DNA of 64,000 nt from a virus (IMGVR_UViG_2928125067_000004:1947-65946); one strand, 5' to 3'. Positions 1 through 64,000 are shown, counted from the first letter of the stretch. Translations and numbers: made by a program. Notes: generated by a model from the sequence alone, not told the origin.

Positions 1-389
1 CCCTCGCCGAGCTCGTCGACCGCGAAGGCGGGCAGGTCCGGGTTGCAGAAGGCGAGCCGGGCGACGTTGCCGTCGATCACGAGGCGTTTGCAGCTCATCT
101 GGCCGTCGATCGCCGCGACGACGATGCTGCCGTGGCCCGCCTTGAGGCTGCGGTCGACGCAGGCGAGGTCGCGGTCGTAGATGCCAGCGCCCTCCATGGA
201 CGAGCCGGCAATGCGCCATAGGAAGGTGGCGGGCGGGTTGGGTACTAGCCAGCGGGGCAGCTCGAGCGCGCCTTCCAGGAAGTCGTCGGCGGGCGATGGG
301 AAGCCGGCGCACAGGGCCTGGCCGATCAGCGGCACGCGGATGGCGTCGGGGCCGTGGATCAGTAGCTCGTCGACCCGATTGAGGTGCAC
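1..389 (-). CDS. umuD: UmuD/LexA-family S24 peptidase (3' end runs off the window)
   Basis: Manual translation from GTG at 389: ...CAGFPSPADDFLEGALELPRWLVPNPPATFLWRIAGSSMEGAGIYDRD...MSCKRL; has the Ala-Gly cleavage site and Ser/Lys dyad motifs of UmuD. Confidence 0.9.
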   Translation of the reverse strand, partial: MHLNRVDELLIHGPDAIRVPLIGQALCAGFPSPADDFLEGALELPRWLVPNPPATFLWRIAGSSMEGAGIYDRDLACVDRSLKAGHGSIVVAAIDGQMSCKRLVIDGNVARLAFCNPDLPAFAVDELGE

Positions 390-408
390 CCGCGGCTCCG
401 CCGTGCTA

Positions 409-423
409 GAACAAATACGGAAC
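409..423. promoter_or_regulatory. Alphaproteobacterial LexA (SOS) box
   Basis: GAAC-AAATACG-GAAC is an exact GAAC-N7-GAAC match, 20 nt upstream of the umuD start; a degenerate GAAC-N7-GAAA lies at 491-505. Confidence 0.85.
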
Positions 424-586
424 AAAGCTGATGGGCGAGCCGGGTTCAATCCGCGCACGGAATGTTTCTCTCGCGGCAGTGGACGAATGTGAACTCGGAT
501 CGAAAATCTTAGGTGGCACCACGCCTTAAGCGCCTTGCGCGGTCGGCGGCGAGTGTTTGACATGTCGGGACGGGAAGGAGACGGCG

Positions 587-838
587 ATGGCGATGAGGAC
601 GGCGTTCGTGGTGCAGCCCTTCGAGGCGCACCGGAAGCGGCTGCGGCCGGCCGGGCAGGAGCCGGCGCAGACCGAGAGCGGAGCGGTGAAGAAGGCTGAG
701 AACCTGGCCAAGCGGATGCCGGGCGCGGCGGCGCTGAAGGTGGTGGCCGACGACGAGACCGGCGAGCTGGAGGGCGTCACGATCCTCGGCCAGTGGGGCG
801 AGATCCCCGACGACTTCGCCGAGAGCCTGCAGGGCTGA
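587..838 (+). CDS. Small conserved hypothetical protein (83 aa), homologous to 53059-53325
   Basis: AAGGAG RBS before ATG 587; aligns by eye with the 53059-53325 product (VQxF, GAAA, G[ER][IV]P). Confidence 0.75.
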   Translation: MAMRTAFVVQPFEAHRKRLRPAGQEPAQTESGAVKKAENLAKRMPGAAALKVVADDETGELEGVTILGQWGEIPDDFAESLQG

Positions 839-841
839 TTG

Positions 842-1213
842 TCAGCCGCGCTCCTTGGCCGCGAACTCCCAGATCGGCGGGCCCCAGGTCTGACCCGGCT
901 TCGTCCGGTAGCCGGAGAACCGGTCGAACACGATCCGGTCCGGCTCGACGCCGACGACCCGGCTGTCGTTGACCATCAGCGCGCCAGCATACTCGACGCG
1001 CAGGAAGCCGTGCTCGGGATGAACGCCAAACAGTTGCGGCGCGGTCCACCCAAGTCGGTGCGCCTCGACCCCGTGCTCGTCGACGAAGGTCAGCGCGTTC
1101 GCCCGCATCGCCGCCCACCGCGCTGGGGTCAGATACCGGCAGGGCGACGCGTGCTCGGACAGACGCTCGATCTGGTCGCGCCAGGAGGCGACGGCGGGCG
1201 GAAGGTCGGACAT
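842..1213 (-). CDS. Hypothetical protein
   Basis: ORF track frame; likely start MSDLPP at 1213; protein-like composition. Confidence 0.6.
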   Translation of the reverse strand: MSDLPPAVASWRDQIERLSEHASPCRYLTPARWAAMRANALTFVDEHGVEAHRLGWTAPQLFGVHPEHGFLRVEYAGALMVNDSRVVGVEPDRIVFDRFSGYRTKPGQTWGPPIWEFAAKERG

Positions 1214-1318
1214 CCCGACTTCGTAAGGTGCCCCACAAGCTCCCGCTATGCGTGGACGAAGGCGGGAGGTATGCAACCGCTGAGGCGGCTGCCGACCTGA
1301 GAGGTCATTGAAGGCAGA

Positions 1319-2155
1319 ATGAGTGCGACGAAATTTCGGGAACGGAGGAAGGCTCGTCTACTTCGCGAGCATCCAACATGCATTTTCTGCGGAGGGATGC
1401 GTCCGACCGTCACCCTGGACCATGTTCCGCCGCGAGCTTCTTTCCCGCGAGGCTATCATCCCGAGGACTTTGATTTTCCGGCCTGTGAAGAATGCAACCA
1501 GTCAACGCGTCATTTCGATCAGATTTTTTCTTTGTATGCGATGCTATCTGACCATGATGAGGCAAATCACTCGCAAGAGGACTTGCGACGCCTGACATCT
1601 GGTATCGCTAACAACTATCCCAAAGCGCTACCCAAGATCGATCTGCCAGTCAGGACGAAACGCATTGGCTTGAAGAAGATGGGACTGAAAAAGCCGGAGG
1701 GGGAGCTTTATAAGGATCTCCCACTAGCAGGTGTGCCAATTGTGTTCGGCGAGGCGGCTAAAATTGTAGCACGAAAACTCGCATGCGCTGTGTTTTTCAA
1801 GGAGTTCGGCCAGACGCTCCCAGAAGGACAGCAGATTGTATCGAGTTGGCATCACAGCTTTGATCCGAGATCACATTCTTTCATCGCGTATTTCAATGAT
1901 CGCATGCAGGGCTATCGCAACCCAACGCGTGGAACGGTCAAGAACTATGGCAATAGGTTCGCTTACAAATTTGCATATAACGAAGCCGAGAATTTCTTTG
2001 GGATCGCCGCTCAACTCGGAAAAGGTTTGTTCCTTTGGTCGCTAGCTGCTCGCTCGGAGCTAGAGATAAAGCCGACCGACCTAAACGATGTATGGAGTGT
2101 CGGGCAGCCATGGGTGTCCAATCGAGCTGCGGTTCTTCTAGAAGATTGTAGATAA
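1319..2155 (+). CDS. HNH endonuclease-domain protein (moron)
   Basis: N-terminal CIFCGG...TLDHVPP...PACEECN zinc/HNH motif; lower GC than flanks; opposite strand to the late operon. Confidence 0.8.
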   Translation: MSATKFRERRKARLLREHPTCIFCGGMRPTVTLDHVPPRASFPRGYHPEDFDFPACEECNQSTRHFDQIFSLYAMLSDHDEANHSQEDLRRLTSGIANNYPKALPKIDLPVRTKRIGLKKMGLKKPEGELYKDLPLAGVPIVFGEAAKIVARKLACAVFFKEFGQTLPEGQQIVSSWHHSFDPRSHSFIAYFNDRMQGYRNPTRGTVKNYGNRFAYKFAYNEAENFFGIAAQLGKGLFLWSLAARSELEIKPTDLNDVWSVGQPWVSNRAAVLLEDCR

Positions 2156-2186
2156 CTCGCACCCCGCAGCGTCGGCCACTGGCACG

Positions 2187-2217
2187 AAAAAACCGCCGCG
2201 GCCGGAGCCGGGCGGTT
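2187..2217 (-). terminator. Intrinsic terminator at the end of the late operon
   Basis: Minus strand AACCGCC-CGGC-TCCG-GCCG-C-GGCGGTT followed by TTTT. Confidence 0.75.
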
Positions 2218-2360
2218 CAGTGTAGTTGCGTTCACGGGATGTAGACGGCGGCGAGGTGCGGCTTAATCCAGCCGCCCTCTGAAACGATGAAAGGCGCCCC
2301 GGCCGAAGCCAGGGCGCCACGTCGAGATGATCGGCGCTCGGCGCGCCTATGTTGCAAAAG

Positions 2361-2966
2361 TCAGCGCCGTGCTGGCGTACGGGCATCCCGCTCCAGCTCG
2401 TCGATCCGGCGCTGCATGCCCTGGATGGTGTCGCGGGGCGTGTTGAGGTCGTAGAGCCCCTGCCGGTTCTGGTCGGATTGGCGCTGCAAATCGGCATCGC
2501 GGGCGCGCTGGGCGGCCCACATCTGCTCGTGCTCGCCGCGCGGGACCAACTGTTTAGTGATCGTGTCGAGGTCGCGCTCGACGCGCTCGACCCGGGCATC
2601 GGTCAGACGCTGGAGATCGTCCCGACGCTGCGACACGACAGCGAAGCGGGTGTCGAGGTCCTGACGCGGCACGTAGGCCTCGGTGCGCGCCTCCACCTTG
2701 GCGATCGCGCCCTCGAGGCGGCCGTTATTTGAATTGACCCACGTGAAGAACATGCCGCCGGCGACCGTGCACACGGCGAGCATGATGTTCACCGGCGCCC
2801 AGTTGATCGAGCTGCGGGTCTTCAGGTCGCTCCGGATGTCCTGCATCACCGAGCGGATGTCGGAGACGGCGGTCTCCAGGATCCCGAGCCGCGTATCCGT
2901 ATCCCGCGGCTGCATCTGCATTTGCTGGGTCTGCTGAAGCTGCTGCGTCATGATCCTGGCCCCCAA
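2361..2966 (-). CDS. Single-TM coiled-coil protein at the end of the lysis cassette (possible holin-like/accessory lysis protein)
   Basis: One hydrophobic segment (WAPVNIMLAVCTVAGGMFFTWV) flanked by heptad-rich regions; position after the spanins. Confidence 0.6.
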   Translation of the reverse strand: MGARIMTQQLQQTQQMQMQPRDTDTRLGILETAVSDIRSVMQDIRSDLKTRSSINWAPVNIMLAVCTVAGGMFFTWVNSNNGRLEGAIAKVEARTEAYVPRQDLDTRFAVVSQRRDDLQRLTDARVERVERDLDTITKQLVPRGEHEQMWAAQRARDADLQRQSDQNRQGLYDLNTPRDTIQGMQRRIDELERDARTPARR

Positions 2967-3050
2967 GGCCGGCGAGCCGCGCGCCGGTGTTCCGGTCGCG
3001 CGGGATGAGGCCCGGTCCCGCGTGCGCGAGGGGCCGAATGTTGGGGTGGA

Positions 3051-3075
3051 AAGCCCGTGAAACTTTCACGGGCTT
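3051..3075. repeat. Perfect 25-bp palindrome, possible terminator after the o-spanin
   Basis: AAGCCCGTGAAA-C-TTTCACGGGCTT; followed by TCC on the minus strand. Confidence 0.7.
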
Positions 3076-3085
3076 CGGATGCCGG

Positions 3086-3409
3086 TCAGGGCCTGGCGAA
3101 GTCGTGCCGCACGGCCTCGATCCAGGCGAGCGCCCGACCGCCACAGGCTGCCTTCGACCGGTCGAGCACCTTGGCCCGGCCGATGATGCGCACGACGTCG
3201 CCCCGGGTGAGCGATCGATCCGGGATATTCGGGAAGGCCTGCCGCAGGCACGCATCCACGCCCTCGGGCGGCGGTGGCAGCGTCACCCGGATATCGGCCG
3301 GCGCGAGCGGATCGATCGCCGGCGGCGCGACCCTAAAGCTGGCGCAGCCGGTGAGACCAAAGCCGAGGCAGGCACACGCCATCGCGGCGCGGATCACGGG
3401 CGAGCGCAT
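3086..3409 (-). CDS. Outer-membrane spanin (Rz1-like lipoprotein)
   Basis: Signal peptide with lipobox LTGC, Pro-rich mature part, overlaps the 3' end of the upstream TM gene. Confidence 0.75.
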   Translation of the reverse strand: MRSPVIRAAMACACLGFGLTGCASFRVAPPAIDPLAPADIRVTLPPPPEGVDACLRQAFPNIPDRSLTRGDVVRIIGRAKVLDRSKAACGGRALAWIEAVRHDFARP

Positions 3410-3782
3410 CGGTCAGTTCCTTGATCTTGGAGAGGTCGGCTTGGCGGTCAGCTTGGTCACGGGCCCGCAGCTCGACCGCCTCGCGGGTGATCGCCTCGGC
3501 CCTCTCCGCGCGCAGCTGCTCGGCCTTCAGCGCCACGGCGTGATCGTGGACGAGCATGCGCTGCGCGCCGTCGGCCACCGCGACCTGCCAGCAGAAGGCG
3601 AAGGCCGCGACGCCGGCGGCTGCCGTCCCGGCGACGAGGCGCAGGCGCGCGGGTAGGACGATCCGCCCGACCACCAGGATGGTGAGGGCGGCGCCGAGGA
3701 TCTTCAGCGTCACCGGCGAGATCGCGGCCCAGACGAGGGACGCGATCGCCAGCAGGATGCCGGTCCAGGAGAAGTCGAACAT
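3333..3782 (-). CDS. Inner-membrane spanin (Rz-like)
   Basis: N-terminal TM segments then a helical periplasmic domain ending near a Cys; directly after the endolysin. Confidence 0.7.
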   Translation of the reverse strand: MFDFSWTGILLAIASLVWAAISPVTLKILGAALTILVVGRIVLPARLRLVAGTAAAGVAAFAFCWQVAVADGAQRMLVHDHAVALKAEQLRAERAEAITREAVELRARDQADRQADLSKIKELTDALARDPRRDGVCLPRLWSHRLRQL

Positions 3783-4837
3783 CAGGCGCGCGCTCCGGTG
3801 AGACGGGGGAAGCGGCGCGCCAGGAAGCCGGGCACGGGCCGGCCAGCATCGTCCCAGCGCGCGTAGAGGGCGTAGAGCGCCCCGGCGACGATCACGACGC
3901 CGACGATCAGCCCCAGCACGGTGCCGGCCTGGATCTGGCTGTTGGCCTGCTCCAGCTGCTCCTTGAGCTCGATCGCGTTGTCGATCATCAGACCCGTGCC
4001 GGAGGACGCCGCGACCGCGCCGCCCTGGATGGTGCGGCTCTTCGCGAGGTTGGCATCCTTGGCCGGGGCGGCGAGCGGCTCGGCGGCGTCGAGCGCGGCG
4101 AGCGTGTCGTCGTCGAGCTCGCCCGTGACAGGCAGGCCGGACTTCTTCTGCAGCAGCTGCACGGACGCCGTGGTCCGATCACCGTGATCGCCGTCGACCG
4201 CGCCGACCGGGTAGCGCAGCGCCTTCAGCTTCGCCTGGGCCGGGATCACCCGGAGCGCCGCCTTCGCCTTGGCGAGGTAGGCGCGGCACTCGGGCAGGCC
4301 GATGTCCCCGCCATTCACGCGGAAGCGCACGGCCGCGACGTCGTCGGCGTCGGCGAGCGCGTTGCAGTCGTTGTCCGACCAGTAGGTGAGTGCCGCGGCG
4401 ATCGCGCCGGCGGGCGTACGCAGGCGGTCGGGATCGGCCTCGAACCCGGCGGCGCGGTAGTTCGTGCGGCCGGTGTTCTGGATGAGGCCGCCGCCGCGGT
4501 AGCGCCAGCCGTCGCCGGGCTTCACGTTGCCGAGCCGGCCGCCGTAGACCTTCTCGGCGAGCACCTTGGGGTTGCCCGCGTACGGCCGCGCGGCGGCGAG
4601 CGTCGGGAAGCGCTTCGGCCAGACCTCGCACAGCCGCTCGGCCGTGTAGAACAGGTTCTCCTCGAGGCGGGTCATGCCGCCGGACTCGGTCGCGAGCTGC
4701 GCGACGAAGTGGGCGATGCGCAGGGGCGTGTTGATCTCGGCGGCTGCGATCCGCTCGTCGGCCGCCACGAACGCCGCGAAGACGTCGGCGCGCACGCGCG
4801 GCGCGACCGCGGGGAGGATCCGCTTCCAGTCGGTCAT
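3782..4837 (-). CDS. Endolysin: GH19 lysozyme/chitinase-like domain, peptidoglycan-binding domain and C-terminal TM helix
   Basis: AHFVAQLATESGG and GDGWRYRGGGLIQNTGRTNY GH19 motifs; VDGDHGDRTTASVQLLQKKSGLPVTG PG-binding motif; hydrophobic GTVLGLIVGVVIVAGALYALY. Confidence 0.9.
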   Translation of the reverse strand: MTDWKRILPAVAPRVRADVFAAFVAADERIAAAEINTPLRIAHFVAQLATESGGMTRLEENLFYTAERLCEVWPKRFPTLAAARPYAGNPKVLAEKVYGGRLGNVKPGDGWRYRGGGLIQNTGRTNYRAAGFEADPDRLRTPAGAIAAALTYWSDNDCNALADADDVAAVRFRVNGGDIGLPECRAYLAKAKAALRVIPAQAKLKALRYPVGAVDGDHGDRTTASVQLLQKKSGLPVTGELDDDTLAALDAAEPLAAPAKDANLAKSRTIQGGAVAASSGTGLMIDNAIELKEQLEQANSQIQAGTVLGLIVGVVIVAGALYALYARWDDAGRPVPGFLARRFPRLTGARA

Positions 4838-4848
4838 CGGTCAGGTCC

Positions 4849-5079
4849 TCAGAAGGGGATCGAGAGGCGCAGGCGCAGCGGCGCGAGCTCGTCGAGCTCG
4901 AGGGTGCGCAGGCGGCCGGCGTCGTGGATGAGCAGGCCGTTCGGCGCGATCGGCGCCGCGGCCAGGAGGCTCGCCGCGCTCGGCCGGGGCGGCAGGTGCG
5001 GAATGCGCGGGCGGGCGGCCGCGGCTGGCGCGCCGGTCACCAGGACGGCGGCGAGCGCCGCCAGGATCCGAGCCCGCAT
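4849..5079 (-). CDS. Small secreted hypothetical protein (76 aa)
   Basis: ATG overlaps the rlpA stop; N-terminal signal-like MRARILAALAAVLVTGAPAAA. Confidence 0.55.
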   Translation of the reverse strand: MRARILAALAAVLVTGAPAAAARPRIPHLPPRPSAASLLAAAPIAPNGLLIHDAGRLRTLELDELAPLRLRLSIPF

Positions 5080-5474
5080 CAGCGCGCGTCCGCGACACGC
5101 CGTCCGTGCGCCACGACCTCCACCCGCACCCGGGCGAGGCCGCAGGCGCCGAGCGCGCGGCAGGAACCGGTCGACAGGTCGATCAGCCGGCCGAGTCGAC
5201 GATGGGGCCCGCGATCGTTGACCCGGACGACGATGCTCCGGCCGGTCGCGAGATGCGTCACCCGGAGCCGCGTGTTGAACGGGACGTCCCAGATCGCCGC
5301 CGTCAGGCCCATCGGCTTGAACCGCTCGCCGTTGGCCGTCAGCCCCCGCGGGTTGATGCGGAAGATCTCGCGGCCGTAGGTCGACGCGATCCCTTCCATG
5401 GCCCGGACATGGGCGGGCACGAGCAGCAGCGCGCATGCGATCGCCGCCCGCAGCGCGAGGCGCTGGAGGATCAT
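5079..5474 (-). CDS. rlpA: RlpA-like (DPBB) lytic transglycosylase with signal peptide
   Basis: GIASTYG...TANGERF...LTAA...PFNTRLRVT...VVRVNDRGP...RLIDLS RlpA signature. Confidence 0.88.
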   Translation of the reverse strand: MILQRLALRAAIACALLLVPAHVRAMEGIASTYGREIFRINPRGLTANGERFKPMGLTAAIWDVPFNTRLRVTHLATGRSIVVRVNDRGPHRRLGRLIDLSTGSCRALGACGLARVRVEVVAHGRRVADAR

Positions 5475-5581
5475 GGTGGTCTCCGATGGATCGAAAGGGG
5501 TAGGCGGCGGGCGACAGATCGACCGCTAGAAGCGACGCCTCAGGCCTCGGGCCACGCGATGCCGTTCACCGGGAGACGGCA

Positions 5582-5749
5582 ATGGCGGGATGGATGGCGC
5601 ATCGGTGGGGCGTGCTGCGCGAGTTGCTCGCGGTGGCCCTTTTCGTGGTCGGTCTCGGAGCCACCGCGGTGTGGATCGTGTTCGGCACGTGGTTTGCCGT
5701 GATCGGGTCGGTCCGCGCGCTCCAGTTCATCATCGCCTGGCTCCGCTGA
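5582..5749 (+). CDS. 55-aa membrane protein antisense to the late operon (below the ORF-track cutoff)
   Basis: Manual translation MAGWMAHRWGVLRELLAVALFVVGLGATAVWIVFGTWFAVIGSVRALQFIIAWLR*; GGGAG RBS upstream. Confidence 0.55.
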   Translation: MAGWMAHRWGVLRELLAVALFVVGLGATAVWIVFGTWFAVIGSVRALQFIIAWLR

Positions 5750-5771
5750 GAGCAGAGGCCGACAGGCTGCC

Positions 5772-5798
5772 ACCGTTCCCGAAGATTTCGGGAACGGT
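5772..5798. repeat. 27-bp palindrome; its 23-bp core is identical to 47015-47037
   Basis: ACCGTTCCCGAA-GAT-TTCGGGAACGGT; no U-tract on either strand. Confidence 0.9.
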
Positions 5799-5824
5799 CG
5801 GGCCTCGGGCGGTCGGCGGTTCGC

Positions 5825-6271
5825 CTACCGCAGCGCGGTGATGTCGAAGGCGACCGGCGCGCTGCTGGCGGATAGCGCCAGGGTAGCCTTGAACGGGACG
5901 GCGACCGTCCCGTCGGCGGTGACCAGCGGCAGGCCCATCTCCAAGCCCGCCGGGAGCTTGGCCCGGACCTCGACCTGCTCGCCAGCCTTGAGGACGTCGC
6001 CGGCCCGCGCGGGCACGAGGCCGGTCAGCGTCAGCGTGAAGGTTGCGAGCGCGGCCGCGGTCAGTAGTTTGGCCGAGGCCGTGAAATGCGCGACCTCCTC
6101 AGGCCGGCCCTCGAGCGCGGCGAGGCGGGCGAGGATCGGGGCGAGCGCGGCCGGCACGCCGAGCAGGTCGAGCACGGCGGACAGCGGCGCCATGTAGAAG
6201 CGCCCGTCCTTCAGGACCCGGATCATCTCGGTGCCGTCGAGCGGCTGGCGGTAGATCGGGGGCGCAGCCAT
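5825..6271 (-). CDS. Hypothetical virion-associated protein
   Basis: ORF in the late operon after the fibre chaperone; Ala/Leu/Thr-rich. Confidence 0.6.
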   Translation of the reverse strand: MAAPPIYRQPLDGTEMIRVLKDGRFYMAPLSAVLDLLGVPAALAPILARLAALEGRPEEVAHFTASAKLLTAAALATFTLTLTGLVPARAGDVLKAGEQVEVRAKLPAGLEMGLPLVTADGTVAVPFKATLALSASSAPVAFDITALR

Positions 6272-6275
6272 GAGC

Positions 6276-6794
6276 TCAGCTCGGCAGCGCGACCGCCGTG
6301 AAGGCGGCGTCGACCTGAGCGGTCGTGGTCACGGTCCCGGCCGCGCGGCCCTCGTCGAGCTTTCGGTAGGCCGAGTAGCAGGCCTGGACCCACTGCCCCA
6401 CCGCGACCGCGACGGTCTGCATCGTTTGGCTGTCGATCCCGACCCATCCCGACGCGGCCTTGAAGTCGATCGTCTTCTCGGGCTGCGCTTGGCTCAGCGC
6501 GTAGGCGCCGTCGATCAGGCCGCGGCTCTCCGCGTCCGTCTTGATCCGCATGCCGCCGATCGTGACGCCGCCGTCCCGCAGCGCCGCGTGGGCATCGGCG
6601 ATGTAGGCCGCGAGGTCGACCGGCGGGGGCGCATATGCCTGGGCCTGGACGCCCGCGGCCAGGAGGCGCGCGTAGATCGCCGCGTTCGCCGGCTCGCGCG
6701 GCGGCAGCGGGCCGTAGAACCCGTTCGGGTACTCGGCGCAGAAGACGCTCCCGACCGAGCCGGTCGCGTCGGTATAGACGATGCGGTCGGTCAC
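6276..6794 (-). CDS. Tail fibre assembly chaperone (DUF4376-like)
   Basis: GGVTIGGMRIKTDAESRGLIDGA...IDFKAASGWV...AVGQWVQACY pattern; follows the fibre gene; GTG start 6794. Confidence 0.75.
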   Translation of the reverse strand: MTDRIVYTDATGSVGSVFCAEYPNGFYGPLPPREPANAAIYARLLAAGVQAQAYAPPPVDLAAYIADAHAALRDGGVTIGGMRIKTDAESRGLIDGAYALSQAQPEKTIDFKAASGWVGIDSQTMQTVAVAVGQWVQACYSAYRKLDEGRAAGTVTTTAQVDAAFTAVALPS

Positions 6795-6810
6795 CGGCCT
6801 CTCTCCCGTC

Positions 6811-8193
6811 TCAAGAGCATAGATTGTCGTCCCAGCCGAGGCAGACGATGCCGGCATTGGCCTGGCAGGCGGCGGAGACGTTGGCGCCCTCGAAGTGCAT
6901 CGTCTGCTGCCCGGTCGAGCCGCTCGCCGAGTTCGCCCCGTTATTGCTGTTGATCGGCGGCGGCGGCGCTCCGGATGACTGGCCCTGATTGTAGCCGCCG
7001 TAGGAGCTGTTCGGGGCGAGCAGCGCGATCGTATTGCTGCCCGCCGACGCGTAGGTCGCGAACAGCCCACCGATGGCGGTCGAGGGTGCGAACCCGCTGA
7101 CCGCGACCGCCTGGAACGTCGGATTCGTCACGTCTCCGACCGAGCCGGAGACCACGACCGGGTAGGTGTGGCCGCCGTCGACCTTGTAGCGGGCGACCCG
7201 GCCCGTCTGGACGATCGGGATCAGGTTCTTGGAGGCATCGGTCCGCGCCCAGCTGGCGCGCGCCGCGTAGGTGTAGCCGGAGGGCAGCGTCGGCGCGGTC
7301 GCCGAGAGCGACAAGAGCCCCGCGAAGGTGCCGTCCGCCTTGGCGATGGCGTGGATCGCGTACCAAGTCGAGGCCGCGAGCGTGCCGGTGTCGAGGCCGT
7401 TGGCGCCGACCGTACCGGTGCTGATCGTCGCCGAGACGTTCTGGAGCGGCAGGCCGGCCGAGGTGCCCTTGAGCAGGACGGCCGCGGCGGCGAGCGCGAT
7501 CTGGGTGCCGGCGGTAGACCCGGGCTTGACGGTCAGGCCGTTGAAGACCGCGACGTTCGGGTAGGAGGCCGCCGCTGCGACCGCGGCGTAGCCAGGGTCC
7601 GCTCCCGAGCCATTCGAGGTCAGGACTTGACCGTTCGAGCCCGGCGCGAGCAGCGCCCAGCCTGACGCGCCACGATAAAGCAGCGCGCCGCGGGTGTTGC
7701 CGAACGTGGCGTCGATCAGCGCCGAGAGGCCGACATCCTGCGGGGAGGCGGTGCCGGCGAGCAAGTTGGCCTTGAGCGTGTAGGCCGGGGCCTGGGCGAG
7801 CATGGCGTTGGTGACGCCGGCAGGGGCGATCGCGAGAACCAGGTCGCTCACGAGCGCGCCGCCGCCCTGGAGGCCGCCGCCGGCCGTCGCGGAGATCTGC
7901 CGGGCGGTCGGAACGGCGCCGAGCGTCGTCAGCGCGGTCGGCGCGTCGGCCTGCGTCAAGAGCGAACGGCCGAACGCCGTGGTGGTGAGGGCGGACAGGC
8001 TGTCCAGCGTCGCGCTCCAGGCCTGGACCGCCGAGCCGATCGTCAGCCCGAACGCCTGACGCGCGGCCGGGAGATTGGCCGCCGTGAGCACCGCCTTCAT
8101 GCCGGCGACCACGTCGGTCAGCGCGGCCGCGGCCGTCGACCCGGGCGGCCCGGCCGGGCCAGCGCGAAACAGGCTCTTGCCGCCGATGAGCAT
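6811..8193 (-). CDS. Tail fibre protein 2
   Basis: Ala/Gly/Thr-rich; TTAFGRSLLTQADAPTALTTLG fibre motif; followed by a chaperone. Confidence 0.75.
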   Translation of the reverse strand: MLIGGKSLFRAGPAGPPGSTAAAALTDVVAGMKAVLTAANLPAARQAFGLTIGSAVQAWSATLDSLSALTTTAFGRSLLTQADAPTALTTLGAVPTARQISATAGGGLQGGGALVSDLVLAIAPAGVTNAMLAQAPAYTLKANLLAGTASPQDVGLSALIDATFGNTRGALLYRGASGWALLAPGSNGQVLTSNGSGADPGYAAVAAAASYPNVAVFNGLTVKPGSTAGTQIALAAAAVLLKGTSAGLPLQNVSATISTGTVGANGLDTGTLAASTWYAIHAIAKADGTFAGLLSLSATAPTLPSGYTYAARASWARTDASKNLIPIVQTGRVARYKVDGGHTYPVVVSGSVGDVTNPTFQAVAVSGFAPSTAIGGLFATYASAGSNTIALLAPNSSYGGYNQGQSSGAPPPPINSNNGANSASGSTGQQTMHFEGANVSAACQANAGIVCLGWDDNLCS

Positions 8194-8200
8194 GGGGGCC

Positions 8201-8875
8201 TCAGGACTGGGGCTGAAGGAGCGCGGCGTGGGTGATCAGCCCGTAAAAGGCGGTCACGCTCTGGCCGGTGACGGGGTCGGTGGCGATGATGTTGTGCGGG
8301 AAGGTGCCGGGCTGGCAGCGCGCCATCAGGCTGCGCGGCACCTGCATGGCGACCGTGCCGGCCGCGCCGCCATTGACGATCGTGGCGGTCGAACCGTCCG
8401 CAGGCGCCGAGGTCGCCTGCAGCGCGTAGGTCGCGGCGCCGGCCGCGATGCGCGCGCCCAGCGTGAACACGAGGCCCGTCAGGTCGACCGGCAGCGGCAG
8501 CGTCGCGATCGCGAAGGTGTCGCCGATGGCGAGCGCGGCCTGGCCGGCGACCTGTGCGAGCGTGAAGGTGACGCCGTTGGCGTAGATCGGCAGCCCGACC
8601 ACGCCGCTGGCAGTCACCGTGCCGTCGGCGTCCGTGACGGTCAGGTAGGTGATCCCCGATGCGATCCCGGTGACCTTGACCACCTGGACGCCCGCGAGGT
8701 CGGCGCCGGCGTCGACCGCGGCGACCACGAGGCTGCCGACACCGATGTTCGCGGCGCTGGCGATCACGCCCCCGGGCCCGGGCGCCGCGATCAGCGGTAG
8801 CCCGTCGAGCCAGTCGGTGATCTGACTCGTGCGGAAGTTGGCTTCCTGCGCCGGGATCAGGGCGAGGTTCGACAT
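8201..8875 (-). CDS. Hypothetical tail/fibre-associated structural protein
   Basis: Beta-rich composition; lies between two fibre/chaperone pairs. Confidence 0.6.
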   Translation of the reverse strand: MSNLALIPAQEANFRTSQITDWLDGLPLIAAPGPGGVIASAANIGVGSLVVAAVDAGADLAGVQVVKVTGIASGITYLTVTDADGTVTASGVVGLPIYANGVTFTLAQVAGQAALAIGDTFAIATLPLPVDLTGLVFTLGARIAAGAATYALQATSAPADGSTATIVNGGAAGTVAMQVPRSLMARCQPGTFPHNIIATDPVTGQSVTAFYGLITHAALLQPQS

Positions 8876-8905
8876 GGGCGAGCCTCAAGCTGCGGGCGTG
8901 ACGAA

Positions 8906-8927
8906 GCCGCCCGAGCGTTCGGGCGGC
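8906..8927 (-). terminator. GC hairpin, weak terminator candidate
   Basis: GCCGCCCGA-4 nt-TCGGGCGGC with a short TTCGT tail on the minus strand. Confidence 0.4.
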
Positions 8928-8948
8928 GCGGGTCGGGGTGGTGGCGGA

Positions 8949-9557
8949 TCAGGCGATGGTCGCGTTGGAGGCGGGCCAGGCCGCGGCGATCACGTCGGCC
9001 TCGGTCTTCACGGTGCCGGCGGCGATCCCGGCAACGAGCGCGGGCAGCGCGTCGAAGGTCGCCTGGACGAAGTCGTCCACGAGGGTCGCGGCGTGGGCGA
9101 AGTCGTCGGCCTCGATCCGCGCGAATGTCGCCGGACCGGTCTGCCAGGTGACGGAGGCCGGCGGGTTCGGCTGGGCGAGCCGCATCGCCTTGCGGTCGAG
9201 CGCGCCGAGCGAGGCCTCGTCGGTGGCGAAGGCGACCGCCTGTCCCTTGATCGTGACCGTGAACCCGCCGGCGGCCAGCGCCCGCTGCCGAGCGTTGGCC
9301 AGCGCCACGAGCTGCACGGCGGTCAGCGGCGGCGCGACCGGCGCCGCGAAGGTCGCCTTGCCCGCCGCGTCCAGCGAGCAGCTCCACCCGGCCGCCACCG
9401 CGGGATCCGGACACGCGACGACGTCGGCGAGCACGTCGGCGTGGAACAGGTCGGCGAGGTGGACCTCATGGACGGTCCCCGCCTCGTCCTCCACCGTCTC
9501 CGGCAGTTCGAGGATCTCGGCCACGAGGCCGGCGCTGATACGAGCGAAGCGCTGCAT
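8949..9557 (-). CDS. Tail fibre assembly chaperone (DUF4376-like)
   Basis: GGFTVTIKGQAVAFATDEAS...VTWQTG...DDFVQATFD pattern; follows the fibre gene. Confidence 0.75.
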   Translation of the reverse strand: MQRFARISAGLVAEILELPETVEDEAGTVHEVHLADLFHADVLADVVACPDPAVAAGWSCSLDAAGKATFAAPVAPPLTAVQLVALANARQRALAAGGFTVTIKGQAVAFATDEASLGALDRKAMRLAQPNPPASVTWQTGPATFARIEADDFAHAATLVDDFVQATFDALPALVAGIAAGTVKTEADVIAAAWPASNATIA

Positions 9558-9566
9558 GGGACGACC

Positions 9567-10373
9567 TCAGAAGCGAATGATGACTGCGCCCAGAGCGCCG
9601 TTGTATCCGGCGTTCGGGATCGACGAGTTCAGGGCGTTGGTCGACGCGCCACCACCGCCGCCGGGGAACTGCGCGGTGGTCTGCGCTGGGCCGCCACCGA
9701 AGGGTGCAGCGCCGCCGGCGGCGTAGGAGTTGGTCCCATCGAGATCGAGGCCGGACGCGCCCTGGAGGTTGATGTCACCGCCGGAGCCCTGGCCGCCCGC
9801 CGTCGCGCCGGCGCCGCCGCCCTGGCCGCCCGTGGCCGAGCAGAACGACCCGAACGACGTCGTGCCGCCGTTGCCGCCCGGGTTCGTGCTGTTGAAGGAT
9901 CCGGCGGTGCCGACGCCCGGAGCGCCGATGGTGACCGGGATCACCTGCCCCGGGGTGACCGTGTACGTGCCGGCCGCAAAGCCGCCGCCGGCGCCGGCTG
10001 CCATGGAGCCGCCAGCGCCCCCACCGCCCGGGCCCCAGCACCCCTCGACATCGACCTGCGTGATGCCGTCCGGCACGGTCCAGTAGACGAGGCCGACGGT
10101 CATGAAGATCCGGCGAGTGCTGCCCACGATCTTGCGGTTGTTGATGACGGTCAGGCCCTTCGACCCGGCCAGCGCCTGGATCGCCTGGAGGAGCTGCGTC
10201 AGGTCGTTGTTCGTCGGCACGAGGTTCGCCGCCTGGATCACGGCGACGATCTCGCGCTGCGGGTATTCCAGGCCCTCGGCGCACGGGATCGAACCGGCGG
10301 TGTTCGTCGCCGGGTTGCCGTTGACGTAGCCAGCCGCGGGGTTCGTGGCATCGAACGGTTTGTTATAGATCAC
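9567..10373 (-). CDS. Tail fibre protein 1 (Mu gp49-like N terminus, Gly-rich C domain)
   Basis: GNPATNTAGSIP...QREIVAVIQAANLVPTNNDLTQLLQAI baseplate-attachment motif; GGGGAGG repeats. Confidence 0.8.
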   Translation of the reverse strand: MIYNKPFDATNPAAGYVNGNPATNTAGSIPCAEGLEYPQREIVAVIQAANLVPTNNDLTQLLQAIQALAGSKGLTVINNRKIVGSTRRIFMTVGLVYWTVPDGITQVDVEGCWGPGGGGAGGSMAAGAGGGFAAGTYTVTPGQVIPVTIGAPGVGTAGSFNSTNPGGNGGTTSFGSFCSATGGQGGGAGATAGGQGSGGDINLQGASGLDLDGTNSYAAGGAAPFGGGPAQTTAQFPGGGGGASTNALNSSIPNAGYNGALGAVIIRF

Positions 10374-10456
10374 GGGCGGACGCTCCGGACGCGCGCGATC
10401 GCGCCCGAGCCGCGCGAGCGGTCAGGGTCGGTCGAGCGATCGGTTGAGGGGCGGGG

Positions 10457-11239
10457 CTAGTAGAGCGGCACGCTCTCGGCCGGCAGCGGATCGCCGCCGT
10501 GCTCGATGATCGTGAGCAGCGGGTCGGTCCCGCAGTGGTTCACGCCGGCCCGGAAGGGCACGTATTCCTGGTAGCGCGGCGTCACGTTCGCGTAGTCGAA
10601 GACGATCTCGGTGTGCGCCGGCTTGTAGCGCCGGAACAGGCACTCGAGGTCCATCGCCTGGCTGAAGCGGACCATCGGGTCGACGCCGCACTGGCCGGCG
10701 CCGGCGCGGAACCACGACACGCGCGAGCCGTAGACACGCACCGTCCAGTAGAACCGGATCTCGGGCGGGCCGACCTGCCAGCGGTACTGCTCGCCGTTCG
10801 TCCCGGTCTGGCGCGTGTCGCCGCACCGGGAGATGCCCGCCATGAACGGCGAGTACTCAACGATGCGGATCACGTACCCGAGCCGCGAGGCGACGTTGTA
10901 GAAGAACGGCCGGCTCTGGCCGCCCTCGGTCGTGATCCGCTCGAGCAGCGCGAGGCGGCGCTCCTCCAGGGTGTACTGCTCCTGGACGCACGGGTCGGGC
11001 AGGCCGAAGGCCCGCTCCCAGTCCGGCAGGAGTTCCGTGGTGAACCGCGGGTCGAGCTCGATCTCCAGGAGGTCGGCCGCGCGCGGGTCGACGAGCGCCC
11101 CCCAGATCTCGGCCTGCCCGCGCACGAGCTGCATCAGCGGCTCGTCGGGATCGCGCGACCACGCCTCGCCGGTCGGCAGGAGCCGCGCGAAGGCTTGCGC
11201 GTAGTCGGCGCCGTCGCGGCGGATGAAGCCGTCGCTCAT
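10457..11239 (-). CDS. Baseplate wedge protein (YmfQ/DUF2313, Mu gp48-like)
   Basis: LLPTGEAW...ELLPDWERAFGLPD...LECLFRRYKPAHT motifs; ATG 11239 overlaps the upstream stop. Confidence 0.88.
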   Translation of the reverse strand: MSDGFIRRDGADYAQAFARLLPTGEAWSRDPDEPLMQLVRGQAEIWGALVDPRAADLLEIELDPRFTTELLPDWERAFGLPDPCVQEQYTLEERRLALLERITTEGGQSRPFFYNVASRLGYVIRIVEYSPFMAGISRCGDTRQTGTNGEQYRWQVGPPEIRFYWTVRVYGSRVSWFRAGAGQCGVDPMVRFSQAMDLECLFRRYKPAHTEIVFDYANVTPRYQEYVPFRAGVNHCGTDPLLTIIEHGGDPLPAESVPLY

Positions 11240-12309
11240 GGGTACGAGATCCCGCCGCCGGCCGCGGCCGAGAGGCTCGCCATGTGCCCGGGCGAAGCCA
11301 TCACGGCGTCCTCGAAGTCGAGGTCGAAGTAGCCTTCGCCCACGACCTCGGAGATCGCCGCCGAAACCCAGGCGGCGTAGATCGTCTGCCCCGGCGCGGC
11401 GCGCTCCAGGAGCAGCATCTGGAGCGCGGCCTCGATGGCGAGCCGCATCGACGGCGTGTCGTCGGACAGGTTGCGGATCGTGATCTCGAGCCCCTGCGGG
11501 ATCGGCGCGACCACGAAGAAGTCCTTCACGCAGACCGGCCGGACCGTGTCGAGGTAGGCCCGCACGTTGGCGACGTCGTCGTCGGTGGGCAGGCCGCCGT
11601 TGCCGGCGCGCAGCGCGTCGCACAGGAACCGCACGACCACGGTGCCGATGCCCATGCCGTTCGGGCTCGACCAGGCGCGGGTGACGCCCGGCACAGCGAG
11701 CGTCCACTGCACGTAGTCGTCGGCATCGCCGCCCATGGGGGGACGGCGCAGGCGCAGCAGCACCCGGGTGCGAAGGTCGTCGTCGCTCTCGGTGTCGGCC
11801 CCGCCGTCGATCAGGATGACGGTCGCCTGCGCGTTCACGCCGGAGACGGCCACCGACAGCGACAGCGGCGCGCCGGCGTCGCGATTGCCGATCGCGCCGG
11901 CGGTCAGGCAGGTGACGGCGACCGGGGTGGCATCCGCGGACAGATAGACGTCGGCCGCGGTCTGGTACTCGACCGCGTCCGAGGTCGACAGGATGGATCC
12001 GGCCTCGAGCAGCGTGCCCTTGACGCCCGTGACCGCGATCGTGCCGGCCGCGAAGGTCGCCGCCTTCGGGCCGCCGAACAGGATGTTGGCCCAGCGCAGG
12101 AGCCAGTCGCCCTCGGATTGATCCGGCAGGGCGTTCTTGGCGATGTAGGCGAGGTATTTCAGGTTCAGGAAGGCGCCGCCGGCGTTCTGGTCCGAGAGGA
12201 CGCGCAGCGCGTTGTTCGGCACGCTCGCGTCGGCGCCGGGCAGGAAGGCCGCGAGGTTGTCGCGGTTCTCCCGGCGCACGCTCGGCAGGTCCGGCAGATT
12301 GAACGGCAT
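11236..12309 (-). CDS. Baseplate J-like protein (Mu gp47-like)
   Basis: GGADTESDDDLRTRVL...PPMGGDADDYVQWTLAVPGVTRAW...GTVVV motif. Confidence 0.92.
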   Translation of the reverse strand: MPFNLPDLPSVRRENRDNLAAFLPGADASVPNNALRVLSDQNAGGAFLNLKYLAYIAKNALPDQSEGDWLLRWANILFGGPKAATFAAGTIAVTGVKGTLLEAGSILSTSDAVEYQTAADVYLSADATPVAVTCLTAGAIGNRDAGAPLSLSVAVSGVNAQATVILIDGGADTESDDDLRTRVLLRLRRPPMGGDADDYVQWTLAVPGVTRAWSSPNGMGIGTVVVRFLCDALRAGNGGLPTDDDVANVRAYLDTVRPVCVKDFFVVAPIPQGLEITIRNLSDDTPSMRLAIEAALQMLLLERAAPGQTIYAAWVSAAISEVVGEGYFDLDFEDAVMASPGHMASLSAAAGGGISYP

Positions 12310-12378
12310 GGGGCAGCCTCAGGCGCGCCGTAGGACACGGCTTCCAGCGGGTCGGCTCGGGCGGTGGTGGCGGTGCGG

Positions 12379-12903
12379 TCAGCTGATCGGGGCGGAGACG
12401 ACGATCCCGCGCCAGAGGTCGGCGAATTGCAGGGCCAGCAGCAACTCGTCGCCGCGGTACATCACGATGCCGGCCTCGATCCGCTCGATGCCGGCGCGCA
12501 CCACGGTGACGTCGAGGCGGGTGGCGATCTTCCGGTCGAGGAAGGGTTGCAGCGCCTCGCGGATGTAGTCCTCGATCTGGACGGTGGTGGCGCCCTTGCG
12601 CGCCGCCGTGCCGGTGATCGTGGTCCGGGACACGAGCCAGAGCTTCGAGCCGATCGGCCAGCCGTCCCAGATCTCCTCAGCGTCGAGGTCGCCCCACCAG
12701 CCGCGGCGGTCGGTGTCGCGCGAGTCCGGAAGCGCGTCGTCTGGGCCGGCGAGCGCGTCGGTCATCAGCGCGACGACGACGGCGGTCGCCAGCTCGTCCG
12801 AGGTGTCGAGCTGGCCCGCCGGCGTGAGCAGCAGGTTGAGGTCGATCGCCTGGAAGGGCTGCCCCGCGGGCGACCCGCGCTGTCTGATGCGGACGTCCGT
12901 CAC
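12379..12903 (-). CDS. Mu gp46-like baseplate protein
   Basis: AVVVALMTDA...DRRGWWGD...IGSKLWL...YIREALQP motif; GTG start 12903. Confidence 0.88.
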   Translation of the reverse strand: MTDVRIRQRGSPAGQPFQAIDLNLLLTPAGQLDTSDELATAVVVALMTDALAGPDDALPDSRDTDRRGWWGDLDAEEIWDGWPIGSKLWLVSRTTITGTAARKGATTVQIEDYIREALQPFLDRKIATRLDVTVVRAGIERIEAGIVMYRGDELLLALQFADLWRGIVVSAPIS

Positions 12904-13128
12904 GCGCGGCCCTCGCCGTGGGCGCGGGCGAGGCGCTCGTGATCGAGGGCGTACTCGCCGCACCCATCCGTCCCGAGCACACCCGGCCATACCGCCCGCG
13001 CGCCGTCCTCCGCGGCCGCGCGCGGGGCGCGGATGCGGCAGGCGCCGTAGGTGCTCGGGTGCGGATTGAGCGCGAAGTAGCGGCAGCTCGCGCACGAGGG
13101 CGCCGGCCGTTGGAGCATGCGGGCCATG
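12900..13128 (-). CDS. Small Cys-rich protein (CxxC...C...WP...CGE)
   Basis: CASCRYF...GACRIRAP...WPGVLGTDGCGEY; start approximate; coupled to neighbours. Confidence 0.55.
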
Positions 13129-13158
13129 TCGGGATCTCGGGTGTTCGAGGGCGGTGTC

Positions 13159-14208
13159 TCAGCCCGGGCCACCGAAGCGCATCGACTTCGTGAGGCCCTG
13201 CACGAGCCGCTTCTGCGGCTCCAGGAAGTTCAGAGCCGGCCCGGCCTGGTCGGCGAGCTGCTGGAGCCGACCGCGCAGGGACGCGATCTGGCCGATGATC
13301 AGGTTGGCGCCGGTCAGCTGCTCGATCTGGCCGGTCAGCTCGGCGGCCTTCGCGGCGATCGCCGCCTCGGGACCGCCGCTGGCGTTCAGCGCCGCCAGCT
13401 CGTCGACCAGGTCGTCCACGAGGCCAATCACCGGGTTGTTGGCGATCAGGCCGGCAATCTGCGCCTCGAGGCCGGCGATCAGACCCTCCAGGTTGCCCGA
13501 GAGCAGGCTGGCGAGCCCCGCGAGGTTCGGGTTCAGGAACCGCTGGAGCGCCTGCTCGACCTGCTCCTGCAGGTAGGCCTTCGCCTTGGCCTCGATCGCG
13601 GCCTCCATTGCCTTGAGGCCCGATGGATCCTGATTGAGGATCGGCGCCAGCGCGGCGAGGCCGGGGATCTGCGTCTGCGCGATCTCCCGCAGCTTCGAGG
13701 TCACGTCGAACAGGCCGTGGAGGTTCTTCTCCGCCTGCGCGACACGGGCCGCGAGGCCCTTGAGCTGCTCGTTGAGCTCGAAATCCTTCGTGGCCGGTTT
13801 CGGGCCCGCCGTCACGGTGACCTTCTTGCCGGTGGTGTTGATGCCGTCCCGGGTCAGGTGGTTGTGCTGGCCCTGATCGTCGTGGTGCGAGCTCTCGCCG
13901 GGCTTCAGGTTCTTCGGGCGATGGCGGCGGTCGGCGGTTGCGATCACGACCGGGTGGTCGGGATTGCCGCCCACGGCGGCCACCAGGACCTCGGCCTGCT
14001 CCTGCTCCTGATTGGTCGGCTTCAGGGGGACGCTGCTGAAGCCGTAGGGATGCCAGTGCTCGACGTTGGTGAACTGGTCACCGAACCAAGCCCGGACCGT
14101 ATGCTCCTGGAGCTTCGTCGAGTCGTCGACCGCGACGAGGGTGCCACGGGCAATGCCGAGGTAGGCGCGGCGAGCGCTGTCGTCGCCTCCGGCGCGCAAG
14201 GTGCTCAT
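13159..14208 (-). CDS. Baseplate spike (Mu gp45-like) with long helical C-terminal extension
   Basis: VEHWHPYGFSSVP...AVGGNPDHPVVIATADRRHRPKNLKPGESSHHDDQG gp45 motif. Confidence 0.85.
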   Translation of the reverse strand: MSTLRAGGDDSARRAYLGIARGTLVAVDDSTKLQEHTVRAWFGDQFTNVEHWHPYGFSSVPLKPTNQEQEQAEVLVAAVGGNPDHPVVIATADRRHRPKNLKPGESSHHDDQGQHNHLTRDGINTTGKKVTVTAGPKPATKDFELNEQLKGLAARVAQAEKNLHGLFDVTSKLREIAQTQIPGLAALAPILNQDPSGLKAMEAAIEAKAKAYLQEQVEQALQRFLNPNLAGLASLLSGNLEGLIAGLEAQIAGLIANNPVIGLVDDLVDELAALNASGGPEAAIAAKAAELTGQIEQLTGANLIIGQIASLRGRLQQLADQAGPALNFLEPQKRLVQGLTKSMRFGGPG

Positions 14209-14221
14209 GCGCCGCCCTCCG

Positions 14222-15385
14222 TCATGTGCGCGCCTCAGGCTGCGCCTGCGTCACGGGTTGATTGTAGAAGCCGTCGGAGGCCTGCCCGTCGGGGTTCTTC
14301 TGCTGGAACGCCTTGGCGTTCACGAGCTCGATGGCCGTCGTGGTTTGCCCTTCGGGCGTCTGGCCGTAGGTGTAGGCCCAGAGCTTCAGGTCCATCTGCG
14401 GATCGGCCAGCGGGAACAGCATGCCCGAACGGACGGTCACGAAATCGGACAGCGCCCAGAGCTCGCCGTTCGGGTTGAGCCAGCCCTGGTAGGCCAGCGT
14501 CACCCGCAGGAGGTCGGCCTCGAGCGCCTGCGCCTCCATGTTGGTGCGCAGCTGCAGCTCCTTCTGGCCGAGCGGCATCTCAGCCAGGACCTTGCGGGCG
14601 AGGCCGGGCACGCCGTTGCCCATCTGCGCCTTGGCGGAGATCTCCGCGGCCTGCCGCCCGAACAAGCTGTCGGAGCCGGCGACCTGCGAGCGCGCGACGA
14701 TCTCCTGGACCGAGGGCATGTCGATCGAGCAGTTCGCCGAGAGGATGTTGACCCCCTCCTCTAACATCGCGCCCTTGCCGCCCTGGCGCGCGCCGGCGAC
14801 GAAATCGCCGTTGGCATCGGCCCGCAGCCACAGCCCGCGCTGGCGACACCCGCGGGAGATCGCGTCGAAGGGCGTCTCCCCATGCCGAAGCGTGAAGTTC
14901 GGGAACGGGGTGTCCCACCCGTCCGGACCGCCCTCCACCCGGAATTTGAGACCGTGCGGCTTCAACAGCCGGTTGGCGATCGCGTCGAGCTTGTAGCCAC
15001 GGAACTGCCCGGTACCGCCGTCGGCCGACGCCTTGCGGGTGAGCTCGGCCTTCGAGAAGCCCGACACTTGGACGCCGTGCCGGTTGGCGTCGAAGGCCAC
15101 CTGACGGTTGCCGATGTAGCCCTCTTGGATGACGACCTCGCCGGCGAGCGCGATGTCGACGCGCATCCCCGGAAGGAGGCGCTGGGCGGCGATCTGCGCC
15201 GCCTCGCCCCAGGACGAGCCCGAGGTCGTCTGGCGACGGCTGTTCGGGTCCTCCGGCTCGGCGCAGGTCAGCCGGAAGGTCCGCTGCCACGCGGCATCGA
15301 AGGACTGGCTCACCTGTACGGACAGCCAGTCCTGATAGATGCCGCCCTCGGTGCGGACCTCGCAGATCAGATCGGGATCGGGCAC
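14222..15385 (-). CDS. Baseplate hub protein (Mu gp44/P-like)
   Basis: WLSVQVSQSFDAAWQRTFRLT...GETPFDAISR...LEEGVNILSA pattern; position. Confidence 0.85.
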   Translation of the reverse strand: MPDPDLICEVRTEGGIYQDWLSVQVSQSFDAAWQRTFRLTCAEPEDPNSRRQTTSGSSWGEAAQIAAQRLLPGMRVDIALAGEVVIQEGYIGNRQVAFDANRHGVQVSGFSKAELTRKASADGGTGQFRGYKLDAIANRLLKPHGLKFRVEGGPDGWDTPFPNFTLRHGETPFDAISRGCRQRGLWLRADANGDFVAGARQGGKGAMLEEGVNILSANCSIDMPSVQEIVARSQVAGSDSLFGRQAAEISAKAQMGNGVPGLARKVLAEMPLGQKELQLRTNMEAQALEADLLRVTLAYQGWLNPNGELWALSDFVTVRSGMLFPLADPQMDLKLWAYTYGQTPEGQTTTAIELVNAKAFQQKNPDGQASDGFYNQPVTQAQPEART

Positions 15386-15394
15386 GGAACGCTC

Positions 15395-16069
15395 TCAGCC
15401 GGAGAAGGCGTTGCCGGAGGCCGGCATGAACAGGGGGTGGACCACGTCGCGGTTCTCGGCGAGGAGCTGCTCGGCGCGGCCCGCGTCGCCGAACAGGCGG
15501 TTGGCGAGTGCCAGGAGCGGCATGCGCGTGCCGAAGCTGTAGGACACGATCCGCGGCAGCGGCCGAGCCCGGGCGGTGAGATCGCGGACACAGGCCGCAT
15601 GCATCGCGGTGAGCGCGCGCCACGCCGTGTTGTTGAAGCGCCCGGCCGCGAAGTCCTCGGCCGGAGCGAACGCGAGGTTCACTCTGGCGAGGGCCGCGTC
15701 GATATCCTGCCGAGACGCGAAAGTGGTCCCGGCCAGGATATTCACCATCTCGGAGAGCGCGAGGCGCACCGCGATCTGCGCGACGCGCTGCACGGGTAGG
15801 TCCGGCATCGTGACGCCCTGCGCGACTTGGCGGACCTGATCCATCCCGACGAACGTGGCGCCGGCCGCGGTGGCGGCCGTGAAGCAGCCACGCAGCGGCG
15901 GGCCGAAGGTCCCGGCCTGGACTTGGCCGACCGCATCGGCGGAGAGCGCGCCGCAGAGCTGCCGGAGGGTGGCGCCCTCCTGGCTCGCGGCGTCGACGCC
16001 CGAGGCCAACAGCGCCTCGAGCACGGCCTTCAGCGCCGCGACGGCGACGCGGCGCTGGGCGAAGGTCAT
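15395..16069 (-). CDS. C-terminal half of a Mu gp43-like DNA-circularisation/tail protein
   Basis: C-terminal PLLALANRLFGDAGRAEQLLAENRDVVHPLFMP motif typical of the gp43 C terminus. Confidence 0.75.
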   Translation of the reverse strand: MTFAQRRVAVAALKAVLEALLASGVDAASQEGATLRQLCGALSADAVGQVQAGTFGPPLRGCFTAATAAGATFVGMDQVRQVAQGVTMPDLPVQRVAQIAVRLALSEMVNILAGTTFASRQDIDAALARVNLAFAPAEDFAAGRFNNTAWRALTAMHAACVRDLTARARPLPRIVSYSFGTRMPLLALANRLFGDAGRAEQLLAENRDVVHPLFMPASGNAFSG

Positions 16070-16075
16070 GCGGTC

Positions 16076-16552
16076 CTAGCTCCAGTCATCGTCGCTTCCG
16101 GCGGACAGCTCGGCCGCGGTGGCATTCTGCGCGGCGGCGGCGCGCGCGGCCGCCTGGGTGTTCTCCCGCCCGGACGGCGCACCGACCCCGACCTGTGAGC
16201 GGACGAAGATCATCTCGAAGCGGGCCAAGCCGCCCTGGTCCTTCGTCTCGATGCGCTGGTAGGTGTCACAGCGCATCGTGGCCTGCCCCATCGTGGACAG
16301 CACGAGGAGCCCGGCGCCTTCACGCTGGAGCGCCGCCTCCAGGTCATCGGCCTGATCGAGGTAGTCATCGCCGATGACGTAGGCGGAGATCGCCACGCGG
16401 GTGACGCGGCGCCCGAGGTCCTCGTCCGAGCTGCGCTCGGACTTGGCGAACTCGAAGGTGAAGCCGCGGCGCCCACCGAAGCGGGTGTTCGCCTCGATCT
16501 TGAACGGCACGCCGCGGAACGACGGCGGGCGAAGCTCCTCGCGCCAGGACAT
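16076..16552 (-). CDS. DNA circularisation N-terminal domain protein (Mu gp43 N)
   Basis: MSWREELRPPSFRGVPF...EDLGRR...YVIGDDY motif. Confidence 0.88.
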   Translation of the reverse strand: MSWREELRPPSFRGVPFKIEANTRFGGRRGFTFEFAKSERSSDEDLGRRVTRVAISAYVIGDDYLDQADDLEAALQREGAGLLVLSTMGQATMRCDTYQRIETKDQGGLARFEMIFVRSQVGVGAPSGRENTQAAARAAAAQNATAAELSAGSDDDWS

Positions 16553-16586
16553 GCCAAAGACCCCGGATTGTCGCCGGACCGGGCCC

Positions 16587-19166
16587 CTAAGCCCGATCCA
16601 TGTCCATCTGCGCGCGGCCCTTGGAGACGGTCGTCTCCCGGAACAGGCCGCCCGTGTCGGCCCGGTGCGTCATGCCGGCGGGCGCGTTGTCGAACTTGAT
16701 GTGCAGAGTGCCCTTCCGGTCGACCGGCCCGCCGGGCATCTGCATGCCCGGTCCGCCACCGGGCGCACCCTTCCCGTAGAAGCGGTCCATCAGCGCGTCC
16801 CCGACCGGAGCCTTCGCGGCGGTCTTGCTGGCCTCCCTGGCCTCGTTGGCCCGGTCGACCAAGCCGTCGCGGTGAGCCCGCCCGACCCAATCGGGCGCGT
16901 TCGCGGAACGCCCGCCGGCGCCCCACGCCATCGATGGACCGCCGCCGATGTGGATGCCGTGCTCGCCCATGTAGCCGGGCCCGGCCCCGACGCCGGTGGC
17001 CCCGTTGCGCACGGTCCCGCGGATGAAGCCCTCCATGACCTTGCGGTCGGCGGGATCGTTCATCGACAGGTAGTGCCGCTGGCCCTCGGGCCCGACCGTG
17101 TAAAGCCGGACGTCGGCTGACTGGCCGCCGTCGTGGCGGTGACTGCCCGTCCGGTGGCGACCGTGAGCATCCTGGCCGCCGGAGTAGATCTCCGCGTTCA
17201 CGGCCGCATCCTTGGCCGCTTTGGCCAGCTGGTCGCGCAGCTCGTCCGTGATGGCCTGCCGGCGGATGCCGCCGCCCTGGCGCTGATCGACGCCACCGAC
17301 GCCGTCGACCGGCGCCACGTCCGCGCCGCTGCGCGACAGCGGGCCGGAGCCCGCCCCGCCGCCTCGGCCGAGCGCAGCCTCGGCAGCCCGCTGCAGCGTG
17401 TCATCCTTGTACAGCAGGTTCGACGGCCCGTGCTCCTGCCACAGCAGGCCGCGGAGGAACTTCTGCATCTGCGCCGGGTCGCGCAGGTCGAGCTTGTCGT
17501 TCGGGCCGATCCCCATCGTCTTGGCGATGTTGGCCGGCGCCGTCGGATGGCCCGGCGTCCAGCCGTTGGTCCCGGCGATGATCTTCTGGAGCGTGTCAGC
17601 CCCGCCATCAAACTTTGTCAGGGCGAGGCGGGCCGCCGCGCGCATGCCGGCCTCGGGGCTGTTGAACACGATCTGGGGCGAGCCCTGATCGGTGTTCTGC
17701 GAGGGCCCGACCATGCCCGGGAAGTTGCGGCGCTGCCACTCCGAGCCGGAGTACTTCAGGTTCCCCGGGTTGTTGTTGCGCATGCCTGCCGGCAGGCGGG
17801 AGACGTCGACGTCCTGGCCGAAGTAGTCCTTCGGCTCCTGCGCTTGAGGAGCCTCGCCCAACGGGCCGGTTCCGGGCGTGACAGGGCCGCTGCCGCGCTG
17901 GATCGCGCCCGCGTGCGGGAGCGGAGCGCGCGGAGACGCTCCGCCGGAATAGCTGCCGCCACCACCGCCGGATCCGCCGCCACCGAACCCGCCGCCGCCG
18001 CCACCGCCGCTGCCACCGAACCCGCCGCCGCCCCAGGCGGCCTTCTGGATCAGCGACCCGCCGCCGCCCGTGGACCCGCCGAAGCTGGAGGGACTGACGC
18101 TCGCTCCGCCGTTCTCCCGGACTTTCTGCAGCTCGTCGGCGACCCGCTTCAGCTCCTCGACCATCCGATCGTGCTTGCGCTGGTAGTCCGCCCCGCGCGG
18201 GCCGGCCTCCAGGAGCTTGAGCTGCTGTTCGACCTGGGCGCGGCGGCCCTCCAGCTTGTCCCGCGGGGTCGCCTCGGGCCCGCCGAACGGGGAGATCTGA
18301 TTGCGGAGCGCCTGCTCGCCCTCGTTGCCGCGCAGCCCGTTCTTCTCGGCGTCCTCGATCAGGTCGGCCGTGCCCTTGAGCATCGGCCCGAGGACCTTGA
18401 GCTTCAGCCGCTCGGCCGCGGCGCCGATCCGGCCCATGCTCTGCTCGAAGCGGGCGGCCGCCTCCTCGGTCTGCTTGTCGAGGTGCCCGACCTCTTTCTG
18501 GACCTGGGCCAACGCCTCGGAGAACTTGCCCGTCATCGACCCGGCGATGCGGGCGATGTCGTCGGTGCCGAACAGCATCCGCGACACGCGCCGACGCACC
18601 TCCGGCTCCGGGATCGCCTGGATCCCGTCGACGGCGCGCTTGAGCGCCTCGTCCATGTTGGGCGCGTTGACCAGGTCCTCGGCGAGCTTGCCGAGGTTCA
18701 TCGCCTGGAGGCCGGAGTAGGCCTCACCCCAGCGCCGGCGTAGGTCGAACATCGACGTCGCGAAGGACGCGACCGAGCTCTTCATGCTGTCGGCCGACAC
18801 GCCGAACCGCTCGCCGAGCGCCCCGAACGCGCGCAGCTTGTCGACCGCCACGCCGGTTTCCCGGGACAGCATCGACAGCTGCTGCGTCGAGCCGCTGAAG
18901 CCGCGCAGCGCCGACACCATGCCGGTGATCGACATGGCCGCGCCGAAGCCCGTCACACCGACGGCCGCGAAGATCGGATCGAAGCCGCGCAGGACGCCCT
19001 GGAACTTGCCGACCTCCTCCCGGACGCCGACCCAGTCCTTCTTCCAGGTCGCGCCCTGCTTGGTCGTCTCGTCGCCGACCCGCTTGATGCCCTTCTCGAG
19101 CTTGGACAGCGGTCCGGTGAACTGATCCTCGACGGTGGCGACGATCCTGAGCTTGTCGTCAGCCAT
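16587..19166 (-). CDS. Tape measure protein with C-terminal muralytic-like domains
   Basis: Helical N half; position after the tail chaperone; MRNNNPGNL lysozyme-like motif and SHRHDGGQSADV...HIH peptidase M15-like motif. Confidence 0.88.
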   Translation of the reverse strand: MADDKLRIVATVEDQFTGPLSKLEKGIKRVGDETTKQGATWKKDWVGVREEVGKFQGVLRGFDPIFAAVGVTGFGAAMSITGMVSALRGFSGSTQQLSMLSRETGVAVDKLRAFGALGERFGVSADSMKSSVASFATSMFDLRRRWGEAYSGLQAMNLGKLAEDLVNAPNMDEALKRAVDGIQAIPEPEVRRRVSRMLFGTDDIARIAGSMTGKFSEALAQVQKEVGHLDKQTEEAAARFEQSMGRIGAAAERLKLKVLGPMLKGTADLIEDAEKNGLRGNEGEQALRNQISPFGGPEATPRDKLEGRRAQVEQQLKLLEAGPRGADYQRKHDRMVEELKRVADELQKVRENGGASVSPSSFGGSTGGGGSLIQKAAWGGGGFGGSGGGGGGGFGGGGSGGGGGSYSGGASPRAPLPHAGAIQRGSGPVTPGTGPLGEAPQAQEPKDYFGQDVDVSRLPAGMRNNNPGNLKYSGSEWQRRNFPGMVGPSQNTDQGSPQIVFNSPEAGMRAAARLALTKFDGGADTLQKIIAGTNGWTPGHPTAPANIAKTMGIGPNDKLDLRDPAQMQKFLRGLLWQEHGPSNLLYKDDTLQRAAEAALGRGGGAGSGPLSRSGADVAPVDGVGGVDQRQGGGIRRQAITDELRDQLAKAAKDAAVNAEIYSGGQDAHGRHRTGSHRHDGGQSADVRLYTVGPEGQRHYLSMNDPADRKVMEGFIRGTVRNGATGVGAGPGYMGEHGIHIGGGPSMAWGAGGRSANAPDWVGRAHRDGLVDRANEAREASKTAAKAPVGDALMDRFYGKGAPGGGPGMQMPGGPVDRKGTLHIKFDNAPAGMTHRADTGGLFRETTVSKGRAQMDMDRA

Positions 19167-19619
19167 CCTCGTCCTCGCGTGGAGCGGGGCGCGGCATCAG
19201 CGCCAGGGTGCGGGCCATCAGGTGGGTCACGGTCGCCGCCGGCATCGCGGCCGGCGGATCGCGAAACGGCCACGCGTGGAACGCGAGGCCTAGACGGAGA
19301 CAGTCGTCGACGGCATCGGCGGCAGGGCCGCCCACACGAAAAAACGGCTGAGGATGGTCCCCAGCTGCAGGATGTCACGCGCGCCGATCTTCATCAGCAC
19401 CGGCGGCGGCGTCGCGGACAGACTGGCGACCAGCGGGAAGAACTGGTCGGCCGACAGCCCTTCCAGGAGACCGAACTTGAGGACCTCCTCGCCTGTGGGC
19501 TCGCGCAGGATCAGCACCTGCAGCGTGTCCTGGCCGACGACGATGGGCTTGGCGAGCGGATGCTCCAGCGGCCAGGAGATCTCGCGCGGATCGCGGGCGG
19601 GGGGCGTGGTGTCCGTCAT
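19159..19619 (-). CDS. Predicted -1 frameshifted extended chaperone (G-T/E-E' type, ~153 aa)
   Basis: In-frame slippery heptamer T TTT TTC at 19344-19338; the -1 frame is open to TGA 19159-19161, overlapping the tape-measure ATG. Confidence 0.8.
19290..19619 (-). CDS. Tail assembly chaperone (Mu gp41/gpE-like)
   Basis: PLEHPL...LILREPTG motif; between tube and tape measure. Confidence 0.85.
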   Translation of the reverse strand: MTDTTPPARDPREISWPLEHPLAKPIVVGQDTLQVLILREPTGEEVLKFGLLEGLSADQFFPLVASLSATPPPVLMKIGARDILQLGTILSRFFVWAALPPMPSTTVSV

Positions 19620-19627
19620 CGCCGCGC

Positions 19628-19987
19628 TCACAGCTCGTCGCAGGAGAGGCCGCGCCACTCGACGGCGACCTTACCGTCGGCGGTGCCGATCTCGTGCGCA
19701 CCGGCCGACCACGCGCCGGACAGGATGTAGTTCTTGCCGTTGGCGAGCTGAGCGGTGACCGTGATGTCCGTCATCGCGTCGAGCTCGGCGACGGACAGGC
19801 CATCGGTCGTCGACAGGTCGGCCTTGATGAAGGGCACGAGCTGCGTCTCGATGAAGCCGTGCACGCCGTCCTGCCCGGCCACGGGCTCGCGCTTGATCCG
19901 CGAGGGCGAGACGATCAGGCCGCCGCGCAGATCGTACATCTTGCCGGCCGCCGTCAGGTAGGCGGTACCGGCGAACCTCTGACCCAT
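19628..19987 (-). CDS. Tail tube protein (Mu gpM-like)
   Basis: RFAGTAYL...REPVAGQDGVHGF...ITVTAQLANGKNY pattern; follows the sheath. Confidence 0.88.
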   Translation of the reverse strand: MGQRFAGTAYLTAAGKMYDLRGGLIVSPSRIKREPVAGQDGVHGFIETQLVPFIKADLSTTDGLSVAELDAMTDITVTAQLANGKNYILSGAWSAGAHEIGTADGKVAVEWRGLSCDEL

Positions 19988-19999
19988 GGTCGGGCCTCC

Positions 20000-20027
20000 A
20001 AAGAAAAACCCGCCACGAAGGGCGGGT
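20000..20027 (-). terminator. Intrinsic terminator between sheath and tube genes
   Basis: Minus strand ACCCGCC-CTTCGT-GGCGGGT-TTTTCTTT. Confidence 0.75.
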
Positions 20028-20055
20028 CAGGTTGCTGGGATGGGTGGAGGACCGA

Positions 20056-21579
20056 TCAGGCCGCGGCGGCCAGCGGGAATTGCAGGCGGAACTGCGCCTT
20101 GATGTTCATCCGCCGCAGCTGGTTCACGATGTCCGGCGGATCGAGGATCTCGATGGTGTTCTGCTCGGTGGTCGATCGCGTGACCGACAGGTTCGCGATG
20201 TAGAGGTCGGCGTTCTCGACGAGGCCGTCGAGTTCCATGCCCCGATAATCCGAGACCATCTGCCCCTTGATCATCAGCGGGGTGACGATCGGCTTGCCGG
20301 TGCCGAACTTGGTCCCGTCGTTGGCGAGCGCGTGACGCGGGAACTTGTTCGTCAGCGACTGCCGCACCCGAGTGTAGCGCTCGTCGAGGGTGGCCAGCGT
20401 CGTCACCAGCTCGTAGGCGTTGTCGGCCTGCCCGTAGGCGTTCTTCTGGTAGGCCGTCTGCTCCCGCAGGATCACCGGCTGGTTCGTGGACCCGCCGTAG
20501 ATGTCCGTGCCCTGGATGGCGATGCCGACCTGGGCGAGCGAGTTGAGCTGCGCCTTGTTCCAGCGGTAGTCCGCCGGCGCCGGCAGCACGCCGATCAGCG
20601 GCAGGGTCTGGAGCGGCTGGGCCGGGTAGGCGTTGATCGAGAACGCGGCCGCGGCGGTGTAGGCCGCCGTCCACTCCCAGCCCGGGCTTGGGCTCTGGGT
20701 CTCGAAGCCCATGGGCGAGATCAGCGCGGAGTTGTTCGACTGCCCCCACAGGAAGGTGTCAGCGTAGGTGCCGCGGCGCGCCGAGAAGATCTGACCGTAG
20801 CTCTGGCGGTAGGGCCCCCAGCGTCCGGAGTCGGTGAAGCCGTACTCCTGGTCCCACACCGCGAAGGAGCCGCTGTCGTGGAACGGCAGGCCGACGAACT
20901 TGTACGGCCGATCGCCGATCGCCGCGATCGCGCTGGTGAAGTCCGGCGTGCCGGTCCCGCCCGCGAGCAGGTTGCCGGTCGGATAGGTCAGCGACAGGCC
21001 GGCCGGCAGCTGCTCGCCCCCGTAGGTGCCGCGATAGCTGTCGAGCACGGTCACGCTGTTGCCGGTCAGCCCCTTCCACTTGCAGGTCAGGGTGACGACG
21101 GCGCCGGCCGCGGTCGCGGTGACCGGCAGGTCCGTGGTGGCCTGGATCGCGGCGGCGATCTTGGTGGCCACCGTCGCGGTCGTGTCGGCGGAGACGATCG
21201 CCACCGGGACGAGCTGGCCGGCGACGTACAGCGCGAGCGTGCCCGCCACCGTGGGGGCGGCAGCCACCGTGATCGTGCCGGTGGCGGCGACGCCGGCGGC
21301 CGGCTCCGGCACCGGCAGGCAGATGATCGGCACGCTCGTGACGCCCTTGAAGGCCGTCTTGAACATGCGCGCGAGCATCGAGCCCGGGCCGAAGGCGATA
21401 TCGGCGTCGGCGTTGGTGCCGCAGGCCACCGCCTTGTTCGGCGGGACGTTGGCGGCCGCGGTCGGGTGGCCGACGAGCAGCATCCACTTCGGCGCGACCG
21501 GGGTGCCGGCCTGCGAGGGGTCGAACTGCGTGTTCGGGCCCGGGATCTTGTAGTTGTCCGGGATCGTGGTGATGCCCAT
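20056..21579 (-). CDS. Contractile tail sheath protein (Mu gpL-like)
   Basis: FGPGSMLARM, AAGVAATGTITV, TCKWKGLTGN, TTLATL and PDIVNQLR motifs. Confidence 0.93.
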   Translation of the reverse strand: MGITTIPDNYKIPGPNTQFDPSQAGTPVAPKWMLLVGHPTAAANVPPNKAVACGTNADADIAFGPGSMLARMFKTAFKGVTSVPIICLPVPEPAAGVAATGTITVAAAPTVAGTLALYVAGQLVPVAIVSADTTATVATKIAAAIQATTDLPVTATAAGAVVTLTCKWKGLTGNSVTVLDSYRGTYGGEQLPAGLSLTYPTGNLLAGGTGTPDFTSAIAAIGDRPYKFVGLPFHDSGSFAVWDQEYGFTDSGRWGPYRQSYGQIFSARRGTYADTFLWGQSNNSALISPMGFETQSPSPGWEWTAAYTAAAAFSINAYPAQPLQTLPLIGVLPAPADYRWNKAQLNSLAQVGIAIQGTDIYGGSTNQPVILREQTAYQKNAYGQADNAYELVTTLATLDERYTRVRQSLTNKFPRHALANDGTKFGTGKPIVTPLMIKGQMVSDYRGMELDGLVENADLYIANLSVTRSTTEQNTIEILDPPDIVNQLRRMNIKAQFRLQFPLAAAA

Positions 21580-21585
21580 CGCGGC

Positions 21586-21816
21586 TTACTCCTGCGAGGC
21601 GGCAGGCGCGGCGGCGCCGGCGGTTGCGGGGGTGCCGGCGTCGTGCAGGTCCTCGAGGAGGCGGATCGCGCCCTCGTCCCGGAGCCGGAAGGTGAACTGG
21701 TCGGCCGGCCAGCGGGCGGTGCCGTCCGTCTCGAAGCCGATCTGCGACGGGAAGTGCTTGAGCACGCGGAAGCGCGCCTCGGTCGCCTCGACGGCGACCG
21801 TGGTTTCACCGGCCAT
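21586..21816 (-). CDS. Small protein before the sheath (Mu gp38/DUF2635-like)
   Basis: WPADQFTFRLRDEGAI motif; position. Confidence 0.65.
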   Translation of the reverse strand: MAGETTVAVEATEARFRVLKHFPSQIGFETDGTARWPADQFTFRLRDEGAIRLLEDLHDAGTPATAGAAAPAASQE

Positions 21817-21853
21817 GGCTGTGTCCTCGGAGAAGGGAGCGGCGCGGGCCGGC

Positions 21854-22444
21854 TCAGGTCGTGGGGATGTCGATCTTGAGCCCGATCAAGGGCGTGCCCG
21901 GGCCGGCACCGGCCGGGCGGGCGGTGATGACGACGTGCTCGAGGACGTCATCGAGGTCCGGCTCGTAGTTCGTGCGGAACTGGAAGGTGATCTCCAGGCG
22001 CCCTTCCGCGAAGTACGTGGCGCCCTCCTGCGGGAACAGGCGGCCGCGCCGGACCTTCGTGACCGCCTCGAACAGCGGCCAGCGGTCGGGGTCGTCCATC
22101 GCTTTCGACGGGTCGACGCCGCGCACGAAGGTCGGATCCTGCAGGAGCCGCTTACGGATCCCGTTGGTCGCCGCGTCGAGCGCCTCGTCGAGCTGCTCGG
22201 GCGGCATCTCGTCGACGCAGTACGAGATCCCGATCGTGACCTCGTTCATGAACCGCGGCTGGCCGCAGTTGGCCTCGTCCTCGGGCGACTCCAACTCGTC
22301 GACGATCACCACCAGGAGGGCGGGGAGCTCTTCTTCCTGGAGCTGCGGGCGGACTTGGCGCCGGAAGCCGATCACCGGCAGCCAGTCCTGGCCCGTGAGG
22401 CGTTCGATGATCGCCTCGCGGATCTTGGTGGCCTCCGACGACAT
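21854..22444 (-). CDS. Probable tail terminator/completion protein
   Basis: Starts MSSEATKIREAIIERL; position between head-tail joining protein and sheath. Confidence 0.65.
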   Translation of the reverse strand: MSSEATKIREAIIERLTGQDWLPVIGFRRQVRPQLQEEELPALLVVIVDELESPEDEANCGQPRFMNEVTIGISYCVDEMPPEQLDEALDAATNGIRKRLLQDPTFVRGVDPSKAMDDPDRWPLFEAVTKVRRGRLFPQEGATYFAEGRLEITFQFRTNYEPDLDDVLEHVVITARPAGAGPGTPLIGLKIDIPTT

Positions 22445-22800
22445 CACGCCCCCTTGGATTTTCGCTTCAGGGTGAGCGTCGCCCCGCCCTGGCCGTCCTT
22501 GTCGACGTCGTCGATCCAGAGCGTGCCCTCGTCCGGGTATGAGCCGGCGGCGGGAACGCGGACCGCCATCCCCTGGGCCGGCGCGACGACCCAGTCGGCC
22601 AGCCGGATCCCGAGGGTGATCGTGACGGTGTTCAGGCTCTGCTGGCCCGGACCCATCTCGACGTTGACGTTGCGCGTGGTCCACACACCCGTCGTGTCGA
22701 ACGGCGGGCGCACGGGCTTCGAGGCCAGCGGCGTGACGGTGACCGGGCGGCCGAACGTGGCGATGCCGGGCCCCAGCGCCAGCGCGGCGAAGTCGATCAC
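22444..22800 (-). CDS. Head-tail joining protein (lambda gpFII-like)
   Basis: FGRPVTV...DDVDKDGQGGATLTL pattern; position after the capsid genes. Confidence 0.7.
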   Translation of the reverse strand: MIDFAALALGPGIATFGRPVTVTPLASKPVRPPFDTTGVWTTRNVNVEMGPGQQSLNTVTITLGIRLADWVVAPAQGMAVRVPAAGSYPDEGTLWIDDVDKDGQGGATLTLKRKSKGA

Positions 22801-23021
22801 GCGGGGGCCTGCGCCTTGACCTTGGCGGCGGCCTTCGCCTCGGCGGGGGCGGCATCGTCGACGCCCGCCTCGAAGCGGCGGATCACCTGCTCCTGGATGC
22901 GGCGCTCGGTGAAGGCGTCGTGCGTCCAGTCGTTGCCCTCGGCCGCGAGCGGGCCGTCGACGGGGTGGACGAGGCCGACGTGCTCTTCGGCCGTCGGCAG
23001 GACCTTGATCATGGCGGTCAT
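22797..23021 (-). CDS. Small protein paralogous to 21586-21816
   Basis: WTHDAFTERRIQE resembles WPADQFTFRLRDE; Ala/Lys-rich tail. Confidence 0.6.
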   Translation of the reverse strand: MTAMIKVLPTAEEHVGLVHPVDGPLAAEGNDWTHDAFTERRIQEQVIRRFEAGVDDAAPAEAKAAAKVKAQAPA

Positions 23022-23086
23022 GGCTGGCTCCGGATCAGATCGGGTCGGATAGGAGCGCCCGGCGGCGATCACCGGGCGCGCAGGCG

Positions 23087-23425
23087 TCAGGACGCGGACT
23101 GGCCGAGCAGCACGTTCCCGACGGACGACGGGTTGGCGGCGGCGTCCGACGCCCAGCCCACCGGCAGGAGCGAACCGGAGTTCACGTTGGTCACGACGCT
23201 GTTGGCGGCGTCCCAGTAGAGGGCGTCGCCCTGCGCCCACGCCTGCGCGTTGGTCTTGGGCAGCGAGTAGACGCCCTTGCGCCAGAGCGCGAAGACGGTG
23301 CCGGCCGACACGGTCTCGGAGACGACGCCGAAGATCTTGCCGACGACGAGGGGCTGGCTCGAGACCACGCCGCCGGCGGGCGCCGGCACGTAGATCGCGT
23401 CGCCGCGCTGGATGTAGTTCTGCAT
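23087..23425 (-). CDS. DUF2190-family capsid-associated protein
   Basis: MQNYIQRGDAI...GGVVS...GVYSLPK...WAQGDALYWD signature. Confidence 0.85.
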   Translation of the reverse strand: MQNYIQRGDAIYVPAPAGGVVSSQPLVVGKIFGVVSETVSAGTVFALWRKGVYSLPKTNAQAWAQGDALYWDAANSVVTNVNSGSLLPVGWASDAAANPSSVGNVLLGQSAS

Positions 23426-23524
23426 GGTTCGGGTTCCGGTGGCTCGAATGTGGAGCGGCCGGCGCTCGAGGGTCGAGGCCGGCCGCGCGGGATCGGGTCA
23501 GATCAGCGCTACGAGGGCGCCCGA

Positions 23525-26074
23525 TTAGTTCGCCGGCAGGGCGCCGGGGTCCTTGTAGGCGCCGCGGAAGTCGATCGCGCCGCAGGCGAAGTCGTGCTCC
23601 AGCGAGATCTGGACGCCCTGCGTGCCGAACGGCTCGTAGGTCTTCACGCGCGGGCCGTTGGAGCCGTTCAGGAAGCCGTGGACGAAGCACGGCAGCTGGG
23701 CCGGGTCGGCGAGCAGGTACCAGCTGTTGTCGGTGATGTTGGCGTCCGACACCGACTGCAGCTTGCCCGAGAACGGGTTCACCGAGGTCGACAGCTGCGG
23801 CGCGATGGTCGCGACGAGCTGGTCCGCCGAGGTCTCCTGGTTCGGGCCGGTCAGGATGATCCGGGGCGGCACGTTGAGGAGGAAGCCCGCGAGCGACTTC
23901 ATCGCCCGGAGCTTCGCGCGACCGGCGCCGACGGTGGCGACCGAAATCGCGCCGGCGGAACCGGCGAGGTTCTTGTGCGCCGAGTGCCACACCGCGTTGC
24001 CGTCCTGCGCCAGCACCGGGTTCGAATTGAACATGGCGAAGAACGTGGAGTTCTCGAACAGCCGCACCGCGTCGCCGGACGAGCCGAGGATCTGGTCGAT
24101 GGCGCCGAGCTCGTCGTTGACGATCATCTGCCGCGAGATCGGGAAGATGACGCCGTAGGGCTTCAGCGTGATGTTCTCGCCGCTGTCGGCCGTATCGCCG
24201 GCCTTCAGCTCACCGGTCTGCGTGATCGGTTGCAGCATCGGGAACTCGCCCGCGCGCACCTGCGGGTGCGGACGGAAGTCGTTGAACTGGCGTTCGATCG
24301 AGATCCGCTTGTAGGTCGGCTCGGCGAGCTCGTAGCGGGCGAGCAGGCTCTTGTTGAGCACGTTCTGGAAGATCGCCGGGAAGTCCGAGGTGGACTGGAA
24401 GGCGCGCTCGACGATGTCGATGGCCTGCCGGGCGGTGCGGATGTTGCCGCGGTGGCCGACGCACTCCGCGGCGATCTCCACGAAGCCCATGCCCATGTAC
24501 TGCTCGGCGCGGGCGGAGTGGGTCTCGACCCACTTCTTCTCGGCCTTGCGCTTGGGCGCGTAGTCGATGCCGTCGGAGCCGCGCGAGGCGAGCGTCCGGG
24601 TGATCAGCGCCAGCGTCATGGCGTCGGACCGGCCCTGGCGCTCGTCTCGCCCGACCTGGATGCGGTCGTGGCTGGAACCCGGCTGCGAACCCCTCACGGC
24701 GGTCTCCTTGCTCTTCTCGGCGAGCTTGTCGAAGGCGATCTTGCGGAAGGCGGCCGGGCTGAGGCCGCGGTCGATCGCGCTGGCGAGGTTGAGCTCGACG
24801 CCGTGGGCACGGGCCTGATTGGCGATGCTCGCGAGCTCGGAGGCCTGCTTCTGGCTGAAGGCGGGCTTGGCGGCGCGGGTGCCGGCGGTGGCGGGCGCAG
24901 CGCGCCCGGCCTTGCCGCGGTGGGCGGGGCGACCGCGCGGCGCCGACCGGGCGCTGTCGTCGTCCATGTCTTCCTCGCGGGCCTTGACCGGCTCCTCGCT
25001 GGGAGCGCCGTCCGCGTCGACGAAGTTGCCGTCGGCGTCGACGTAGAAGCCGTCCTCGTTGACCTCCGGGGCGGAGCGTTCGGCCTTGACCGGCTCCTCC
25101 ACGACGTTGCCCTCGGCGTCGACGTAGTCGCCGTCCTCGTTCACGTAGTAGCCGTCCGCGTCGACGGCGGGCTCGGCGCGGCTCTCGGCCTTCACGGGCT
25201 CCTCGACGAGGTTGCCCTCGGCGTCGACGTACTTGCCGTCCTCGTTCACGTAGTAGCCGTCCTCGTCGACGGTCGGGGCGGCGCGCGTCTGACGCGGGGC
25301 GGGCTTCGACTTGGCCATACGCTTGTCCTCTCGCTTCTCGGGCCAAGCCCGCTCGTGCGGCCCGGCGGAGCCGTACCGGTAGGTGATCGAGGCATCGCCT
25401 CGGGTGATGGTGATCTCCTTCGCGCCGCGGCCCATCGGGCTGGCGCGCAGGTCGGGGCCCGCGGTCGGATCGGCCGCGCCCTCGTGGGCGCGCACCATCG
25501 CGGCGGGATCTGCGGGGACGGAGACGAGCGAGGCCTCGAGCAGCTCCCAGCGGGTCGCCGTGAAGGTCAGGCCGTCGTCGACGTCGAGGATCTGCTTCTC
25601 GGGGTCGATCACGGTGCCGTCGGCGTCGGTGATCTCCCAGGCGTCGACGCGGTAACCGATCGAGATGCCCTTGATCTCGCCGCGGGCGACCATGCCCTCG
25701 GCGGTCTTGCCGGCCTCGGTGGCGGCGAACTTCGCCCGGCCGAGGATACGGCCCTCGGCGAACCACACGTCGACGATCCGCCCCAGCACCGAGCCGATGC
25801 CGTAGCTGTTGTGGCTGTCGAGGAAGGGGATGCCGGACGAGGCGAGCCGGTCGACGCAGACCGCGGCCTCGTCGGTCGACAGGCGCTCGGTGCCGTACCA
25901 GCGCACGACGTCCGAGCCCTCGGAGAGGATCAGCTCGATCGTGTGCTCGTTGGCGTCGTAGCTCGCCGGCGCGACCTCCAGGAAGCGGCGCCCGCGGGTG
26001 CCGAGCGCCTTGAGGTCGATCGGGCGCGCGGAGCCGCCCGGGGCAGCGCGCTGCCCGGTCTTCGAGGTTGCCAT
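23525..26074 (-). CDS. Prohead protease-major capsid protein fusion
   Basis: N-terminal S78-like protease (FLDSH, ISIGY, LLEASLVSVPAD); C-terminal capsid domain (STSDFPAIFQNVLNKSL, DFRGAYK). Confidence 0.92.
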   Translation of the reverse strand: MATSKTGQRAAPGGSARPIDLKALGTRGRRFLEVAPASYDANEHTIELILSEGSDVVRWYGTERLSTDEAAVCVDRLASSGIPFLDSHNSYGIGSVLGRIVDVWFAEGRILGRAKFAATEAGKTAEGMVARGEIKGISIGYRVDAWEITDADGTVIDPEKQILDVDDGLTFTATRWELLEASLVSVPADPAAMVRAHEGAADPTAGPDLRASPMGRGAKEITITRGDASITYRYGSAGPHERAWPEKREDKRMAKSKPAPRQTRAAPTVDEDGYYVNEDGKYVDAEGNLVEEPVKAESRAEPAVDADGYYVNEDGDYVDAEGNVVEEPVKAERSAPEVNEDGFYVDADGNFVDADGAPSEEPVKAREEDMDDDSARSAPRGRPAHRGKAGRAAPATAGTRAAKPAFSQKQASELASIANQARAHGVELNLASAIDRGLSPAAFRKIAFDKLAEKSKETAVRGSQPGSSHDRIQVGRDERQGRSDAMTLALITRTLASRGSDGIDYAPKRKAEKKWVETHSARAEQYMGMGFVEIAAECVGHRGNIRTARQAIDIVERAFQSTSDFPAIFQNVLNKSLLARYELAEPTYKRISIERQFNDFRPHPQVRAGEFPMLQPITQTGELKAGDTADSGENITLKPYGVIFPISRQMIVNDELGAIDQILGSSGDAVRLFENSTFFAMFNSNPVLAQDGNAVWHSAHKNLAGSAGAISVATVGAGRAKLRAMKSLAGFLLNVPPRIILTGPNQETSADQLVATIAPQLSTSVNPFSGKLQSVSDANITDNSWYLLADPAQLPCFVHGFLNGSNGPRVKTYEPFGTQGVQISLEHDFACGAIDFRGAYKDPGALPAN
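24978..25270 (-). repeat. Three tandem ~102-105-bp acidic repeats in the protease-capsid linker
   Basis: V[DN][EA]DG[YF]YV[ND][EA]DG.[YF]VDA[ED]G....EPVKA three times. Confidence 0.9.
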
Positions 26075-26084
26075 GGGGGATCCG

Positions 26085-27683
26085 TCAGTTGGAGGCGGGC
26101 GCCGTGATCGGCTCGCCGAAATCGTCCTTCAGGGGCTTCGGCTTGCCGCCGGTCGGATCACCGCCGGCCCCATCGCCGTCGACGGCTTGCAGCTTGCCGG
26201 ACTGGTCGGTGCGGCGCGCGTCGATGTCGTAGGCGAGGCCCAGGTGGTCGGCGCGCTTGTAGAAGGCGGCCGTCATGTCCTGAACCTTGCGCCAGTTGTT
26301 CCCGAAGCTCGCGACGTACTCCTGCGGGCTGATCCGGCCCGTGCGGGCCGCTTTGATGTCCGCCTCAATGTCGTCGTTCGGGTTGATCGGCTCCCAGGCC
26401 GGGGTCATCCACTGCGCCCGGTAGGGCTCGGCGCGGGCCGGGAGCAGTCCTGCGAGCACGGCGCGCGACACGAAGCGGTCCCAGGTCCGGTTGCAGACCT
26501 GAGGGATCACGACGTGGTTCTGCAGCTGCTCGGTGAGGCGCCGGAACTCGACCTTGCCAGCCCGCAGGCTGGAGAAGTTCGCGCCCCGGAGGTCGCCGGA
26601 GACCTGGTCGTAGGTGCAGCCGACGCCCGCGGCCATGGCCTGCAGGTTGAACAGCAGGATCGGCTCGACTTGCGTCGTCCCCGTCGGCGCGGCGAACTTG
26701 ATGTCCTGGCCCGAGCGCAGCTCCTTGAGCATGCCCGGCTCGAGCGAGGTCAGCTGCGCGTCGGGGTTGGCGCCGTCACGGCCGGCCAGCCCAGGGCGGC
26801 TCGGGTCGAACACGTCGACGCCCGCGTCGTCGTTGTTCGTGACGAAGCCCGAGAAACAGGCCTCGACCCGCGCCTTGACGTTGACCGCGTCCAGGAAGTC
26901 GGCGAGCTCGCGCGACGTCATCAGGATCGGCGCGAACCACGATACGCCGCGGACCTGTCCGGGCCGCAGCTCCTTGAACAGGTGGATCAGCTCGTCCTGC
27001 GGCACGAAGGCCGAGACGCCCGGGCGCATCGCCGAGGTGTTGATCTCGCCTGGGTGGTTCGGGTTGAGCCACAGCCCGATGCGGCGGTCGTACTCGCCGA
27101 GGCCGACGCCAAGCCGGGTGTGCTCCAGATCCTCGGCCCCGGCCTGCCCGTCGTTGCCGTAGATCCCGTCGCGCCACTGGTCGATGAAGTCGCCCTCCAG
27201 CAGCTGGAGCTGCAGCGGCACCCTGCGCGGGTTGTCGAGCGGCCGGTCGATGAAGCGGATGACGCTCTCGCCGGACTCGACCATGCCGCGCACGGAGAGC
27301 GCCTGCATGCCGTAGAAGCCCATGCGGCCGGTGACGTCTGCTTGGCCCTCCCAGTCGTCCCAGAGGTTCTCCAGGCGCCGGTCGAGCACGTCCTCACCCG
27401 TGTCGGGAATGGGCGTGATGCCCGTGCCCACCACGTGCGAGGTGATGATGTCGAGCATGCGCGCCGCGTACGGCGTGTTGCGCGCCAGATCCCGGGCGCG
27501 CGAGCGCAGCGGGCGTAGCGCCCCCTGGATCTCGGCGTTGGCCGAGGTGTTCAGCGCCTTGAACGAGGACGCGCGCCGACCCACGGACGCACCCTCGTAG
27601 ATGCGCAGCGCGTGGCGGGCGCGGGCGCGGGACAGCGCCGCGCGCGGCGCCACCCAGCCGATCGCGCGATCGAGGGCGTTCAT
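26085..27683 (-). CDS. Portal protein (lambda gpB family)
   Basis: LRSRARDLARN, RPGQVRGVSW, YDQVSGDLRGANFSSLRAG motifs. Confidence 0.93.
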   Translation of the reverse strand: MNALDRAIGWVAPRAALSRARARHALRIYEGASVGRRASSFKALNTSANAEIQGALRPLRSRARDLARNTPYAARMLDIITSHVVGTGITPIPDTGEDVLDRRLENLWDDWEGQADVTGRMGFYGMQALSVRGMVESGESVIRFIDRPLDNPRRVPLQLQLLEGDFIDQWRDGIYGNDGQAGAEDLEHTRLGVGLGEYDRRIGLWLNPNHPGEINTSAMRPGVSAFVPQDELIHLFKELRPGQVRGVSWFAPILMTSRELADFLDAVNVKARVEACFSGFVTNNDDAGVDVFDPSRPGLAGRDGANPDAQLTSLEPGMLKELRSGQDIKFAAPTGTTQVEPILLFNLQAMAAGVGCTYDQVSGDLRGANFSSLRAGKVEFRRLTEQLQNHVVIPQVCNRTWDRFVSRAVLAGLLPARAEPYRAQWMTPAWEPINPNDDIEADIKAARTGRISPQEYVASFGNNWRKVQDMTAAFYKRADHLGLAYDIDARRTDQSGKLQAVDGDGAGGDPTGGKPKPLKDDFGEPITAPASN

Positions 27684-27695
27684 GCTGGCGATCCG

Positions 27696-27938
27696 CTACC
27701 AGCCCGAGCGCAGGCAGCCGTCGGCCGAGATCCCGCCCGGGAAGCCGCGATCGTGCGCGACCAGGATCGTCGCCGACTTCTGCGGGTCGAGCCCCAGAGC
27801 CCGTCGGATGATGGCGCGGACACGCAGCATCTCGTCGAGCGAGCGATAGGTCGCCGTCTTGCCCTCGTAGGACACGGACGTGACGCCGGCGGCGATGCCG
27901 GCCTCGATCGCGTCGAGCTGCGCCTGGCTGAAGGCCAT
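27696..27938 (-). CDS. Head-tail joining protein (gpW-like)
   Basis: MAFSQAQLDAIEAGIAAGVTSVSYEGKTATYRSLDEM signature; between terminase and portal. Confidence 0.85.
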   Translation of the reverse strand: MAFSQAQLDAIEAGIAAGVTSVSYEGKTATYRSLDEMLRVRAIIRRALGLDPQKSATILVAHDRGFPGGISADGCLRSGW

Positions 27939-30076
27939 CAGTCTCTCCGGCTCATCCAGCCACCAGGCCGGCCGTGGTTGATGAAGCCCGAGTGCTGCGG
28001 GCGGGCGTAGACCGGCGCCGGCGGCGGCGGAGGTGATGGTGGCGCGACGGGCGCCGGCGGCTCGGCCGCGGCCGCCTCGCCGATCGTCTGCGCTTCGGTG
28101 TCCGGGCCGGGCTCGCCGGTCTCCGGCGCTTCGACCGCCGGCTCCGTGGCGGCCTCCTCGGCTTCGTCGCGCTCCGGCATGCGCCCCAGCGCGACGTACT
28201 TGCCGCTGGAGGCTTGCAGGCCGCACATCGCCACGTAGGCGTAGACGAAGCACACGCCGGCCTCGTGGGCGGCCTTGGGCTTCTCCCATTCGGTGAAGCC
28301 CTGGCGCCGCACCACGAGCTTCTCGCGGGTCAGCTGCTCGAAGTACTCGGCGTCGATCGGCCGAGAGCCGTCGGCCGGCACCATCGGGAAGTGGACGAAC
28401 CGCGGGCCGGGATCGACCAGCGGCAGCGAGCCGTAGGCGAAGTCGCGGGCGGCGTTGCCGCCGACCATGTACCAGGACGAGCCGAGCTTCGTGGACGGCA
28501 GCCGCGGCCACACCTTGGTGCGGGCGCCGCGGGCTTCGGACTTGCCCTTGATCGCCCACACCTTGCGGCGGCGCCGCTCTGTGCAGAACGCGTAAGTCTC
28601 CGAGGTGTGATGGCCGCCGGAGTCGATGGCGGCTGCGCTGATCCGCATCTCGCTGCCGTCGCTGCGCTTGAAGCCGCGCAGCAGCAGGCGGTCGAGATTG
28701 CGCCAGACATCCGGCTCGGCCGGATCGCCCGGGATGACGAAGTGGCCGATCAGCGCGCATTCGAGTCCGGCACCCCAGCCCCAGACCGCGCCCTCGATGC
28801 GCGCGTTGGTGCCCGACTGGACGTCGCCGCCCAGCGTCAGGGTTCGGACGAAGTCGGGAACCTCGGCGCCGTAGGCCTCACGGCGCTCCAGGAAGGAGGT
28901 CGGCTTGATCTCCTGGCCGTAGGTCTGTCGGTAGGGCCGGCCGAGGCGTAGGTTGACGAACGGCTGGACGAGGTTCGCCGGGTCGTCCTGGGCTTCCAGC
29001 CACTCCTGCACGATCACCGGCCACGCGGCGTTCGCGTTGAGCGACATGCCGGTCCAGAGATGGAAGCCGGCGTGCCCGGGCGTCTTCGGCGTCGCGGTCG
29101 CCCGCCACTCGCCGTGGGCGTCCATCCAGGCCTTGCTGCCCTCGTCGATGATGCAGCCGCAGGTGCCCTGGTACCAGACGGACTTGAGCGACCGATCCTC
29201 GTTGAGGTCCCACTTCAGGCCGTGCGGCGTATCCTTGCTGCCCCAGTCCAGATACTGCCAGCCGTCGAGCTCGCCGGCGGTCTCCGAGCACTGCGGGCAG
29301 GGCACGAAGTAGCGCCGCTGGTCCGAGGCCAGCCAGAGCTTCCAGACCCGGCTGGTCTCCTCCAGGAGCGGCGTCGAGCCCCTGACCTGCTTGCGGTTGT
29401 AGAAGGTCTCGCCGCGGGTCCAGAACAGCTTGAGCTTGTCGCCCTGCGTCTTGGCGCCGGGCGTCCAGCCGTCGCCGTCGATCTCGTCGGCGAACAGGAA
29501 CCGCGCGGAGTAGCGCCGGAAGGCGTCGTCGGAGGCTGCGCCGACGACGCGCACGAGGGCGCCGTTCGACAGCTGGTAGAACGTCGCCGAGTCCTGCTTC
29601 TCGCCCTTCCGGACGGGCCGCAGCATCTTGGCGAGCACCGGGGTCTCGCGCAGCATTGGCGCGATCTCGGTGCCGCCGAACTCCTCCGCGTCGTCCTCGA
29701 CCGGCTGCGCCACCGCGCAGAGCGTCGGGTCCTGATGAAGATGGTAGCCGATCGCCAGGGTGGCGAGCCGGGTGTAGCCGACGCGGGCCGCCTTCAGGAC
29801 GGTGACCAGCGGCAGCGTCGGATCGCACATCGCGTCCATGAGGCCGCGCTGGTACCCGTAGAGGGTCACCGGCCCGCTCTCGGAGCCGGTGCTCTTCGGG
29901 ATCCGACCGTGCTCTTCGGCCCACTCTGAGCCGGACATGTGCGGCTTGAAGACGAGGGCCTCGTCGAACAGCCGGTCCAGCTCGGTCCGCGTCGCGTCGC
30001 GGCCAGCCGGGTACTCACCCCGCCGGTGGGTTCCGATCCGCTCCGCCAGCGTCATCGTCGGGGTCACGTCCTGCAA
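27938..30076 (-). CDS. terL: Terminase large subunit (lambda gpA family)
   Basis: LKAARVGYT Walker A, LFADEIDG Walker B, GSTP, YFVPCPQC, LGGDVQ, AAIDSGG; true start may be near 30055. Confidence 0.95.
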   Translation of the reverse strand: MQDVTPTMTLAERIGTHRRGEYPAGRDATRTELDRLFDEALVFKPHMSGSEWAEEHGRIPKSTGSESGPVTLYGYQRGLMDAMCDPTLPLVTVLKAARVGYTRLATLAIGYHLHQDPTLCAVAQPVEDDAEEFGGTEIAPMLRETPVLAKMLRPVRKGEKQDSATFYQLSNGALVRVVGAASDDAFRRYSARFLFADEIDGDGWTPGAKTQGDKLKLFWTRGETFYNRKQVRGSTPLLEETSRVWKLWLASDQRRYFVPCPQCSETAGELDGWQYLDWGSKDTPHGLKWDLNEDRSLKSVWYQGTCGCIIDEGSKAWMDAHGEWRATATPKTPGHAGFHLWTGMSLNANAAWPVIVQEWLEAQDDPANLVQPFVNLRLGRPYRQTYGQEIKPTSFLERREAYGAEVPDFVRTLTLGGDVQSGTNARIEGAVWGWGAGLECALIGHFVIPGDPAEPDVWRNLDRLLLRGFKRSDGSEMRISAAAIDSGGHHTSETYAFCTERRRRKVWAIKGKSEARGARTKVWPRLPSTKLGSSWYMVGGNAARDFAYGSLPLVDPGPRFVHFPMVPADGSRPIDAEYFEQLTREKLVVRRQGFTEWEKPKAAHEAGVCFVYAYVAMCGLQASSGKYVALGRMPERDEAEEAATEPAVEAPETGEPGPDTEAQTIGEAAAAEPPAPVAPPSPPPPPAPVYARPQHSGFINHGRPGGWMSRRD

Positions 30077-30602
30077 ACCACCGCTGCGCGATCTCCTCGC
30101 GGGCGGCCGTGAAGGCTCGGTTCATCTCGGCCTTGGCCATCGCCTCGATCTCGGAGGCGTTGGTCATCGTGGCCGCCCGTCCGGCGACCTTGGAGGCCAT
30201 GTTCGAGAGGCCGGTCCGGAGGACCTGGCAGAAGGTCGCCATATCGGCGACCGCGTCGTGCCGGGAGACGACCGCCTTCAGCGCTTCGTCGGCGCCGATC
30301 TCCGCGACGATGGCGTTGGCGACCGCGCGGCGGCAGTCCGCGTCCTCACGCCGGGCCTTGCTGCTGTCCTTAGGACCGTCGTCGCCGGCGCTCATCGCCA
30401 CGTTCTCGACGGCGCGCTGGATCTTCCAGTCGATCACGGCGGCGGTGTCGAACTGCCACTCGACGCCGTTGCTGCCGCGCTCGACGTAGGGGCAGCCCCT
30501 CTCGATCCAGCTCGTGACCGTGTTGACGCTGACGCCGAAGATCCCGGCGAGGTCGGCTCGGTTCACGAGCCGGCCGTCGATGGCACCAGACATCAACAAC
30601 AA
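30015..30602 (-). CDS. terS: Terminase small subunit (Nu1-like)
   Basis: N-terminal winged HTH VNRADLAGIFGVSVNTVTSWIERGCP...FDTAAVIDW. Confidence 0.9.
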   Translation of the reverse strand: MLLMSGAIDGRLVNRADLAGIFGVSVNTVTSWIERGCPYVERGSNGVEWQFDTAAVIDWKIQRAVENVAMSAGDDGPKDSSKARREDADCRRAVANAIVAEIGADEALKAVVSRHDAVADMATFCQVLRTGLSNMASKVAGRAATMTNASEIEAMAKAEMNRAFTAAREEIAQRWFAGRDPDDDAGGADRNPPAG

Positions 30603-30609
30603 CCCCGGT

Positions 30610-30690
30610 TTTCAAAATTTCTTAGAGGGTGAACCGATGGGGTCCGAATTCCCCTCATGGCCACCCCCCTCCCGGAAGGACCCTGGGATT
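30610..30690 (-). promoter_or_regulatory. Putative lambda-like cos region
   Basis: Minus strand GGGTCCT (identical to lambda cosQ) at 30683-30677, followed by TCCGG, a G-rich stretch and an AT-rich GAAATTTTGAAAA just before terS. Confidence 0.6.
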
Positions 30691-30761
30691 TTGCCAGGGG
30701 TAGGGGTCAGGCCCGGATGGCCCTCCCGTGGCCTGCGCCGGCCGCTGGCGGCCTCGGCCGG

Positions 30762-31490
30762 TCAGCCCTTCCGGCGCACGTCGTTGACGACGAAGCGCTC
30801 CCAGGCCGCCCGGAAGTGCTTCCGGTACGCGGTCGGCACCACGGCGCCGGCCTTCTCGTAGTAGGGGAAGCGCTTGGAGTAGCTGACGCCCTTCACGAAC
30901 AGGAAGATGGGCACCGCCCACTTCTCCTTCTGAAGGTAGATCCCGTCCGGCGCCTTACCGTGGTTGCGGAAGACGATGTACTCGACGTTCCGCCCGACGT
31001 TGCGGCGCTTCGAGCGCGCCGTGGTGTTCTGGTACCGGTCCGACTGCGCGCCGAGCGCCGAGAGCATGCGGGTGATGAAGGCGCCCGACACGTTGCCGTT
31101 GCCGTCCCGCGGGCAGCGCGTGCTGGGCACCGCGAACTCGCCCGCGAGCATCAGGCCCTTGCGGATGAGCAGGACCTCGAACCGCTTGTGGCGGCGCGTG
31201 CCGCCGGCGACCTGAGGCCCGAGAAACTTCCAAGCCGGGATCGAGCTGCCGCCTTCCTTGAAGCCGAGCTCCGCCTGGAGCCGCCGCTTCGTGGCCGGCC
31301 GGACCATCAGGCTGTTGAGCGTGAAGTTCGACGGCTGGTCGAACACGGACCGCATGGTCTCGCGCTCGGCCTCCCGTGCGTCCTTCATCGCGTTGGTCAG
31401 CGCGACCGCGGCGACGAACGGGACCTGCCGGGCTGCGCGCCCGACGGCCTCGGCCTTGAGACCGAACTCGCTGGCGTCGAGCTTCAGCAT
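30762..31490 (-). CDS. Basic protein upstream of cos (lambda gpZ-like minor tail/completion protein)
   Basis: RQVPFVAAVALT...FDQPSNFTLNS motif common before lambda-like terminases. Confidence 0.6.
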   Translation of the reverse strand: MLKLDASEFGLKAEAVGRAARQVPFVAAVALTNAMKDAREAERETMRSVFDQPSNFTLNSLMVRPATKRRLQAELGFKEGGSSIPAWKFLGPQVAGGTRRHKRFEVLLIRKGLMLAGEFAVPSTRCPRDGNGNVSGAFITRMLSALGAQSDRYQNTTARSKRRNVGRNVEYIVFRNHGKAPDGIYLQKEKWAVPIFLFVKGVSYSKRFPYYEKAGAVVPTAYRKHFRAAWERFVVNDVRRKG

Positions 31491-31502
31491 GGGCCTGCCG
31501 GA

Positions 31503-31580
31503 TCAGCGCGTGCCTTTGGCGGGGACCGGAATGGCGACGACCTTGCCGGTGCGCGGGTCCAGGATGCGAATGAACTTCAT
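31503..31580 (-). CDS. 25-aa peptide (below ORF-track cutoff)
   Basis: MKFIRILDPRTGKVVAIPVPAKGTR*; GGAG upstream; fills the gap between genes. Confidence 0.4.
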   Translation of the reverse strand: MKFIRILDPRTGKVVAIPVPAKGTR

Positions 31581-31596
31581 CGCCGCCGCTCCGCGA

Positions 31597-31809
31597 TCAG
31601 GACCGCAGCTGCGGCGGTGTGCTCGTGCCGGGCGGTGTCCGCATCGCCTCCTCCATCCAACTCACCGCGTCCGACAGGCGCGTGAAGGCGGCCAGGAGGC
31701 GCATCTCGTAGTGGGCCTGCGGGAAGTCGGTGACGATGAAGCCGCCGTGGGGGAGCTCCTGGAGGCAAAGCGCCTTCGGTTTCTCCCATGGGTGGTTGCG
31801 CTGGCTCAT
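31597..31809 (-). CDS. Hypothetical protein
   Basis: MSQRNHPWEK...GGFIVTD...AAFTRLSDAVSWM; coupled to the upstream stop. Confidence 0.5.
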   Translation of the reverse strand: MSQRNHPWEKPKALCLQELPHGGFIVTDFPQAHYEMRLLAAFTRLSDAVSWMEEAMRTPPGTSTPPQLRS

Positions 31810-31811
31810 CT

Positions 31812-32081
31812 TCAGCAGCTCTGCATCGGTTGCGGGACGTCTCGGCTCTGCTGCACGAGGCGCGTGGCCGGCCGCTCGACCGACAGCTCGGCAGCGTTGT
31901 CGAGGACCAGGACGGTGACGTCCCGGACGCCGGCGGCCGCGCACATGCGGATCAGGTCGTCCTGCCAGCGCGCGGCCGTGGCCGGCTGCAGCCTCTGCGA
32001 CGTGCGCAGCACCAGGATGTCGCCGTGACGGACCTCGAGGCGGTCCAGCTGGCGGTCGATCTCTTCGGCCATGGGTCTCAC
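31812..32081 (-). CDS. Hypothetical protein
   Basis: ORF track; tight packing with the recombinase. Confidence 0.5.
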   Translation of the reverse strand: MRPMAEEIDRQLDRLEVRHGDILVLRTSQRLQPATAARWQDDLIRMCAAAGVRDVTVLVLDNAAELSVERPATRLVQQSRDVPQPMQSC

Positions 32082-32926
32082 GCGACTATGGCCTCGTGAT
32101 CGCCCTCGGCGAGCACATGGTTCTCTTCCCCGCTCCAGCGGAACAGGTACTCGACGAGGCCTCGATACTTCGGGTTGTCGGCGATGTAGCCGACGCGGGC
32201 TTGGTGCCAGCGGCCGCCGCTCGGGCCCGGGATGCCTTCGGCGTTGAGGCCGGCGGCGATCTCGGCCTGCGTCCGCTTGCGCCGGCGTTCCTGGAAGATC
32301 CGCCGGACGATGCGCGCCTGCTCGGGCACGATCGCGAGGCCGCCTTCCGGCGTGCGCCGGTAGCCGTAGGGGACGCGTCCGCCCGCGTAGCCGCCCTTGC
32401 TCGCCTTCGTCTGGCGGCCGCCGGCGGTGCGATCGCGGATCGCGAAGCGCTCGCCCTCGGCCATTCCGGCGAGGATGGCGAACAGGGTGCGGCCCATGGG
32501 GGTCGCGGTGTCGATCGGCTCGGTCACCGAGCGGATCATGACGTCGTACTGCTCGGCCAGATCGGACACCGTGGTCACGGCGTACCGGATCTCGCGGGCC
32601 AAGCGGTCGAACTTGTAGACCAGCAGCACCGTGAAGGCGCCGGCCGCGGCCAGCTCCAGCACACGGCCGAAGCCGGGCCGGTCCGCCGGGCGGGTAGCTC
32701 CCGACACGCCGGGATCTCGGGCGACCTCGACGAGCTGATAGCCCTGGCTCTCGGCGAAGGCGCGGACCGCTTTGTCCTGCGTCTCCAGCCCGTGGCCGGT
32801 GGCCGCCTGCTCTTCGGTCGACACCCGCACGTAGGCGACCGCCTTGGTGGCGATCGCGGCGCGGGCGTCGCTCTGGACTTTAGTCCTGGCCTTCAGGCGG
32901 CCGACGCGGCGACTACCCGAAACCAT
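32078..32926 (-). CDS. Serine recombinase (resolvase domain plus recombinase domain)
   Basis: AYVRVST catalytic motif, DPGVSG, DRPG, KFDRLAR, PYGY, GDHEAIV. Confidence 0.92.
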   Translation of the reverse strand: MVSGSRRVGRLKARTKVQSDARAAIATKAVAYVRVSTEEQAATGHGLETQDKAVRAFAESQGYQLVEVARDPGVSGATRPADRPGFGRVLELAAAGAFTVLLVYKFDRLAREIRYAVTTVSDLAEQYDVMIRSVTEPIDTATPMGRTLFAILAGMAEGERFAIRDRTAGGRQTKASKGGYAGGRVPYGYRRTPEGGLAIVPEQARIVRRIFQERRRKRTQAEIAAGLNAEGIPGPSGGRWHQARVGYIADNPKYRGLVEYLFRWSGEENHVLAEGDHEAIVA

Positions 32927-32960
32927 TGCAAGTCCATGTTTTTGCTAGCGTATTTCGCCT

Positions 32961-33034
32961 AGATCGACCGATCTCAACGCATACTCAAGAGTATGCGTTT
33001 TTCGGGTCGTTTGGCCTGCGGTTTGGGCCGGCCA
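32961..33034. repeat. Palindrome cluster upstream of the serine recombinase
   Basis: AGATCG-AC-CGATCT (32961-74), AACGCATACTC-AA-GAGTATGCGTT (32976-99), GTTTGG-GCCGG-CCAAAC further right (approximate end). Confidence 0.8.
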
Positions 33035-33105
33035 AACCGGATCCAATCAGGCGGTGAACGCCCGGGCGAGGCCCAGCGCGAAGCGGCGGTACCAGGCGCG
33101 GAGCA

Positions 33106-33249
33106 TCATCGGTCCCGCAGGATCCGGCCCCACTCGTCGAGCAGGGCCATCGGCAGCTGGTAGCTCGCCTCGACGGCGATCGTCGCCGCGGCCGCGTAGA
33201 TCGCGACGAGCGACCAGAGATCGAGGTGTGGGCGGGGCTCAGAGCGCAT
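33106..33249 (-). CDS. Small membrane protein
   Basis: MRSEPRPHLDLWSLVAIYAAAATIAV...; coupled to the upstream gene. Confidence 0.4.
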   Translation of the reverse strand: MRSEPRPHLDLWSLVAIYAAAATIAVEASYQLPMALLDEWGRILRDR

Positions 33250-33648
33250 CGTCACCCACCAAGTCCTCGACGATCGCTTCGCGGTCCTCGTCGGAGTCGG
33301 CGAGGCGGTGCGCGTGGATCTCCGTCGCGCCATCGGCCGCGGCGAGCTCGGCGGCCTCGGCCATCGTGCCGCGCCAGCCGACGCCGACGATGCGGGCGAG
33401 CCCGTCATCACCGCGACGCACGCCGATCAGGACGGCGCCGGGCGCGTCGACCTCGGAGCGGGCCTGGGCCAGCGTGTAGACCGCCACGACATAGCGGCGG
33501 CCGGACTGGCCGCGCCAAGCGGAGAGATCGAGCACCGAGCAGCGCTGACCGCGCAGGCGCTCCTCGCGGATCTCACGGCGTACCATGCGATCCCCTCGAG
33601 CCTTGGCGAAGGCGGCGCCCCAGGCGACACGGCGGTTGGACGACATCA
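33239..33648 (-). CDS. Hypothetical protein
   Basis: WRGQSGRRYVV...HAHRLA; start approximate (MSSNRR). Confidence 0.55.
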
Positions 33649-33855
33649 GCGTTTCTGACGGCGGCAGCCGACCTTCACATAGCGACCCGCGCGCGGATCG
33701 CCGAAGGCCTCGGCGGCCATGACCTGGCCGAGCAGCTTGCACGCCTCTACCGAAGCGGACGGTTGCTCCAGGACGTCGAGCGCGTTGGCGCGGTCGCAGT
33801 CCGAGCCGGCGATCGCCGCCGAGCAGAGCATGGCGAAGGCGACGACGGTGTTCAT
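33646..33855 (-). CDS. Small secreted Cys-containing protein
   Basis: MNTVVAFAMLCSAAIAGSDC...C...VKVGC. Confidence 0.55.
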   Translation of the reverse strand: MNTVVAFAMLCSAAIAGSDCDRANALDVLEQPSASVEACKLLGQVMAAEAFGDPRAGRYVKVGCRRQKR

Positions 33856-34043
33856 GCCGCGTGTCCCATGCAGATGGTCGCGATCAGGACGCAGGCTGCG
33901 AGCGCGAAGTGCAGAGCGCCGATCAGGAGCACGTCCCGGATGGCGCGCTCGGCACTGCGGCGGCCGTGATGAGCATCGAGGCCGGCGATCGCGATCAAGA
34001 GCACGAAGGCGCACGCGATGAACGGCAGCGGCGCGGCGTCCAT
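33852..34043 (-). CDS. Small two-TM protein
   Basis: Two hydrophobic segments; overlapping start/stop with neighbours. Confidence 0.5.
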   Translation of the reverse strand: MDAAPLPFIACAFVLLIAIAGLDAHHGRRSAERAIRDVLLIGALHFALAACVLIATICMGHAA

Positions 34044-34044
34044 G

Positions 34045-34317
34045 TCAGTGCTCGCTCACGAGCTCGTCGGCGATCACCTGGCGTGTGGTGTAGTGCCGGA
34101 ACGCCTCGTCCGACGTCGCCGCAACGATGCGGATGCCGAAGCACCGGTGCGCTTCCTCGGCGGAGAGCTTGGCTGCCGGCGGCGTCCCCATTCCGATGGC
34201 GGCGGTCCCGGCGCAGAACTCGCGCTCGCCGCGGTGGATCAGGAGCTCCGGCGCCTCCGCCGGCCGGGCGCGAAGGCCGAAGAAGAGTGCGAGGCGCGCG
34301 GCGAGGCGGGACATCAC
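34045..34317 (-). CDS. Hypothetical protein
   Basis: ORF track frame 34045-34326; coupled start. Confidence 0.45.
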   Translation of the reverse strand: MMSRLAARLALFFGLRARPAEAPELLIHRGEREFCAGTAAIGMGTPPAAKLSAEEAHRCFGIRIVAATSDEAFRHYTTRQVIADELVSEH

Positions 34318-34694
34318 AGCCGCCACGCCTGCATGACGGCGCGCGCATGTTCGCGCTGCTCGTCGACGAAGTGGTCCCGGAACACCGGCAGGCTGAGGCC
34401 GGCCGTGACACGGCGCTCGTCGGCGATGGTCGGGGCCGCCACGACGCGCGTCTGCGCCGCGACCTCGGTGCCCCGCAGCTCGCGGATGGCCTCGCGGATG
34501 AGGATGACGGCGCCCGGCGAGTGAACGATCACCACCGCGCCATCGTCCGGAAGCGCCTGGACCATGCGGGCGGTCCGATCCGCGCGGCAGAGCTCACCCG
34601 GGGTGGGCGACGCGTCGGCCAAGCGGTCGGCCATGGGGCGCGGGGGCATCGAGGCCGGCACGCCGAGGCGAAGCGAGGTGTCCTGCAGCATCAC
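34314..34694 (-). CDS. Hypothetical protein
   Basis: ORF track; protein-like composition. Confidence 0.5.
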   Translation of the reverse strand: MMLQDTSLRLGVPASMPPRPMADRLADASPTPGELCRADRTARMVQALPDDGAVVIVHSPGAVILIREAIRELRGTEVAAQTRVVAAPTIADERRVTAGLSLPVFRDHFVDEQREHARAVMQAWRL

Positions 34695-34868
34695 GTCAGG
34701 CCACCACGATCACGAGATAGCTCACCCGGGAGTAGTCCCCCGAGGCGTGGGCTCGCAGGCGCTCCGCGCGGCGGCGGAGGCTCGGCGTGCAGGCCGAGCA
34801 GGCGAGTACGGCATCGCACATCGCGACCGTGGCTAGGCACTGACGCAGCGTCATCGGGGCTCTCAACG

Positions 34869-34893
34869 AAAAAGCCCCGCGCGAGGGCGGGGC
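34869..34893 (-). terminator. Intrinsic terminator after the first late ORF
   Basis: Minus strand GCCCCGC-CCTCGC-GCGGGGC-TTTTT. Confidence 0.75.
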
Positions 34894-34918
34894 GTGGGTC
34901 GGTGGATCAGACCGTGCG

Positions 34919-35230
34919 TCAGGCGCGGGCGGCGCGGGCAGCCTTGGTGCGCTCGCGATGGCGCAGGACCGCCGCCGGCACCGGCGGTCGGGGCCGCCGT
35001 TCCGGGCCGGCCGTGCCGCCGGCCTCGTGGCCGGGCCAGCTGCCGGTCAGGTCCCTGTAGAACCGTCTCGCGTGGTCGCGGATCTCGTCGCGGTCGGCGA
35101 CGTAGTCCTCCGGCGTGTGCCGGTGGCCCGGCGCGCGCAGACGGTCCGCCAGGAGGCAGAGGCCGTGGAGGCGCTCGACGATGTCACGTTCGGTCACGGC
35201 CGCGGATCCGTCATCGGGCGACCCTATCAA
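34919..35230 (-). CDS. Hypothetical protein
   Basis: ORF track; DIVERLHGLCLLADRLR...DEIRDHARRFYRDL looks protein-like. Confidence 0.5.
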   Translation of the reverse strand: MIGSPDDGSAAVTERDIVERLHGLCLLADRLRAPGHRHTPEDYVADRDEIRDHARRFYRDLTGSWPGHEAGGTAGPERRPRPPVPAAVLRHRERTKAARAARA

Positions 35231-35259
35231 GGAATGGTCCGCTGTGTCAGCGAATTAGG

Positions 35260-35860
35260 TAGGTGCGGGCCGGGGCTACAGCTTCAACCACCGTCCTGAG
35301 GACGGCTGCGGGTCTTTCGGGCGTCCTGGCTAGCCGGCTTACTGAGATGCCTTTTTCACGCGCTCATGCGCGCCGCACCATTCGTGAAAGGGGGCCGGCA
35401 CTCTCACCCGCCGGCAAGGCGCCCCAATTTACGGCGGGGGAAGCGCGGCCGGATATTCGCCGTCGGCGCGGCGGCCCTTCCGGGCATCGTTGAGGGTGAG
35501 ACGTCGGCCATCACACCCGCAGGACTGACCGCCGAACCGCTGCGAAAGCGGCCCACGGGATGACTGCGGCGATATGATTTCCTCGGTTCTGTCCACTCGG
35601 CCGCCCGTGACGTGCGGCCATATCCCGTGTTTCAGGGATCGCGGGGCATGAACACAACGTGCGGCAAGCTTGTCCGGGGGCACGAAGCGATACCCGAACC
35701 CGGCTTTGTGGAGCCGCTATAGGTCAGACTGTCAGGGTCAGAGCGGGCGAAACCGTCCGCATCAGAGGTCGGTCGCCACGGTGAGATCAGCGCTTCATGG
35801 CTGGTCTCCCCGAAACGGCGACGGCCCCGCGCGGGGGTCCGCCGGGGCCGTCTTAAACTT
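35260..35860 (-). ncRNA. Candidate structured leader/ncRNA (strand uncertain)
   Basis: About 600 nt without a convincing ORF and with at least nine hairpins, directly downstream of the putative promoter. Confidence 0.4.
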
Positions 35861-35871
35861 CTGCGCTGTCC

Positions 35872-35900
35872 ATATGCGTCAAGCGACAAACCGCAGTCAA
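35872..35900 (-). promoter_or_regulatory. Putative sigma70 late promoter
   Basis: Minus strand (C)TTGACT-N17-GCATAT, resembling the rhizobial CTTGAC...CTATAT consensus. Confidence 0.5.
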
Positions 35901-36214
35901 GAGGCCTGTCCTCACCCTGTGAAGCTGAGCTTTTCAGCGACGCGGGCCATTGGCTGCTTGGGGTGGTTTGCCGTCTGTCCGCTTCTGGGATGCAGTTCCA
36001 TAGGAGCGGACATTGGCTTCGTGCTCGCTTACAGCTCCAAGTGGACGACCGAGCCAGCTTGCTACGACGACCAAAGCACTTGGAAAGCGGATGATCGGCG
36101 GCGAGAAACCTACAAGTCCTCGGGTTGAAAAGATTTCCTCATTGGTGCACTGACGCATACGAAGAATTCATGGGAGCGTGAGTTGTGCGAGTCCGAGCTA
36201 GGGCTCAGCCTGTC

Positions 36215-36478
36215 TCAATGATCCCGGCTAACCGCTTCGTTCTCCACGCTAAGCACGCTGGAGTGGCGCTCCTTGGATCCCATCCGCGCATTTGTACTGG
36301 TCCGGTGTGAGCGCCAGTTCTGCACCGTCGTGGCGCGTATGCCGTAGCGCTTGGCAGTGGCCCCTACGCTTTCTTGACGGGCTGGGATTGATTGACGGAT
36401 CGTCTCAGTCGTCGTGCGCCGCCGTAGAGAACCTATTCCACAGCACGCTTCTTCATGCGTCATCAGTTGTGCCACCAC
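36215..36478 (-). pseudogene. IS481-family transposase remnant
   Basis: TTTETIRQSI...ESVGATAKRYGI..TTVQNWR...SSVLSVENEA matches the IS481 N-terminal HTH pattern; truncated. Confidence 0.7.
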
Positions 36479-36508
36479 GCAGCGGGACCGGAAATCTGTT
36501 CCGATCGT

Positions 36509-36739
36509 TCATCGTCCAACCGAATTATTTGAGAGATAGGAACCCACCAGGAAGCCGACTTGAGTGCTAGCGAGGTTAGACACAAGCATCAGAAATGATG
36601 TCACGTCGATTTTCAGCTCGTAGAGGGACCACATTACGTGCGCCGATAGGATCAGAAATGATGCGGCGATTAGAGATCCGATCCTATAGTATCTCCCAAG
36701 GACCGCACCAAGTATCGCGAGTCCAAGTGCCGTAAGCAT
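36509..36739 (-). CDS. Small membrane protein co-transcribed with the HD-GYP gene
   Basis: Hydrophobic 76 aa; start abuts the HD-GYP stop. Confidence 0.65.
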   Translation of the reverse strand: MLTALGLAILGAVLGRYYRIGSLIAASFLILSAHVMWSLYELKIDVTSFLMLVSNLASTQVGFLVGSYLSNNSVGR

Positions 36740-37798
36740 TCATCCTGTCCCGAGGTTTGCCTCGATCGGATCGAAAGCGTTCATGACAGGACGGAAGGCA
36801 TTGAGTAGGTCGACATCTACCCGGCCGACCATCGAGCGTAGGATGCCATGGGCCTGCCTACCAGTCATCGGCGATCGGTATGGACGCCGCTCGATGAGCG
36901 CACCATAGATGTCACAGATCGTCACCAGTCGCACTAGATCCGGGATCTCGGGCGCTCGCAGGCCGTCCGGATAGCCGGACCCGTCTAGCATCTCGTGATG
37001 CGAGCGCACGACCTGCAGTATCTCCGGCGAGAAGCCGCTGTTCCGCAGCATATCGTAGCCGAGCGCTGCGTGTGTGCGCATCACTACCGTCTCCTCCTCT
37101 GTCAGCCGACCGGGCTTGTTGAGAATCGCCAGCGGGATCCGGATCTTGCCAACATCGTGCAGCAGCGCCGCTTTGGTAAGCTGATAGCCGTCCGGGTCGC
37201 GGAACCCCAGCTTGGTCGCAAACGCAGCTGCGAGGCCCGTCACCAGTAGGCAGTGCTGGTGCGTGGCCTCGTCGAAGCGCTGAACGGCGCGGATCCAGTC
37301 GCGAATGCCGGCCTCATGCACTGCGCGAGAGATCAGCACAGTTCCAGCCTCAGCCAACCCGGGGGTGATCGCCCTTCCGGAAAAGAAGTTTTGATTAAAG
37401 AACTGGCGTGCCTCGTCGGCTAGTTTGATCGCGATAGCAGAAGCACCCTGTTTTTGTAAATGATCAATTCTATCCTTCAAGATTTTTAGCATTGATGTAG
37501 CCGGGATGGTTTCGCTCGCACCCAGCAGACGCGCATGGGCTTCGGCCCGCACAGCGTTGCCATGTGTAAGAATTAGGAAGGGCACGCCTACGGCATGCAT
37601 CGGCTCGAGAAGGCGCTGGAAACGGACGATTGCATCTGAGGTAAGCCGCGCCACATCGCCGATAATCAGATCTGGCGTCGCCATAAGACCAGTATCTACA
37701 TATAGATCCTGGACCGTGTATGGCTGATATAGACCGAGAGCGCTCACCAAACGCTCTGTCCGTTGAATTTCGTCGGAAATGAGCAACAATCCGCTCAT
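36740..37798 (-). CDS. HD-GYP phosphodiesterase with a degenerate receiver-like N terminus
   Basis: ALLHDVGK, ILNKPGRLT, HHEMLDGSGYPDGL, TICDIYGAL motifs. Confidence 0.9.
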   Translation of the reverse strand: MSGLLLISDEIQRTERLVSALGLYQPYTVQDLYVDTGLMATPDLIIGDVARLTSDAIVRFQRLLEPMHAVGVPFLILTHGNAVRAEAHARLLGASETIPATSMLKILKDRIDHLQKQGASAIAIKLADEARQFFNQNFFSGRAITPGLAEAGTVLISRAVHEAGIRDWIRAVQRFDEATHQHCLLVTGLAAAFATKLGFRDPDGYQLTKAALLHDVGKIRIPLAILNKPGRLTEEETVVMRTHAALGYDMLRNSGFSPEILQVVRSHHEMLDGSGYPDGLRAPEIPDLVRLVTICDIYGALIERRPYRSPMTGRQAHGILRSMVGRVDVDLLNAFRPVMNAFDPIEANLGTG

Positions 37799-38777
37799 TT
37801 TTTCTCCTGAAGATTTCCTATCGGTCGCTTCATCGGCTTTAAGGTGGAGGAACAGTCAGCAGCCTGATGCACGCTGCTGTGTTCGCTCATTAAATTTTTT
37901 CGTTTATGTCGATAAATTGATCGAGAACGGTCGAATACAGTGGCCAAGCCTCATGGCAAAGTTGGGTGTGCTTTCCGCCGAATTGGATCGCCTTGAAAGC
38001 GCGTCTTTTTCCGAATGGAAAGGCGAAGACAAAACTCCATAAGTATTAATAGCAAACTGTGGTGTAAAGTTATTGATGATTGGCCGCCTGCAATCTGAAA
38101 GTGCACGATCATTCGGCTTTTTGTTCTTGCACACGTCGCGCCTACAACTCTAAATAGTTCTAATTCCAACCGATGTTAGTGAATAATTCGATCGAGCACC
38201 GACGTCAAAATGCAATTATGGCGGTGCGCACCGAACTCAGTCGTATGGTTGATAAAACATAAATAGGCTCGGGATAGACTCGATAAGCGTGCGTTTTAGA
38301 GGCAAAAATCGCTCGCCGATAATAGTATCGCTTGGATAATGGATTAAAACTAGTGATAATTCCTGTGTTGATTAAGTATTCTATCAAACGTTAGCCAGAA
38401 GACTGCCCGCCGCGGACGCGACCTCGGTGGGTCGGCTGACGCTGGCCTGGTAGGCGACCTCAAGACGGACTGACGCTCGGCCGAGAGCAGAACGATGCGT
38501 GGGCGTGCTGGGTGTGTTTGAGCGGGCGAGAGCGGTCACTGGCGATCGTAGCCAGCTGTGCCGCGTCGCTCACATGGAGAGGCGCTCATGCCGTCTGAGC
38601 AACAGCCCAGACCCGCACGTATTATTGTGCGCGTGAATTCTCTATCCGCGTCAGCGCGCTAGAGAGCGGTCCAAACCATTGTGTCTGCTTCTGGGAAACG
38701 TCGATGGCTGCAGGAATGACTGCGTCGGGTCGCAAACAGACTCTCGCAGGCCCGATCCGATCGGAGGTGAAGCCGTC

Positions 38778-39803
38778 TCAGGCCGTGGAGGCCTGGGCGG
38801 CCGGCACAGCCTTCGGCTTACGTGGACTGCTCCTACGACGGTGAGACAGCAGGTAGTTCACGACCTGCTCGACACGCTGCTCGCGCAGGCGCTTGCGGCT
38901 CGACGGGTTGTCGAGGATCCGCTTCGGCTTCGCTGCGTCCGTCTCACCCGCCCAAGGACGCTGCGCGGCCGCCGGCGGCAGCACGGCGATCGACGCGAGC
39001 TTGCCGGAGAGCTCGTGCGCCAACAGGTCGAGCCCCGCCCACCAGGCGGCATACTCGGCCCGCTCGATCAGGATCGACTTCGGATCGTCCCACTCGATCA
39101 CGCAGTAGGCGCCGCGCGGATACCGATCCTTGCCCTCGGCGCCGACCTTCTCCTCCACCAGGTGCGGGCGCAGCCGCCCATCGTCGTCCGCCTTCATCGT
39201 GGAGCGAAGGATCATCACCAGCGGGCGGCCCTGCTTGTCCACAACCGCCGCGGGCTCGGGCGAGGCTGCGAAGGTCGGCCGTGCGCCGAGCCGGGCCCGG
39301 ATCCGCACGACCTCGACGAGCTGCTGCATCGCCCGCGCCATCGGGCCCTGCTGATCCTGGCCAGCAGGGAGATCCGGGGCGAGCCCAAGGTCGCCGTCGA
39401 AGCGATGATCGGCGAAGCGGGACAGCCCGAGGACGGCCGCCTCGACGATCAGCGCGTCGGGGTGCGGCTCGCCCATGGCCGCCGGGAAGCCGGGCTCGCG
39501 GGTGAAGTTCTCGATCCGGCCGCCGTGCTGGGCCATGGCGAACATCGGGCAGACCGAGGGGAACTCGCGCATCCGGAACGACCCGTCGTCCTCGCGCCGC
39601 TTCGGCAGCTCGTCGACGAACGCCCAGCGCAGCACGTCCTCGATGTCCATGACGCGTTTGTTCGGCGTCTCCGGACGGCGCGTGCCGATCGGCGGAGCGT
39701 GGACACGGCTCTGGCGGATGCCGCCCGCATGACGTCCGGGTGAGGAGCGCCGGGCCGGCGCGAAGGCGTGGGTGGTGCTCTGCGACTGCGACGGTGCCGG
39801 CAC
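38778..39803 (-). CDS. Conserved prophage protein at the Q position (candidate late regulator)
   Basis: DIEDVLRWAFVDELPK...PHPDALIVEAAV...AEYAAWWAGL pattern; last early gene before the late promoter; start uncertain (GTG 39803 or ATG near 39650). Confidence 0.65.
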   Translation of the reverse strand: MPAPSQSQSTTHAFAPARRSSPGRHAGGIRQSRVHAPPIGTRRPETPNKRVMDIEDVLRWAFVDELPKRREDDGSFRMREFPSVCPMFAMAQHGGRIENFTREPGFPAAMGEPHPDALIVEAAVLGLSRFADHRFDGDLGLAPDLPAGQDQQGPMARAMQQLVEVVRIRARLGARPTFAASPEPAAVVDKQGRPLVMILRSTMKADDDGRLRPHLVEEKVGAEGKDRYPRGAYCVIEWDDPKSILIERAEYAAWWAGLDLLAHELSGKLASIAVLPPAAAQRPWAGETDAAKPKRILDNPSSRKRLREQRVEQVVNYLLSHRRRSSPRKPKAVPAAQASTA

Positions 39804-39877
39804 GGTGGATCCCCAATGCTGTGCCGGTTCGATACAAAGCGGCAGCACGCGTTGATCCGGTGCCAGTTTTCTCAGTG

Positions 39878-40258
39878 TCAAGATGAATTCAGATCGGCGT
39901 GACTGCGCAGGATCGCCGCGTTGATACCGGCGGCGATCTGCTCGGCCGCTTCGTCCCGGAGCCGGTAGATCGTCGCCGGCGACCCCCAGCCTCGACAGCG
40001 GATGAACTCCTGGAAGCTTTCCTTGGCTGCCCGGCAGCGAGCCCAGGCCAGCAGAACATCGCGCTTGCGTGTCCAAAGCGGGTCGACGAGATCGAGATAG
40101 TCGTTCGGCCACTCGATCGGCCGGATTTCGGCTGGCCCCCGCACGCGTGGGTCCGTGTGCATCGCCCGCTTCATCCAGAGCAGCACATCGCCGCTCGTCC
40201 AGCTGGGGGTGTGGCCGAGGGCGGGGTGAAGCGGTGGACCTTCCTGGCGGAGCGGCAT
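39878..40258 (-). CDS. Hypothetical protein with C-terminal HTH-like helix pair
   Basis: WTSGDVLLWMKRA...GWGSPATIYRLRDEAAEQIA. Confidence 0.55.
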   Translation of the reverse strand: MPLRQEGPPLHPALGHTPSWTSGDVLLWMKRAMHTDPRVRGPAEIRPIEWPNDYLDLVDPLWTRKRDVLLAWARCRAAKESFQEFIRCRGWGSPATIYRLRDEAAEQIAAGINAAILRSHADLNSS

Positions 40259-40697
40259 CTTACGCGACGAGGCGGTCCAGATCGCCGCTCGTCGTTCTTA
40301 GCATGTTCCCTGGTACAGAACCGTGGCAGCTCGGCAATGGTGGGCCTGCGCACTGTCGGATGAAACGTGCTGCAATCTCAGCCTCAAGCCAGACGCTTCT
40401 ATGCCTGCCGGCACACCAACCGCGGGTCCTCGATAGCGATCAAACCATCCAGAAGGCGGATGGTCTCTCGGGCCGTGCGGGCTTTCACGAAACCAGAAGC
40501 ATCGCCGATGTCTCGCAAATTTCAAGGCTTTTGTCGAAGGATTTGCAATAATCAAGCTTGTAAGGCGATAGGGAGAAATCTTTTATGTCCCTGCCGCCAA
40601 GTGTAATTCAAGAGAGAGAGTGCGGATCATAAGCGGTCTTCTCCGTCTCTCTCGTTTTTCGTAACCTAAACTAAGCGCTATTCGTTGAGCCCGCTGC

Positions 40698-42392
40698 CTA
40701 CCGAGGCACCAACTTTGACAGCCAGTCTTCGAGGTAGGCGATGGCTTCCGGTTCGATGTCTCCTGCCCTTTTCCTGATAGCTGTTATCTGGCGAATTGCC
40801 GTTATGACATCTTCGAAAGGGTTATGCCGCATCAGATGAAATGGCACCTCCCACCAGCGACTTACAAGCAAAGCATGGCATATATCGTCGCTGAAACGAC
40901 GTTTGATCTCTCTGGCTGGCTGACCCAATACTATAGAATAAGGACGCACATCTTTCGTAACAATTGCGCCAGCGCCAACTATGGCGCCGTGCCCAACTCG
41001 CACGCCGGCCATTATTACAGCGCCGGCGCCAACCCAAACATCGTTGCCTATATCAGCGCCGGGACACGAAAGTTGCTGGGCGATGCTTGAGAATTGTATG
41101 CTAGTAGTCAGTCCGGCAATTGGATGATCTGATGCTCCGATGGCCGCGTTTCGAGCAATCGAACAAAATCTTCCAACTCTGGTATTGGGATACAAGGTCG
41201 CTCCATTTATTTGTGTGTATGCCCCAACTGTACAATTTGTCTGGATTTCGGCGCCAAATGTGATTTCCACTCCTTCTTCGAAAAAATTATTGTACTTGTC
41301 CAGGCCTGATTGCGGTTTGTATACGGCGGCTAAAGCTTCAAACTTCAGCTCCGTTGAGGCGCTGGGATTGTATGTGGTATCGATCCTGTTGGCTTGATCC
41401 ACGTCGTCCGATGTCTTGGACAGGATATCAAATACAATATGCCCGGACATTTCTTCAATTATTTTCCACTCTGCGTTGAGATCTTCGGAATGGATTTTTG
41501 TTGCTTTTGTTAAAAGCCATCTATGGAGCGGATTGATGTTTGCCGATCCGTAAGCTGTCTGACCAATAATTGAGGCGCTGGCTCTTGCTTCTGAGTGGTC
41601 AGAATATGACACGTCTGCCGTGGTCAGCGTACAAAGTAATAGTTCGTCCGAGTCGGAAATAACATGAATGTCGTCCCAAACACCAAACGCGCGGCCTATG
41701 AAATCGCCATCGACCGTGTCCTTATTTAAATATTCCAAAGCCTGCCTGTTTGTGAGATCGAACGCCAAAGGAAGCAAATGGAAATTGCGGCAAAGCCATC
41801 CGTCAGGAGCGTCCCACATGAGTGCGAACGGTTGAGTAGAGAAGTCATCCGAATTCCAGTGGTACCTCATCCATTCTGGATGGATATTTTCTCTCAGATA
41901 CTCAGCCAATTGTCGGCCAGTGAGCGAAAAAGTTGATTTGTATTTATACTTCAGATCATCAAATGACTTTTCCCGACTTAATCTTGGTCCATTAATCATT
42001 ATGGCGCGTTTGCCGCTGCGGCGAATTTTGGCGATTGTGCTCAAGGCGTTTTCGGAAAACACGCCATCCGGTGGGATAATGATTGCCCACGCCCCTTCCT
42101 GCGACGTTCGCAGCGCGCCCTGGTAGTGAGCTGCCGCCATCGATTGATAGGGATTGTCAGTAATCGATGGATCGAAATCTAAAAATTCTACATTAAAGAA
42201 TGGCAAGTTCTTCTGAAAAGATTCGGCGATGATTTCATTGTTTATTTTTGGCGTGAACACCAAAGCTTTCCAGGTGTATAATTCGATGTCGCCCTTATCT
42301 AAGTTTCCAATACTTAAGCTTGGCAAAGTGATGCTACGTAGACAATCTACATAGTCACTCCCCCATGCCGCAATGATCATGTTGAATTTCAT
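40698..42392 (-). CDS. Fusion: glycosyltransferase-like N domain plus Vat/CatB-type hexapeptide acetyltransferase
   Basis: C-terminal VGRFCSIARNAAIGASDHP...IGNDVWVGAGAVIMAGVRVGHGAIVGAGAIVTKDVRPY; N-terminal AWGSDY...LPSL...GNL; low GC. Confidence 0.75.
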   Translation of the reverse strand: MKFNMIIAAWGSDYVDCLRSITLPSLSIGNLDKGDIELYTWKALVFTPKINNEIIAESFQKNLPFFNVEFLDFDPSITDNPYQSMAAAHYQGALRTSQEGAWAIIIPPDGVFSENALSTIAKIRRSGKRAIMINGPRLSREKSFDDLKYKYKSTFSLTGRQLAEYLRENIHPEWMRYHWNSDDFSTQPFALMWDAPDGWLCRNFHLLPLAFDLTNRQALEYLNKDTVDGDFIGRAFGVWDDIHVISDSDELLLCTLTTADVSYSDHSEARASASIIGQTAYGSANINPLHRWLLTKATKIHSEDLNAEWKIIEEMSGHIVFDILSKTSDDVDQANRIDTTYNPSASTELKFEALAAVYKPQSGLDKYNNFFEEGVEITFGAEIQTNCTVGAYTQINGATLYPNTRVGRFCSIARNAAIGASDHPIAGLTTSIQFSSIAQQLSCPGADIGNDVWVGAGAVIMAGVRVGHGAIVGAGAIVTKDVRPYSIVLGQPAREIKRRFSDDICHALLVSRWWEVPFHLMRHNPFEDVITAIRQITAIRKRAGDIEPEAIAYLEDWLSKLVPR

Positions 42393-42437
42393 TGACTGTC
42401 TTTCAGTTTATCTGACGCCAGACTTGTAACATGAAAT

Positions 42438-42623
42438 TCAAAATCTATTTTTCTTTATCAGGCCGCGAGCATATGCAAAGCTAATTACTTCAGAGTCGGC
42501 TAATTCCCTTCCATCGCCGATCCGCCATAACCTAGGGTCCTGCTCCGATGGTCTAATATCATACCCAGCCTTTTTCAGCGCATTTACTGCATGAAATAAT
42601 ACAATATCACCAGACATACTCAT
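42438..42623 (-). CDS. Small hypothetical protein
   Basis: ORF track; in the low-GC island upstream of the fusion gene. Confidence 0.5.
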   Translation of the reverse strand: MSMSGDIVLFHAVNALKKAGYDIRPSEQDPRLWRIGDGRELADSEVISFAYARGLIKKNRF

Positions 42624-42802
42624 ATTGGGCTCCAGAGCGCAGTGGAGCCATCAGCAAGTCTATCGCGATTGTAAAGTGCGGAAATGCCACATTTGGCAAC
42701 GATAGGTTGTGGCGGTAGTGGCATTACCGTGCTGGGAGGCTGCGGTCCATGTTCTCTAAGGAGCTGCGGGAGCCAGATGGTCTGCGATCCCTGCTTATCG
42801 CG

Positions 42803-43237
42803 CTACTCCGCAGCCTGCCGCGCCGCCTGGGCGCCGGGCACGCCCAGTCCGATCGCCTTCGCGAGTGCCGACCGCTGCGCGGCGTAGTCCGCGGCGACCA
42901 TGGGATAGTCGTCAGGCAGGCCGAAGCGCGCGCGGTAGCTAACCGGCGTCAGCCCATGGGCCGTCAGATGCCGCTTCAGCGTCTTGTACGGCTTGCCGTC
43001 GATGAAGCTGATCAACGCGTCGGGCTTCATCGACTTGCGGATCTCGGTGGCCGTCAGGCGGAAGCCCTCGGGCTGGCCCGCCGCCGCGGTCGACGTCGGC
43101 TCCTGGAGCGCGACTAGGCCGTCGCGGACGGTGCGCATCAGGCCTGGGAGATCGGCTGCCGATACGGCCTGCCGGCTGACGTAGGCCGCCACGATGCCGG
43201 CGGTGAGGCCGAGGAGGTCGTTGGGGGAATCGGACAC
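42803..43237 (-). CDS. mucR: MucR/Ros family regulator (zinc-ligand-substituted variant)
   Basis: LTAGIVAAYVS...ISFIDGKPYKTLKRHL...YRARFGLPDDYPMVAADYAAQRSALAKAIGLG; GTG start with GGAG. Confidence 0.92.
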   Translation of the reverse strand: MSDSPNDLLGLTAGIVAAYVSRQAVSAADLPGLMRTVRDGLVALQEPTSTAAAGQPEGFRLTATEIRKSMKPDALISFIDGKPYKTLKRHLTAHGLTPVSYRARFGLPDDYPMVAADYAAQRSALAKAIGLGVPGAQAARQAAE

Positions 43238-43299
43238 GGTGCTCTCCTGGTCAGAGGGTCGATCGCCCGGACCGGGCGGATGCGGGTCGGCGGTCACGG

Positions 43300-44370
43300 T
43301 CAGGCCGCGGCGGTGGCGCCGGGCGGCAGCGCGCTCTCGAAGCGCCAGCCGTCCTGGCCGCCGATCTGGATGGGGGTCATCATCGGCTTGCCGAGGCGCC
43401 GGTAGTGCGCGGCCCAGGCCTCCCACTCGGGCGAACCCTCGCGGACGAACACGCGGCTGGGCAGGCCACCGGGCCCGGCCCCTGACGACGCGAGGGCGAG
43501 CTCGCCGTTGCGCCAGCGGCCGTCCCGCAGCCAGCGATGCAGGGCCTTGGCTTGGCTGCGCAGGCTGGCGCAGGAGGCGGCATAGGCCGCAGCAGTGCGG
43601 ACCGCGGTCTCCTGGTCGGCCGGTGTCAGCTCCCCGAATCGAGCCAGCGCTTCCGATCGACCGGCGGTCAGCCGCCCGCTGATCGGATAGGCCGCCCAGA
43701 GCAGCTCGAATCTGGCGAGCGAGGCCGGCTCCAGCGGCACCGCGGGCGGCGCCACTCCCCGGCAGCCTCGCTCGGCTCGTGGCCGGCGCTCGGTCGATCG
43801 TTCGGGCCGCCGCCCGACCAAGGCCTCCCGTTCGGAGATCCGTTGATCGGTTGAGCGAGTCCCCCCGGCCACGGGGGGATTAAGGGGGGAGAATCCCTTG
43901 GTAGAATCTAGTTCTTGGTAGGCGATCGGGTTGGCCGACTCCGGTTCGACCGACTCCGGTTCAACCGTGCACGGTTCACCCGGAGTCGGCTGATCCGACT
44001 CCGGCACGGGAGTCGGTTTTTCCGCTTCCCGCGGGATACGTGTTTCGGCTGCGTTCTGGTCGTCCGAGCCGAGGTCCGGTTCATCCAGCACGACGTACTC
44101 GAACCCGCCGTAGACCCCGCGCGGCCCGCGCGGCAGCTCGTGGCGCTGGATCCAGCCGACGGCGATCAGCTCGCGCATCAAGCGCTGCATCTTCTCCGGG
44201 CCGCAGCCGAAGCGGCGGCGCAGATGCTCGGTCGAGATGTTCCAGTCGTGGGGGCGCGAGCGCAGGTAGCAGAGCAGCCCAAGCGCATCGAGCTCAAGGC
44301 GTTCGTCGGAGAACACCTCGTTGCCGATGACGGTGAAGTTCTTGTTGTGGCGTCGTCGGATGATCGTCAT
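43300..44370 (-). CDS. Phage replication initiator (HTH N domain, DnaD/O-like C domain)
   Basis: NFTVIGNEVFSDERL...LLCYLRSRPHDW; FELLWAAYP; contains iteron-like repeats. Confidence 0.8.
   Translation of the reverse strand: MTIIRRRHNKNFTVIGNEVFSDERLELDALGLLCYLRSRPHDWNISTEHLRRRFGCGPEKMQRLMRELIAVGWIQRHELPRGPRGVYGGFEYVVLDEPDLGSDDQNAAETRIPREAEKPTPVPESDQPTPGEPCTVEPESVEPESANPIAYQELDSTKGFSPLNPPVAGGTRSTDQRISEREALVGRRPERSTERRPRAERGCRGVAPPAVPLEPASLARFELLWAAYPISGRLTAGRSEALARFGELTPADQETAVRTAAAYAASCASLRSQAKALHRWLRDGRWRNGELALASSGAGPGGLPSRVFVREGSPEWEAWAAHYRRLGKPMMTPIQIGGQDGWRFESALPPGATAAA
43935..44016. promoter_or_regulatory. Putative origin iterons inside the initiator gene
   Basis: CCGACTCCGG at 43935, 43950 and 43995; inverted CCGGAGTCGG at 43980 and GGGAGTCGG at 44008; 15-bp period. 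Confidence 0.7.
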
Positions 44371-44721
44371 GGGCAGGCGCCTTCTCAGGCATGGCTTCAT
44401 CGTCCGGCCGCGAAGCCTGTCCGGCTCCGGGCACGCGAAAACCCGTCGCCGGAATCGCTGCTCGCGAACGGCGGTCGGGTCGGCGGGGCGGTGTGAGACG
44501 CTCGCAACGCGGGCCGAGCCGAAGGCCTCCGCCGAAAAGGACGGCGTCTGGAGGCGGCGGCTCAGGACCTGCGGAAGGCCGGATCTCGTCCGGACCGGGC
44601 GGCATCAGTCGGGCACGAGGCGGGGACCTGACGCAGGGCGCGCGAGGATCTGAAGTCCTGGAGCGGGGGACCGCGGGGCAAGGGCCAGAGCTGCGGGTTC
44701 ATGGCTGAGCGGCTCCGCGCG

Positions 44722-45120
44722 TCAGAGGGTCGGCTGGGCGGCGGCCGGCGCCGCGGCGGCGCTCGTGGGCTCGATCCCGTCGGCCGGGGCCAGCGCGGCG
44801 CCCGTGCTGGGCGTGGGCACCGCGGCCGCCGGCACGTCGGCCGCGCCGGCACCGATGCGCGGCGTGCCGCCTGGACCCTGGTCGGGGCCGATCAGGTCGA
44901 GCCGCCGGAGCGTGTCGAGCTGACGGACCCCGGCGAGCGCCAAGCAGTCGAGGATGCCGAGGTTGTTGATCCGCACGGCCCGGGACGTCGGTGATGGATC
45001 ACCCTCGAGGGCATCGTTCTTGACGCGCAGGTCCTCGGCGATCTCGACCAGCAGCTCCTCGAGCTTTCGCCCGTTCGGGTTGCCGGCCGACATCAGTACC
45101 TTGGTGGTGGGCGTGCTCAT
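44722..45120 (-). CDS. Hypothetical protein
   Basis: ORF track; NPNGRKLEELL...INNLGILDCLALA. Confidence 0.55.
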   Translation of the reverse strand: MSTPTTKVLMSAGNPNGRKLEELLVEIAEDLRVKNDALEGDPSPTSRAVRINNLGILDCLALAGVRQLDTLRRLDLIGPDQGPGGTPRIGAGAADVPAAAVPTPSTGAALAPADGIEPTSAAAAPAAAQPTL

Positions 45121-45243
45121 CGATGACCTCGGGAGGGTTGCCGCGCGGGCGCGGTGGAGCGGCCCGCGAGGGCCGGGGGCGGATTCGGAGTCTGAGTCTG
45201 GCGGGAGTCGGGGCCGCTCCGCGGCCTGCTCCCGGGCGCCACG

Positions 45244-45738
45244 CTAGGCGTCCGGTCCGGGCGACGCCGGCGGCGTCGGGGGCGGTTCGCTCGCGGAGGC
45301 CAAGCGCGCGGATTCGCGCATCAGCAGCTCGGCGTAGAGCCGGCGGCGCATGGGCGCGCCGAACGAGCGGAAGGCCGCGATCTCGGGCGGGTAGACCAGC
45401 GCCACCGCGGCGATCGCGCGGGCCTCGGCCTCGAGCTGCGCCTGGATCCGCGCGGGTTCGGACCCGATGCTAGCGACGAGCTCGAGGAGATCGGGCGGCG
45501 TCGACGCGTCCAGCGGGTGAGCGCGCTCGAGCGCGGCGCCGATCCCAGGCAGGCCTGCGCCCCGGGTGTCATCGGCGAGCCGTGCCAGCGCTGCCGGCGC
45601 GAGCGCATCGAAGCGGCCGGACGCCGCCATCATGCGGACCCGGCCCAGGACCGATCCTGGCTGGACGCCGGCGGCCGCGGCGATCGGCGCGGCGGCGAAC
45701 AGGCCCAGAAGCCCGCGGCGGTTCGGGTTCGCGCTCAT
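45244..45738 (-). CDS. Protein with twin-arginine-like signal
   Basis: MSANPNRRGLLGLFAAAPIAAAA. Confidence 0.55.
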   Translation of the reverse strand: MSANPNRRGLLGLFAAAPIAAAAGVQPGSVLGRVRMMAASGRFDALAPAALARLADDTRGAGLPGIGAALERAHPLDASTPPDLLELVASIGSEPARIQAQLEAEARAIAAVALVYPPEIAAFRSFGAPMRRRLYAELLMRESARLASASEPPPTPPASPGPDA

Positions 45739-45899
45739 CGTCCGAGCGCCCACAGCAAGGCGAGCAGCAGGCCGGCCACCGCGAAGCGGGACGCATGAAG
45801 CGCCGCCAGCTGCGGGACGAAGCCTCCGCGTCGCGTGCGTCGATGCAGCGCTTCGGATTCGAGGGCGGCGATCGCCATGAGGAGCGTGGCGGCCGTCAT
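45735..45899 (-). CDS. 54-aa membrane protein (below ORF-track cutoff)
   Basis: MTAATLLMAIAALESEALHRR...FAVAGLLLALLWALGR*; overlaps both neighbours by ATGA. Confidence 0.5.
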   Translation of the reverse strand: MTAATLLMAIAALESEALHRRTRRGGFVPQLAALHASRFAVAGLLLALLWALGR

Positions 45900-47242
45900 T
45901 CGGCAGCTGCCATGATCGGCGCCTCGGTCGGCACGTAGAGGTTGGCGAAGTCGGGCCGAGCGACCCGCTGAAATGCCTCGCCGTATCGCGGATAGCTGCA
46001 GGCGCGGACGAGCTCGTAGAATCCCTCCGGCTTCTCGGAATTCAGCCCGACCGGCCAGCGGTGGTGCGTCGGCGTCGCGTAGGACGCGTTGCTGCGCACG
46101 AGCACGTCCCGGCTGCCGCGCCGGGCGAACAGGACGTGCTCAGTGGAGTTCCGGAATTCGCGACCGAGCCCGATTTTCGGCCTGCAGTCGTCCGTCTCCT
46201 TGACCCAGGTGTGAAACGCCTTGTGCTCGAAACCCCAGAGCTTGATCAGCTCGAAGCCGAGCGGCAGCGTGTTGTTCGTCGCCCAGAGCCAGAGGTGGCA
46301 GTCATCCTCGGCCCACTGCGCGACCGGGAGCGCGCGAATCTCGTCGATCGACATCTGCGCGTAATCGTGGCCGGCCGACTTGGAGATGTTGTCCTCATCC
46401 CAGGGCGGGTCGATCACGAGGGTGGTGAATCGAGCCAGCAGCGGACGCAACTGGCGAACCCGTGCCTCGTCGTCGATCGACTTCAGCCGGCCGCACGCCG
46501 CCGCCGGGCGCCCGGACTTGTCCATGACGGAGACGAGGCGGCCGTAGATCTCCGGCGCCGCCTCCGCGGCCGCGCAGACGTCGAGGATCTTCTGCAGCCA
46601 GTCGGCCTTCTCGCCCCAGAGGTTGGCGACGTTCGCGAGCGCCCGGCGCGGCAGATTCACGTGGTCGATCGGGACGACGGCGCTGTCGCCAGACGGGATC
46701 GGCGGGTGGGCGGCGGCCAGGAGCGCGCGGGCGGCGAGCGCCACCGTCGAGAGCTTGTCCCAGCTCGGCGTCACCAGGACCTGGCGCCACGTCGCCGACA
46801 GATCGGGTTCGGCGCCCCTCCTGCCTCCGCGCGCCCAGCGCAGCCACGCGCTGGCGACGTTGGGCGTGCCACCGCGGTCGAGGAACGCGGCGAGGTGCCC
46901 GAACTGGTCCGGGTTGGATTCGGCAGCGTCGTAGATCTCGAGGAGCACCTCGAGCCAGCGCCCGCTCTTGCCCCAGTGCTGGGCGGTCAGGTGCGTGGCC
47001 TCGCCGGCCTTGCCCGTTCCCGAAGATTTCGGGAACGCTCGCGCGGGCTCCGATCCCGAAGATTTCGGGAACTTGGCGTGCGCCCGGCGTGCTCCGGCGG
47101 CCTCGCGCTCAAGGGCGAGGATCGCCCGGGCGGCGGTGACGACTTCGCGCAACGTCCACGGACGCGGGGTACCCATCAAAGACCTGGATGAACTCGGAGT
47201 GGGAGTGGAGACGGCGCGCGGGATGGCGCGCCGGGGCATCAT
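45896..47242 (-). CDS. MT-A70-family adenine methyltransferase with two ParB-HTH-like N-terminal repeats
   Basis: LVIDPPW, YAQMSIDEIRALPV, LWLWAT, TWVK, GLGREFRNSTEHVL, SEKP motifs. Confidence 0.9.
   Translation of the reverse strand: MMPRRAIPRAVSTPTPSSSRSLMGTPRPWTLREVVTAARAILALEREAAGARRAHAKFPKSSGSEPARAFPKSSGTGKAGEATHLTAQHWGKSGRWLEVLLEIYDAAESNPDQFGHLAAFLDRGGTPNVASAWLRWARGGRRGAEPDLSATWRQVLVTPSWDKLSTVALAARALLAAAHPPIPSGDSAVVPIDHVNLPRRALANVANLWGEKADWLQKILDVCAAAEAAPEIYGRLVSVMDKSGRPAAACGRLKSIDDEARVRQLRPLLARFTTLVIDPPWDEDNISKSAGHDYAQMSIDEIRALPVAQWAEDDCHLWLWATNNTLPLGFELIKLWGFEHKAFHTWVKETDDCRPKIGLGREFRNSTEHVLFARRGSRDVLVRSNASYATPTHHRWPVGLNSEKPEGFYELVRACSYPRYGEAFQRVARPDFANLYVPTEAPIMAAAE
47015..47072. 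repeat. Two palindrome copies inside the methyltransferase gene
   Basis: CGTTCCCGAAGATTTCGGGAACG (47015-37) and TCCCGAAGATTTCGGGAAC (47054-72); encode FPKSSG twice. Confidence 0.9.
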
Positions 47243-47469
47243 GGCGCGGACAGATCCTGGGCAGACGCTCGGGTGATCGCCTGCCGCACGAGGGCACAGC
47301 CCTTCGCGATCAGCCGCTCGCCTTCGTCGAGGTCGACAGAAGCGATGAGCCCACTCAGCTCACCCATGAGGCCGATGTATTCGACCAGCGCGGCCTCGCG
47401 GCTGCCGAACATGCCCAGCAGCGAGGGCGTCAGCTCGGCGAGCTTCTCCGGAGCGAGGGCCGCCATCAC
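47239..47469 (-). CDS. Hypothetical protein
   Basis: Coupled ORF. Confidence 0.5.
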   Translation of the reverse strand: MMAALAPEKLAELTPSLLGMFGSREAALVEYIGLMGELSGLIASVDLDEGERLIAKGCALVRQAITRASAQDLSAP

Positions 47470-47666
47470 GCGAATCCCCGCTTCACCGGCGGATGCATCT
47501 CCCGCTCCTCAAGCCGTCCCTCCCGCCGGGCCGTCCAGCGCAAGACGACGAGCAGCCCGAGCTGAATCGGCAGCGTCAGCAGCGCCGCGAAGCTCGGGTG
47601 CACCATGATCGCCGTCGTGACGGCGGCGGCGATCAGGACCAGGAGGGAGGGGGAGCGGGCGGCCAC
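47466..47666 (-). CDS. Small two-TM protein
   Basis: Hydrophobic; directly after the TAXI gene. Confidence 0.5.
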   Translation of the reverse strand: MAARSPSLLVLIAAAVTTAIMVHPSFAALLTLPIQLGLLVVLRWTARREGRLEEREMHPPVKRGFA

Positions 47667-47670
47667 GGCG

Positions 47671-48558
47671 TCAGTCCTGCGGCTGCGCGATCGCCTGGAT
47701 CTGCGGCTTGGCGGCCGTGAAGGCCCGCAGCAGACCGTCGTAGGCGCGCTCGTTGGCGTTCACCCACGGGATCGCGGTGACGAACAGCGCGTCGACCGCG
47801 ATCGTGTCGAGGGCCTTGGTGCCGAACACGAGGCCGCTCGGCTGGACTCGCGGGTAGGTCCCGGCCGGAATCGAGCCGTAGCTGTAGACCGGCTGACCGC
47901 GGGCATCCTTCGCCGCGCCGACCATCTCCTGATCGTCGGAGCGCACCAGCACGACGCGGTCGCCCTGCGCCTGCGCGTCGTTCTTGATGAAGGACGCGTT
48001 GAGCGCCCCGACCCAGAGCGCGCACTGCACCTGGCTGCCGTCGGCCACCGCGGACAGAGCGCGCACGCCCGAGCGCGTGTCGACGTTCACCGGCCCGAAG
48101 CGCTTCTTGTCGGCGAGCGCGAAGGCGTCCCAGGTCGTGCGGCCGCCGGAGCCGTCCAAGCCCACCGCGACGGTGTTGGACTTGCCCAGGTCCGTGATGC
48201 GGGAGATCCCCGCGCCGCGGTTGCAGATGAGGTGCACCTGCTCCTGGTAGAGGACGCCGGCGCGCTCGATCGTGGAGAGCGCGGCCGCGTTCTTCGACGA
48301 GTAGACCAGGAGCGCGTCGGACTGAACGAAGGCGCCGTCGCACTGGCCGGCCGAGAGCTTGTCCAGGTTGTCGAGCGAGCCCTGCGTGGGCACTACCTCG
48401 ATCTTGAGGCTCCCGGCCTTGCTCTTCAACATGTGGCCGGCCCGGAAGTAGTTGCCGGATTCGGAGCCGGTGCAGAGGCGGAAGGTCGGAGGCTCGGCGG
48501 CAAGGGCGGCCGAACTGCTGGCGAGGACGAGGGCGAGGGCGGCGAGCGGGGCGCGCAT
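47671..48558 (-). CDS. TAXI-family TRAP solute-binding protein
   Basis: Signal peptide; LCTGSESGNY...TQGSLDNL...CDGAFVQSDA...LYQEQVHL...GSGGRTTW signature. Confidence 0.85.
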   Translation of the reverse strand: MRAPLAALALVLASSSAALAAEPPTFRLCTGSESGNYFRAGHMLKSKAGSLKIEVVPTQGSLDNLDKLSAGQCDGAFVQSDALLVYSSKNAAALSTIERAGVLYQEQVHLICNRGAGISRITDLGKSNTVAVGLDGSGGRTTWDAFALADKKRFGPVNVDTRSGVRALSAVADGSQVQCALWVGALNASFIKNDAQAQGDRVVLVRSDDQEMVGAAKDARGQPVYSYGSIPAGTYPRVQPSGLVFGTKALDTIAVDALFVTAIPWVNANERAYDGLLRAFTAAKPQIQAIAQPQD

Positions 48559-48567
48559 GGACGGGTC

Positions 48568-48786
48568 TCAGGCTCCAGGAGGGGGATGAAGGTCGGTGTG
48601 CTGCCCGCGGGACCAGAGGCGCCACAGCCACTCGCGCGGGCGCCAGATGCTCTCGGGCATCGACGGATCGGCGCAGTCGGCCGCGACGGCGATCGCCTCG
48701 GTGAGCCACAGCGGGCCGCGCTGGATGGCGCGGAGCAGTGCGGCAAGGCCGATGCGCAGGAGCGTGAGGTAGCCGCCGGTCTTCAT
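48568..48786 (-). CDS. Hypothetical protein
   Basis: Coupled ORF. Confidence 0.45.
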   Translation of the reverse strand: MKTGGYLTLLRIGLAALLRAIQRGPLWLTEAIAVAADCADPSMPESIWRPREWLWRLWSRGQHTDLHPPPGA

Positions 48787-49229
48787 CGGCCGCCCTCGTC
48801 GAGCCGAGCGCGCAACTCCTCGATCTCGCGCTCCAGGCGCTCACGCTCCTGCTGTCGGGAGGCGGCGACCAGCCAGGCCGGCGGGTTCTCCAGTGCCGCA
48901 CACAGGACCTCGGCGTCGTAGGCGCCGATCAGCTTGCCCAGCGCCCACAGGCTCGGCGCCGAGCCGCGGTCGAGCCAGCGCTGAACGGTGGCGACCGGCA
49001 GGCCCGTGTCGGCTGCTACGTTGTCGGCCGTCTTCACCGGATACTTGCTGCGCAGAAAGTTCGCGAAGCGGTCCGCAACAACTGTTCGATCTTCGCACGC
49101 AACTGTTCGCGCGCCGCCCACAAGTGTGGTGGCGTTTCTGGGCGACTGTTCCATCCGCGTCCTCGATGATCGGGTCATCGAGGAGCTGCGGCCGAACGAG
49201 CCGTCGGGGAACAGCGAGGCGGTCGTCAT
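48783..49229 (-). CDS. HTH protein (CII-like position)
   Basis: KTADNVAADTGLPVATVQRWLDRGSAP helix-turn-helix. Confidence 0.7.
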   Translation of the reverse strand: MTTASLFPDGSFGRSSSMTRSSRTRMEQSPRNATTLVGGARTVACEDRTVVADRFANFLRSKYPVKTADNVAADTGLPVATVQRWLDRGSAPSLWALGKLIGAYDAEVLCAALENPPAWLVAASRQQERERLEREIEELRARLDEGGR

Positions 49230-49329
49230 CGATCAGCCCTCGCAAGGAGGTCGACGCAACGATGATCAGAACCACGCGCCGGGGCTGGCAGGCTGTGAGG
49301 CGCGTGGAGGTGAGCAGGGGCGGTTCGCA

Positions 49330-49605
49330 TCACGCGGCCGCCCTTCTGCTGTCGGGTGCCCATTCGGGCGAATTACTGCCCGGCATGACGCCGGGGCCGG
49401 AGGCCGAGGTCAGGCCGTCGCCATCGCTCGTCGCCCCCGGCACGACCTTCTCAACGGACTGGCTCGGTACGGCCGTCGCCGTATCCACACCGTCGCCCTG
49501 GTCGCCTCGGGCCGCTCTGTCCGCGCCTTCGCGCGTAGCTCTATCGTCTCCCAAAAGGCGCCGGAGCCCGCAGGCCCCGGCGGAGTCTAGGGAGGAAACG
49601 CCCAC
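49330..49605 (-). CDS. Hypothetical protein
   Basis: GTG start; low complexity. Confidence 0.3.
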   Translation of the reverse strand: MGVSSLDSAGACGLRRLLGDDRATREGADRAARGDQGDGVDTATAVPSQSVEKVVPGATSDGDGLTSASGPGVMPGSNSPEWAPDSRRAAA

Positions 49606-49682
49606 GAGGGGGCTTGCTCGGCCGGCGCTTGCCCATGCACCGGCCGAACCTCGGACGGCCGTCAGCGGCCGGTTCTGTGCGC

Positions 49683-49874
49683 CTACCGGCTCACCAGCAG
49701 GCAGACCCCGATCATGGCCGCGGCGGCGAGCGCCAGCCACGGGCGGACCGACTCGTAGAGCACCACGGATCGCGGCTTCCCGAGCGCCTTGGCCCGGTCC
49801 GCGCGCCGCATCGCCAGCACCGCCCCCAGGACCAGGATCAGGGCGAGGATCAACGCGGCGATACGCAGCAGCAC
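49683..49874 (-). CDS. Small two-TM protein
   Basis: Two hydrophobic segments. Confidence 0.5.
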   Translation of the reverse strand: MLLRIAALILALILVLGAVLAMRRADRAKALGKPRSVVLYESVRPWLALAAAAMIGVCLLVSR

Positions 49875-49949
49875 GGGAGGCGGCGCCTTGGGCTTGAGCG
49901 CGAGGGACGGTCAGAGATGCGCGGGTCAGGGCCGGCTGTCGAGGGCGCA

Positions 49950-50240
49950 TCACGCGTCTCCCCCGGAAGCGAAGGGGATCCACCGGCCCGGCTCGATCCC
50001 GGCCGCTTGCAACAGCGCGCTCACATCCTGCAGCTGCCGAAGGTTCGCGTGCCGCAGATCGCCGAGTAGAACCGCGCGCAGGCCGCCCGGGGTGACGGCG
50101 AAGACGCCGACCTCGCCGCCTGCGTTCCCGATATCGCACCCAGCGACCAGGACCTCCGGACGCGCGGCGGCCGCGATCGCCGCCGGAGCGGCGACCGGGG
50201 CGAGCCCGAGGAAGGCGAGGACGCTGCGACGGGACGGCAT
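49950..50240 (-). CDS. Protein with twin-arginine-like signal
   Basis: MPSRRSVLAFLGLAPVAAPAA. Confidence 0.55.
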   Translation of the reverse strand: MPSRRSVLAFLGLAPVAAPAAIAAAARPEVLVAGCDIGNAGGEVGVFAVTPGGLRAVLLGDLRHANLRQLQDVSALLQAAGIEPGRWIPFASGGDA

Positions 50241-50241
50241 G

Positions 50242-50853
50242 TCAGCGCTCGTCCGACTTGGCTTGGCCCATGGCCCAGGCCAGCTTCTCGATCAGCCACG
50301 AGACCCGGCTGGGGTCGACGCCGATCTTAAGTTCGTTCTTCGAGCCCAAAATCGTGACGGCGATCGTCGCGACGCGGCGCTTGTCATCGAAGTCGACGGA
50401 CAAGCGATCAGCACGAACGTAGCCGTCGGCAGGATGCGCTCTGAGCAGCGCGCGCGCGTCAGCTTCGGCGATCTCAGCCTGCGCGATCATCCTCCGGGTG
50501 CGAGCGGCTTCGTAAGCGCTCCCGTACCCCGTCATGTTGAGGGATGCCGTCCCGATGCCGACCAGATCGCCCGCCGACGCGATGAAGTCGTGATCGCGCC
50601 CGTGACCGTCCTGGAGGCGGAGAACGAAACTCCGGTCGTCGCCGCGAGCGAGGATGTTCCATGTCGCGAGCCTGTGCGCTTCACCCGCAGACACGATCGT
50701 CTTCGGCGGCAGGGAGGTATCGCCATCCGGCACGACCAAGACGTCGGCGCCATCCGCGCAGCGCCGGATGATGATGCGGCAGCCGTCCGGGACAACGAAT
50801 GCCACCGGCGCGCATTCGCTGCGATGATCCTCGATCGTGACGTTGACGGCCAT
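50242..50853 (-). CDS. Hypothetical protein
   Basis: ORF track; coupled. Confidence 0.55.
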   Translation of the reverse strand: MAVNVTIEDHRSECAPVAFVVPDGCRIIIRRCADGADVLVVPDGDTSLPPKTIVSAGEAHRLATWNILARGDDRSFVLRLQDGHGRDHDFIASAGDLVGIGTASLNMTGYGSAYEAARTRRMIAQAEIAEADARALLRAHPADGYVRADRLSVDFDDKRRVATIAVTILGSKNELKIGVDPSRVSWLIEKLAWAMGQAKSDER

Positions 50854-51330
50854 CTACGCGGACTCCGGAGCGAGGGCGGCGGGGGTCGGAGCCGCGCCGT
50901 AGGGCATCAGGCCGGACCGGATCTTCTTGCCGCCGGGAACGATGGCGACGACGCCCTGACGCGTGGGCAGGGCCACGCCCATGGCCTCGCCGAGGTCGAG
51001 GGTCAGGCGCTCAGTGGTGGGGATCGCCTCACCGGGCTTCGCCAGGACCTTCCGCCAGAGCGTGATGAGGAAGCCGGCACCCCGCACGACCTGCTCGGCG
51101 TCCAGCGGCGAGCGGCCGATCGCGCCGGCCTCGACGTTGATGTCGACGCCCTCGTCCCGGATCTTGGTGACCTGGTCGTTCAGGTCCTGGAGCTGATGCA
51201 GGACGCCGGAGGCCACGACGGTGACCACCGCACCCATGACCAGGATCACCGCGGCAAGGCCGCCGGCGGCGTAGAGGACGGCGTCGGCCAGCTCGCCGAT
51301 CGCCGCGGTGAGGGCGGGATCGGTCGCCAT
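50854..51330 (-). CDS. Hypothetical membrane-anchored protein
   Basis: N-terminal TM segment; coupled. Confidence 0.55.
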   Translation of the reverse strand: MATDPALTAAIGELADAVLYAAGGLAAVILVMGAVVTVVASGVLHQLQDLNDQVTKIRDEGVDINVEAGAIGRSPLDAEQVVRGAGFLITLWRKVLAKPGEAIPTTERLTLDLGEAMGVALPTRQGVVAIVPGGKKIRSGLMPYGAAPTPAALAPESA

Positions 51331-51570
51331 CTATGCGCCCTCCCGCTCGCCCGAAACATCGCTGACAAGCGCGAGGCGGGTCGTGCGGCCACGAAGCTTT
51401 CGGGCCTCGGCGAGATCGGCCGCCTGGATGAGGTCGGCAGCGATCTGGCGGGCGAGCTGGGGCTCGATCTCGATGATCTGGCCATCGACGCCGCGCTGCC
51501 GATCTTGGACCATCACCAGGACGGCCCGCATGGGTTGCACGGGGATGGCAATGGCGATGGTGGCGCTCAT
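51331..51570 (-). CDS. Hypothetical protein
   Basis: ATG overlaps the cro stop. Confidence 0.55.
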   Translation of the reverse strand: MSATIAIAIPVQPMRAVLVMVQDRQRGVDGQIIEIEPQLARQIAADLIQAADLAEARKLRGRTTRLALVSDVSGEREGA

Positions 51571-51827
51571 GCCGCCGCACCTTCGGTGGGGACAGTCTTC
51601 GGCGGTCGGGGGACGGATGGCGGCCAGGTGGCCTTGTCTTCGGGCCAGTGGTCCGAGAACCACTGCATCGCCAGCTCTAGCCGCCGTGTGGTGAGATCTC
51701 GGCCCTCTGCGAGCCGCGTGAGGACCTTCCCGTCGCCGAAGACCAGCGTCGAGGTCCGCGCGGCACTCAGGCCGCGCACCTCGCAAAATCGGCCTGAGAC
51801 CGCCAGCAGGGCATCGAGAAGCGTCAT
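51567..51827 (-). CDS. cro: Cro-like repressor
   Basis: LSAARTSTLVFGDGKVLTRLAEGRDLTTRRLELAMQWFSDHWPE, typical alphaproteobacterial Cro; divergent from cI. Confidence 0.85.
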   Translation of the reverse strand: MTLLDALLAVSGRFCEVRGLSAARTSTLVFGDGKVLTRLAEGRDLTTRRLELAMQWFSDHWPEDKATWPPSVPRPPKTVPTEGAAA

Positions 51828-51840
51828 CGAGTCGAACGAT

Positions 51841-51880
51841 GCTGTATGTTTACCGCACGAGTCAACGGTAAACATACAGC
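51841..51880. promoter_or_regulatory. OR operator pair
   Basis: Perfect 15-bp inverted repeat GCTGTATGTTTACCG-N10-CGGTAAACATACAGC between cro and cI. Confidence 0.8.
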
Positions 51881-52685
51881 TGGGGGTTGGCGTTCCGTGC
51901 AGTTAAATTACCGCGTGACCCAGGCCGGCCTTCCCCAACGCGTGCAACAGCGCCTCGACGCTCTCGGGATGAGCGCCCGTCAGGCGTCGCTCGATGCGAA
52001 GCTCAGCAGCGCGTTCGCGACGAACATCCTCAACGGGAAATCCAAGTCGCCGCGCTCGGAGAATCTCCACAAGCTCGCCGCTGTCCTGGGGACGACGGTG
52101 AACTGGCTGGTGAACGCGGAGGGCCCCGAAACCCCAGAAGCCAATGGGTACGCCCGCGTCGACGATGCTCTCAGGCTCGCGATGGAGGAAACGGCGCTGC
52201 GTGCCGGGGATCTGATGCCGGTCCTGGGGGAGGTCGCGGCCGGCCGATGGCTGGAGGTCGAACAGCACATTGACGAGTCGCGCTTCGAGCCGGCTCCGAT
52301 CACGCCCGATCCGCGGTGGCGTCGAGAAGCGCAGTACGGCCTCGTGGTGCGAGGGACGTCGCTCAACCTCTATGCCGCTGACGGTGACACGCTTCACTGC
52401 CTCGACATTCGCCAGAGCGGCCGCCTTCCCGTGAACGGAGATCTCGTGATCGTCGAGAAGGTCCGGGACGGCGGCCAACTCCGCGAGCGAACGGCCAAGG
52501 CCTACCACGAAGGCGAAAACCAGTTCGTCGAGCTGCGCGCCTATAGCGATGACCCCCGCTGGGACGAACCGATCCACGTTCCGCATCGGGTTTTCAGCTA
52601 CGTCATAGAGAAAGGCCTCAGCGTCGAAATCGTCGCGATTGTACTCGGCTCATATAGGCCGATGCCAAAAATTCTACGCCGATAA
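51846..52685 (+). CDS. cI: CI-like repressor (XRE HTH plus S24 peptidase); real start probably near 51916
   Basis: MSARQASLDAKLSSAFATNILNGK...ENLHKLAAVLG HTH; VAAG cleavage site; VRGTSL and TAK catalytic motifs. Confidence 0.9.
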   Translation: MFTARVNGKHTAGGWRSVQLNYRVTQAGLPQRVQQRLDALGMSARQASLDAKLSSAFATNILNGKSKSPRSENLHKLAAVLGTTVNWLVNAEGPETPEANGYARVDDALRLAMEETALRAGDLMPVLGEVAAGRWLEVEQHIDESRFEPAPITPDPRWRREAQYGLVVRGTSLNLYAADGDTLHCLDIRQSGRLPVNGDLVIVEKVRDGGQLRERTAKAYHEGENQFVELRAYSDDPRWDEPIHVPHRVFSYVIEKGLSVEIVAIVLGSYRPMPKILRR

Positions 52686-52699
52686 AAAAACATTCGAGG

Positions 52700-53056
52700 T
52701 TGTTAGCGATGCTGCGTTCGTCGAGCATTTTCGCAATGTCCATGGTTGCAGGTCTTTGCTGCTCAATCCCCGCACGCGCTGTCACGGAAGAGCAAAAGCA
52801 GGCGGCGATCGAGAACCTCGCGATGATCTCCATGGCGAAGAAATGGTGCACCGACTATCAAATCGATCAAGAGAGCACCGTTGCTGCTGCGATGTCAGTG
52901 GTTGATCTGACGCAGGAGCCTTACACAACCAAATTCAAAGAACAGCGCGGCGCAGCCGAGAAAATGGTGGGACAGTACGGTACGACAACGTTTTGCCTCG
53001 CCGCGTTCAAGATCTATGGGCCCGAACGCGGCATGAATTTAATGATGAAGAAGTAA
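52700..53056 (+). CDS. Secreted hypothetical protein in the immunity region
   Basis: Signal peptide ending ARA; two Cys; follows cI; lower GC. Confidence 0.6.
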   Translation: MLAMLRSSSIFAMSMVAGLCCSIPARAVTEEQKQAAIENLAMISMAKKWCTDYQIDQESTVAAAMSVVDLTQEPYTTKFKEQRGAAEKMVGQYGTTTFCLAAFKIYGPERGMNLMMKK

Positions 53057-53058
53057 GT

Positions 53059-53325
53059 TCAGAACGGCAGTTGATCGGCTATTCCGGAAGGTACACGACC
53101 AAAGACCGCCAGCGTCGTCGGCTCGGAACCGTCGTCGAAATCTGGATCCACGATGGTGCGTGTAAATGCGGCCGCGCCGATAGCGCGTCCATTGCGCACC
53201 TTCTCCTCCGCAATCTTGCAGGCGTCCGCTGCATCCTTTGCTCCAAGGTAGCGGCCTTGGGCAAGCTTGCCCTTCTCGGCGACAAACAACTGCACACCGT
53301 GGGCGACGATTGGCTTCAGGGCCAT
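53059..53325 (-). CDS. Small LexA-boxed protein (88 aa), homologue of 587-838; candidate antirepressor
   Basis: MALKPIVAHGVQLF...GAAAF...LAVFGRVP; LexA box 47 nt upstream. Confidence 0.75.
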   Translation of the reverse strand: MALKPIVAHGVQLFVAEKGKLAQGRYLGAKDAADACKIAEEKVRNGRAIGAAAFTRTIVDPDFDDGSEPTTLAVFGRVPSGIADQLPF

Positions 53326-53371
53326 AAGCGATCCTAAACTCTGCGTTGACCCGATCGGACGCTCCGGACGC

Positions 53372-53386
53372 GAACAAAGCAAGAAC
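53372..53386. promoter_or_regulatory. Alphaproteobacterial LexA (SOS) box
   Basis: GAAC-AAAGCAA-GAAC, exact GAAC-N7-GAAC. Confidence 0.8.
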
Positions 53387-53427
53387 AGAGTTTTCCGCAG
53401 CTGTGGACGAGTGTGGATATCATTCGA

Positions 53428-53477
53428 GGTATTTTTACAGCGGAAACGGTTGACGCGGTAGATTTACAGCATACCAT
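53428..53477 (+). promoter_or_regulatory. OL operators and pL-like promoter
   Basis: GGTA-TTTT-TACAGC (53428) and GGTA-GATT-TACAGC (53457) match the OR half-sites; TTGACG-N16-TACCAT at 53450-53477. Confidence 0.7.
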
Positions 53478-53497
53478 ACCTGCCATCGCCAATCGCG

Positions 53498-53926
53498 ATG
53501 GAGTCGCCCGTGGCCGCCCGCCGCCGTACCAATTTCCCGACAGAGGTCCGCAAGGCCGCTCTCGCGCGCGCCGAGGGGCAGTGCGAGGGCGTGCTTCCGA
53601 CCGGCCTTCGCTGCGAGGCGGTGCTCCAGGCCAGCCAGTACGTCTTCGACCACGTCGTTACGGACTTCCACGGCGGCCGACCGGACCTGAGCAATTGTCA
53701 GGTGCTCTGCAAGGACTGCGATCGGGCGAAGACGGTCGCTGATCAGACCGCTATTGCCGACACCCGCCGCGCCTACGACGCGCACCATCGCCTGCGGGCG
53801 CCCCGCAAGCCGATGGCCGGCGGCCGCTACGACCGGGTGAGCAAGGGCTTCGACGGTCTCACCCGCGACCGGGACACCGGCACGGTCCGCTCCCGCTTCG
53901 GCTCGATCGACGTGAGGGACCTATGA
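53498..53926 (+). CDS. HNH endonuclease
   Basis: CEG...C...FDHVV...GG...LSNCQVLCKDCD. Confidence 0.85.
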   Translation: MESPVAARRRTNFPTEVRKAALARAEGQCEGVLPTGLRCEAVLQASQYVFDHVVTDFHGGRPDLSNCQVLCKDCDRAKTVADQTAIADTRRAYDAHHRLRAPRKPMAGGRYDRVSKGFDGLTRDRDTGTVRSRFGSIDVRDL

Positions 53927-54267
53927 GCGGTCCCGCTCACTCGCCTGCGCCCTGGCATCAGGACAGCGCGCGTCCCGAGATGGTGTTCGACAAGCGGGGT
54001 CGCCTCGTCGTCGACTGCGATCACCACGGCATGGGGCCGCGCGCGCAAGCCGCGGCCAACGGGGCGCTCGTGGCCGCGGCGCCCGAGATGCTCGTCCAGC
54101 TCAAGGGGATGCTCGGCCTCGCCGAATTCCTCATCGACGCGGTCAACGTCGACACGGACCTGACGAAGGTCGTGCTTCGCATGAACGGCGAGGCGGTCGC
54201 CGAGGTGCCGATCGCCGTAATCCTCGAGCACACCAAGGCTGCCGTTGCGAAGGCGGAGGGCCGCTGA
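53923..54267 (+). CDS. Hypothetical protein
   Basis: HSPAPW...ANGALVAAAPEML motif common in phage early genes. Confidence 0.6.
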   Translation: MSGPAHSPAPWHQDSARPEMVFDKRGRLVVDCDHHGMGPRAQAAANGALVAAAPEMLVQLKGMLGLAEFLIDAVNVDTDLTKVVLRMNGEAVAEVPIAVILEHTKAAVAKAEGR

Positions 54268-54268
54268 C

Positions 54269-54541
54269 ATGGCCGCTCGCGCCCGCCGCCAGCCCGCGCC
54301 CGAGCCGGCACCTGTCGTCCCGGCCCAACCGGACTTCGGCACGTACCGTCTGGAGCAGCTTGGCTCCTGCCAGTGCCGCTTCCCGTGCTCCTCGCGTGGG
54401 ACGGAGCACCGCTTCTGCGGGAAGCCGGCCGTCCAGCATCACCCGAAGCGCCCGGCAGTCTGGTGTGCCGACCATCGGCAGGTCGTGTTCGAGGCCTGGC
54501 GCCCGGGCGGCCAAGTCCTGCGCCGCGCGGGGAGGGCCTGA
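54269..54541 (+). CDS. GcrA C-terminal-like Cys/His domain protein
   Basis: LEQLGSCQCRFPC...HRFCGKP...VWCADH. Confidence 0.7.
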   Translation: MAARARRQPAPEPAPVVPAQPDFGTYRLEQLGSCQCRFPCSSRGTEHRFCGKPAVQHHPKRPAVWCADHRQVVFEAWRPGGQVLRRAGRA

Positions 54542-54542
54542 C

Positions 54543-55025
54543 ATGGCCCGCCTGCGGCCCGCCCTCACGCCCGGGCCCGGCCCGACGCTTCGTCAGGCCC
54601 GTGTGGCCGCCTTCAACGCCGCCTACCCGGTCGGTGCGCCGATCCTGGTGTGGGTCGGCCAGTACCGGGACGGCCAGCCGGTCGCGACGGAGGTCGAGGC
54701 GCCCGCGCGCTGCGCCGGCAAGACGGGCCCGATGGTCCTGGTGCGTGAGCATGGCTGGATCGCCCTGACGCACGTCTTCCACCGCGCTGATCCGACCGAG
54801 CAGCGCGAGCTGTTCCTCGACGCCCGCCGGATCGAGATCGAGAGCGCCGAGCTGCGGGTCGCGCCGGCGATCGCTGAAGGCCTCCGGTTGGCCGCGGCCG
54901 CTCGCGGGATCCGCGCTGGCGAGCTCGCCCGCCGCATCGTCGAGACCATCACGCGGGACGGCTTGATCGACGCCGTCCTGGAGGACGGAGCCCGCACCCA
55001 TCGCCGCTACGGGGAGGCTGCCTGA
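54543..55025 (+). CDS. Hypothetical protein
   Basis: FNAAYPVG motif; coupled. Confidence 0.55.
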   Translation: MARLRPALTPGPGPTLRQARVAAFNAAYPVGAPILVWVGQYRDGQPVATEVEAPARCAGKTGPMVLVREHGWIALTHVFHRADPTEQRELFLDARRIEIESAELRVAPAIAEGLRLAAAARGIRAGELARRIVETITRDGLIDAVLEDGARTHRRYGEAA

Positions 55026-55026
55026 C

Positions 55027-55401
55027 ATGGCCGCACGTCGTTTCACGATCGAGCAGCACGAGGGCATGGCCGCAATGCGCGAGGCTGGCCGCAGCTACGG
55101 CCAGATCGCGCTGTCCTTCGGCTGCTCCGAGTCCACCGCCTACTGGATCTGCCTGAAGCTCGGTGCCGATCTACCGGATGCCAAGCCGCTCCAGCCACGC
55201 GCGGCCGGCCCTGCGGTCGTGCAGCGCGGCGACCATGCCGTGCGTCGCTTTACGGCCGAGGACGACGCCCAGCTCCTTGCGCTCGCCGCCGAAGGCAAGG
55301 GCTACAGCGCGATCGGCAAGCTGATCGGCCGCCGGCCGAATTCGGTGCGCGCACGGCTGATGACCCTCGCCCGCCACGAAGCCCGGTCGGAGGCCGCCTG
55401 A
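55027..55401 (+). CDS. Tandem HTH protein (GcrA N-terminal-like)
   Basis: FTIEQHEGM...GRSYGQIA and FTAEDDAQLLALAAEGKGYSAIGKLIGRRPNSVRARL. Confidence 0.7.
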   Translation: MAARRFTIEQHEGMAAMREAGRSYGQIALSFGCSESTAYWICLKLGADLPDAKPLQPRAAGPAVVQRGDHAVRRFTAEDDAQLLALAAEGKGYSAIGKLIGRRPNSVRARLMTLARHEARSEAA

Positions 55402-55441
55402 CCTGCCTCACGCGAAGGAGCATCCGCTCGCCCACCGCTAC

Positions 55442-55705
55442 GTGGTCCCGGATCCTCAGACCGGCGAGCTCGTCTACGTGCTCGACTGGCTGGATCGGAC
55501 GCCTGAGCACGACTGGATCCTGACGATCGCCGGCGAGGCCGCGCGCCAGTTCCGGGAGCGTGCCGCGGCGCTCGGGCTTCACGAGAGCGGCGCCGTGCTG
55601 GCGGTCGTCGATTACCGCCTTCGGCCGCTGCCGCAGGCGCTCCGCCTGTTCCACCACGCCGAGCTGCCCGCCTACGACCCCGTGCCCGTGGGAGTGATCT
55701 CGTGA
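55442..55705 (+). CDS. Hypothetical protein
   Basis: Coupled ORF in the early operon. Confidence 0.5.
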   Translation: MVPDPQTGELVYVLDWLDRTPEHDWILTIAGEAARQFRERAAALGLHESGAVLAVVDYRLRPLPQALRLFHHAELPAYDPVPVGVIS

Positions 55706-56073
55706 GCCGCCACCTGCTCCTCGACCGGCCGGACCGGCACGTCGTGCTCGGGTTCGACCACCCGCTCCAGTCCTTCTTCGGGCAGGTGTTCCGCGGGCCG
55801 AGCACCGGCCGGCCCGGCAACGCAATCGCCGGTTGGCCGACCCGCTCCGGTCTTGGCGGCCGTCGCCCTGCCGTCAGCTCGGCGCAGAAAGCCAATGACC
55901 TGTCGGAACTCGGCGAGTGGGCCAAGGCTCAGATCCCGGACGAGTTCGCGACCGAGCCGCAGGCTGCCTACTACCTCGGCCTCTTGATCGGCCTCCTGTC
56001 GCACGAGTGCGACAGCGGTGAGGACGCGCCCGAGGCTCCGCTTCCCGACTGCCTGAGGGGAGCGCGCGCGTGA
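55702..56073 (+). CDS. Hypothetical protein
   Basis: VVLGFDHPLQSFFGQV; coupled. Confidence 0.55.
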   Translation: MSRHLLLDRPDRHVVLGFDHPLQSFFGQVFRGPSTGRPGNAIAGWPTRSGLGGRRPAVSSAQKANDLSELGEWAKAQIPDEFATEPQAAYYLGLLIGLLSHECDSGEDAPEAPLPDCLRGARA

Positions 56074-56513
56074 CCCGCCGGATCGACCTCATCCCCGACC
56101 CGCGCGAGCGCGCCGCCCTCGAAGCGCTCTGGCGCGCCCAGGGCTGGCCGCAGGCCGACATCGACGGCCTGGGTGATCGCCTCCGGGACGACGAGGCGCT
56201 GGACACCGGTCTCTCGAAGGTCCGGGCGATCCTGGCCGCTCTCGATGCCTTGCCGCCCCGGCCCCGCAAGGCCGGGTCTCTCAACGCCGCCGACGCCCAG
56301 GCCCTGCGCCTCGACCTCGGCGCCGATGCGATCGCCATCCTCGCTTGGACGCCGGGCGACGCCAACGTCGACATCGCGTTCGCCGCCGCCGGCAACTGCA
56401 CCGCCGCGTGGCGGTGTGCTCCGGACCGGGCCGCCAGCCTCACCGAGGTCCTCGCGGCCGCCGTCCCGTCCGCTCCCCCGTCCCCCGCCTCAACCCCGGA
56501 GACCCAGTCGTGA
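56070..56513 (+). CDS. Hypothetical protein
   Basis: Coupled ORF. Confidence 0.5.
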   Translation: MTRRIDLIPDPRERAALEALWRAQGWPQADIDGLGDRLRDDEALDTGLSKVRAILAALDALPPRPRKAGSLNAADAQALRLDLGADAIAILAWTPGDANVDIAFAAAGNCTAAWRCAPDRAASLTEVLAAAVPSAPPSPASTPETQS

Positions 56514-56800
56514 TCCAGCGTACCCTCGTCGCCACCACCATCCCGATGGCGCGCCGTCTGGCCCGCCTCGATCCCGTCACCCGCTCCAGCCCCGGCCTCG
56601 CGGCCGCGGCCCTCCGCCCGGACTTCCTGGCCGAGGACATCGACGCCCACCTGTCTGAAGCCATGGGCCTCGTCCCGGCGATGGTCCGGGTCGCCGAGTC
56701 CGACCGCCCCTGGGTCCTGGCGGCCGGCCACCTGCTCACGGCGGCGTCTCTCGCGGTTCTGTGCGGAGGCGGCGTCTACCTCTGGGCGGTCCTGTCGTGA
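56510..56800 (+). CDS. Hypothetical protein with C-terminal TM
   Basis: GTGA overlaps; hydrophobic tail. Confidence 0.5.
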   Translation: MIQRTLVATTIPMARRLARLDPVTRSSPGLAAAALRPDFLAEDIDAHLSEAMGLVPAMVRVAESDRPWVLAAGHLLTAASLAVLCGGGVYLWAVLS

Positions 56801-57174
56801 ACCGCCCGACCGCCTTCCTCGGCACCTTCGCCCGCAGCGATCCGCGGGCGCCCGGTCAGACGATGCACGCCACCATCGCCTTCCCGCGCGGCGAGTACGG
56901 GCCGGTCATTCAGGCGTTCGGCGCGCCGGATCCGGACGTCGGGCCGTCTGTGGCGGTGATCCCGTGCCGGCATCCGTATCACCCGTTCGGCGACGCCGAC
57001 GTGATGTTGCTCGCCTTCCTGCGCGAGTCCAACCGGCTGCTCGACTCCGGCAAGGCCGGGCTAGGCCCGGAGACGCTGCAGGAGATTAGCTACCTGCTGG
57101 CCCGGATGTCCGGACGGCAGCGTCGCCTCGACATCACCGCGCCGCCGCCGGCCACGGCTCCGGAGCGGCTGTGA
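56797..57174 (+). CDS. Hypothetical protein
   Basis: GTGA overlap. Confidence 0.5.
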   Translation: MNRPTAFLGTFARSDPRAPGQTMHATIAFPRGEYGPVIQAFGAPDPDVGPSVAVIPCRHPYHPFGDADVMLLAFLRESNRLLDSGKAGLGPETLQEISYLLARMSGRQRRLDITAPPPATAPERL

Positions 57175-57398
57175 TGGCCTACGACCTGGTCAAACAGACC
57201 CACCCCGGCGCGCCCTGCGCCATCGGCCTGTGGGTCGTCGAGATCGCCACCGGCCGCCGCGGCCGCATCCAGCAGCCCGTGCCCGGCTGCCGGGGCGTGC
57301 GCGTGAAGTTCGAGGGGCAGCTCCCGATCCAGGACTGCCCGCCCGACGCGCTCGCCTACGCCGAGCCGGCCCCGACCGCCGCCCCCAGTCAGCCCTGA
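57171..57398 (+). CDS. Hypothetical protein (SH3-like)
   Basis: IGLWVVEIATGRRGRI...VRVKFEG. Confidence 0.5.
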   Translation: MMAYDLVKQTHPGAPCAIGLWVVEIATGRRGRIQQPVPGCRGVRVKFEGQLPIQDCPPDALAYAEPAPTAAPSQP

Positions 57399-57691
57399 TG
57401 TGCCCGATGAACGCCGCCCCTTCCGCTTCCGCGACCCTGCTCGCCCAGATCGCCGCGACGCTCCACGTCCCCGTCGAGCACTTCATCGCGCCCCGCCGCG
57501 AGCCGACCGACGCCGAGCAGAGCCCCAGCGTGCATGTCGCTGCGTTGCTCCTCGATCCCGAGGGCGCCCGCGTCGCCGCCGCCTTCTTCCGCATGCCGCG
57601 CAACCAGCGTGTCGCCCTGGCGAACACCGCCGAGGCGATCGTCGACCTGTCGTCGGCGCCCGCTGCGACTGCGGCCGGGGAGCTGCGCTGA
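57398..57691 (+). CDS. Hypothetical protein (LLAQIAATLHVPVEHF)
   Basis: Coupled; resembles the C part of XRE regulators. Confidence 0.5.
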   Translation: MCPMNAAPSASATLLAQIAATLHVPVEHFIAPRREPTDAEQSPSVHVAALLLDPEGARVAAAFFRMPRNQRVALANTAEAIVDLSSAPAATAAGELR

Positions 57692-58014
57692 TGGCCTGGC
57701 CGTCGCGCGAGCGCCTGCACCACCCGGTGTCCGGCGAGAGCTATGCCGCCTTGCGCGACAAGGCGCGGGCGATGCGCGCGGCCGGCGCCACCGAGGCGGC
57801 GATCATGACCGCGCTCGACGTGAGCAAGCCCACTGTCTGGAGGTGGGTGCGCGATCTGCCCTGCCACAAGGCCGTGGCCCGCGCGAACCAGTACGTCGGC
57901 GCCCAGCAGCGCCGCCTCTACCCGCGCGGCACCGCCGCCTACGCCGCGAAGCTGCGTCGCGCCGAGATCCCGCTGTTAGCGCGGATCCGCCTCACCCAGG
58001 ACGCAGCGCGATGA
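57691..58014 (+). CDS. HTH protein
   Basis: GATEAAIMTALDVSKPTVWRWV. Confidence 0.6.
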   Translation: MAWPSRERLHHPVSGESYAALRDKARAMRAAGATEAAIMTALDVSKPTVWRWVRDLPCHKAVARANQYVGAQQRRLYPRGTAAYAAKLRRAEIPLLARIRLTQDAAR

Positions 58015-58517
58015 AGCCGGGCCTGCAGCTCGTGGCCTCGGCCGCCCGCACCGGTTCATGGCGGATCGCCGCCGACGAGTCGGTGATCGAGCTCGTGGTC
58101 GAGGGCGCCGTCGTCTGCACGATCGCCCCTTGGACCGACAACAAGTCGGGCGAGCTCGCCTGGTGGGGCGCGACGGCCGGCGATCGGCAGATCGGCCTCG
58201 ACGTGCGGCTGGCCGAGGTCTGCCGGATCGCGGCGCTGGACGCCGGCGTATCCGCGCCCGTTCCGCCCGAGCTGCTCGCAAGCCTCAGAGAAACCCTGGA
58301 TCCCGCTGACGCGACACCGCGCGTCGTCGCCAGCGCGGCCGCTCCGCTCCTGGAACGCCTCGCTGACCTCCTGGCTGCGATCCTCGACGAGCCGCTGCAC
58401 ACGCTGTCCGGCCCCGGGCCCGATGGCGGCCGCGAACCGCTGCAGCTGCGCCTCGCGCACTTTCGCCCGGACCTGGCCGAGCGTGCGGCCGTGCTCTTGG
58501 AGGAAGCCGGACGATGA
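58011..58517 (+). CDS. Hypothetical protein
   Basis: Coupled ORF. Confidence 0.5.
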   Translation: MKPGLQLVASAARTGSWRIAADESVIELVVEGAVVCTIAPWTDNKSGELAWWGATAGDRQIGLDVRLAEVCRIAALDAGVSAPVPPELLASLRETLDPADATPRVVASAAAPLLERLADLLAAILDEPLHTLSGPGPDGGREPLQLRLAHFRPDLAERAAVLLEEAGR

Positions 58518-58696
58518 CCGGCCGCTCCGCCCCGCTCGCCATCGCCATGGGCCTCCTCGTCCTCTCGATCGTCGTCGCGATCATCCTGATCCCGGTGTTG
58601 GACGAGCGCCTGCGGCGGCACGCGGCGCGGAAAGCCGTGGCCGAAGCCGCTGCCGACGACAATGCCCGAGGTCAGGCTCGCAAGGTGGCATCGTGA
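58514..58696 (+). CDS. Small single-TM protein
   Basis: Hydrophobic N half. Confidence 0.5.
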   Translation: MTGRSAPLAIAMGLLVLSIVVAIILIPVLDERLRRHAARKAVAEAAADDNARGQARKVAS

Positions 58697-59352
58697 AGCC
58701 CGGCCCGGTCCCAATCGGCGTCGCAGACGTCGCCGGCGGCTTCCTCGTGAGCCTGCCGCGCCAGTTCTGGCTCGTGGTCGGCCTGCGCAAGTCGTTCCCG
58801 CGTCTGCAGGCCGCGGCCGAGCCCTGGACGTACCTCGTCCCGGTCGGGCGCGACGTCGCCGCCCGGATCGAGGCGTGGATCGCCGAGGTCGACCTGCAGG
58901 CGCGCGCTGAGGCGCGCCGCCGCGCCTGGACTGCCACGGACGCCGAGTGGAACGGTGCCGGCGAGCCCGAGGCGCCCCGGCCGGTCGCGGCCGAGCCGGC
59001 GATCGTCGTCCTGCCGAAGAAGCGGACTGCCAAGTCGGTGCTTCAGCTGCTCGCGGATCTCGCCGCCGGCGCCGTCCTGGTGGTGACCGTCAGCGACGAT
59101 GGCGCGCGTGGCTACCGCCTCGCGCCGTCCGGCCGCCGGATCCGCACGGCCGTCGCCGAGCGCGCGATCGCACTGCGCCTGATCGTGCCGGGCAATGATG
59201 GCCTGTTCGGCCCCGAGTGGTCGCAGACCTGGCGTGCCCCGACTCCGCAGGAGGTCGCCGCGGCCACACCGAAGAAGGCCCGGAAGCTCAAGGCCGCCCG
59301 GCCGGACCGGGCCCGTCGATCCACCCCGCAGCCTCAGGAGGCCCGCCCATGA
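58693..59352 (+). CDS. Hypothetical protein (possible winged-helix C domain)
   Basis: Coupled; LIVPGNDGLFGPEWSQTW. Confidence 0.55.
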   Translation: MKPGPVPIGVADVAGGFLVSLPRQFWLVVGLRKSFPRLQAAAEPWTYLVPVGRDVAARIEAWIAEVDLQARAEARRRAWTATDAEWNGAGEPEAPRPVAAEPAIVVLPKKRTAKSVLQLLADLAAGAVLVVTVSDDGARGYRLAPSGRRIRTAVAERAIALRLIVPGNDGLFGPEWSQTWRAPTPQEVAAATPKKARKLKAARPDRARRSTPQPQEARP

Positions 59353-59702
59353 CGTCGCCGTCCATGATCCATGCCGCCCGCAACGCGCCGGACGCGCTCG
59401 CCCACGTCATCCGCATGGTGCGGGTGATTGAGGAGCGCCTGTCCGGCCCCGAAGAGGCCTGCACCAACGTCCACCTCTTTCAGGCGGGCTTCACCGAGGT
59501 CCAGGTGCACGCCTTCCGGGACCCGGCCCGCGCTCTAATGCAGGGCCAGCCGACGGGGCTACGGCACAACCCGCCCGGACGGCTCGCAGCGAAGCTTGCC
59601 CTGCAGCGCGTCCCGGATATTCGGGCCGCCTTCGCCCGGCGTCAGGCAGCAGAGCGGCCCACCTGGTCGGCGCCCGTGGTCACCGAGGCTGCATCCGCAT
59701 GA
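59349..59702 (+). CDS. Hypothetical protein
   Basis: Coupled ORF. Confidence 0.5.
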   Translation: MTSPSMIHAARNAPDALAHVIRMVRVIEERLSGPEEACTNVHLFQAGFTEVQVHAFRDPARALMQGQPTGLRHNPPGRLAAKLALQRVPDIRAAFARRQAAERPTWSAPVVTEAASA

Positions 59703-60385
59703 CCGCCGCTTCCGATCGCCTAAAGGCGAAGATAGCCGCCCTGCGCGCCAAGACGACGGGCGCCGGCTGCACGGAAGCTGAAGCGATGGCCGCGGCCGAG
59801 GTCGCTGCGCGGCTGATGCGGGAGCACGGCATGTCGGAGGACGAGCTGGTGATGACGGAGTCGACGGCGGCCGAGGCCTCGTCGCGGCCGAACTGGCGTT
59901 GGGATCTGGTCAACACGATCGCGGCCGTCACCAACACGGCCGCGATCTGGCAGTGGAACCGCCAGTTCCTGTTCATCGGCCGGGCGCCGGGCCCGGAGGT
60001 TGCGGCCTACCTGCGCGACCTGTGCGTCCGCTCGGTCGAAGCCGAGGTGAAGCGCTTCCAGGCGGGCGAGTTCTACCGTCGCCGACGCAACCTGCGCACC
60101 CGGCGGGCGGCCACGACCGACTTTACCGACGCGATGGTCCTGCGGCTGCGCCAACGGCTGACCGCGCTGTTCCGCGAGTCGCGCGATCCGACCGCACTCG
60201 CGGCCGCGCAGCGCGTCCTGGATGCGCGCTTCCCCGACACCCGGGAGTGCGGGCGATCTGCGCGTGACCCGCGGTTCCAGGACGCTGCCTGGGCCGGCCA
60301 TCGCGCCGGCGATCGCGCCCGCCTCGACCGCGGCGTCGCCAACGCCGGCACGGCGCCGGCCGGTCTCATCGAGAGGGCATCATGA
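59699..60385 (+). CDS. DUF2786-domain protein
   Basis: KIAALRAKT...[20 protein letters not shown] signature. Confidence 0.75.
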
Positions 60386-60657
60386 CTGCGGGCCTGTCCA
60401 CATCGGGCGACGTCTCCGCCGCCGAGGGCGTCGCGGCCGACGAGCTGAAGGCCTTCATCGAGCGCCTGGAGCGTCTCGAGGAGGAGAAGGCCGGCATCAT
60501 GGGCGACATCAAGGAGGTGTTCGCTGAGCTGAAGGGCCGGGGCTTCGACGCGAAGGCCGTTCGCACGATCCTGCGCGTTCGCAAGCAGGACCACAGCGAG
60601 CGCCAGGAACAGGAGGCGATCCTCGAGCTGTACATGCAAGCGCTGGGGATGGCGTAG
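60382..60657 (+). CDS. gapR: GapR/DUF2312 nucleoid-associated protein
   Basis: [44 protein letters not shown]...[13 protein letters not shown]. Confidence 0.92.
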
Positions 60658-60659
60658 CG

Positions 60660-60941
60660 ATGGCCCGCAAGGACACGCACAAGCTCCCGGATCCGCAACC
60701 GGAAATCGCCCGAAGCATCGCCTCACCGGCGACCACGGCTGCGCTCGCACGCACGACGGACCGTCTGCTGGCCAAGGCCGAACTCGCACTCCGTGAGGCA
60801 TGCTGCCTCTGGAGCGACGTCGACGGTTACGTGGAAGAGCGCCTCGAAACCATGGCACAGGACGTCCTGCGGCTGCGGAACGAGACGGTCGACCACGTCC
60901 GTGAAGCCTACGGGGATCGTCTCGGGGAGGCGCCCCTGTGA
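60660..60941 (+). CDS. Hypothetical protein
   Basis: Coupled ORF. Confidence 0.5.
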   Translation: MARKDTHKLPDPQPEIARSIASPATTAALARTTDRLLAKAELALREACCLWSDVDGYVEERLETMAQDVLRLRNETVDHVREAYGDRLGEAPL

Positions 60942-61312
60942 AGGCCGCGCCTCCTCCGATCGCTCTGTCTGATCTCGACCGCGACGAGCTGCTGCAGCTC
61001 CTCCAGGCTCGACCGGTCTACTGCCTGCGCCCTGCTGACCTCTGGAGCGCCCGCTACGACGTGCTGGAGCGGCGCGCGAAGGTCGCCTCGGAACGCCGGG
61101 AGGCCGCCGGCGACGCCTACTATCCGCTCATGCGCGCGATGGACCCCAGCACGATGAGCCAACGCGCCTGGTCCAAGCTTCAGGCTGACCGTGAAGCTGC
61201 GCGAAAGGCCTACGAGGTCGCTCAGCGCGCCTACCGCCGCGCCGCCGGCGCACGCGATCGCGCCTTCGATGCGCTGATGGCCAGCTACGGTCACCGGAGA
61301 GAGCCCGCATGA
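60938..61312 (+). CDS. Hypothetical helical protein
   Basis: Coupled ORF. Confidence 0.5.
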   Translation: MKAAPPPIALSDLDRDELLQLLQARPVYCLRPADLWSARYDVLERRAKVASERREAAGDAYYPLMRAMDPSTMSQRAWSKLQADREAARKAYEVAQRAYRRAAGARDRAFDALMASYGHRREPA

Positions 61313-61644
61313 CCGAACGCCTCGCGACACAGCGGAAGCGGTACCGCATGGGCGACCCGATCCTGCCCCTCATTGAAGGCAACCCTGGCGCACTCAGGGT
61401 TCTCGGAGAGCTCTCACAGAAGATTGAGGGCATCCATTTCTGGATGTTCGTCCTCGACCTCGACGACATGAACATCCGCGGCTCGCAGATCTGGGTCGCC
61501 GATAAGGATGTCTGCAACACGGACCTGGACGTCCTGATCAAACGGGTGAAAGGCCGGGACGCGACGCTCGCTGAGGCGATCAACAAGGTCTGCCCGGACG
61601 GTGAGCGGGCCGTGGCGCATGGAGCCAGCTTTGCGCACCACTGA
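61309..61644 (+). CDS. Hypothetical protein (EGNPGA...IRGSQIW...KDVC)
   Basis: Coupled; protein-like motif. Confidence 0.6.
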   Translation: MTERLATQRKRYRMGDPILPLIEGNPGALRVLGELSQKIEGIHFWMFVLDLDDMNIRGSQIWVADKDVCNTDLDVLIKRVKGRDATLAEAINKVCPDGERAVAHGASFAHH

Positions 61645-61840
61645 CGCATCCGCTTGGGGGCTTGCCGCCCGTCCCATCGCTGGCGGCGTCCAGATCGGGC
61701 TCCACGTCCCGGACCGCGATCTCACGGTGGCGCTCGACCTCACGTGCGAAGAGGCTCGCGCCTACGCCCGGGCGATCCTGGCGGCCGCCGGCGACGCGAC
61801 CGAGCGCACTTTCCCGCACCTACAGATCCCGGAGGCGTGA
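61601..61840 (+). CDS. Hypothetical protein
   Basis: ORF track; start uncertain. Confidence 0.45.
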   Translation: MSGPWRMEPALRTTDASAWGLAARPIAGGVQIGLHVPDRDLTVALDLTCEEARAYARAILAAAGDATERTFPHLQIPEA

Positions 61841-61843
61841 GTC

Positions 61844-62116
61844 GTGTCCGAAGATCCCGAGCCCCTCGTGCACGTCTACCTCACCCCCGACCCGCTGTTC
61901 GCCGGCGAGATCCTAGAGGTCTGGGGCAAGGTCGTGGGTGATACCATCCACTATGGCGCGTTCGGTTACTGCCTCACCGGCGAGGGACGCCAGTGGCACC
62001 GCCAGCGCTGGGCGGCGGAGAACTACGCGCGTCAGCTACAGGCGGAGAGGCTCGCCCAGCTGCGCGATGAGATCGCCCGGATCGAGGGTTTCCGCTTCGG
62101 GAGGCCGGGATCGTGA
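61844..62116 (+). CDS. Hypothetical protein
   Basis: ORF track; coupled. Confidence 0.5.
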   Translation: MSEDPEPLVHVYLTPDPLFAGEILEVWGKVVGDTIHYGAFGYCLTGEGRQWHRQRWAAENYARQLQAERLAQLRDEIARIEGFRFGRPGS

Positions 62117-62502
62117 CGCGTCCTTCGGAAAGCGACGACTATGCGGCCGGCTACGCCGACGCGATGCGCGACGCGGCCGCTCGCAGCGCGAAGCGCGCTG
62201 TCGACCTGCATATTCGTGCCAGCATGCTGACCCGCGAGGCGAAGTCGCTGCTCCGGCGGTCCGAGCAGCTGCGGGACGAGGCGGAGGCCTTCCACGACGC
62301 CGCGCAGAACGTCTGGGCGCAGTGGGCCGACCGGCGCAACTGGCCCGACGTCCTCGCGCGGGTCGCGGACGCGCGCACTGGAGCGGCCGTCGCGGCGTCG
62401 GCGCCTTCCCTCAGCCTCGGCGATCCAGAGGCGCCGGCCGAGCCCATTCTGCCGGCGGAGGAAGAGATGCGCCGGGCAGCCGGCCGGGCGTGGAGGGCCT
62501 GA
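62113..62502 (+). CDS. Hypothetical protein
   Basis: YAAGYADAMRDAA; coupled. Confidence 0.5.
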   Translation: MTRPSESDDYAAGYADAMRDAAARSAKRAVDLHIRASMLTREAKSLLRRSEQLRDEAEAFHDAAQNVWAQWADRRNWPDVLARVADARTGAAVAASAPSLSLGDPEAPAEPILPAEEEMRRAAGRAWRA

Positions 62503-62504
62503 CG

Positions 62505-62822
62505 GTGACCAAGCCCCGCTCGAAGCCCGGCCGCCCTGCCCTCACCTTCGACGATCTGCCGCTGTTCGCGGCCGACAAGGACATCGCCGAGGCCGTCGTT
62601 GGACCGGACGAGGCGGACAAGCGCGCGTGGTGCGCGAGCGTGGCGAGCCTGGAGGCCTGCGGCTTCCCCGCCCCGGCGAAGCTCTACGGCAAGCGGTACG
62701 TCCCGGCCGTTCGGGCCTTCTACGATCGGCAGTATGGTCCTGCGGGGCGTGCGCCAACCGACTCAGGGCGGCGCGAGGAAGAGGCGACATGGACAGGCCG
62801 CAGATCAAGGCCCCGGGTCTGA
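62505..62822 (+). CDS. Probable excisionase/HTH protein
   Basis: LEACGFPAPAKLYGKRYVPAVRAFYDR; overlaps the integrase start. Confidence 0.65.
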   Translation: MTKPRSKPGRPALTFDDLPLFAADKDIAEAVVGPDEADKRAWCASVASLEACGFPAPAKLYGKRYVPAVRAFYDRQYGPAGRAPTDSGRREEEATWTGRRSRPRV

Positions 62823-64000
62823 AGTTCCGGCCGCGCAGCGAGGGCTGGGCGGCGTACTGGATCCCCTCCCCTGAGGCCCTGCGCCGCGGCTATCCCTCGG
62901 GCACGGTGCCGCTCTCGCACCTGATCGCCTCGCCCGAGCTGCTCGTCGACGCCTGCCAGCGCCTGCAGACCGATATGCTCGCGTGGCTCGACGGCCTGCG
63001 CCGCAACCGCAACGCCTTCGATGGCACGATCGGCAGCGTCTTGCGCCTCTACCAAGTGCACGAGGAGTCGCCGTTCCACGGCCTAAAGCCCGGGACGCGT
63101 CACCCCTACGTCACGTACCTGCGGCTCCTCGATGCCGAGATCGGAGATCTCCGCCTCGACACGCTGACGGCGCTGCACGTGAAGCGATGGCACGCGGGCT
63201 GGAGCGCCGGCGGCGCGCGGCCGGCGGCCGGCCACATGCGGCTTGCGATCCTGAAGGCCGCCCTCACCTTCTGCATCGTCGCCGGCCACAGCGAGTGCCG
63301 CGCCCTGCGGGACGATATCCGCGAGCTGCGCCTGCCCGGGCCACGTGCCCGGACGCTGGTGGCCACTGCCGACCAGGTGCGCCGGGCGATGAAGGCCGCG
63401 CACGCGATCAAGCGCCCGTCGCTGGCCCTCGCTTACGCGATCCAGTTCGAGACGGCGCTGCGCCAGTGGGACGTCACCGGCCAGTGGTACCCGCTCAAGG
63501 ACCCGATGCTCTGCTCCGTTGTGGACGGAGACCGGAAGTGGGCCGGCCTCGAATGGCGGCACGTCGGCGAGGACGGTCTGCTGCGCTACACGCCCTCGAA
63601 GACGCGCGGGTCGAGCGGCGCCGAGGTCCTGATCGACCTCAACCTGTGTCCGATGGTCCTTGAGGAGATCGCCCGAGTCCCGGTAGAGGCGCGGACCGGT
63701 CCGATGATCGTCAGCGAGCGTTCGGGGCTCCCCTGGATCGACCACGACTTCAGGAGATCCTGGCGGCGGGTGCGCGAGCTGGCCGGCCTGCCGCCGGAGC
63801 TCTGGAGCCGCGATCTTCGCGCCTCGGCGATTACCGAGGGCCGACGCGGGGGCGCCGTGAACGATGATGCCGCGAAGGTCGCCGGTCACACCAACAGCCG
63901 GATCACGGCCGAGGTCTACGACCGAGAGCGCCTCGAGGCACATCGCCGGTTCGCCACAGCAAGGTTGGGGAAGCGGGGCTCGGACGGCGGCGGGACATGA
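62789..64000 (+). CDS. int: Tyrosine integrase
   Basis: FETALRQWDV (R), RDLRASAIT, AGH, EVYDR (Y) catalytic motifs; stop at the window end. Confidence 0.92.
   Translation: MDRPQIKAPGLKFRPRSEGWAAYWIPSPEALRRGYPSGTVPLSHLIASPELLVDACQRLQTDMLAWLDGLRRNRNAFDGTIGSVLRLYQVHEESPFHGLKPGTRHPYVTYLRLLDAEIGDLRLDTLTALHVKRWHAGWSAGGARPAAGHMRLAILKAALTFCIVAGHSECRALRDDIRELRLPGPRARTLVATADQVRRAMKAAHAIKRPSLALAYAIQFETALRQWDVTGQWYPLKDPMLCSVVDGDRKWAGLEWRHVGEDGLLRYTPSKTRGSSGAEVLIDLNLCPMVLEEIARVPVEARTGPMIVSERSGLPWIDHDFRRSWRRVRELAGLPPELWSRDLRASAITEGRRGGAVNDDAAKVAGHTNSRITAEVYDRERLEAHRRFATARLGKRGSDGGGT

Follow-up and report, generated by a model that had tools for sequence, protein, structure and literature searches.

The put RNAs of phage HK022 (putL and putR) are protein-independent antiterminators that consist of two adjacent stem-loops without a pseudoknot and act only while tethered to the polymerase; to our knowledge, they are confined to HK022-like coliphages. 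Lambdoid phages possess a late leader with PR', 6S RNA and tR' that is subject to Q antitermination. The tRNA cluster of phage T4 holds the species 1 (rnaC) and species 2 (rnaD) RNAs, non-tRNA RNAs of about 120-140 nt released by tRNA processing, for which we know of no established function. High conservation of unpaired nucleotides and the occurrence of permuted forms are hallmarks of self-cleaving ribozymes. Small nested-pseudoknot RNAs beside tRNA genes have been reported as HDV-like/theta ribozymes of phage tRNA regions (PMC10879173), and thousands of unnamed phage candidates have been listed (Fremin et al. 2023, PMC10690425). The locus analysed here almost certainly carries, at 35262-35379 on the minus strand, a copy of a widespread and uncatalogued phage RNA family that is a real structured RNA.

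The window, i.e., the whole stretch of 64,000 nucleotides that was analysed, makes up the greater part of a 65.9-kb provirus record of IMG/VR and has about 70 % G+C. It is most closely related to other proviruses and to two Methylobacterium genomes. Along the minus strand, the genes begin with a replication initiator (43300-44400), followed by low-GC cargo genes, a protein with the function-less label phrog_9306 (38778-40112) and an HD-domain cargo gene (36740-37798) directly before a gap at 35230-35900. Behind the gap lie a first gene of 92 aa (34919-35197, GC3 0.87), small genes together with a serine-recombinase gene, terS (30015-30602) and terL (27938-30076), and downstream of terL the genes for portal, protease/major head, tape measure and baseplate. 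The gap, which the first-pass annotation had taken for the leader of a late operon, is thus placed by gene order at the early/late junction, at the head of packaging and morphogenesis genes that extend over roughly 35 kb. The 92-aa gene is kept in all related proviruses, and Pfam and PHROG gave no family for it. Its GUG start is overlapped by the UGA stop of a putative mini-ORF of six codons (M-T-D-P-R-P, 35194-35214, minus strand); the same arrangement with the consensus M-T/P-D-P-R/L-P is present in the homologous loci L008, L009, L010, L013 and L015, and the overlap could serve translational coupling or encode a stalling peptide. The sole terminator called by the scanner (34874-34893, minus strand) separates the 92-aa gene from the remaining late operon; the intrinsic terminator as a whole spans 34866-34893 with seven G-C pairs, a loop of six and a U run. 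The position corresponds to the lambdoid late leader, which also lies at the junction from early/replication to packaging genes and presents a promoter, then a hairpin and a terminator ahead of the late genes. It differs in that phrog_9306 occupies the Q position and in that the leader content is unrelated; a Q-like protein was not identified at the window locus.

Several observations concern the neighbourhood. In relatives, the phrog_9306 gene (4515-5408 in L009) is located directly upstream of the late promoter box, i.e., in the position of lambda Q, and its product is a candidate late regulator. Two islands of low G+C content at 36000-38700 and 40000-43000 on the minus strand (46-57 % versus about 71 %), between the replication genes and the late leader, encode the HD-domain protein as well as a hexapeptide-repeat protein of 564 aa. 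Both islands have the appearance of cargo that was inserted immediately before the late promoter box; in L015, this site is occupied by another gene of low G+C content. The serine recombinase ORF (32078-32926, minus strand) comprises only 282 aa, which align with positions 82-343 of an integrase profile of 651 positions; the ORF may be truncated or frameshifted, and its location inside the late region is odd.

The gap had been described as hairpin-dense and free of reading frames. A credible gene is indeed missing from 35230-35900: ORFs reach 85 aa, as expected at 67 % GC, their GC3 bias lacks the signature of real genes, the Pfam search was empty, and homologues differ by indels that are not multiples of three. 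On these three grounds, a coding sequence in the gap was ruled out. The stems that were checked (35820-35852, 35394-35415, 35474-35485 and 35291-35305) lie where they had been predicted. Their density did not hold up as a property of the region, folding being within chance in comparison to dinucleotide shuffles: on the minus strand, the z-score was -1.26 for the entire leader and +0.16 for its central 430 nt, which reached -2.2 on the plus strand. The conserved motif alone reached z = -0.4 in a folding model without pseudoknot. Since the z-scores were not significant, thermodynamic stability was rejected as evidence for an RNA. Of the proposed late promoter, the box TTGACT-N17-GCATAT is present at 35872-35900 on the minus strand (-35 at 35900-35895, -10 at 35877-35872), with a second TTGAC within the spacer; a consensus sigma-70 scanner called no promoter in the leader region, so the support is comparative. 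Homology among mosaic relatives starts exactly at the -35 element of the box (L004, L009, L010, L013, L015, L070 and L071), and the DNA upstream of it differs. About 10 nt past the presumed transcription start, a 10-bp G+C hairpin with a weak U tract was located (35808-35852, stem 35852-35820, minus strand). Its position is kept in all relatives with changed letters in loop and stem, and the terminator scanner made no call on it; the hairpin would serve either to stabilise the 5' end or as a weak terminator.

A single leader unit of some 630 nt, as initially suggested, is not what the relatives present. BLAST of the leader and sequence comparison revealed four independently assorting parts: the promoter box with the 5' hairpin, a module termed X, the motif and an insert in L013. 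The box with its hairpin occurred in every relative compared. Module X is a facultative non-coding insert of about 420 nt (35390-35807) with several locally conserved hairpins; its strand is uncertain, with little covariation detected by alifold on either strand and two G-U substitutions pointing to the minus strand. It is present in the window, L003, L070, L071 and L072 and partly in L008, and missing in L004, L009, L010, L013 and L015. Outside the motif, the leader thus consists of this facultative module, which is of weak standing, the promoter box and the 5' hairpin. Related proviruses with the motif are the window, L003, L004, L008, L009, L010, L015, L038 and L048. Promoter, hairpin, module X and first gene are kept in L070, L071 and L072, which have no motif; in L070 and L071 module X runs directly into the first gene, thus the motif is not needed for the operon as such. 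L013 has at 2240-2440 another GC-rich insert of about 170 nt, enclosed by the same outer helix (GGUGCGG ... CCGCAUC) and containing GAAAGUCGCAGACCCGCAG. Model R1 of the motif family gave no match to this insert, which may represent a divergent or expanded variant of the motif. Between motif and first gene, a small hairpin (35240-35252, minus strand) is also found in the relatives with changed letters. Among 151 genomes sampled from the Methylobacterium family, the motif occurred in only 2, which fits a sporadic, prophage-borne element.

A structured non-coding RNA is present in the gap, as the first-pass annotation had proposed, and it comprises 118 nt where covariation supports it instead of about 630 nt. 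It is encoded on the minus strand and is predicted to share its transcript with the late genes. Covariance model R1, which was built from the family alignment, matched it with 81.8 bits (E 5e-16) at 35264-35366 over the full model length, the only match in the window. The outer helix P1 pairs 35379-35373 with 35268-35262 and is followed by the hairpin P1a (35372-35359); helix A is formed by 35352-35346 with 35325-35319, helix B by 35338-35334 with 35273-35269 and helix B' by CAG/CUG. The invariant joiner GAAAGACCC occupies 35318-35310, hairpin C 35306-35290 and the second invariant joiner GGUUGAAGCUG 35289-35279. The window copy has helices A, B, B' and C in the family order together with both joiners, and all helices can form. 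The expectation that no known family would be recognised proved right: in the region 34700-36800, Rfam 15 at E <= 10 yielded chance matches only (14-19 bits), and on 38 homologous loci the Rfam search found only tRNA, one tmRNA and one group I intron. As judged from sequence searches, the family is new to the catalogues, being absent from Rfam 15. A literature search with motif strings and keywords found no description of it, and it might be among the candidates of Fremin et al. 2023 (PMC10690425).

The lead to the family was a distant BLAST match of the gap to a site without annotation in the tRNA clusters of six jumbo phages of Brevundimonas, where two hairpins were altered by compensatory substitutions; the seemingly 'empty' gaps of these clusters contain the predicted motif. 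Pattern scans based on the two invariant joiners yielded 16 true copies in IMG/VR and 31 in metagenomes, and further copies came from cultured Rhizobium, Klebsiella, Erwinia and Proteus phages. Together with the two Methylobacterium genomes, about 50 distinct copies were obtained from IMG/VR, metagenomes and isolated phages. The carrier loci span 24 % to 70 % G+C and belong to T4-like, T5-like, rV5-like and phiCbK-like phages as well as temperate phages. The fold is self-contained within about 100-120 nt and combines an H-type pseudoknot, hairpin C and usually an outer closing helix; it is a pseudoknot because helices A and B (B/B') interleave. From 5' to 3', P1 is followed by an optional hairpin, GAAMA, the 5' strand of A, NYAGUA, the 5' strand of B, AAAC, CAG and the 3' strand of A; the second half consists of GAAAGACCCRCA, hairpin C, GGUUGAAG, CUG, UUAG, the 3' strand of B and the 3' strand of P1. 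About 45 unpaired nucleotides are near-invariant in the family. P1 has 7-21 bp and is present in about half of the copies, and hairpin C ends in a GNRA loop in 16 of 36 distinct hairpins. In two copies (L037 and L042), helix B is set off from the AGUA joiner by some 14 additional nucleotides, which marks another point that permits insertion. A covariation check on 42 sequences showed that three helices covary, with 88.6 % of the cells paired versus 66.6 % in shuffled and 29-41 % in slid controls. Changes on both sides were observed in 167 cells versus 51 expected, and the covariation score was 0.603, a value reached in none of 500 shuffles, versus 0.191. Helix B formed at least 6 bp in 78 % of the cognate pairings versus 6 % of the non-cognate ones, and CAG/CUG is changed to GAG/CUC in Rhizobium phage RHEph12 and in permuted forms. 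G-U pairs had been thought to favour the plus strand; for the motif, 18 of the 42 sequences present G-U at one pair on the minus strand, which assigns the motif to the minus strand.

The motif resides in a variety of carriers. It fills the gap between two tRNA genes in the tRNA arrays of Erwinia phage Hena1 and Proteus phage Stubb, and in L077, L080 and L081 it begins within about 10 nt of a tRNA 3' end. Spacers between motif and tRNA within arrays measure only 2-10 nt. A tRNA gene within 500 nt was found at only 8 of 45 loci, in all eight on the same strand, thus the link to tRNA biology is partial. Eight copies, the enterobacterial ones and five more, are circularly permuted: their ends lie in hairpin C, which now forms the closing stem, helix B is capped by a loop, and both stems covary among the eight. 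Locus L079 presents a -10 box, then the permuted motif, then a closing stem with a U run, and looks like a complete stand-alone small RNA gene. In Klebsiella phage VLCpiM5b, a group I intron (RF00028, 69.8 bits) lies between two 'DNA polymerase' ORFs, and the permuted motif forms an insert of 83 nt in its P6. This unannotated intron (2361-2665 in L065; ON602729.1, 28514-28818) is the reason why the DNA polymerase is annotated as two CDS. A standard copy (R1 94 bits) was located inside the tmRNA (RF00023, 93.9 bits, with a tag peptide found by ARAGORN) of metagenome contig L062, exactly in the PK2 position, directly after the tag reading frame and helix 5. The tmRNA has 415 nt (2307-2721, minus strand) on a low-GC contig of 3.9 kb with no smpB in view; the neighbours, a helicase and a glucosaminidase, are phage-like, and the tmRNA is probably phage-encoded. 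The motif opens the packaging operon in three temperate lineages whose terminases are unrelated: the window group, L022 (integrase, motif, phrog_2421, terS, terL) and L027 (motif, terS, terL). An all-against-all BLAST of the flanking ORFs found phrog_2421 as the only recurrent neighbour, at four loci, and a recurrent neighbouring protein was discarded as a clue to function. The small proteins downstream of the motif in the window and in the Brevundimonas phages are unrelated, thus a common downstream gene was also rejected. The phrog_2421 product is an 80-aa three-helix membrane protein; its gene adjoins the motif at 9028-9267 in L022, 1793-2029 in L051, 1346-1609 in L064 and 1462-1716 in L041, Pfam gave no match, and this could represent a holin-like gene with which the late operon begins.

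Comparison with described RNAs yielded partial likenesses. With the HK022 put RNAs, the window locus shares a short structured RNA that is part of the operon transcript itself and is encoded between a phage promoter, which it follows closely, and terminators. In contrast to the two adjacent stem-loops of put, which was compared by its description, the motif has helix A crossing helix B, hairpin C and an outer helix; moreover, copies exist as free sRNA genes or within other RNAs, and sister prophages dispense with the motif. The strand order A5', B5', A3', hairpin, B3' equals P3 5', P7 5', P3 3', P8, P7 3' of the group I intron core (RF00028), and as in the P3-P7-P8 region, the 3' strand of A follows helix B' without a spacer and the joiners flanking the hairpin are conserved. 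However, the motif has neither P4-P6, P1 and P2 nor splice sites, and in VLCpiM5b it does not form the core, being inserted peripherally in P6. A search with RF00028 gave no match in the window, where only 6 nt are found at the place of P4-P6, while the same search detected the Klebsiella intron; the resemblance is topological and does not imply membership. An H-type pseudoknot is shared with PK2-PK4 of tmRNA (RF00023), and in L062 the motif takes the place of PK2, whereas the window contains no tmRNA or tRNA-like part. A tmRNA or tRNA fragment, suggested by the match to the Brevundimonas tRNA clusters, was rejected after searches with ARAGORN and RF01849 in window, provirus and phage gap: for the one-piece and the alphaproteobacterial two-piece form, ARAGORN found none in the window and RF01849 none in the whole provirus record. 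The E. coli ssrA gene gave no match to model R1 and was dismissed as a relative. Like rnaC and rnaD of T4, the motif can be a non-tRNA RNA inside a phage tRNA cluster; sequence or motif similarity to these RNAs was not found, model R1 had no match in the T4 region, and the identity was rejected. The HDV-like/theta ribozymes also are small knotted RNAs next to phage tRNA genes, but the motif has only 7 nt between B5' and A3', which leaves no room for P3/L3/P1.1, and models of the HDV family gave no match. A relationship to RNase P was discarded, as the strand order misfits P2/P4 and no CR-I box was present in any locus examined. The 9-mer GAAAGACCC is presumably identical to 23S rRNA 2057-2065, which was treated as a coincidence.

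The distribution of the motif leads us to a tentative reading, held at somewhat less than even confidence, of a portable RNA domain that docks one conserved cellular partner. The loops are indifferent to base composition, the motif exists as free genes, tolerates permutation, has been grafted into other RNAs and is dispensable; these properties argue for a self-contained domain with a conserved partner. The invariant loops would bind one highly conserved cellular partner, and the fold would carry this interaction to any RNA that contains it, whether a small RNA on its own in lytic phages, a tmRNA, an intron or a late transcript. An RNase P cut at the next tRNA, just 3' of the motif, would be expected to release it from tRNA arrays; in the prophage of the window it may also be cut out of the late transcript. 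Located within the 5' leader of the late operon, the motif would therefore be made whenever the late promoter fires, and the late leader would be one more vehicle ensuring its expression. As partner, we favour the machinery of translation and tRNA processing or an enzyme of RNA decay over RNA polymerase. Close relatives of the window prophage lack the motif, from which we infer an accessory 'RNA moron' rather than an obligatory control element of the late operon. More generally, the many phage lineages may share the portable knot as a universal adaptor for recruiting or blocking one conserved host machine (the ribosome, RNA polymerase/Rho or an RNase), or as a new class of ribozyme, a proposal that we regard as possible and rather doubtful.

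That three unrelated temperate lineages carry the motif at the start of their packaging operon fits a cis-regulatory role as well as it fits docking. An antiterminator or anti-Rho leader that acts processively in cis in the manner of HK022 put is an unlikely alternative: the nascent knot would bind the polymerase or block Rho, and late transcription would pass 34874-34893 and long untranslated stretches. It is a possible reading of the window locus because a strong terminator follows the first gene, so that the motif lies between the late promoter box and an intrinsic terminator. Likewise, L022 and L027 have the motif just upstream of terS and terL, in L027 with a hairpin and U run in between; the other homes (tRNA arrays, intron and tmRNA gene) are untranslated stretches exposed to polarity, and the motif was always on the strand of its neighbours (8 of 8 tRNA cases). 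Sister prophages with the same promoter and first gene go without it, however, and cleavage by RNase P 2-10 nt downstream in tRNA arrays would be expected to untether the RNA from the polymerase. Neither the positions inside tmRNA and a group I intron nor L079 with its resemblance to a complete sRNA gene from promoter to terminator agree well with a tethered leader, and a pseudoknot plus hairpin is not the two-hairpin architecture of put. The same placement just upstream of terS, together with a tRNA 3' fragment adjoining the motif in L027 that is typical of attachment sites, could indicate a site acting as DNA, i.e., a pac/cos site, an attachment site or an operator. This is hardly credible for a motif in which compensatory changes keep the pairing, the G-U of 18/42 sequences at one pair occurs on one strand only, and copies reside in tmRNA, an intron and the tRNA arrays of lytic phages.

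The roughly 45 unpaired nucleotides that are near-invariant and surround a pseudoknot and covarying helices, the natural circular permutation and the scattered contexts including tRNA arrays, known from hammerhead, twister and theta ribozymes, are also traits of a self-cleaving or otherwise catalytic small RNA, a new class of ribozyme that would process phage transcripts. We consider this improbable, since no known ribozyme model matched at permissive thresholds, cleavage inside the tmRNA and the intron would destroy the carrier, and cleavage is unnecessary for a stand-alone gene that has a promoter and a terminator of its own. The outer helix closes the fold like that of an aptamer, and some loci would allow a riboswitch in which a universal metabolite or second messenger gates transcription or translation of the next gene: the Shine-Dalgarno sequence of the next gene sits in the 3' strand of helix B in L022, the start codon follows directly after the helix in L030, and the small membrane protein phrog_2421 is encoded directly downstream at three loci. 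Yet the other downstream genes (terS, uvsX-like recombinase, zinc-ribbon proteins and tRNAs) are unrelated, an expression platform is missing from the copies that are permuted, embedded in a tmRNA or flanked by tRNAs, and no alternative pairing is conserved. The motif loci thus present neither a consistent class of downstream gene nor a conserved platform, and a riboswitch appears very improbable.

The conservation of some 45 invariant nucleotides within a 100-nt fold from 24 % to 70 % GC is of a kind that nearly always points to a ligand, a partner or catalysis. Nature seldom reuses one RNA domain as a module, and here such a domain occurs free, permuted, in tmRNA and in a group I intron; the varied carriers are built-in controls for finding what the motif binds. 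The cultured carriers, phages of Klebsiella, Erwinia, Proteus, Rhizobium and Brevundimonas as well as Methylobacterium lysogens, are directly testable. A universal adaptor or a new ribozyme class would, if true, be a previously unrecognised layer of phage-host RNA biology. For annotation, the motif explains recurrent 'empty' gaps in phage tRNA arrays and has revealed an unannotated intron that makes the DNA polymerase of one phage look split. In the whole window, Rfam 15 at gathering thresholds matched only mmgR/suhB (RF00519, 41.8 bits, barely above threshold) at 49544-49618 on the minus strand. We take mmgR to be a chromosomal sRNA of Alphaproteobacteria; its presence in the provirus record reflects either included host DNA or a prophage-borne copy.
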